Below, piece after piece: positions 1 to 16,167 of a stretch of 16,167 nucleotides of DNA. The notes below the pieces were generated by a model. It searched no databases. It saw only the letters and a program-made list of their open reading frames with translations, and had not been told where the DNA came from. The translations under genes were made by a program, and so were the position numbers. The first letter of the stretch is position 1. Every line of letters starts with the position of its first letter. This DNA comes from Stigonema ocellatum SAG 48.90 = DSM 106950. GTDB taxonomy: Bacteria; Cyanobacteriota; Cyanobacteriia; Cyanobacteriales; Nostocaceae. The stretch spans positions 1 through 16,167 of the forward strand of contig JADQBA010000180.1 in assembly GCA_016903675.1 (NCBI GenBank), read 5' to 3'.

Positions 1-109
1 GTAAATTATTATAGTAATCCGCCACAGTTGCCAGTGGTGTGCCTTCATCAGGAGTAAAGCGTGGCAGTGATAAGCTTTTACGTACTCTGTTGGCAATGGC
101 AAAGGGCAT
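1..109 (-). CDS. 5' part of an unidentified gene running off the left window edge (MPFAIANRVRKSLSLPRFTPDEGTPLATVADYYNNL...)
   Basis: ATG on the minus strand at 109-107, preceded by GAAGGAGG (complement of 119-126) about 9 nt upstream. The frame stays open to position 1. It is absent from the ORF track only because fewer than 64 codons lie inside the window. No family recognised. Confidence 0.35.
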   Translation of the reverse strand, partial: MPFAIANRVRKSLSLPRFTPDEGTPLATVADYYNNL

Positions 110-572
110 TTTGTGCCGCCTCCTTCACAGTATCCTTAAGCAGGTCCATCATCCCAAAGGCATCAAGCAGTCGATCGGGATAGCAGTTGCTTACATCGAG
201 AGTCATACCCAAACTGAAATATGCCTTCTATCTGGGTTTGGACATCGCCCAACCACACCAAATCGGAATAATCTGAGAATTCTCGACCCTGGTATTGTTG
301 AGGACGTTCCCCTTCTCTACGTTTGGGAGCGTTATATCCACTACTTGCTTCACAGTTGAAATATTCCTCCAACTCAGGCTCTTTGAATACCGCCGCACCC
401 CCACCCCCCTGTTGAAGCAAGAGTTGCTGCCACCTTCCGGTCACTCACCAGCACGAGAAATTAATGCTTTGAGGCATGTATTACAAGAAAATGCCCTTTG
501 TTGGAATCCGGAATTCAAGACCAAGATTCTGTGGTAATAAATAGATAGGATGCCGTGAAACTAAGGTAGCAT

Positions 573-1013
573 ATGGAGCCATTGACTGCTGGGGCGATCG
601 CCATTGGGACTGTAATTGCGACTAAGGCTTTAGAAAAAACGGGCGAAAAGGTAGGCGAAGCTTTATGGGATAAAACTGGTAAGTTTCTGATCACGCTCAG
701 AAAACACTCTCCCCATACCGTAGTTGCTATTGAAAAAGCCCCCTCTCAAGCACTCGATTACGGTAAAGCTGTATTAGAGGTAGAATCAGCAGCTATTGCT
801 CATCCTGAAGTAAATCAAGCTGTGCAGGAACTGGTAGCTGAAGCATCCGCTAATCCACCATTGAACTATGCTCAAGCATTGAGAGAAATAAAAGAAGCTG
901 TGGAGAAATCTCAACTACAGTATACTCCCACTTTTATTCAAAACATCCAAAAAGCTATTAATGCGGCTCAAACTCAAGCCATTGACCAACGTAATAGTAC
1001 TTTCAATATTTGA
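573..1013 (+). CDS. 146-aa helical N-terminal module, in frame with the downstream NB-ARC/TPR gene (candidate effector or adaptor domain of the STAND protein)
   Basis: ATG 573 with AAGG at 564-567. Gly/Ala-rich hydrophobic helix LTAGAIAIGTVIATKAL followed by Glu/Lys/Ala-rich helical sequence. Same reading frame as ORF 1107..3200, separated from it only by TGA 1011-1013. No family recognised by eye. Confidence 0.55.
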   Translation: MEPLTAGAIAIGTVIATKALEKTGEKVGEALWDKTGKFLITLRKHSPHTVVAIEKAPSQALDYGKAVLEVESAAIAHPEVNQAVQELVAEASANPPLNYAQALREIKEAVEKSQLQYTPTFIQNIQKAINAAQTQAIDQRNSTFNI

Positions 1014-1106
1014 CTGGAGTCGTCCGACGGGAACCGGACAAAGTTAAATCCCCCAAATAATCTTCAGTTTACAGGCTCTGCTAACTTTGTAGGGCGATCG
1101 CATGAG

Positions 1107-3200
1107 ATGACCCTACTCCGTGATAGGTTGCAACAAAGAGGCGTTGTTGCCATCACTGCTGTTGCTGGTATGGGTGGAGTTGGTAAAACTGAATTAGCAA
1201 CGCAATACGCAAGACAGCATGAAGCTGATTACCCTGGTGGTATTTGCTGGTTATCAGCCAGAGAATCAGATTTAGCTGTGGAGATTGTGCAGTTCGCGCA
1301 GCTTCAGATGAAATTGGAAGTCCCACAACAAGATTTTCGTGGAAGGGTGTTGAGTCTGACTGAACAGGTGGAGTGGTGCTGGCAGCATTGGCAACCACCA
1401 GAGGGGTTGGCACTGATCATACTAGATGATGTCACATCTTTAGAGGGTTGTGGAGATTTTCTACCAAGGGCTAACCGATTTCGGGTGCTGATGACAACAC
1501 GGGTGCGGAATCTAGACCCTAATATTGAGGAGATTTCCTTAGATGTGCTGTCACCAGAATTCGCTTTGGAATTATTGACAAAACTCGTGGGTCAAAAGCG
1601 AGTACAAAGGGAACTGGAAGTAGCTAAACAATTGTGTGAATGGTTAGGTTATCTACCTCTGGGTTTGGAATTGGTGGGAAGGTATGTGGCGAAAAAACCT
1701 CCCAACTACAAGTTAGCCGAGATGTTAGAGCGCTTGAAAGCACAACGACTCTCAGATGAAGCGATTAATAGCGTCAGCGATTCCAAGAAAAAAAATCTCA
1801 GCACTGCACAGCGAGGAGTTTTAGCCGCATTTGAATTAAGCTGGCGCTCCCTTGATGAAATGACGCAGCGTGTTGCCGCATTATTAAGCTTGTTTGCACC
1901 AAATATCTTTGCTTGGGAATGGGTGGAGTCTGCAAGTGAATTGCTCAATTGGGTGGATGCTGATGTTCAGACAGCGAATGAGCAACTCTATGGATTTCAC
2001 TTGATTCAATGGGTAGAGGATACATCTGGTGAGTATAAAATTAGAATCCATACCCTAATTCGCGAGTTTCTGAAAGTTAAGCTAGCAGCATTAGAACAAG
2101 CTGATGTTTTGAAACGGGGTTTTGTAAAGGTAATGGTGGCGATCGCCCAAGATATTCCCTCGAACCCAACTGTGGAATTAATTACAAGAGTTAAAGATTA
2201 TATCCCACATTTAGCAGAGGTAGCACAAAATCTGATTGATGCAGTCAGTGATGAAAATTTATATTGGGTTTTTTATGGGTTAGACCGATTTTATTCTGGA
2301 CAGGGATTATATGCTCTAGCAGAACCTTGGTTAAAGCAATGTGTATCAGTAGTACAATCCCGCTTAGGAGAAGAGCATCCCTCTGTCGCCACCAGTTACA
2401 ACAACCTGGCTCTACTCTACGAATCCCAAGGAAGGTACCAAGATGCGGAACCACTGCATAAAAAAGCATTATTGCTCACGCAAAGGCTGCTGGGAGAAGA
2501 GCATCCCTCTGTCGCCACCAGTTACAACAACCTGGCAGGACTCTATCGTAACCAAGGTCAGTACAGCGAAGCGGAACCACTGTTTAAAAAAGCATTAGAA
2601 TTCAGGCAACGCCTACTGGGAGAAGAGCATCCGGATGTCGCCCAAAGTTACAACAACCTGGCAGGACTCTACGAATCCCAAGGTCGGTACAGCGAAGCGG
2701 AAACTCTGTTTAAAAAAGCATTAGAATTCAGGCAACGCCTGCTGGGAGAAGAGCATCCCTCTGTCGCCACCAGTTACAACAACCTGGCAGTACTCTACTC
2801 TGACCAAGGAAGGTACCAAGAAGCGGAACCACTGTATAAAAAAGCACTATTGCTCAGGCAAAGGCTGCTGGGAGAAGAGCATCCCTCTGTCGCCACCAGT
2901 TACAACGACCTGGCAGGACTCTATCGTAACCAAGGTCAGTACAGCGAAGCGGAACCTCTGTATAAAAAAGCATTAGAACTATTGCAACGCCTGCTGGGAG
3001 AAGAGCATCCCTCTGTCGCCACCAGTTACAACAACCTGGCTTATCTCTACGATAACCCAGGAAGGTACCAAGATGCGGAACCACTGTATAAAAAAGCATT
3101 GTCAATTGCTGAACTTAGCTTAGGGGTAGATCATCCCACAACAGCGACGATCCGTAAAAATCTCAAATCCTTACGCGATAATTATGCGGAAGCACCATAA
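1107..3200 (+). CDS. NLR-like STAND NTPase: NB-ARC domain plus C-terminal TPR array
   Basis: Walker A GMGGVGKT, Walker B LIILDDV, RVLMTTR, and GYLPLGLELVG (GLPL-type motif) match the NB-ARC/APAF-1-type core. The C-terminus carries six 42-aa TPR units plus a cap. The frame is already open and protein-like from 1014 (..NLQFTGSANFVGRSHEM..), so ATG 1107 is probably not the native N-terminus. Confidence 0.9.
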   Translation: MTLLRDRLQQRGVVAITAVAGMGGVGKTELATQYARQHEADYPGGICWLSARESDLAVEIVQFAQLQMKLEVPQQDFRGRVLSLTEQVEWCWQHWQPPEGLALIILDDVTSLEGCGDFLPRANRFRVLMTTRVRNLDPNIEEISLDVLSPEFALELLTKLVGQKRVQRELEVAKQLCEWLGYLPLGLELVGRYVAKKPPNYKLAEMLERLKAQRLSDEAINSVSDSKKKNLSTAQRGVLAAFELSWRSLDEMTQRVAALLSLFAPNIFAWEWVESASELLNWVDADVQTANEQLYGFHLIQWVEDTSGEYKIRIHTLIREFLKVKLAALEQADVLKRGFVKVMVAIAQDIPSNPTVELITRVKDYIPHLAEVAQNLIDAVSDENLYWVFYGLDRFYSGQGLYALAEPWLKQCVSVVQSRLGEEHPSVATSYNNLALLYESQGRYQDAEPLHKKALLLTQRLLGEEHPSVATSYNNLAGLYRNQGQYSEAEPLFKKALEFRQRLLGEEHPDVAQSYNNLAGLYESQGRYSEAETLFKKALEFRQRLLGEEHPSVATSYNNLAVLYSDQGRYQEAEPLYKKALLLRQRLLGEEHPSVATSYNDLAGLYRNQGQYSEAEPLYKKALELLQRLLGEEHPSVATSYNNLAYLYDNPGRYQDAEPLYKKALSIAELSLGVDHPTTATIRKNLKSLRDNYAEAP
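2364..3119 (+). repeat. Six tandem 126-nt (42-aa) TPR-coding units, near-identical at DNA level
   Basis: Units start at 2364, 2490, 2616, 2742, 2868 and 2994. Consensus LGEEHPSVATSYNNLAxLYxxQGxYxxAEPLxKKALxxxQRL. A degenerate cap follows at 3120-3197. Confidence 0.95.
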
Positions 3201-3511
3201 ACAGCGTTCTAGGGCTGGACTACAAAAAAGAGGTATTTCGTGTAATAGGTGGCGAAAAGTATTGAAACTCCGTTGCTCCCTTTTGGACAGGTTCCCAGGT
3301 GATAGCCAAGTCACAGTAAATTTAGAACAGGGGGAAATTAAAAAGTCTCCTCACTTTAAACAAGCTGGTAAATCACAACCACAGTAGCCATCCGACCAGT
3401 CAGAATCATCTTCATCACAGACACACTCATCATAGTCAACCCACTCCTCATAGGTATAGCCAGAAGGCTTGCGCTGTTGAATTTTGTGCTTTTACCCCCC
3501 GGATGACCAAA

Positions 3512-3893
3512 TTTTGAATCATACCCTGACCAAAAGTTAACGCTATTTCAAGGGTTATAGTCAAAACGGATGAGTAAGTTTTGCATCAAATCGTGACCGC
3601 GTGTTCTAAATTTGCATCATAATAGATCCTAAAGTTTTCAAAACCAAAAAGAGAAAAATTCGACGGCATAATAACCGACTTGTGATTTGAATCATAATTT
3701 GGTTCTTGGCAACTTTTGGTCACGCTATGGTTCAAATCACACGACTCATAGTGAATAAGAAGACAAAATATGGTTCAAAGTGACTAAAATATGGTTCAAT
3801 TCAGATTGAACGGGATTTTTATTCGACTGTTGTGAGGGTTATAAACTCCGTGTAGCGCTCTTGTTACGCCATTTATGTGAGGTTCAAATGAAC
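3512..3893. repeat. Cluster of TATGRTTCAAA(TCACA)-type short repeats, including a 16-bp-stem hairpin at 3681-3742
   Basis: Copies read by eye: 3512-3523 (minus orientation), 3681-3696 (minus), 3727-3742 (plus), 3770-3779 and 3791-3800 (plus, 21-nt spacing, both preceded by AAAAT), and 3881-3889 (plus). 3681-3696 and 3727-3742 are inverted copies with one T/C difference. Confidence 0.7.
3680..3701. repeat. Left arm of a perfect 22-bp inverted repeat (TTGTGATTTGAATCATAATTTG)
   Basis: Exact reverse complement of 5775-5796. Both arms also have GGTCACG/CGTGACC nearby on the side of the longer arm extension (3718-3724, and 5761-5767 which lies just outside the right arm). Confidence 0.9.
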
Positions 3894-4022
3894 AGTAGCA
3901 CAGGCGTTTTGATCGGCACTGAGCGCGTTCGCCAGTCCGGGACGGCTTATAGCCACGGAATAACACAATTATGTATTATAAATGTATTACATAAATTCAT
4001 AAAGTTTAACTTACAAAAATGA
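3888..4022 (+). CDS. Possible 44-codon upstream ORF translationally coupled to the kinase-like gene
   Basis: GAGG at 3879-3882 lies 5 nt before ATG 3888. Its TGA (4020-4022) overlaps the ATG (4019-4021) of the next gene in an ATGA arrangement. The downstream gene has no obvious SD of its own. The second half is AT-rich and could equally be non-coding. Confidence 0.3.
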   Translation: MNSSTGVLIGTERVRQSGTAYSHGITQLCIINVLHKFIKFNLQK

Positions 4023-5104
4023 ATGGTGAAGTCATTACTGATATTCGTCAAATAACTCTTGACTGGCTCAATTCAGTGCTTATTGGTAGTGCCGCACTGG
4101 TTACAGGCAAAGTCCTTGATTTTGCTATGGAAGTCAAAGGAAGTGAAAATGCCCGGATTGTAAAAATCCGGCCTCAATATAAACAAGGAGCAACTGGTAC
4201 AACGCCTGCAATGCTGTTGCTGAAAATGTGTTTAGGCAATAATACTACTTTTGGAGATTCAGAAGTCAATTACTATACGCGGGATTACATTGATCTAATA
4301 AATCGACCGCTACCGATAAGCTACCATGCACGATATGCACAGAACCCTCCTCGCTATCACATTCTCATGGAAGACCTATCTGCAAGCCATAGTCCTAGTT
4401 GGAAAATTAAGCCAACACTTGCATACGGATGTGCAGTTGCTCAAGCCCTAGCTACATTGCACGCACATTGGTGGGGAAGCGAAAAGTTAGAGGCCATTGG
4501 TGCTAATATTCCCAGCCACAGTGAAATTGAGCGATACGTGGCTCATGCCCAACCAGGATTACTACCAATGTTGTCGGAGGTTAGGAGTGAAATTGATAGA
4601 GAGTGGCAGTCAGTACTTATGGATGTGTTTCAGTACCATCCAGGCAAGATGATTGAGCGCACTTCCAACTCATCTGGCTTCACATTGATTCACGGTGATG
4701 TTAACCCTGGTAATATTCTTTATCCATTAAATGGAGAGGGAAAAATTTATCTGATTGACCGCCAGCCGTTTGATTGGTCACTAACTACTTGGCTGGGAGT
4801 CAGCGATATTGCGTATATGATGGTGCATTGGTGGGAACCCAATTGGCGACGGCAATTAGAAATTCCTATCTTACGCGAATATCATACAAATCTTTTAAGC
4901 AATGGTGTGTCTGGTTACGATTGGGAGCAACTGATAAACGACTATAAACTGGCTGCTGTTCAAAGTCTTTACGTTGCTTGTCAGTGGTGTGTCTCTCCCC
5001 AAGAGCGTCGCCAGATGAAATGGGTATGGCTTCCGCAACTGCTCAAGTCGATGACAGCTTTCTTTGACTTGCGCTGTTCTGAGTTATGGACATTGTGGAA
5101 ATAG
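4019..5104 (+). CDS. Kinase-fold phosphotransferase (APH / choline-kinase / EcKL-like family)
   Basis: Catalytic-loop motif LIHGDVNPGNILY and downstream YLIDRQPFDW (metal-binding Asp), as in the aminoglycoside/ecdysteroid-kinase-like phosphotransferase fold. 361 aa, a typical size. Confidence 0.7.
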   Translation: MNGEVITDIRQITLDWLNSVLIGSAALVTGKVLDFAMEVKGSENARIVKIRPQYKQGATGTTPAMLLLKMCLGNNTTFGDSEVNYYTRDYIDLINRPLPISYHARYAQNPPRYHILMEDLSASHSPSWKIKPTLAYGCAVAQALATLHAHWWGSEKLEAIGANIPSHSEIERYVAHAQPGLLPMLSEVRSEIDREWQSVLMDVFQYHPGKMIERTSNSSGFTLIHGDVNPGNILYPLNGEGKIYLIDRQPFDWSLTTWLGVSDIAYMMVHWWEPNWRRQLEIPILREYHTNLLSNGVSGYDWEQLINDYKLAAVQSLYVACQWCVSPQERRQMKWVWLPQLLKSMTAFFDLRCSELWTLWK

Positions 5105-5482
5105 ATGCGTTGGTTTCTAAGCCTAGAGCGGATCATACCTGTAGTTGGTAATCACACTCGCTACATAAGCAGGATTAATAGACCAACGTGAAAATGCGGG
5201 TTGTAGCGATTGGGAATGATAAGTTGAATTTGATGGCTCCTTGTCGCGGTTGTGACCCCAACGAAGGTACAATACTTGTGGTCACTAATTACACGTTTTA
5301 GCAGTTATCTCGTCCATAACGCTCACAACGTATACCAGGTAATAATTTCACGTTGTTTATGCTTTTCACAGCGATGAAATAGTCTCTCAAAGGGGTACTC
5401 ACTCAGCACCAGTTTAAAGGGCAGTGATATGCTGTCTGGTGTCTCTTGGTAAGCGCACCCGCTCTCACTTTCATTTTTCACC

Positions 5483-5509
5483 TACGTCGCTCACGTCGCT
5501 TACGTCGTG
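5483..5509. repeat. Three tandem 9-mers (TACGTCGCT CACGTCGCT TACGTCGTG)
   Basis: Read directly from the sequence. Lies in a stretch with no convincing ORF. Confidence 0.8.
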
Positions 5510-5774
5510 AAACGAGTCGTACTTATCTATGAACAACGGTGCATCAAGTGGGTTTTGAAGACCATTGTTGTTGTTGTTTCAGGAAAATATTTAGAACGAC
5601 ATAATATGACAATAGCGTTGCGCTCCCACCCCCTCGCCGCCGCCCAACCTGGATATAACTGCTACCTAAGAAAGTTGACTTTGTGCATTTTTCGGGAATT
5701 TTTTAGAACTCACGGCTCAACTATGAAGCATATCTTGTCCTAACTGCTTTTGAAGTATTTCGTGACCGTTTGGT

Positions 5775-5796
5775 CAAATTATGATTCAAATCACAA
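5775..5796. repeat. Right arm of the perfect 22-bp inverted repeat (CAAATTATGATTCAAATCACAA)
   Basis: Exact reverse complement of 3680-3701. Contains the same 16-mer TATGATTCAAATCACA (5780-5795) as the repeat cluster at 3681-3742. Confidence 0.9.
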
Positions 5797-6438
5797 ATTT
5801 CCTCACCGAGAGTAAGTAAACTTTTGTAGGCATAAAAGTACAGCCAGAATTGCCGCGACTCTGTACTCCAGTAACTTTGTGGGAACCAGCGTGGCTTACC
5901 CTTGTAGTCCAGGTATCTTGGGCAGTGCTGTGTGAGTAGGTTCTCTAGTTTTCTTTTGTTGTGGGTGCAGTGTACGCGAGTTTCTGGTTGCAAGAGATAC
6001 GCTAAAAAACTCCAAGGTGGCTTAGCTGACTCCGTAAAGACTAGCTTATAAGCCTTTTCTAACTGCTTTCTAGTATGTCGTAAGTTTATTTTGGTATGAG
6101 GGGTTTTGGAGATAGGTTATACGGTCAAGAGGGGTCATAGCTTGTCGTCAATGGGAGTATTACCATTAATTTAATAACGAGCGGACAATCTTCTATAAAG
6201 CTTACACCATCTTAGTTTCAGCCGCCTTCGTCAAAATTTCGTGTTTCGTCACAGTGACCCCGTTTGGAGCGAATGCGATTCTAGGGGCAATTCATGGGAA
6301 AAAATGATTTTGATGTATTGTATCGCCAATTCATTTTAAGCCCCTTAAATCGCTTTCTGAAAGGTCTTTTTTTTGGTCTGTTCAGGTGGGAGCCGTCCGG
6401 GAGAGTCGAGGGAAATGGTTTACACTTGGCTATAAGAT

Positions 6439-6481
6439 CCATGTCCTCTCTCATCTGATAATTGTAGACATGTGGACATGT
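6439..6481. promoter_or_regulatory. Candidate partition operator/centromere-like motif cluster upstream of parA
   Basis: CCATGTCC (6439-6446, inverted), TAGACATGT (6465-6473) and GTGGACATGT (6472-6481) lie 40-80 nt upstream of the parA ATG. The exact 9-mer GTGGACATG recurs at 7119-7127 and 7159-7167. Confidence 0.35.
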
Positions 6482-6519
6482 ATAGAAGTACAACTGTGTA
6501 GGTGTGAGAGTTTCTTTAT

Positions 6520-7146
6520 ATGAAAGTAATAGCAATCGTGTCGAGAAAAGGTGGGAGCGGGAAGTCAACTATTGCAATTCACTTAGCTGTTGCTGCGTCA
6601 ATAGCAGGTAAGGAAACAGCAATTATTGACTTAGACCCGCAGTCATCAGCAGCAAAGTGGTCAGATTCTCGCTCGGCAGAATTCCCCGTTGTGGTTTCTG
6701 CTCAGGCTTCCCGACTGGAGAAGGTATTAGAAGCAGCAGAAAAAGAGGGGGCAGATTTGGTTTTTATTGATACCTCCCCACACACAGAAACAGCGGCTCT
6801 TGCTGCTATTCGTGCAGCTGATTTAATCTTGGTTCCTTGCCGCCCGTCGATTGTGGATTTACGCGCCATTGATGACACTATCGATTTGATTAAGCTAGCG
6901 AAAAAAACATCTGTTGCCGCCGCAGTTCTCAATGGTGTTCCACCCCAAGGGTCACTGGGAGATGAAGCCGTTGAAGCGATCGCTGGTTATGGTATAGCTG
7001 TTGCCCCAGTCAAAATTGGGCATAGATCCGCATTCGTTCGCTCGCTCACAGATGGGCTAACCGCTATTGAATACGAGCCAAAAGGTAAAGCAGCAAAAGA
7101 AATTAATGCTTTGTACAAGTGGACATGTACACAAGTTAAAGTGTAA
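6520..7146 (+). CDS. parA: ParA/Soj-family partition ATPase (small, type-Ib-like, no N-terminal HTH)
   Basis: Deviant Walker A SRKGGSGKST at the N-terminus, IIDLDPQ, and Walker B-like LVFIDTSP. 208 aa. Followed by a small RHH gene. Confidence 0.9.
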   Translation: MKVIAIVSRKGGSGKSTIAIHLAVAASIAGKETAIIDLDPQSSAAKWSDSRSAEFPVVVSAQASRLEKVLEAAEKEGADLVFIDTSPHTETAALAAIRAADLILVPCRPSIVDLRAIDDTIDLIKLAKKTSVAAAVLNGVPPQGSLGDEAVEAIAGYGIAVAPVKIGHRSAFVRSLTDGLTAIEYEPKGKAAKEINALYKWTCTQVKV

Positions 7147-7164
7147 AAAAGTGGAGGAGTGGAC

Positions 7165-7446
7165 ATGAACCCAAAGAAGACGACGAAACTAGGCAATGCT
7201 TTACATAAGGCTAAAGAGTCCCCAGTAGCCGAGGTTGCAGCACAAGAAGAACAGCCGCAAGAAAACCAAAAATATCCGTTACCACCAAGTCGCCAAGGAA
7301 CCCGAACAATAGCTGGTCATTTTGATCCAGCGGTAGCTATTCAGTTGAAAAGGATGGCAGCAGAGAAAGAAACTACGGTACAAGCTTTATTGACAGAAGC
7401 GTTAAACCTCTTGTTTGAAAAACATGGTGAGAAACCAATAGCTTAA
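7165..7446 (+). CDS. Ribbon-helix-helix (CopG/ParG-like) centromere-binding partner of ParA
   Basis: GGAGGAG at 7153-7159 lies 5 nt before ATG 7165 (the ORF track starts at GTG 7159). Disordered Lys/Glu/Pro-rich N-terminus. The C-terminal TIAGHFDPAVAIQLKRMAAEKETTVQALLTEALNLLFEKHG fits a strand-helix-helix pattern. Position immediately 3' of parA. Confidence 0.7.
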   Translation: MNPKKTTKLGNALHKAKESPVAEVAAQEEQPQENQKYPLPPSRQGTRTIAGHFDPAVAIQLKRMAAEKETTVQALLTEALNLLFEKHGEKPIA

Positions 7447-7743
7447 TTCAAGGTTAGAGCCGATGGGTACGCTCATCACCTATTTCGGGTGGCGATCGCA
7501 ACGAAAAATTGGTTTTTATTGAGAATTAAGACCCAATCCCACAAAATCGCATTGCTCCCCTCTAATGAAGACGTGGCGAGGTGTGTTATCAATTTCAACC
7601 TTGCCAGTTTCGGCTAATACTGTACCTAAAGGAGTACTGATAGCCTACGGGTCTTTTCCTGCTACGGTGAGATTTTTATAAGAAACTGCCTATTGTAAAG
7701 TACTTCAGAACACCGACACGCTTTACAACATTTAAAGGATTTT

Positions 7744-7980
7744 ATGGTTAATTACAACAATGCGTTGAAGAATTTTGAGCATAAGGGTTCTAGCGTGAAA
7801 CCGAGCAGAATGAATACTTTTCTAGAGTCTAATGGTGTTGAGGAATTGGATGATGAAACTTGTAGTGTAGTATGTGGGAGTGGGATTGTTTTAAAGAACG
7901 CCCCATTAGATGCGGTACTTACACTTGTGCAACAGTTTACTGATATAGTAAGCAGAAAGAGCCACGACTATGACAAATGA
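7744..7980 (+). CDS. Double-glycine-type leader peptide precursor (peptide A)
   Basis: AAAGGA lies 5 nt before the ATG. The leader KPSRMNTFLESNGVEELDDETCSVVCGSG is homologous to the leaders of peptides B and C. The 31-aa core is unrelated to the others. Confidence 0.55.
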   Translation: MVNYNNALKNFEHKGSSVKPSRMNTFLESNGVEELDDETCSVVCGSGIVLKNAPLDAVLTLVQQFTDIVSRKSHDYDK

Positions 7981-8033
7981 GTCAGAGCCGTGCCTGGTAT
8001 CCAATCGCTCGAATCAATAGAAACCTGATTCTA

Positions 8034-8102
8034 TGGTGGGAAACAGTGCTGCTACAAATCTTTACATGTTTCCAGAACGCTTTTATGTTACCGTTTCCAT
8101 AG
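8034..8102. repeat. Conserved about 69-nt block 3' of peptide gene B
   Basis: Aligns with 8427-8494 at roughly 80% identity with one gap (TGGTGGGAAACAGTGCTGCTACA...CCAGAACGCTTTTATGTTA...CATAG). Confidence 0.8.
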
Positions 8103-8182
8103 ATTTATTCAGGAAACATATGGCACCGTAAGCCAGATGAAGATGAAGCCACCGCATCTCACAATCAGCCAAGCCCATCAAG

Positions 8183-8392
8183 CTAGCCAAGCCCTTTCTT
8201 CTTCTCATCAAGGCATATGTAAACCGCTTCGTCTGTATCATATGGTGAGAATTTGTATGGTTGGAAATCTGGAGTAATAAACCCGCAACCAGCCACTGCA
8301 ACACAAGCCGCATCGTCTAGTTCCTCAACGCTTGTAGACTCTAGAAAGTTATTCAGTTTTTCCGGTTTGTTCTTCAGGTTATTGTTAGACAT
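8183..8392 (-). CDS. Double-glycine-type leader peptide precursor (peptide B)
   Basis: GGAGAA lies 8 nt before the ATG. Leader MSNNNLKNKPEKLNNFLESTSVEELDDAACVAVAGCG, then a 32-aa core FITPDFQPYKFSPYDTDEAVYICLDEKKKGLG. Confidence 0.65.
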   Translation of the reverse strand: MSNNNLKNKPEKLNNFLESTSVEELDDAACVAVAGCGFITPDFQPYKFSPYDTDEAVYICLDEKKKGLG

Positions 8393-8426
8393 GCTAAATT
8401 CTCCGTCTTCTTTATAGTTGATTTTG

Positions 8427-8494
8427 TGGTGGAAAGCAGTGCTGTTACATTTCTTAAATGTAGCCAGAACGCTTATATGTTAAGGTTTTCATAG
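8427..8494. repeat. Conserved about 69-nt block at the 3' end of peptide gene C
   Basis: Second copy of the 8034-8102 block. Here it overlaps the stop codon of peptide C. Confidence 0.8.
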
Positions 8495-8683
8495 AATTGG
8501 CTGATTTAAATTAGGAAAGAGAGTCGCGGATAATTTAAGTTTAATTGATTGAATTTCTGCCGATAACGAAAGCCCTGAACCATTCACTGCAACACAAGCC
8601 GCATCGTCCAGTTCCTCAATGCTACTCGATTCTAGAAAATTATTCAGTTTGTCCGGTTTGTTCTTCAGGTTATTGTTAGTCAT
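8489..8683 (-). CDS. Double-glycine-type leader peptide precursor (peptide C)
   Basis: Leader MTNNNLKNKPDKLNNFLESSSIEELDDAACVAVNGSG is about 88% identical at nt level to the peptide B leader, with four codons differing only synonymously. The 27-aa core LSLSAEIQSIKLKLSATLFPNLNQPIL is unrelated to B. Confidence 0.65.
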   Translation of the reverse strand: MTNNNLKNKPDKLNNFLESSSIEELDDAACVAVNGSGLSLSAEIQSIKLKLSATLFPNLNQPIL

Positions 8684-9219
8684 GACGCTCTTTAAATCTT
8701 TGTAAAAATGATTACATGAAACAGCCTACCTCATGTATTTATGATAAAAATCACACCTTAGCAAGAAGACACACATAGTCTAGTAGCAAGCTTTTAGGTA
8801 GATAAGCAACTAACCATGCTCGGAAGGTTAGCAACCATTGGTTAGAACTTTTAAAACATTCTCTTACATTTGCAAGTCACTCATTTATTATTCTAATACT
8901 TATTTGTAACAACCTATGGTACACATAAATACTTCAAAATAGTATTTATCAAAAAAATCATCAATTGTTGCAAAATAAAGTCATTGACTTTTTGAACAAA
9001 TACTGAACTTTACATTTATTTTTTGATTTTCCATAAGCCACGGCAATATGTATACTTCAACACAGCTTGATGGAGTAAGTTTTATTTGTTATTCTTCTTT
9101 TATAGAAATAGTGTAATTGATGGTTACTTGATGCCTGTATAGGCATTCCATCAAAGACTCACATTGTTTCAAACACAGGTGACGTTCTTATCACTTACTA
9201 AGTTTAAAAAAAGAAAACC

Positions 9220-10659
9220 ATGAAAAAGCTCAGTTCATTTGTTCTGGCAGCACTTTTATTTGTCAGTACATTCTTTTCTATGACTCTTAATGCCTTTGCT
9301 GAAACAACCTCTGCCATTGGCATTGTTAACACCGTATTGACCGACAGCAAGATCGCATCTGGAAGAACTCAGCCAGGTACAACTAACTGGCAGCGATATA
9401 ACGACTATAGTGTTTATGTAGATGTTGACACTAGTGCTGCCCAATTTACTCAAACACCAATATATGTAACTTCACTTTTAGGCACCATTAACCATTGGAA
9501 ACTCACTGGAATTAGCGCTGTTTATAGTGCGACGGCAAAAGGCTTTCGTATATATCTCACAACGGAGAATGACACCGAAAAACTGACTCCAGAGATTGCC
9601 AATAGTCGTAATTGGCATGTCAATTGGATTGGCATTGAGCCTTTCACAGCAATAGGTTCCAACGCTAACGCTCAGACACCTTCAACAATAAAACCAACTC
9701 CCATTGATAATAAGAATGGTACTATCTCCACGGAACCAGGTAAAACCACAAAAGTTCAGGTGACTGTCGATCTTCCAGCCGATATTGGCTATAACAATAG
9801 TTTTGGAATCTTCAAAATCAACGATGATGGCAGCGTAGCAGGAGTCAAACCAGGCGCTGCTAATTATGCTGAAACTGTGGTCAAAAATCGTATTCCTTTA
9901 GCAGATGTTGATAAAGGTTCATATAAAAAAGGACAGACCTTTAAATACGATTTACCGGGTGGGTCAAAATATGGCGTATTCTTGATTGCCAACGGAACTC
10001 CAGACCAGTTCTTACAGAAGAACCCCACAAATAAAGGGTCTGAACCACCCTTGGCTTACTTCTTCGATACAGCAGCCAACCCCGACCAAAAATCTCACGT
10101 TAAGGTGTCATCAGATAAACCCAATCAATACGGTTTTGAGGATATGTACGGGGGAGGAGATCAAGACTTTGATGACCTGATTGTCAAACTAGAAACTTTG
10201 TCAGTTGAACCAATTGCTCAGACACCACTTCCTACACCAGGGAAATACTACTATCTCGTCAACAAAAATAGCGAAAAAGCATTAGCTATAACTGGTGGTA
10301 TTACTGCTGATGGAAGCGGGGCTCTCCAATGGTATAACCAGAAAGCAGATAATTTCAAATGGCTGTTAGAAGATGCAGGTAGTGGCTACTTCTACCTTAT
10401 AATTAAACACAGCGGTAAAGCATTAGCTACGACTGGTGGTAACACCGATGGAGGCTCTGTCGTACAATCGACTAACGAGAAATTAGATAATTTCAAATGG
10501 CTGTTAAAAGATGCTGGTAATGGCTATTTCTACCTCATCAGCAAACCAAACGACAAAGTTTTAAATGTAGAGGATTCTAGCACTGCTGCTGGAGCGGCTA
10601 TCACTCAGCGGGACAACAAAGGCACTGATAATCAACAATGGAGATTTGAACCTGTGTAG
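9220..10659 (+). CDS. Secreted multi-domain lectin-like protein (N-terminal H-type-lectin-like region, DUF4114-like middle, C-terminal ricin-B-type beta-trefoil)
   Basis: Signal peptide MKKLSSFVLAALLFVSTFFSMTLNAFA/ET. GFEDMYGGGDQDFDDLIVKL is a DUF4114-type signature. The C-terminus has a three-fold internal repeat with W motifs (LQW..DNFKWLLEDAGSGYFYLI / DNFKWLLKDAGNGYFYLI / DNQQWRFEPV), as in a (QxW)3 ricin-type trefoil. The H-type lectin call for residues about 50-140 (..TPIYVTSL..AKGFRIYL..NWIGIE) is tentative. Confidence 0.85.
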   Translation: MKKLSSFVLAALLFVSTFFSMTLNAFAETTSAIGIVNTVLTDSKIASGRTQPGTTNWQRYNDYSVYVDVDTSAAQFTQTPIYVTSLLGTINHWKLTGISAVYSATAKGFRIYLTTENDTEKLTPEIANSRNWHVNWIGIEPFTAIGSNANAQTPSTIKPTPIDNKNGTISTEPGKTTKVQVTVDLPADIGYNNSFGIFKINDDGSVAGVKPGAANYAETVVKNRIPLADVDKGSYKKGQTFKYDLPGGSKYGVFLIANGTPDQFLQKNPTNKGSEPPLAYFFDTAANPDQKSHVKVSSDKPNQYGFEDMYGGGDQDFDDLIVKLETLSVEPIAQTPLPTPGKYYYLVNKNSEKALAITGGITADGSGALQWYNQKADNFKWLLEDAGSGYFYLIIKHSGKALATTGGNTDGGSVVQSTNEKLDNFKWLLKDAGNGYFYLISKPNDKVLNVEDSSTAAGAAITQRDNKGTDNQQWRFEPV

Positions 10660-10757
10660 TTAAGCTTGTTTCTTTCGACACGTCGTGTCTGATCTCCTGC
10701 TAAGACGATTTGTTTTGTTTGATGCAGTTGTTTTATCTTTCATTTTCAATAATCATT

Positions 10758-10806
10758 AAACCAACTAGTAGCTTACTACTCTTGTAAGATTTGCTAGTTG
10801 GTTTTT
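10758..10806 (+). terminator. Rho-independent terminator candidate after the lectin-like gene
   Basis: AAACCAACTAG (10758-10768) pairs with CTAGTTGGTTT (10794-10804). An inner CTTAC/GTAAG pairing is also possible. Followed by a T-run (to 10806). Confidence 0.55.
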
Positions 10807-10862
10807 AAGTTTTTATATAAATGTCGTTATAGTCCCATTTTCTAATATTTTATTAATCGAGT

Positions 10863-10913
10863 TAATCGCTTGGAACAGTTTCTGTACCAAGCATAGGCTC
10901 TACGTCAGGAAAG
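10863..10913. repeat. Imperfect 51-nt direct repeat, copy 1 (3' of peptide gene D)
   Basis: Ungapped alignment with 11353-11403 at an exact 490-nt offset, 39/51 identical (TAATCGCT..TTTCT.TA.CA..CATAG...CTACGTCAG.AAAG). Confidence 0.7.
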
Positions 10914-10969
10914 ACTTTTGAGTTGTCGTAGTGAAAAACAACAACTCTATTACATCAGCCTTTTGTACT

Positions 10970-11152
10970 CTAATCTGCTACGTGTAGGTCTGTAGACCCT
11001 GACGTTAGTGTAACATTAACCTCCAAAGTTATTAAATTTAAATCATAACTATAATTAAGACCGTTATAACCACCATTTACAACTACCGTTAAGTCGTCGT
11101 TTAAATCCTCAAACAAATCTGTAGATTTCAATTCAACTTTCTTGGTATCCAT
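10970..11152 (-). CDS. Possible double-glycine leader peptide precursor (peptide D)
   Basis: From the internal ATG 11152: MDTKKVELKSTDLFEDLNDDLTVVVNGG / YNGLNYSYDLNLITLEVNVTLTSGSTDLHVAD. The acidic L-x-x-L leader ends in VVNGG. No clear SD for either the 11152 or the 11182 start. Confidence 0.4.
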   Translation of the reverse strand: MDTKKVELKSTDLFEDLNDDLTVVVNGGYNGLNYSYDLNLITLEVNVTLTSGSTDLHVAD

Positions 11153-11352
11153 GATTATCAGAAGTATCTGTAAAGAAAACATTACGCATTCGCGTACTGA
11201 TAGTAGTTTATGTATTTGTTTCTAAATAGCAATCGACCTACAGCAAGTTGACATCTGTCAATAATCATGGCAATAGGCTGTCTTATCTCGCTAGAATAAA
11301 ATTCCTTGCAATCTCTAGTGTTGTTCACTCAGAGTATCTGAGGAGTTTTAAC

Positions 11353-11403
11353 TAATCGCTCGAAACCCTTTCTTTATCAGCCATAGAGCCTACGTCAGCA
11401 AAG
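11353..11403. repeat. Imperfect 51-nt direct repeat, copy 2 (5' of peptide gene D)
   Basis: See 10863-10913. Confidence 0.7.
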
Positions 11404-11506
11404 CGTGATTATTTAAACTAGTTTAAATTTTTGGTTCATCGTGTGTAGTACGCTCCTAATCCTTACTGTGCGCCTGTTTAACCTCGATGTCGTCATACTT
11501 CAATTT

Positions 11507-11549
11507 GGGGTCTAGCCGGGATACGTGCAAAATGGGACACGATGCAAAG
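11507..11549 (+). repeat. Candidate left terminal inverted repeat of a Tn3-family transposon
   Basis: GGGGTCTAGCCGGGATACGTGCAAAATGGGACACGATGCAAAG. It starts with the GGGGTCT found at Tn3-family ends and has an A-rich segment followed by ACACGAT..AAG, resembling the inner ..AAAA..CACG(C/T)TAAG of known IRs. It lies about 165 nt outside the recombinase stop, reading inward. The mate would lie beyond the right window edge. Confidence 0.4.
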
Positions 11550-11712
11550 TTTTGTTAAAACGCTTGATTTAATTCCAGTTATGTGGATAAAAAGAAGGAA
11601 AAACTTATTCCCTTGAGGCGGAGTACAATACATACTCTTTTTAAATTCTCTAAGTTATATAATGGAATTGAAAAATGTATAAACTGTATTGTTTAGTTTG
11701 GAGAAATTTATT

Positions 11713-12648
11713 CTAGTATTTGGTCAGTTTATCTAAAGCAAGTTGTGCTATTTCTTCGGCTCGGGATGATGTAACTTTTTGATAACGCAATGTAGTCTGT
11801 ATGTTCTCATGACCCATCAATGCACGAAGCGTCTCAATCCCCATCAATCCGACGCGCTCAGTTGCGAAAGTATGCCGCAGATCGTGAATCCGAATTCCCA
11901 CGAGTACTGGACTCTGAGCAATTAAATCACTCCAACACTTATGAAATCGGCGGTAACTTAAGCGAGTCACCTCTCCCGTCAATGGTTGCTCTGCCGTAAA
12001 AAGCGCACTGCAAAGGGGATGCCTCTCGTATCGGAGATATTTTTCAAGAGCGATCGCCGCATCGTCGCTGTAAAAACACCACCGCTGTTTATTTCCCTTG
12101 CCAACCACCTGAAATTTCCGAGAACCTCGGTCAACACTCTCCAAATCCAACGCTAATAGCTCACTAATTCTTGCTCCGGTACGGTGAAGCAACCTTACCA
12201 AAGCATTCATTCTCAAATCCATCGCCACTAGTTTATACAAAATCGTAAGCTGTTGATTAGTAAGGTAGCGGATAACTTCATCAGTTCCGTATTCTCCTTT
12301 TTCTGGATCAGGCTTGCGTCTTTTTAGACCAGCTATCGGATTATTACTTAAATACCCTTGCTCTACGGCAAAATTAAACAGAGCCTGAATGATAGCCTGG
12401 TGACGATGATGGGTGGTAAGACGAATATGTGTCAAACGATTCAAGTAATCACAAAGTTCCTGTCGGCTGATGATTTTCACTGACCACCATCCATATTCTT
12501 TTAACAAGGGCATCAAGGTAAATTCATAAGAATCCCGTGTATTCTTACTCAAGCCTGGACGGTCTAAAAATTCTCTGGCTAATCTAGCTAAAGTAATTGA
12601 CAAGTGACTACACATCTGAGTTGACTTGTTTCTTAACTCGCTTGTCAA
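11713..12648 (-). CDS. Tyrosine site-specific recombinase (XerC/D-phage integrase fold; candidate TnpI/TnpS-type cointegrate resolvase)
   Basis: Full catalytic set visible: HRTGARISELLAL (Arg), GKGNKQR (Lys), HDLRHTFAT (His-x-x-Arg), LMGHENIQTTLRYQKV (His, Tyr). The ORF-track start is TTG 12648. ATG 12615 (MCSHLSITLARLAREFL..) is an alternative start. Confidence 0.9.
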   Translation of the reverse strand: MTSELRNKSTQMCSHLSITLARLAREFLDRPGLSKNTRDSYEFTLMPLLKEYGWWSVKIISRQELCDYLNRLTHIRLTTHHRHQAIIQALFNFAVEQGYLSNNPIAGLKRRKPDPEKGEYGTDEVIRYLTNQQLTILYKLVAMDLRMNALVRLLHRTGARISELLALDLESVDRGSRKFQVVGKGNKQRWCFYSDDAAIALEKYLRYERHPLCSALFTAEQPLTGEVTRLSYRRFHKCWSDLIAQSPVLVGIRIHDLRHTFATERVGLMGIETLRALMGHENIQTTLRYQKVTSSRAEEIAQLALDKLTKY

Positions 12649-12649
12649 T
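12596..12649. promoter_or_regulatory. 12-bp inverted repeat ATTGACAAG(T/C)GA flanking the recombinase start region
   Basis: ATTGACAAGTGA at 12596-12607, with its inverted copy (ATTGACAAGCGA) at 12638-12649, 11/12 identical. A third half-site-like GTTGACTTGT lies at 12620-12629. All sit in or next to the short divergent intergenic region. Confidence 0.4.
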
Positions 12650-12687
12650 AATATATACTTATTTATCTACTAAATTTATATATTTAC

Positions 12688-13140
12688 ATGTACTTTTTAG
12701 CAGAGCAGCAAGCCCCAAGACTAGGAGAAACCTTGGACAACTATATCCAGCGATTGCGATCCGGACTTCATTTGAGCCAACAGCAGTTAGCAACAAGAGC
12801 GGGAATTCACATTCAGAGTATGGGTAAGATTGAGCGCGGTCAAACCCAAAGACTTAACCAAAAAACTAAAACTGGTCTAGCGTCAGCACTGTCCATACCT
12901 ATTGAGTATCTGGATGCAGTGCTTTGTGGTCAACCAGTATCGACAGTGGAAAAGAAGCAATTTTGTCCGAAATGCTGGATTCCTGGTACTAATCCAGATC
13001 CGGTGTGGCTCATGCAACGCGCCAAGTATTGTTTAACTTGTGGTACTACTTTACGTACTCGCTGTCGTAACTGCTCTGAAGCAATCACTGACTTTAAACA
13101 TCGATTCTGTCCCAGCTGCGGCACTGCTTATTCCGAGTAA
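12688..13140 (+). CDS. XRE/Cro-type HTH regulator fused to a C-terminal double zinc ribbon
   Basis: HTH segment LSQQQLATRAGIHIQSMGKIERGQ. The C-terminus has four CxxC pairs (CPKC, CLTC, CRNC, CPSC). Divergent from the recombinase gene and co-directional with tnpA. Confidence 0.75.
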   Translation: MYFLAEQQAPRLGETLDNYIQRLRSGLHLSQQQLATRAGIHIQSMGKIERGQTQRLNQKTKTGLASALSIPIEYLDAVLCGQPVSTVEKKQFCPKCWIPGTNPDPVWLMQRAKYCLTCGTTLRTRCRNCSEAITDFKHRFCPSCGTAYSE

Positions 13141-13203
13141 CACGCGCCCAATAGCTAAATTTTCTAGTCCAATACCTGTTGACTATTCTTTTACAACTTT
13201 TTT

Positions 13204-16167
13204 GTGACATCTATAGAACGCACGGCTTATCCCAGATTCAAACGCTATTTCACGACCAAAGAACTCGGAGAAATTTACACTCCGACAAAATCTGAAATTG
13301 CGTTTGCTTATAGCACTACCAACGGTCAGAGTAACATTTTAAACTTGGTAGTTTTCTTAAAGACATTCCAGCGTCTTGGTTATTTTCCCAAGATTGTTGA
13401 AGTCCCTAATTCAATATTAAATCATGTAAGAGGCTGTTTAAAACTACCGACTGAAATAGGTTTGGTTTATGAAAACTCTAAAACAATGTATCGGCATCGA
13501 ACGGCTATCCGTGAGTATCTTAAAATTAATCCTTTTGACAAAAATGCACGGAACTTTTGCGTTCAGTCTGTCTACGAATCTGCGCAGGTGATGGATAATC
13601 CGGCTGATTTAATCAATGTAGCCATTGGGGAATTAGTTAAGCAACGGTATGAACTACCTGGATTTAACACTTTAGACCGATTGGTAGGTCGGGTGAGGAC
13701 TTTGGTTAACCAAAAGCTATTTTCTTTGGTAATTAGCCGACTTGAGGATGATTATATACAGAGGTTGAATGACTTATTGTCTAGTCATTCTGTTGAGCGA
13801 CGCAGTCCCTATAATGACTTGAAACAGCTACCAAAACGTCCAACCCGTGACCATCTTAACGATTTAATTGTTCATCTAACTTGGCTTGATTCACTTGGAG
13901 AGGTCAAAGCATTTCTCAACAATATTACAGTAGCAAAAATCCAACATTTCGCGGCTGAAGCTAGAGTATTAGAAGAAGAGTGAAGTTAAGGAGATTAATC
14001 AGCCAAAACGTATCACACTCCTGTTATCTTTAATTTACGCGGCTCAAGTGCAAACCAGAGATAACTTAGTATCTATGTTTCTCACTCATATTGCGGACTA
14101 TTCATAACAGTGCTAAAGAGGAATTAGAGGAACTTCGACAGAAAAACCAAGAAACTATCGAAAAATTGGTGGGTGTTTTTAGTAATGTCCTACAGGTATT
14201 CGTCGAGCCGCCACCAGATACGGAAGTGATTCAGCTTTGTTATCAGGTGTTTGAACCTGTTGGGGGAGCACAGCAACTATTAAATGAATGTGAGGGGGTT
14301 AACGCTTATAAGGGGAATAACTATCTCCCTTTAATATGGCGATTTTACAAGAGTCATCGCAGTGCATTTTTCCGATTACTTAATGCGCTAAAGTTTGAGT
14401 CTACCAGTCAAGAGCAAACTATTATCGAGGCTGTCAAGTTTTTACAATTAAATGCAAATCGCCGTACTGAGTTCTTTCCAGATACGTTAGATTTATCTTT
14501 TGCTTCCCCACAGTGGCTGAAACTATTGAAGGTTCAACAAGGAGAAAAAAACAAAATTGTCCGTCGTCCTAAGCGAAGTTTGTGTATTCTCCTATCTAGA
14601 AGCAGAACTTAGGTCAGCGGACATTTGTGTCATTGGAAGCGAAGACTATGCCGACTACCGAGAGCAGTTAGCTAGTTGGTCAGAATGTCAACCATTGGTA
14701 GCTAAATATTGTGAGAATTTAGGTTTTCCTGACACAGCTTCTGGGTTTGTAGCACAATTAAAATCTTGGTTGATAGATACTGCTACCTCGGTAGATGCAG
14801 GTTATTCAGATAATCGACAGATTGTAATTAACGCTTCGGGAGAGCCAGTTTTAAAAAGACCATCTCGGATTGAATTAAGCCCTTCTGCTCAAATTCTTTC
14901 ACAAGCAGTTGAAGAAAGATTTCCCGAACGTAATCTTGTCGATATCCTGAGAAATGTAGACTACTGGACTAATTTTACGCGGCACTTTGGGCCGATGAGT
15001 GGTTCTGATCCAAAACTAGAACATGCTACTGAACGTTATCTTCTAACTACCTTTACTTATGGATGTAATTTGGGAGCAACTCAGGCAGCACGTCATATGC
15101 GGGGAGTGGTAACTGCCAAAGAGTTATCGTTTGTGAATCGGCGTCATGTAAGTGGAGATAAACTTCAGAAGGCACTAACTGATATAATTAACCGCTACAA
15201 TGTTTTGAATATACCAAAAATTTGGGGCGACGGTACAACAGCAGCAGCAGATGGGACAAAGTATGAACTTTACGAAGAAAATCTCCTGTCTGAATATCAC
15301 ATTCGCTATGGTGGTTATGGTGGAATTGCTTACCACCATGTAGCTGATAGTTATGTGGCATTATTTAGCCACTTTATTCCTTGTGGAACCTGGGAAGCAG
15401 TTTACATTATTGAAGGTTTATTGAAAAATTTCTCAGATATTCAGCCTGATACTATTTATGCTGATACCCAAGGTCAATCAACACCTGTATTTGCACTATC
15501 ATACCTGTTGGGGATTAAGTTAATGCCCCGCATTCGCAACTGGAAAGATTTGAATTTTTATCGTCCTGATAAGAATACTGTTTATAAACATATTGATTCT
15601 CTTTTTAAGGATACTATTGACTGGGGAATAATTGAAACACACTGGCAAGATTTATTACAGGTTGTACTTTCAATTCAAACCGGGAAAATTTCTTCAGCTT
15701 TATTGTTGAGAAAGTTGGGAAACTACAGTCGGAAGAACAGACTTTATCAAGCATTCCAGGAATTGGGACGAGTCGTCAGGACAGTATTTTTGTTGTTGTA
15801 TATTTTCGATATACAAATGCGCTCCTTAATTACTGCTGCAACCAACAAGGTAGAATCGTATCACGGCTTTTCCAAATGGTTTGGCTTTGGAGGGTTTGGA
15901 ATTATTGCTCATAATGACCCCATAGAACAAGAAAAGATGATCAAGTATAACGATTTGATTGCGAATGCTGTTATCTTCCACAACGTGGTGGATTTGACTG
16001 ATATTTTGCGTGATTTGAAACGTGATGGCTATTTAATTCTTCGTGAAGATGTAGCCGCTTTGAGTCCATACATGACTAGTCATATTAAACGATTTGGTGA
16101 TTATTTGATTGATTTGGATACTGTGCCGCAGACATTAGATGAGATTGGGGCTTTTGTTTTAATTTAG
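13204..16167 (+). pseudogene. tnpA: Tn3-family DDE transposase, disrupted by three +1 frame changes
   Basis: GTG 13204 gives MTSIERTAYPRF (DUF4158-type TnpA N-terminus). DDE region AADGTKY / YADTQGQS / NKVESYHGF. The span of 988 codons matches full-length TnpA. The protein-like reading moves through frames 1>2>0>1 at about 13973-13981, 14090-14094 and 14568-14574. Confidence 0.9.

Follow-up and report, generated by a model that had tools for sequence, protein, structure and literature searches.

A conserved in-frame TGA followed by a covarying hairpin links a Bell-like module to its NLR partner: a candidate read-through signal in Nostocales

The window analysed here, a stretch of 16,167 nucleotides from Stigonema ocellatum SAG 48.90, contains two open reading frames, 573..1013 and 1107..3200 (the latter of 697 amino acids), which share one frame and are separated by a single stop, the TGA at 1011-1013. 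A preliminary description of the sequence had drawn attention to this layout, and the frame check bore it out. The same holds for its statements that codons 1014-1106 (translated as LESSDGNRTKLNPPNNLQFTGSANFVGRSHE) include no ATG, GTG or TTG, the first such codon being ATG 1107 (post-stop codon 31), and that an FVGR element lies upstream of this ATG. In the post-stop translation, the Pfam match to AAA_16 begins at residue 24, which is FVGR (nt 1086-1097), and the NB-ARC match covers residues 33-252 (62.8 bits, cut-off 23.5), so that the NTPase domain begins upstream of ATG 1107, a codon just 20 codons away from the P-loop GMGGVGKT. The combination of NB-ARC domain, Walker A P-loop and, behind them, a repeat array (TPR_12, E 1.4e-120; TPR_10, E 4.8e-100 in Pfam for the window protein) identifies the product as an NLR-like STAND NTPase. 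A plasmid megablast with the region returned one partial TPR match and nothing else. The features are collected in Table 1.

Table 1. Features of the junction region, in window coordinates.
Feature	Position	Strand	Basis or remark
Bell-like N-module CDS, 146 aa, ATG start	573..1010	+	all-helical; TGA at 1011-1013 ends ORF 573..1013
Gly/Ala-rich hydrophobic N-terminal helix MEPLTAGAIAIGTVIATKALEKT, Glu at position 2	573..641	+	AF2 helix 3-23
Q/N-rich C-terminal tail of N-module (..FIQNIQKAINAAQTQAIDQRNSTFNI)	927..1010	+	alignment with type A tails
In-frame TGA, proposed read-through site	1011..1013	+	88/88 distinct junctions
Spacer, 8 nt, CTGGAGTC	1014..1021	+	junction comparison
Stem-loop: GTCCG 1022-1026 with CGGAC 1035-1039; loop 1027-1034 ACGGGAAC	1022..1039	+	RNAalifold, covariation
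Conserved 3' flank: AAAGTTAA 1040-1047, TCCC 1049-1052	1040..1052	+	conservation
Start-free post-stop stretch, 31 codons	1014..1106	+	codon scan, NG86
NB-ARC NTPase module; FVGR 1086-1097, P-loop GMGGVGKT 1167-1190	1086..1769	+	Pfam
TPR sensor array, 7 TPR_12/TPR_10 units	2301..3167	+	Pfam
TAA closing the read-through frame	3198..3200	+	875 sense codons from 573, TGA decoded as one

By homology, the 146-residue module belongs to a large Nostocales family: 566 homologues were recovered, the best 120 of which are 119-158 aa long and lie in Nostocales, and a search with the family profile yielded 320 clusters, with lengths of 120-160 aa in about 95%. The most conserved part, distant members included, is the N-terminal helix (MEP[LV]..TAGAIA). 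The AF2 model (pLDDT 84) consists of seven helices, one of them at residues 3-23, in agreement with the Gly/Ala-rich hydrophobic N-terminal helix and otherwise helical module described previously. The window module begins with MEPLTAGAIAIGTVIATKAL and combines the hydrophobic helix with an acidic position 2. The Bell domain, as published (bioRxiv 10.1101/2020.01.06.895854), is marked by these traits: it is helical, measures ~120-140 aa, opens with a hydrophobic helix and has an acidic amino acid as its second or third residue. The earlier assignment as Bell/HeLo-like or EAD-like therefore keeps its first half; the second finds no match, since Pfam returned no family for the module at E<=0.1, EAD/EACC1 models included. 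EACC1 as described by Kaur et al. (2020) is a different domain. Searches of NCBIfam and PADLOC gave no meaningful family, Foldseek against the PDB no usable fold match (best E 0.94), and the module profile against PDB sequences a spurious short repeated similarity to WD40 units. Distant family members are single-ORF fusions of the module to dynamin-type GTPases, indicating that it works as an N-terminal domain of NTPases. As the termination product, we propose that it serves as a free executioner or effector.

Whether relatives carry a sense codon at the junction or keep the TGA had been suggested as a check, and the TGA proved to be conserved. It ends the module in 51 of 80 genome loci, with 116-1230 in-frame codons after the stop, and in 38 of 39 metagenome matches. 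These matches come from a scan with the hairpin described below as the sole pattern, neither TGA nor module being part of it; in the same 38 the TGA sits exactly 7 nt upstream of the matched pattern, with an in-frame 135-180-aa MEP..TAGAIA ORF upstream and an NB-ARC ORF downstream. An NLR-type gene is directly downstream and collinear in most of the 80 related loci, and one window-family locus lies in a model strain, Anabaena/Nostoc PCC 7120. Our junction set comprises 88 distinct junctions from genomes and metagenomes other than the window, spanning at least nine divergent tail types, at least seven downstream architectures and many genera. All 88 have TGA; the +4 base is never T, and is C in 75 junctions, G in 10 and A in 3. 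The first post-TGA codon is CTG or CTA in 67 (CTG in 36) and GTG in 8, with CCA, ATC, GAA and CAG also found; being so variable, it is not consistently a start. As a control, 34 of 150 ordinary long ORFs from these loci have TGA as their stop, and in just 3 of the 34 the +4 base is C. Genome-wide reassignment of TGA is rejected by these 34 terminators and by the coexistence of both locus types described below in one genome, and neither the window nor the 4 kb around 60 loci holds a tRNA gene that could be a linked suppressor. In all window-type loci (type B) the downstream frame is frame 0, whether the partner is an NB-ARC/TPR, NACHT/HEAT, CHAT, CHASE2 or FGE-sulfatase protein. Truncated downstream frames occur in loci L005 and L043 and in about 8 of the 38 metagenome matches, which shows that loss of the NLR part need not entail loss of the module.

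Behind the stop lies a conserved element of ~36 nt with a nearly invariant GGGAA core in its loop. The TGA-C context and the 5-bp stem beginning 8 nt 3' of the stop, both pointed out before, are confirmed in the window, and the arrangement recurs in the 88 junctions. Chance does not account for this arrangement: a single match to the pattern TGA-N7-CGYYYS-N8-SRRRY-AAAG is present in the window, where 0.01 would be expected. A second match to the hairpin pattern, on the minus strand of locus L045, is a chance match. RNAalifold recovered the stem independently, and 98% of stem cells are paired, against 10-41% with the partner slid. Double changes affect three of the five stem pairs, among them UA<->CG in 17 sequences, and the observed covariation score was reached by none of 500 shuffles. 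These compensatory changes are non-synonymous (Ser<->Pro with Thr<->Ala). An RNA structure at fixed spacing from the stop, with covariation, is thus present. The TCCC of the 3' flank (1049-1052) could in addition pair with the loop GGGA (1029-1032) to form a candidate H-type pseudoknot, supported by conservation (88% of cells paired) rather than covariation, with one double change in one sequence. The stem is short, with a mean MFE of -7.2 kcal/mol for the 24-nt segment; single-sequence folding of 1005-1070 did no better than shuffles (z -0.56) and picked another fold, and Rfam gave nothing relevant at E<=10. The argument for the hairpin is accordingly a comparative one. Two loci are informative as exceptions. 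L002 has one extra loop base; the 3' half of its element is consequently read in another frame, yet no stop interrupts the ORF between the TGA and NB-ARC. In L111 the hairpin is retained although the TGA is absent, which leaves room for a different or further function of the hairpin.

Selection along the post-stop stretch was estimated by NG86 in 33 loci. Codons 1-11 have a dS of 0.23 and a dN/dS of 1.0, while codons 12-31 have a dN/dS of 0.34 and the highest third-position variation; the flanking N-module tail and NB-ARC give dN/dS values of 0.36 and 0.19. On these estimates, the first eleven codons are constrained at the nucleotide level and the following twenty as protein, the latter although they lie upstream of the first canonical start of the window. 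A conserved UGA, a weak +4 base and an in-frame downstream ORF under purifying selection, the elements expected of a read-through site, are hence found together.

A comparison with the sister loci ending in TAA or TAG (type A) places this arrangement in context. In type A the module and the NLR form an ordinary two-gene pair: the NLR has its own start (mostly ATG) after a gap of 24-360 nt, in frames 0, 1 and 2 in 7, 4 and 3 loci, and the hairpin is absent in 14 of 15 loci, L111 being the exception. The N-terminus of the type A NLR repeats the C-terminal tail motif of the Bell protein, as in L076 (NENWQGINIKGG..NTFNF against MTNENSQGINIKGG..NTFNF) and likewise in L051, L038, L033, L015 and L111. 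This is the published Bell/BASS amyloid-signalling layout. Type B loci, in turn, have no own ATG and no second motif copy, even though their linker and NB-ARC are close homologues of those of type A and the two types are present together in the same genomes. The distribution is therefore complementary, "TGA plus hairpin" against "own ATG plus second motif copy". In the window, the module is upstream of and collinear with an NLR gene (NB-ARC plus seven TPR units), as in Bell/BASS pairs; the motif repeat on the partner NLR, found in type A, is missing, with just 24 residues between TGA and FVGR and no tail copy among them. The tail of the window module aligns opposite the ..AEKIGQVVMPGGTGKIDNMSF tail of type A proteins (alignment A1) and is modelled by AF2 as a helix of lower confidence. 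Because it is positionally homologous to the tails duplicated on type A NLRs, it is a candidate amyloid-signalling (BASS-like) motif. The fusion had been taken for the ancestral architecture; this is unproven, and the two-gene form with paired motifs, which is widespread, may have an equal claim to being ancestral.

The best explanation of these observations, to which we assign a probability of roughly 0.7, is a programmed, hairpin-assisted UGA read-through that would make a free Bell-motif effector and a rare Bell-motif-NLR nucleator. A leaky stop giving both a free module and a fusion was among the readings offered initially, and it is the one favoured by the comparison. The locus would then be an amyloid-signalling-type pair of Bell-like executioner and NLR sensor expressed from a single frame. 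Mechanistically, the majority of ribosomes would stop at the TGA and release the free 146-aa helical protein with its Q/N-rich tail, while a minority would decode the UGA, presumably by a near-cognate tRNA-Trp as in other bacteria, and pass through the linker into the NB-ARC/TPR part, giving a Bell-tail-linker-NLR protein of ~97 kDa. Presumably the weak TGA-C(UR) context would promote this decoding, together with the stem-loop or possible pseudoknot, which at 8 nt downstream of the stop would lie at the mRNA-channel entrance. In the window type, read-through would be the sole way for the sensor to acquire a tail motif. Ligand sensing by the TPR array could lead the NLR to oligomerise and cluster its tail motifs; the clustered tails would then act as templates for, or recruit, the free Bell protein, which is abundant and whose hydrophobic N-terminal helix would attack the membrane in regulated cell death or abortive infection. 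Against this reading, its product would carry the entire Bell domain, unlike type A NLRs, and bacterial ribosomes are not known to us to respond to a hairpin by reading through a stop. Unassisted, bacterial UGA read-through amounts to 1-6% (PMC13517186), and a U at +4 strengthens termination (PMC5289835).

The most serious competitor is a two-protein operon in which translation terminates at the TGA and the NLR is made by termination-reinitiation or from a non-canonical start (CUG, AUU and others), with a role for the hairpin in coupling, standby or RNA processing. Two genes with a short gap or overlap between them are the normal form of Bell/NLR pairs (bioRxiv 10.1101/2020.01.06.895854), and the earlier proposal of a plain split system is right for the TAA/TAG sister loci. 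Reinitiation is also possible in a subset, given that 14 of 42 STAND-type loci have an in-frame canonical start before the domain and that GTG directly follows the TGA in 8 junctions; CTG stands there in 36. Against this, 40 of the 88 junctions have CTA, CCA, ATC, GAA or CAG as the post-TGA codon, and 28 of the 42 STAND-type loci have no in-frame ATG, GTG or TTG at or before the FVGR-type motif. Three loci (L007, L011, L025) have none ahead of the P-loop, and L045, L049 and L058 none ahead of the CHAT or TM part. Furthermore, independent initiation does not require frame 0; type A uses all three frames and type B frame 0 only, and a separately initiated NLR would be without the tail motif present on the homologous NLRs of type A. 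For the window type, having no own ATG, free frame or second motif, we consider a two-protein operon unlikely.

We regard as very improbable a recombination or cassette-shuffling junction, in which gene conversion between paralogues keeps the 36 nt alike and no downstream frame is translated from the junction, in the extreme form as silent spare NLR cassettes. The same junction does join at least nine tail types to at least seven downstream architectures, synonymous divergence dips locally, and several downstream frames are decayed; gene conversion leaves unexplained, however, the compensatory stem changes, the constant 8 nt between the stem and an invariant TGA, the bias to C at +4 and the purifying selection on post-stop codons and on downstream frames of 400-1200 codons. 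As an observation apart, shuffling is compatible with read-through and not opposed to it.

The odds are slimmer for selenocysteine, with the hairpin as a bacterial SECIS bound by SelB. Bacterial selenoprotein genes do share an in-frame UGA with a conserved hairpin close behind, generally a stem-loop of 17-18 nt with a G in the apical loop. The loop of the window family sits closer to the UGA than in SECIS models, the 88 junctions offer no Cys codon (TGY) at the site or Cys homologues (the sense codon of L111 is not Cys either), the site is in an inter-domain linker with no redox motif or context, Rfam gave no family at E<=10, and the literature reports no Sec-decoding trait for Cyanobacteria. 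Translational bypassing of stop and hairpin, as in T4 gene 60, is scarcely credible: a stop does adjoin a hairpin and dN/dS is ~1 over the 11 post-stop codons, but take-off and landing codons are not matched (the pre-TGA codon varies, ATT, TTT, AAC, ACT and others, with no downstream repeat) and even L002, with its 1-nt loop insertion, maintains the frame set at the TGA. Finally, the initial suggestion of a recent nonsense mutation or sequencing error, or else a pseudogene, which has the bare presence of an in-frame stop in its favour, is refuted by the TGA kept in 88 distinct junctions of many genera, with their diverse tails and architectures, and by the ~146-aa length conserved in hundreds of proteins.

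Among known systems, the closest are the amyloid-signalling Bell/BASS/NLR pairs (Dyrka et al. 2020, bioRxiv 10.1101/2020.01.06.895854), with which we group the fungal HET-S/NWD2. The resemblance covers a short helical protein (~120-150 aa) that has a hydrophobic helix at its N-terminus and an acidic position 2, abundance in Nostocaceae, a place immediately 5' of a collinear NB-ARC/NACHT plus TPR/HEAT gene and, in the sister loci of the window family, the defining motif pair. Unlike these pairs, the window-type NLR has no start or motif copy of its own, and shows instead a shared frame, an invariant TGA-C and a covarying hairpin. An experimental relative is Bab/Agp of E. coli (bioRxiv 10.1101/2024.11.07.622273); neither that paper nor Dyrka et al. 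contains the terms "stop codon" or "same frame", and a literature search on read-through or recoding in cyanobacterial or Bell/NLR systems found no description. The EAD/EACC1 components of NTP-dependent conflict systems (Kaur et al. 2020, PMC7159879), EACC1 being a single-TM actinobacterial domain paired with caspases, likewise keep one module constant, at the N-terminus or upstream, and pair it with many different NTPases, peptidases or sensors (NB-ARC, NACHT, CHAT, FGE-sulfatase), and they too are found in multicellular bacteria; the window module matches none of their Pfam models.

The junction itself resembles the type II and III signals of eukaryotic viruses. The classical type II signal is UGA-CUA/CGG with a structure at least 8 nt downstream, as in alphaviruses and coltiviruses (stem-loop), while MuLV uses UAG and a pseudoknot after an 8-nt spacer (PMC13517186). 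Shared are the UGA, the +4 C, CUA or CUG as next codon, an RNA structure from 8 nt and, as proposed for the window family, two products with a common N-terminus in a set ratio; the window family differs in consisting of bacterial cellular genes, translated by 70S ribosomes with RF2, and in its small 5-bp stem and candidate pseudoknot. Q-beta A1 (UGA decoded at 3-5%), dnaX and the phage tail-chaperone G/GT are cases of bacterial recoding with a minor extended product, the same start and a ratio-dependent function. Q-beta has the context UGA-A and no known stimulatory structure, dnaX and G/GT are frameshifts, and none of the three involves an immune sensor.

With a confidence only slightly better than even, we extend the proposal to the family: a dedicated Nostocales recoding cassette acting in cis (UGA-C, 8-nt spacer, covarying stem-loop or pseudoknot, AAAGUUAA) would programme read-through in an immune-gene family, set from a single gene the stoichiometry between an abundant amyloid-controlled pore-forming executioner and a rare NLR, NACHT, CHAT or membrane-sensor nucleator, and replace the second amyloid-motif copy on which two-gene systems depend. 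Since read-through depends on RF2 activity and decoding fidelity, the sensor level could also report translational stress, for instance phage takeover; in Anabaena, a derepressed trn operon raises stop-codon read-through (PMC10272220).

Read-through, if confirmed, would show how an NLR and its executioner keep a fixed, low sensor-to-effector ratio and one common signalling motif. Programmed stop-codon read-through is textbook knowledge in RNA viruses and increasingly recognised in eukaryotes; in bacteria it is, to our knowledge, essentially limited to phage Q-beta and anecdotal cases, and SECIS apart we know of no bacterial read-through signal that depends on RNA structure. A family-wide, structure-associated UGA read-through in cellular genes would thus be a new class of bacterial recoding. 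It would also supply a compact element of 40 nt with which cyanobacteria could be made to express two products in a tunable way, and would account for the truncated N-termini or "intergenic" P-loops in the annotation of hundreds of cyanobacterial NLR genes, as in GenBank CP019637.1, where the P-loop falls in such a gap.

The junction in the window is laid out as the preliminary description had it, and all of its factual statements hold. ORF 573..1013, which encodes the 146-aa module, and ORF 1107..3200 (697 aa) share one frame, and the TGA at 1011-1013 is the sole stop between them. The 31 intervening codons (translated as LESSDGNRTKLNPPNNLQFTGSANFVGRSHE) contain no ATG, GTG or TTG, and the stop lies in a TGA-C context with a 5-bp stem, 1022-1026/1035-1039, beginning 8 nt past it. 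Counting residues from the stop, Pfam places the start of AAA_16 at 24, at FVGR, and that of NB-ARC at 33. Both precede ATG 1107, itself just 20 codons ahead of the P-loop GMGGVGKT; seven TPR_12/TPR_10 units follow NB-ARC. The sequence GCGATCGC, the HIP1 palindrome typical of cyanobacteria, occurs at 593-600, in the codons of the module's first helix, and again at 1093-1100, in the FVGR codons.

Elsewhere in the window there is a plasmid or mobile-element backbone (6520-7446 and 11713-13140) and a Tn3-family transposase in three consecutive ORFs (13204-16167), probably a decayed or frameshifted copy. Relatives of the window type (type B, with TGA and hairpin) are plasmid-borne in CP019637.1 and NZ_CP040284.1.

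Features of the window, of the stop junction and of related loci (positions without a locus or accession are in the window)
Feature	Position or locus	Description
361-aa protein	4019-5104	directly 3' of the NLR; weak EcKL/APH-type kinase matches (E 5e-6)
ParA-type ATPase	6520-7146	
RHH antitoxin-like protein	7159-7446	
479-aa protein	9220-10659	hydrophobic signal-like N-terminus; DUF4114 and three ricin-B-type lectin repeats
Tyrosine integrase	11713-12648	minus strand
HTH and double-zinc-ribbon protein	12688-13140	
Tn3 ORF	13204-13983	DUF4158
Tn3 ORF	14091-14612	no family
Tn3 ORF	14557-16167+	DDE_Tnp_Tn3, leaves the window
Module tail, example		QKAINAAQTQAIDQRNSTFNI; candidate amyloid-signalling motif
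Consensus of TGA loci		TGA-CTR-NAG-TC[GYCCG]AACGGGAA[CGGRC]AAAGTTAA; gap-free alignment
L120 junction	4439-4480 of the locus at 3,383,279-3,391,719 in CP183817.1 (6.41-Mb chromosome)	TTT TGA CTA CAG TC GTCTG GCAGGGAA CAGAC AAAGTTAA
Type A loci (TAA/TAG)	L015, L029, L033, L038, L040, L041, L046, L051, L059, L068, L071, L073, L076, L080, L111	
Type A tail vs NLR start	L076	..NENWQGINIKGGTNSIQNNTFNF* vs MTNENSQGINIKGGKNEIKDNTFNF..
Type A tail vs NLR start	L051	..AEKIGQVVMPGGKGKIENQSF* vs MSEDSRKFAEKIGQVVMPGGQAYIGTQII..
Type A tail vs NLR start	L111	..ENWKGINIKGGNPNISNNTFNF* vs MTDENWQGINLKGGNPTIKDNVINF..
Partners past the TGA		NB-ARC+TPR; NB-ARC + other repeats; NACHT+HEAT+NCC-H; another NACHT type
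Partners past the TGA, continued		CHAT+TPR; CHASE2; TM+FGE-sulfatase; TM+PsbP-like

The module has no family in Pfam, NCBIfam or PADLOC, and no PDB structure is a significant neighbour of its seven-helix AF2 model (pLDDT 84). By description, its features appear to match the Bell domain, defined by Dyrka et al. in short proteins (120-140 aa) with an acidic second or third residue, a hydrophobic N-terminal helix and a helical bundle. Bell is abundant in Nostocaceae, its gene adjoins NLR genes, and its C-terminal amyloid signalling motif (BASS) is repeated at the NLR N-terminus (bioRxiv 10.1101/2020.01.06.895854). The start of the window module, M-E-P, agrees with the acidic position. Amyloid signalling of this kind leads to phage defence in the E. 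coli Bab/Agp system (bioRxiv 10.1101/2024.11.07.622273). Three distant family members (P0168, P0204 and P0219) are true single-ORF fusions to dynamin-type GTPases, so the module can act as an NTPase's N-terminal domain. A likeness of positions 27-47 of the module profile (window 651-713, GEALWDKTGKFLVTLKKHS) to PDB 2ymu_A, a WD40-repeat protein of Nostoc punctiforme, reached E 3e-12 with no single significant stretch; it is confined to the short repeat unit LW..G..L.TL.GHS and is probably spurious.

The module search returned 566 homologues, the best 120 of which measure 119-158 aa and come from Nostoc, Stigonema, Brasilonema, Anabaena, Calothrix, Fischerella and related genera; among 1.84 billion cluster representatives, 320 matched the module profile, about 95% of them at 120-160 aa. 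We took 80 genome loci and followed each module ORF to its stop. In 51 this is a TGA followed by 116-1230 in-frame codons, and in 20 a TAA or TAG without continuation; the downstream frame has decayed in a few TGA loci or copies. The gap-free line-up of the TGA loci, which carries no pattern-selection bias, has an invariant TGA and a common element of ~36 nt, with far more divergent coding sequence on both sides. The partners past the junction are diverse (Table). Membrane-anchored non-NTPase partners past the same TGA and hairpin are TM + FGE-sulfatase (loci L014/L017), CHASE2 (L012) and TM + PsbP-like proteins (L049/L058). The FGE-sulfatase partners (C-type-lectin fold) resemble the DGR-diversified sensors described for multicellular bacteria (PMC10907252).

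Past the stop, codons 12-31 (those before the window's ATG 1107) have a dN/dS of 0.34 with the third position most variable. Judged from sequence, this is a coding signature, and the comparisons point to translation of the downstream frame from the stop onwards. Of 42 STAND-type loci, 28 lack any in-frame ATG, GTG or TTG up to and including the FVGR-type motif; L007, L011 and L025 have none ahead of the P-loop, and L045, L049 and L058 none ahead of the CHAT or transmembrane part. The first codon after the TGA is CTG (36), CTA (31), GTG (8) or CCA, ATC, GAA, CAG and others, so it offers no consistent start. In L002, one extra loop base puts the 3' half of the element in another frame while the ORF from TGA to NB-ARC stays open: it is the stop whose frame has been kept. 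Public annotation shows what follows when this continuity is overlooked. In CP019637.1 the annotated 'NLR' CDS begins 102 codons past the stop, at a TTG, leaving the P-loop in an 'intergenic' gap, and in the chromosome of L120, a type B locus with a U-A compensatory pair in its stem, gene callers place the NLR start at a GTG that is 5 residues ahead of the P-loop. We take this chromosome, and the contig with protein P0032, to be of the type of the model strain Nostoc sp. PCC 7120.

The sister two-gene loci (type A) present a different arrangement. Their NLR has its own start, mostly ATG, 24-360 nt downstream of the module, in frame 0, 1 or 2 in 7, 4 and 3 of 14 genome loci, and its N-terminus is a copy of the module tail; the linker behind this copy (..GEKQLRPTKNIPRGSVHFVGRE..) is homologous to the window-type linker (..GERTKLTPTKSIPYRGSVNFVGRE..). 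The hairpin is absent from 14 of the 15 type A loci. Type B loci, on the other hand, have TGA and hairpin, are always in frame 0 and lack both an own ATG and a second tail copy, the TGA standing at the point that would separate the duplicated motif from the linker. On the simplest reading of these sequences, the type B sensor would gain its signalling motif and Bell domain by reading through the stop. Independent initiation or reinitiation of the NLR, possible at a GTG or CTG following the stop, is an unlikely alternative, since it leaves the start-less loci, the strict frame 0 and the missing motif all unexplained. Both types coexist in Anabaena azotica (L013/L071), Aetokthonos (L053/L033) and Tolypothrix (L049/L080). 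Two type-A-tailed genes that end in TGA (L065, L075) lack hairpin and continuation, and their stop context is TGA-A or TGA-T. The one type A exception, L111, has the hairpin without the TGA: at 2861-3480 its Bell gene stops at TAA, and the NLR, which begins at an ATG 7 nt further on, contains both a repeat of the tail motif and the hairpin element. This locus may be an intermediate between the two types, or the hairpin may have a second role.

The 5-bp stem is small; RNAalifold predicted it independently. Across 50 distinct sequences 98% of stem cells are paired; sliding the 3' partner by 1-3 columns lowers this to 10-41%, and none of 500 column shuffles reached the observed score. Three of the five pairs show both-sided changes (U-A<->C-G in 17 sequences, G-C<->C-G in 3, C-G->U-A in 1). 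These are non-synonymous (TCC/ACA, Ser/Thr, vs CCC/GCA, Pro/Ala), so that selection acts on the RNA rather than the peptide. Nei-Gojobori estimates for 33 NB-ARC-type loci bear this out: post-stop codons 1-11 have a dS of 0.23 and a dN/dS of 1.0, compared with a dS of 1.25 in the module tail and 1.23 in NB-ARC, estimates likewise free of pattern-selection bias. Pairing of the loop GGGA with TCCC 1049-1052 (88%) shows only one double change, and the H-type pseudoknot it would form is thus a candidate only. The window sequence alone folds no better than shuffles, and Rfam gave no family match.

We also scanned metagenomes with a pattern of the hairpin only (CGYCYGANNGGGAACGGRYAAAGTYAA), from which TGA and module were excluded. 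A TGA lies exactly 7 nt upstream in 38 of 39 occurrences, each in frame with an upstream ORF of 135-180 aa beginning MEP[LV]..TAGAIA. Many of these ORFs are very divergent from the window module, with at least 9 different tails, and the downstream frame reaches an NB-ARC ORF. Two contigs, L082 (4014, 9658) and L116 (5196, 8123), each carry two type B junctions 3-6 kb apart, which means that tandem paralogues can share the cassette; in both pairs the downstream frame of one copy is truncated. That the element marks only a recombination junction is very improbable, as covariation, fixed spacing and selection on the downstream frames would go unexplained.

Of 88 distinct junctions, 75 have C directly after the stop, 10 have G, 3 have A and none has T; the set includes pattern-selected metagenome sequences, so that its identity figures are biased for the element itself. 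TGA is a normal stop in these genomes, since it ends 34 of 150 ordinary long ORFs of the same loci; only 3 of these 34 have +4 C. The junction context is strongly biased to a weak one; +4U makes termination stronger (PMC5289835). We found no tRNA gene near the loci. Selenocysteine at the TGA is very improbable: Sec decoding is reported to be absent from Cyanobacteria (PMC1794560, PMC9312934, PMC1273633), and there are neither Cys homologues nor a redox context. Translational bypassing, for which matched take-off and landing codons are absent, can hardly be credited. A recent nonsense mutation or a sequencing error, both raised in the preliminary description, is refuted by conservation of the stop across loci.

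We therefore favour hairpin-assisted UGA read-through, with a probability of roughly 70%. Termination at UGA would yield the free Bell-tail protein as the major product, and read-through a minor Bell-tail-linker-NLR product. Both the UGA-C(UR) context and the structure that begins 8 nt further on, at the entry of the mRNA channel, would favour this read-through, in which, going by other bacteria that read through UGA, Trp would presumably be inserted. Ligand would then drive NLR oligomerisation and cluster the tails, which would template or recruit free Bell protein for membrane attack. Type B junctions resemble the classical type II viral read-through signal, UGA-CUA/CGG with a structure at least 8 nt downstream, and bacteria are documented to read through UGA unassisted at 1-6% (PMC13517186).

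Neither the Bell/BASS/NLR system nor read-through of stop codons is new by itself; we found no description of their combination in the literature searched. What would be new, as far as the sequences indicate, is that a family of bacterial cellular genes carries a conserved cassette for structure-associated UGA read-through, one that would replace both a second copy of the motif and a second start codon.

What the first reader, a model, noticed from the sequence alone, without database searches (positions are those of the whole stretch)
7744..8683. Cluster of short genes encoding related double-glycine-type leaders with unrelated cores and an unusual Cys-containing G-x-G junction
Peptides A (plus strand), B and C (minus strand) share the leader KP..(L/M)N.FLES...(V/I)EELDD(A/E).C.V..G.G. 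B and C are about 88% identical in DNA over the 111-nt leader, with four purely synonymous codon differences, which supports coding. Similarity stops abruptly after the G-x-G, and the cores (31, 32 and 27 aa) are unrelated. Conserved leader with hypervariable core is the signature of RiPP or bacteriocin precursor families processed by C39-peptidase ABC exporters, which are widespread in cyanobacteria. Several things are unusual here. There is a conserved Cys inside the leader. The junction is AGCG/NGSG/CGSG rather than a plain GG. The cores are neither Cys-rich nor Gly-rich. No exporter, peptidase or modifying enzyme lies anywhere in the window. The genes sit on a partition-equipped replicon next to a secreted lectin.
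Basis: partly seen in the sequence, partly recalled or inferred. Interest (0 to 1): 0.7.

Follow-up and report, generated by a model that had tools for sequence, protein, structure and literature searches.

The report
Orphan double-glycine peptide genes, swappable cores
Four short genes on a Stigonema plasmid-like contig belong to a small unannotated family of peptides with a conserved export-type (double-glycine) leader and unrelated tails; they are a new family of a well-known kind, and the only unusual point is that each tail sits as a replaceable cassette between near-identical DNA flanks.

Summary
A (7744-7980 +), B (8183-8392 -) and C (8489-8683 -) share a 36-46 aa leader, and similarity stops at the G-x-G. 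The window is a Stigonema ocellatum SAG 48.90 contig.

I found 17 members in total, all from Stigonema, Nostoc or Aetokthonos. One is a fourth, divergent gene in the window, D (10970-11152 -). No Pfam, NCBIfam, PLSDB, phage or IMG/VR match exists.

- **Leader:** Gly at -2, Val/Ile at -4 and Leu at -12 are invariant. Thirteen members end in a plain GG. The window's G-S and G-C junctions and the Cys at -7 are local variants (-7 is C, S, L or T across the family).
- **Coding:** leader pN/pS is 0.43. Cores stay open for 26-62 codons, against an off-frame median of about 11.
- **Cores:** unrelated to each other, neutral to anionic, and almost free of Cys.
- **Flanks:** many genes also carry a conserved upstream element and an ~85-nt downstream element I call D2. 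Near-identical flanks (96-98%) can enclose unalignable cores.
- **Context:** none of 13 loci has a C39 exporter, HlyD or a modifying enzyme.

Best reading: stand-alone double-glycine secreted peptides on mobile replicons, processed in trans by a host exporter. This is a new member of a known kind.

The parts
7540..7743 (+). Conserved upstream element (promoter/5'UTR region) of gene A
   Evidence: It is an inverted repeat with the region upstream of C (7623-7685 vs 8738-8800). It aligns with the upstream regions of 6 homologues. A nhmmer model finds it at 10 family genes. An AGG/GAGG Shine-Dalgarno-like motif lies 6-9 nt before the ATG.
7744..7980 (+). Gene A, 78 aa: leader 7744-7881 (46 aa, ends ...VVCG-S), core 7882-7977 (32 aa)
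   Evidence: (leader HMM E 2e-24). The long N-terminus is conserved in P0003, P0007, P0009 and P0012.
8019..8106 (-). D2 copy 1: conserved ~85-nt non-coding element downstream of gene B
   Evidence: Direct repeat with 8414-8499. nhmmer E 2e-24. The same element follows 7 homologous genes in other contigs. No Rfam match and no structure or covariation.
8183..8392 (-). Gene B, 69 aa: leader 8285-8392 (36 aa, ends ...AVAG-C), core 8186-8284 (33 aa)
   Evidence: B lacks the upstream element and is preceded directly by D2 copy 2, 22 nt before its ATG, with a GGAG motif.
8414..8499 (-). D2 copy 2: overlaps the stop codon of gene C and lies just upstream of gene B
   Evidence: The same order (gene, D2, next leader gene) occurs in L130.
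8489..8683 (-). Gene C, 64 aa: leader 8576-8683 (36 aa, ends ...AVNG-S), core 8492-8575 (28 aa)
8684..8888 (-). Conserved upstream element of gene C
   Evidence: nhmmer E 1.5e-38.
10970..11152 (-). Gene D, 60 aa: divergent fourth double-glycine peptide (MDTKKVELKSTDLFEDLNDDLTVVVNGG | 32-aa core)
   Evidence: Weak leader-HMM hit (E 0.04-0.07). The translation shows F-15, L-12, V-4 and GG. It has no homologue in the protein database and no upstream or D2 element. ~60-nt direct repeats flank it.

Best explanation
A, B, C and probably D are stand-alone genes for small secreted peptides with a double-glycine-type N-terminal leader.

Inferred mechanism: a peptidase-containing ABC exporter (C39/PCAT with its HlyD/OMF partners), encoded elsewhere in the host genome, binds the amphipathic helix formed by V/I-15, L-12, C/S/L-7 and V-4. 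It cuts after G(-2)-G/S/C(-1) and exports the 26-62 aa core, most likely unmodified.

Shown: each gene is a self-contained module made of a conserved upstream element, a conserved leader, a hypervariable core and, at 9 of the family genes whose loci I held, a conserved ~85-nt 3' element (D2) that lies in the 3'UTR where a terminator can be seen. The core is replaced wholesale between flanks that stay 94-98% identical. The modules ride on plasmid, phage-plasmid-like and occasionally chromosomal DNA of Stigonema, Nostoc and Aetokthonos.

Inferred: this pattern fits an extracellular product under diversifying selection. The cores are anionic or neutral, Cys-free and often beta-strand-like with a hydrophobic C-terminal residue. 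They therefore look more like EbfG-type matrix, surface or signalling peptides, or unconventional bacteriocins, than like cationic pore-formers or lanthipeptides.
For: Family is real and coding:
- Profile searches find 17 members.
- Four different Leu codons occur at -12. Leader pN/pS is 0.43.
- Cores stay open 26-62 codons against an off-frame median of about 11 (Mann-Whitney p 8e-6; binomial 2e-8).
- Shine-Dalgarno-like motifs precede the ATGs.

Leader anatomy:
- G-2 17/17, V/I-4 17/17, L-12 17/17, V/I/F/L/C at -15, net charge 0 to -6.
[quoted passage not shown] LahT150 also cleaved after a GS sequence.
- AlphaFold places a helix over D-A-A-C-V-A-V, at low confidence.

Boundary and cores:
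- L003 vs L134: leader 98% nt, core 26%, D2 onward 96%. L006 vs L135: 89%, 39%, 94%.
- Cores are pairwise unrelated: 8 of 120 pairs at p<0.05 against 6 expected.

Trans processing is plausible:
- Heterocystous cyanobacteria carry 4-14 C39-transporter clusters each, and precursors distant from clusters are documented (PMC3140520).
- Secretion of non-antibiotic double-glycine proteins by a C39 peptidase-transporter was shown for EbfG1-4/PteB (PMC4997328; PMC9981879).
Against: - No C39/PCAT, HlyD or OMF gene lies in the window or within up to 10 kb in 12 other loci. The link to an exporter rests on leader anatomy alone.
- I could not check that the Stigonema genome has a PCAT.
- Glu at -8, part of the classical L-12...E-8-L-7 consensus, is Ala in most members. 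Position -7 is polar (Ser or Thr) in 9 members.
- A G-C cleavage site (gene B) is not among the documented variants.
- The leader is conserved well beyond the ~15 residues a C39 domain needs (KLNNFLES and LKNFGQS blocks). That hints at a second, unknown binding partner.
- The cores lack the cationic or Gly-rich character of typical class II bacteriocins.
- No expression or peptide data exist.
Confidence: 0.57

Rival explanations
1. RiPP precursors. The extended N-terminal half of the leader (LKNFGQ..., KLNNFLES) is a recognition sequence for a modifying enzyme encoded elsewhere. The cores are modified before double-glycine cleavage and export.
For: - The leader is conserved over 36-50 aa, more than a C39 domain requires.
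- Cassette-like hypervariable cores in near-identical genes are a hallmark of RiPP families such as cyanobactin patE and prochlorosins (established knowledge).
- The NB-ARC/TPR protein at 1107-3200 resembles the TPR proteins of FxSxx-COOH and HaaT cyclophane-RiPP systems. It scores 273.9 bits against a cut-off of 300, so it is below threshold.
Against: - No modifying enzyme lies in any of 13 loci.
- There is 1 Cys in 563 core residues, which excludes lanthipeptides, sactipeptides, ranthipeptides and thiazole types.
- No motif is shared between cores that an enzyme could target.
- The NB-ARC/TPR gene co-occurs in only 2 loci and belongs to a very broad STAND class.
Confidence: 0.2
2. Intracellular small proteins of mobile elements, for example regulators or anti-defence factors. 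The conserved acidic N-terminal helix would be the functional module and the C-terminal tail largely unconstrained. The terminal GG would be coincidental.
For: - The genes sit on plasmid and phage-plasmid-like contigs. These carry ParA/RHH, integrase and Tn3 in the window, ResT/TelK telomere resolvase in L001 and L005, and terminase in L003.
- They lie among STAND, TIR, WGR and CHAT genes.
- No exporter is linked in any locus.
Against: - An unconstrained tail would not stay open for 26 or more codons in 16 of 17 genes.
- Nor would it be replaced precisely at the GG codon while the flanks stay 96-98% identical.
- The invariant G-2, V-4 and L-12 spacing is specific to C39 substrates.
- AlphaFold finds no folded domain (mean pLDDT 60).
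Confidence: 0.12
3. An antisense-controlled toxic peptide module, type I toxin-antitoxin-like. D2 would be the promoter of a cis-antisense RNA that runs back across the peptide gene and holds its expression in check.
For: - On the strand opposite to the genes, D2 carries TTTAC(A/T)-N17-(T/C)ATGTT in 6 of the first 7 copies examined. The scan flags 8061-8089 at 9/12.
- D2 has no RNA structure or coding signal, as expected for a DNA-level element.
- Convergent toxin and antisense layout is typical of type I systems (established knowledge).
Against: - Promoter-like hits are no more frequent than in shuffles (7 found against 5.8 expected).
- The cores are not hydrophobic membrane peptides, except P0011.
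- The conserved part is an acidic leader rather than a toxin.
- Six family genes whose loci I held lack D2 (A, P0003, P0006, P0010, P0012, P0013).
- In L006 and L135 an intrinsic terminator follows D2 in the sense direction, so D2 reads as 3'UTR.
Confidence: 0.06
4. Non-coding repeat or annotation artefact: the 'leader' is a DNA repeat, and the ORFs are accidental.
For: - The leader, upstream element and D2 are all conserved at DNA level.
- Two copies are broken by stop codons: P0005 by TGA at -1, and the second leader in L130 by TAG.
Against: - Substitutions are biased to synonymous sites: pS 0.48 against pN 0.21, with four different Leu codons at -12.
- ORF length is maintained in frame only.
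- The two broken copies look like recent pseudogenes. In P0005 the frame stays open 25 codons past the TGA.
Confidence: 0.02

Closest known systems
Cyanobacterial double-glycine-type bacteriocin/RiPP precursors (Wang, Fewer & Sivonen 2011, PMC3140520; NHLP and Nif11-type leaders of Haft et al. 2010)
   Same: - Short precursors (28-164 aa in that survey) with a conserved acidic leader ending in GG or GA.
- Very little conservation of the core.
- Often unannotated, sometimes in tandem, sometimes on plasmids, and sometimes far from the transporter cluster.
- Most abundant in heterocystous filamentous strains.
   Different: - The leader here matches none of the curated leader models (NHLP, Nif11, bacteriocin_sig and others), even at E up to 10.
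- No transporter or modifying gene is linked in 13 loci, whereas that survey defined precursors by adjacency to such clusters.
- The cores are not rich in Gly, Cys, Ser or Thr.
- A conserved non-coding 3' element accompanies the gene.
EbfG1-4 / PteB of Synechococcus elongatus PCC 7942 (PMC4997328, PMC9981879)
   Same: - Small cyanobacterial proteins with a GG or GA secretion motif.
- They are not antibiotics. A C39 peptidase-transporter secretes them, and they act outside the cell as matrix or amyloid components.
- The cores are neither cationic nor Cys-rich.
   Different: - ebfG1-4 form one operon next to pteB. The genes here are orphan modules on mobile DNA.
- No sequence similarity between the two.
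- The amyloid, surface or signalling role here is only a conjecture from composition.
Hypervariable-cassette RiPP precursor families (cyanobactin patE variants, prochlorosin procA; established knowledge, and PMC10783134 for prochlorosins)
   Same: Near-identical genes that differ only in the core, with sharp boundaries. Many divergent cores share one leader within a narrow taxon.
   Different: - In those families a dedicated enzyme (PatA/D/G, ProcM) is known, and the cores share modifiable residues.
- Here no enzyme is known.
- The 3' boundary is a non-coding element after the stop codon rather than a coding recognition sequence.
Class II (unmodified) bacteriocins and peptide pheromones of Gram-positive bacteria (ComC, lactococcin A and others) with LSxxELxxIxGG leaders
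   Same: A leader of 15-30 or more aa with G-2, a small residue at -1, and hydrophobic residues at -4, -7, -12 and -15. A PCAT cleaves and exports them. They are frequently plasmid-borne.
   Different: - Those genes are normally next to immunity and transporter genes. No immunity-like membrane protein is adjacent here.
- Their cores are usually cationic and amphiphilic.
- Glu at -8 is absent here.

Membership tests
Double-glycine (C39/PCAT-processed) leader peptides | N-terminal leader ending in Gly(-2) followed by Gly/Ala/Ser(-1), at the conserved/variable boundary | tested here: met
   G at -2 in 17/17. At -1: G in 13, S in 2 (A, C), C in 1 (B) and TGA in 1 pseudogene. DNA identity stops at these codons. 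G-C is not a documented variant.
Double-glycine (C39/PCAT-processed) leader peptides | Hydrophobic residues at -4, -7 and -12 (and -15) on one face of a helix | tested here: met
   V/I at -4 in 17/17, L at -12 in 17/17, and V/I/F/L/C at -15. Position -7 is L in 3, C in 5 (A, B, C, P0005, P0010) and S/T in 9, so it is only partly hydrophobic. The helix prediction is low-confidence.
Double-glycine (C39/PCAT-processed) leader peptides | Glu at -8 (classical Leu-12...Glu-8-Leu-7 consensus) | tested here: not met
   Position -8 is Ala in 13 of 17, otherwise T, L, D or V. The acidic residues sit at -10, -11, -13 and -14 instead. This consensus came from ComA and is not universal.
Double-glycine (C39/PCAT-processed) leader peptides | Genetic linkage to, or demonstrated processing by, a C39-peptidase ABC transporter | tested here: not met
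   Linkage is absent from the window and from 12 other loci (up to +/-10 kb; several contigs are short). Processing itself cannot be tested with these tools.
NHLP / Nif11-type / other curated leader families | Match to the curated HMM (NCBIfam/TIGRFAM or Pfam) | tested here: not met
   No hit for A, B or C at E up to 10 in NCBIfam or Pfam.
RiPP precursor (any class) | Co-occurring modifying enzyme, and modifiable residues or a motif shared by the cores | tested here: not met
   No enzyme in 13 loci. There is 1 Cys in 563 core residues. Cores are pairwise unrelated. A distant enzyme cannot be excluded.
Diversity-generating retroelement target | A reverse transcriptase and template repeat nearby. 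Variable region differs only at template adenines, without indels. | tested here: not met
   No RT domain in any locus. Cores differ in length and are unalignable (26-39% identity).
Type I toxin-antitoxin | Small hydrophobic membrane toxin plus an overlapping antisense RNA | tested here: inconclusive
   Only 1 of 16 cores is strongly hydrophobic (P0011, GRAVY 1.47). The antisense promoter-like motif in D2 is a consensus match only. No transcript data.

The most novel reading that the evidence does not exclude
The unit is a mobile, self-contained 'peptide cassette holder'. A fixed promoter plus export leader on the 5' side and a fixed ~85-nt non-coding anchor (D2) on the 3' side serve as recombination handles. 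Through them, phage-plasmids and plasmids of Stigonematalean cyanobacteria exchange or capture entirely new secreted-peptide cores. D2 may also drive a cis-antisense RNA. This would be a dedicated diversification architecture for secreted peptides that needs no linked enzyme or exporter, used for strain discrimination or for competition between mobile elements.
Probability: 0.15. Interest if true: 0.65.

Novelty: new member of a known kind. Interest (0 to 1): 0.38.

Why it matters
- **A new leader family.** If the reading holds, heterocystous cyanobacteria gain a further unannotated double-glycine leader family. It has 17 members, none named in any library. It also shows that such peptides travel as orphan modules on plasmids and phage-plasmid-like elements and rely on host exporters.
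- **A clean case of core replacement.** Cores are swapped between flanks that remain 96-98% identical, and the 3' boundary is a non-coding element. This could help in studying how leader/core peptide families diversify.
- **Practical use.** The leader profile and the D2 element can serve as search handles for more such genes. The G-S and G-C junctions are simple test substrates for C39 specificity.

Tried and rejected
- **Curated libraries.** Pfam and NCBIfam scans of A, B and C at E up to 10 gave nothing. A PDB profile search gave only a chance hit.
- **D2 as an RNA.** No Rfam hit. Single-sequence folds have z-scores of -0.5 to -1.6. RNAalifold on either strand gave energies near zero and essentially no compensatory pairs. 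Rejected.
- **D2 as coding.** A 12-codon sense mini-ORF and an antisense ORF (VVENSAVTNLYM...) were read by eye in 7-9 copies. Frameshifts, missing starts and early stops break both. Rejected.
- **D2 as a general repeat.** A scan of 185,579 genomes with its core found only a Stigonema MAG and Aetokthonos, each next to a leader gene. IMG/VR had none.
- **More members.** IMG/VR and two metagenome scans gave no new member. tblastn against PLSDB plasmids and INPHARED phages gave no match. megablast of 6500-9300 against plasmids gave none.
- **Gene D.** It has no homologue.
- **Syntenic peptide genes on related plasmids.** I looked next to the related parA-RHH of Nostoc sp. UHCC 0302 plasmid unnamed7 and found none.
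- **Diversity-generating retroelement, and shufflon-type inversion between the inverted A and B/C leaders.** Considered and rejected. There is no RT, the cores differ by indels, and every gene has its own start and leader.
- **PatS-like RGSGR signal.** Only G-S-G is shared. Rejected.
- **AlphaFold of C with the family alignment.** Mean pLDDT 60, not informative beyond helix propensity.
Full report
**1. What is in the window**

The 16,167-base window is a contig of the Stigonema ocellatum SAG 48.90 (DSM 106950) metagenome-assembled genome. The three peptides are GenBank hypothetical proteins DSM106950_39370, 39375 and 39380 (genome paper PMC8001431).

The large ORFs are as follows:
- a 146-aa ORF (573-1013) followed by an NB-ARC/TPR STAND protein (1107-3200)
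- an APH/EcKL-like kinase (4019-5104)
- a ParA partition ATPase (6520-7146; NF041546, 197 bits, above its cut-off) with a ribbon-helix-helix partner (7159-7446)
- a ricin-type lectin with DUF4114 (9220-10659) that has a clear Sec signal peptide
- a tyrosine integrase (11713-12648, minus strand)
- an HTH/zinc-ribbon protein (12688-13140)
- a Tn3-family transposase split over 13204-16167

**2.

The three ORFs are A (7744-7980 +, 78 aa), B (8183-8392 -, 69 aa) and C (8489-8683 -, 64 aa). Their N-terminal 36-46 residues align with 22 invariant columns.

B and C are 88% identical over 115 nt. They differ in 10 codons, of which 4 are purely synonymous. Similarity ends at the G-x-G.

Neither Pfam nor NCBIfam recognises them, even at E = 10.

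**3. The family**

A profile of the leaders was run against 5.8 billion clustered proteins and then, with full HMMER, against 1.84 billion representatives. It retrieved 13 further proteins (P0003, P0005-P0016).

All named sources are heterocystous cyanobacteria: Stigonema ocellatum, an uncultured Stigonema MAG, Nostoc indistinguendum CM1-VF10 and Aetokthonos hydrillicola CCALA 1050.

A six-frame HMM scan of the window also picked up a fourth, divergent gene. This is D (10970-11152 -): MDTKKVELKSTDLFEDLNDDLTVVVNGG followed by a 32-aa core. D has no database homologue.

Nothing related exists in PLSDB plasmids, INPHARED phages or IMG/VR. Two metagenome scans added nothing. The family is therefore real, small and taxonomically narrow.

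**4. Leader anatomy**

I number residues back from the conserved/variable boundary.

| Position | Residue across the 17 members |
|---|---|
| -1 | Gly in 13, Ser in A and C, Cys in B, TGA stop in the Aetokthonos copy |
| -2 | Gly in 17/17 |
| -4 | Val or Ile in 17/17 |
| -7 | Cys in 5, Ser in 7, Leu in 3, Thr in 2 |
| -8 | mostly Ala |
| -12 | Leu in 17/17 |
| -15 | V, I, F, L or C |

Leaders are acidic, with net charge 0 to -6.

[quoted passage not shown] LahT150 also cut after a GS sequence (PMC6363468).

The leader Cys occupies the -7 pocket position, where relatives have Ser, Leu or Thr. G-S is a documented junction. G-C in gene B is not documented, and neither is the lack of Glu at -8.

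The leader is conserved for 36-50 residues (LKNFGQ..., KLNNFLES). That is more than a C39 domain needs, which leaves room for a second, unknown partner.

**5. The genes are coding and the cores are kept open**

Position -12 uses four different Leu codons: TTG, CTA, CTG and CTT. Over positions -16 to -2, pS is 0.48 and pN is 0.21, a ratio of 0.43.

After the cleavage site, the in-frame distance to the first stop is 26-62 codons in 12 of 13 genes for which I held DNA. In the two other frames the median is about 11 codons. The Mann-Whitney p is 8e-6. The binomial tail is 2e-8 given a per-codon stop probability of 0.063.

The Aetokthonos copy has TGA exactly at -1 but stays open for 25 more codons. 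It reads as a recent pseudogene. A second leader in L130 is cut by TAG.

**6. The cores**

The cores are pairwise unrelated: 8 of 120 pairs reach p<0.05 against shuffles, where 6 are expected.

Their net charge is -6 to +1. There is 1 Cys in 563 residues. Only one core (P0011) is strongly hydrophobic. Ten of 16 end in F, I, L, V or W (binomial p 0.016). Several show alternating beta-strand-like patterns, which I read by eye.

This excludes lanthipeptide-, sactipeptide- and thiazole-type chemistry. It also argues against classical cationic class II bacteriocins.

**7. New: each gene is a module with conserved non-coding flanks, and the core behaves as a cassette**

A ~200-nt upstream element precedes 10 family genes, including A (7540-7743) and C (8684-8888).

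An ~85-nt element, which I call D2, has this consensus in gene sense: TATGGAAACAGTAACATATAAGCGTCnTGGAAAAGAGTAAAGATTTGTnACAGCACTGCTTTCCACCACAGAATCAGCT. It starts between 8 nt before and 84 nt after the stop codon. It is present at 9 genes: B (8019-8106), C (8414-8499), and P0005, P0007, P0008, P0009, P0014, P0015 and P0016.

In the window and in L130 the order is gene, D2, next gene.

Findings on D2:
- A scan of 185,579 genomes with the D2 core found it only in a Stigonema MAG and in Aetokthonos, each time after a leader gene.
- It has no Rfam match, no stable or covarying structure on either strand and no consistent reading frame.
- In L006 and L135 a canonical intrinsic terminator follows about 100 nt downstream, so D2 lies in the 3'UTR there. 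In L001, which lacks D2, a terminator hairpin sits directly after the stop.
- On the opposite strand D2 carries TTTAC(A/T)-N17-(T/C)ATGTT in most copies. This is only a consensus match, and such matches are not enriched in the region.
- Its function remains unexplained.

The most telling result comes from two pairs of contigs from different samples.

| Contig pair | Leader DNA identity | Core identity | D2 and 125 nt beyond |
|---|---|---|---|
| L003 (P0009) vs L134 (P0007) | 98% (144/147) | 26%, different lengths | 96% |
| L006 (P0014) vs L135 (P0015) | 89% | 39% | 94% |

In the first pair, identity stops at the Gly-Gly codons and resumes at the first base of D2. Point mutation cannot do this. 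The cores have been replaced as units between fixed flanks.

A diversity-generating retroelement is excluded, because there is no reverse transcriptase and the cores differ by indels. Recombination through the flanks is the simplest reading, but it is an inference.

**8. Genomic context of homologues**

I examined thirteen loci: the window, L001-L006 and L130-L135. None has a C39 ABC transporter, HlyD, LanM, radical SAM enzyme, cyclase or protease within the DNA held. That DNA reached up to +/-10 kb, and several contigs are only 2-4 kb.

The contexts are mostly mobile or defence-like:
- ResT/TelK telomere resolvase in L001 and L005, with the peptide gene about 0.8 kb from the contig end
- a terminase large subunit, an IS200-type transposase and a TIR protein in L003
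- NB-ARC, WGR and a DDE transposase in L004
- CHAT and ISAzo13 fragments in L006

L002, L131 and L132 look chromosomal.

No neighbouring gene is shared across loci, apart from the 146-aa ORF plus NB-ARC pair in the window and L004.

Two facts soften this. Heterocystous cyanobacteria carry 4-14 C39-transporter clusters per genome, and precursors remote from their clusters are documented (PMC3140520). A host exporter acting in trans is therefore plausible. I could not verify one in this genome.

**9. Mechanism proposed**

Shown:
- a coding gene family with a double-glycine-type leader
- cores kept open and replaced as cassettes
- conserved 5' and 3' non-coding flanks
- carriage on mobile replicons
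- no linked machinery

Inferred:
- A host PCAT binds the leader helix, cleaves after G-G, G-S or G-C, and exports the core.
- The core acts outside the cell and is under diversifying selection.

The closest functional precedent is EbfG1-4 of Synechococcus elongatus. These are small GG/GA-motif proteins secreted by the C39 peptidase-transporter PteB. They act as biofilm matrix and amyloid components rather than as antibiotics (PMC4997328; PMC9981879).

My confidence in the export reading as a whole is about 0.55-0.6. A further 0.2 goes to the variant in which an unlinked enzyme modifies the cores first.

**10. Rivals**

- **Intracellular mobile-element proteins with a functional N-terminal helix (about 0.12).** This does not explain why the tails stay open or why replacement is precise at GG.
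- **An antisense-controlled toxic peptide with D2 as the antisense promoter (about 0.06).** This rests on a consensus match only, and the cores are not membrane peptides.
- **A non-coding repeat (about 0.02).** The substitution pattern and ORF maintenance contradict it.

**11. Novelty and score**

This is a previously unannotated leader family within a well-described kind. Double-glycine precursors with hypervariable cores are widespread in cyanobacteria (PMC3140520).

A specialist would not be surprised by the genes themselves.

Three things are mildly new:
- the orphan, self-contained module on plasmid and phage-plasmid DNA
- the conserved non-coding 3' element
- the very clean cassette replacement

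Interest is 0.38. The most novel reading not excluded is a dedicated cassette-holder architecture for diversifying secreted peptides on mobile elements. I give it a probability of about 0.15, with interest of about 0.65 if true.

Noticed in passing
window 3485-3899 (and L001 1262-1620): A ~400-nt intergenic stretch between the NB-ARC/TPR gene and the kinase-like gene is 85-89% identical in DNA to a stretch just downstream of the peptide gene in L001. No ORF is conserved. It holds repeated TTTGAACC(A/T) motifs, which may be iterons or centromere-like sites of the replicon.
   Followed up: partly
window 573-1013 and 1107-3200; L004 6199-6639 and 4603-6066: A 146-aa ORF with no Pfam family, followed by an NB-ARC STAND NTPase, recurs as a pair in the Nostoc indistinguendum locus (146-aa ORF 67% identical). 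The window NB-ARC/TPR protein scores 273.9 bits against NCBIfam FxSxx_TPR (cut-off 300) and 99.9 bits against the HaaT cyclophane-RiPP TPR protein. It is probably a generic STAND regulator or defence pair.
   Followed up: partly
L001 5621-6676 and L005 1348-3249; L003 6789-8258: Two contigs carrying family members encode a ResT/TelK-type telomere resolvase, and the peptide gene lies about 0.8 kb from the contig end. L003 encodes a terminase large subunit and shares a 122-130 aa protein with L001. This suggests linear phage-plasmid-like replicons in Stigonema that carry the peptide module near a terminus.
   Followed up: no
L002 10001-10180 (= L009 5309-5490, Aetokthonos hydrillicola CCALA 1050 chromosome): This family copy has an in-frame TGA exactly at leader position -1, then 25 more open codons (LGGSEETTTPFLRQHHMYGTAKVIR), and keeps its D2 element. 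It is most likely a recent pseudogene. Recoding was not examined.
   Followed up: partly
window 10855-10912 and 11340-11400 (minus strand): ~60-nt direct repeats (CTTTsCTGACGTAGrsyCTATG...AGCGATTA) flank gene D about 450 nt apart. Seen by eye only.
   Followed up: no
L006 715-1196 (and L005 7-282): A 179-nt tandem repeat of 2.7 copies (81% matches) lies upstream of the peptide module in the Stigonema MAG contig. Related sequence sits at the very end of L005, so these may be terminal or sub-telomeric repeats.
   Followed up: no
window 7744-7812: GenBank annotates gene A as 56 aa starting at the internal Met (MNTFLES...). Homologues conserve the extra N-terminal 22 residues, so the deposited annotation is probably truncated.
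   Followed up: yes
window 13204-13983, 14091-14612, 14557-16167: The Tn3-family transposase is split into three ORFs: a DUF4158 N-terminal part, a middle fragment and the DDE domain, which runs off the window end. It is therefore probably a pseudogene or carries sequencing frameshifts.
   Followed up: no
P0006 (L131 10001-10300): One family member has a repetitive core: four copies of PFPITGGVGSNP. Each repeat contains an internal GG, which is reminiscent of multi-core precursors.
   Followed up: no
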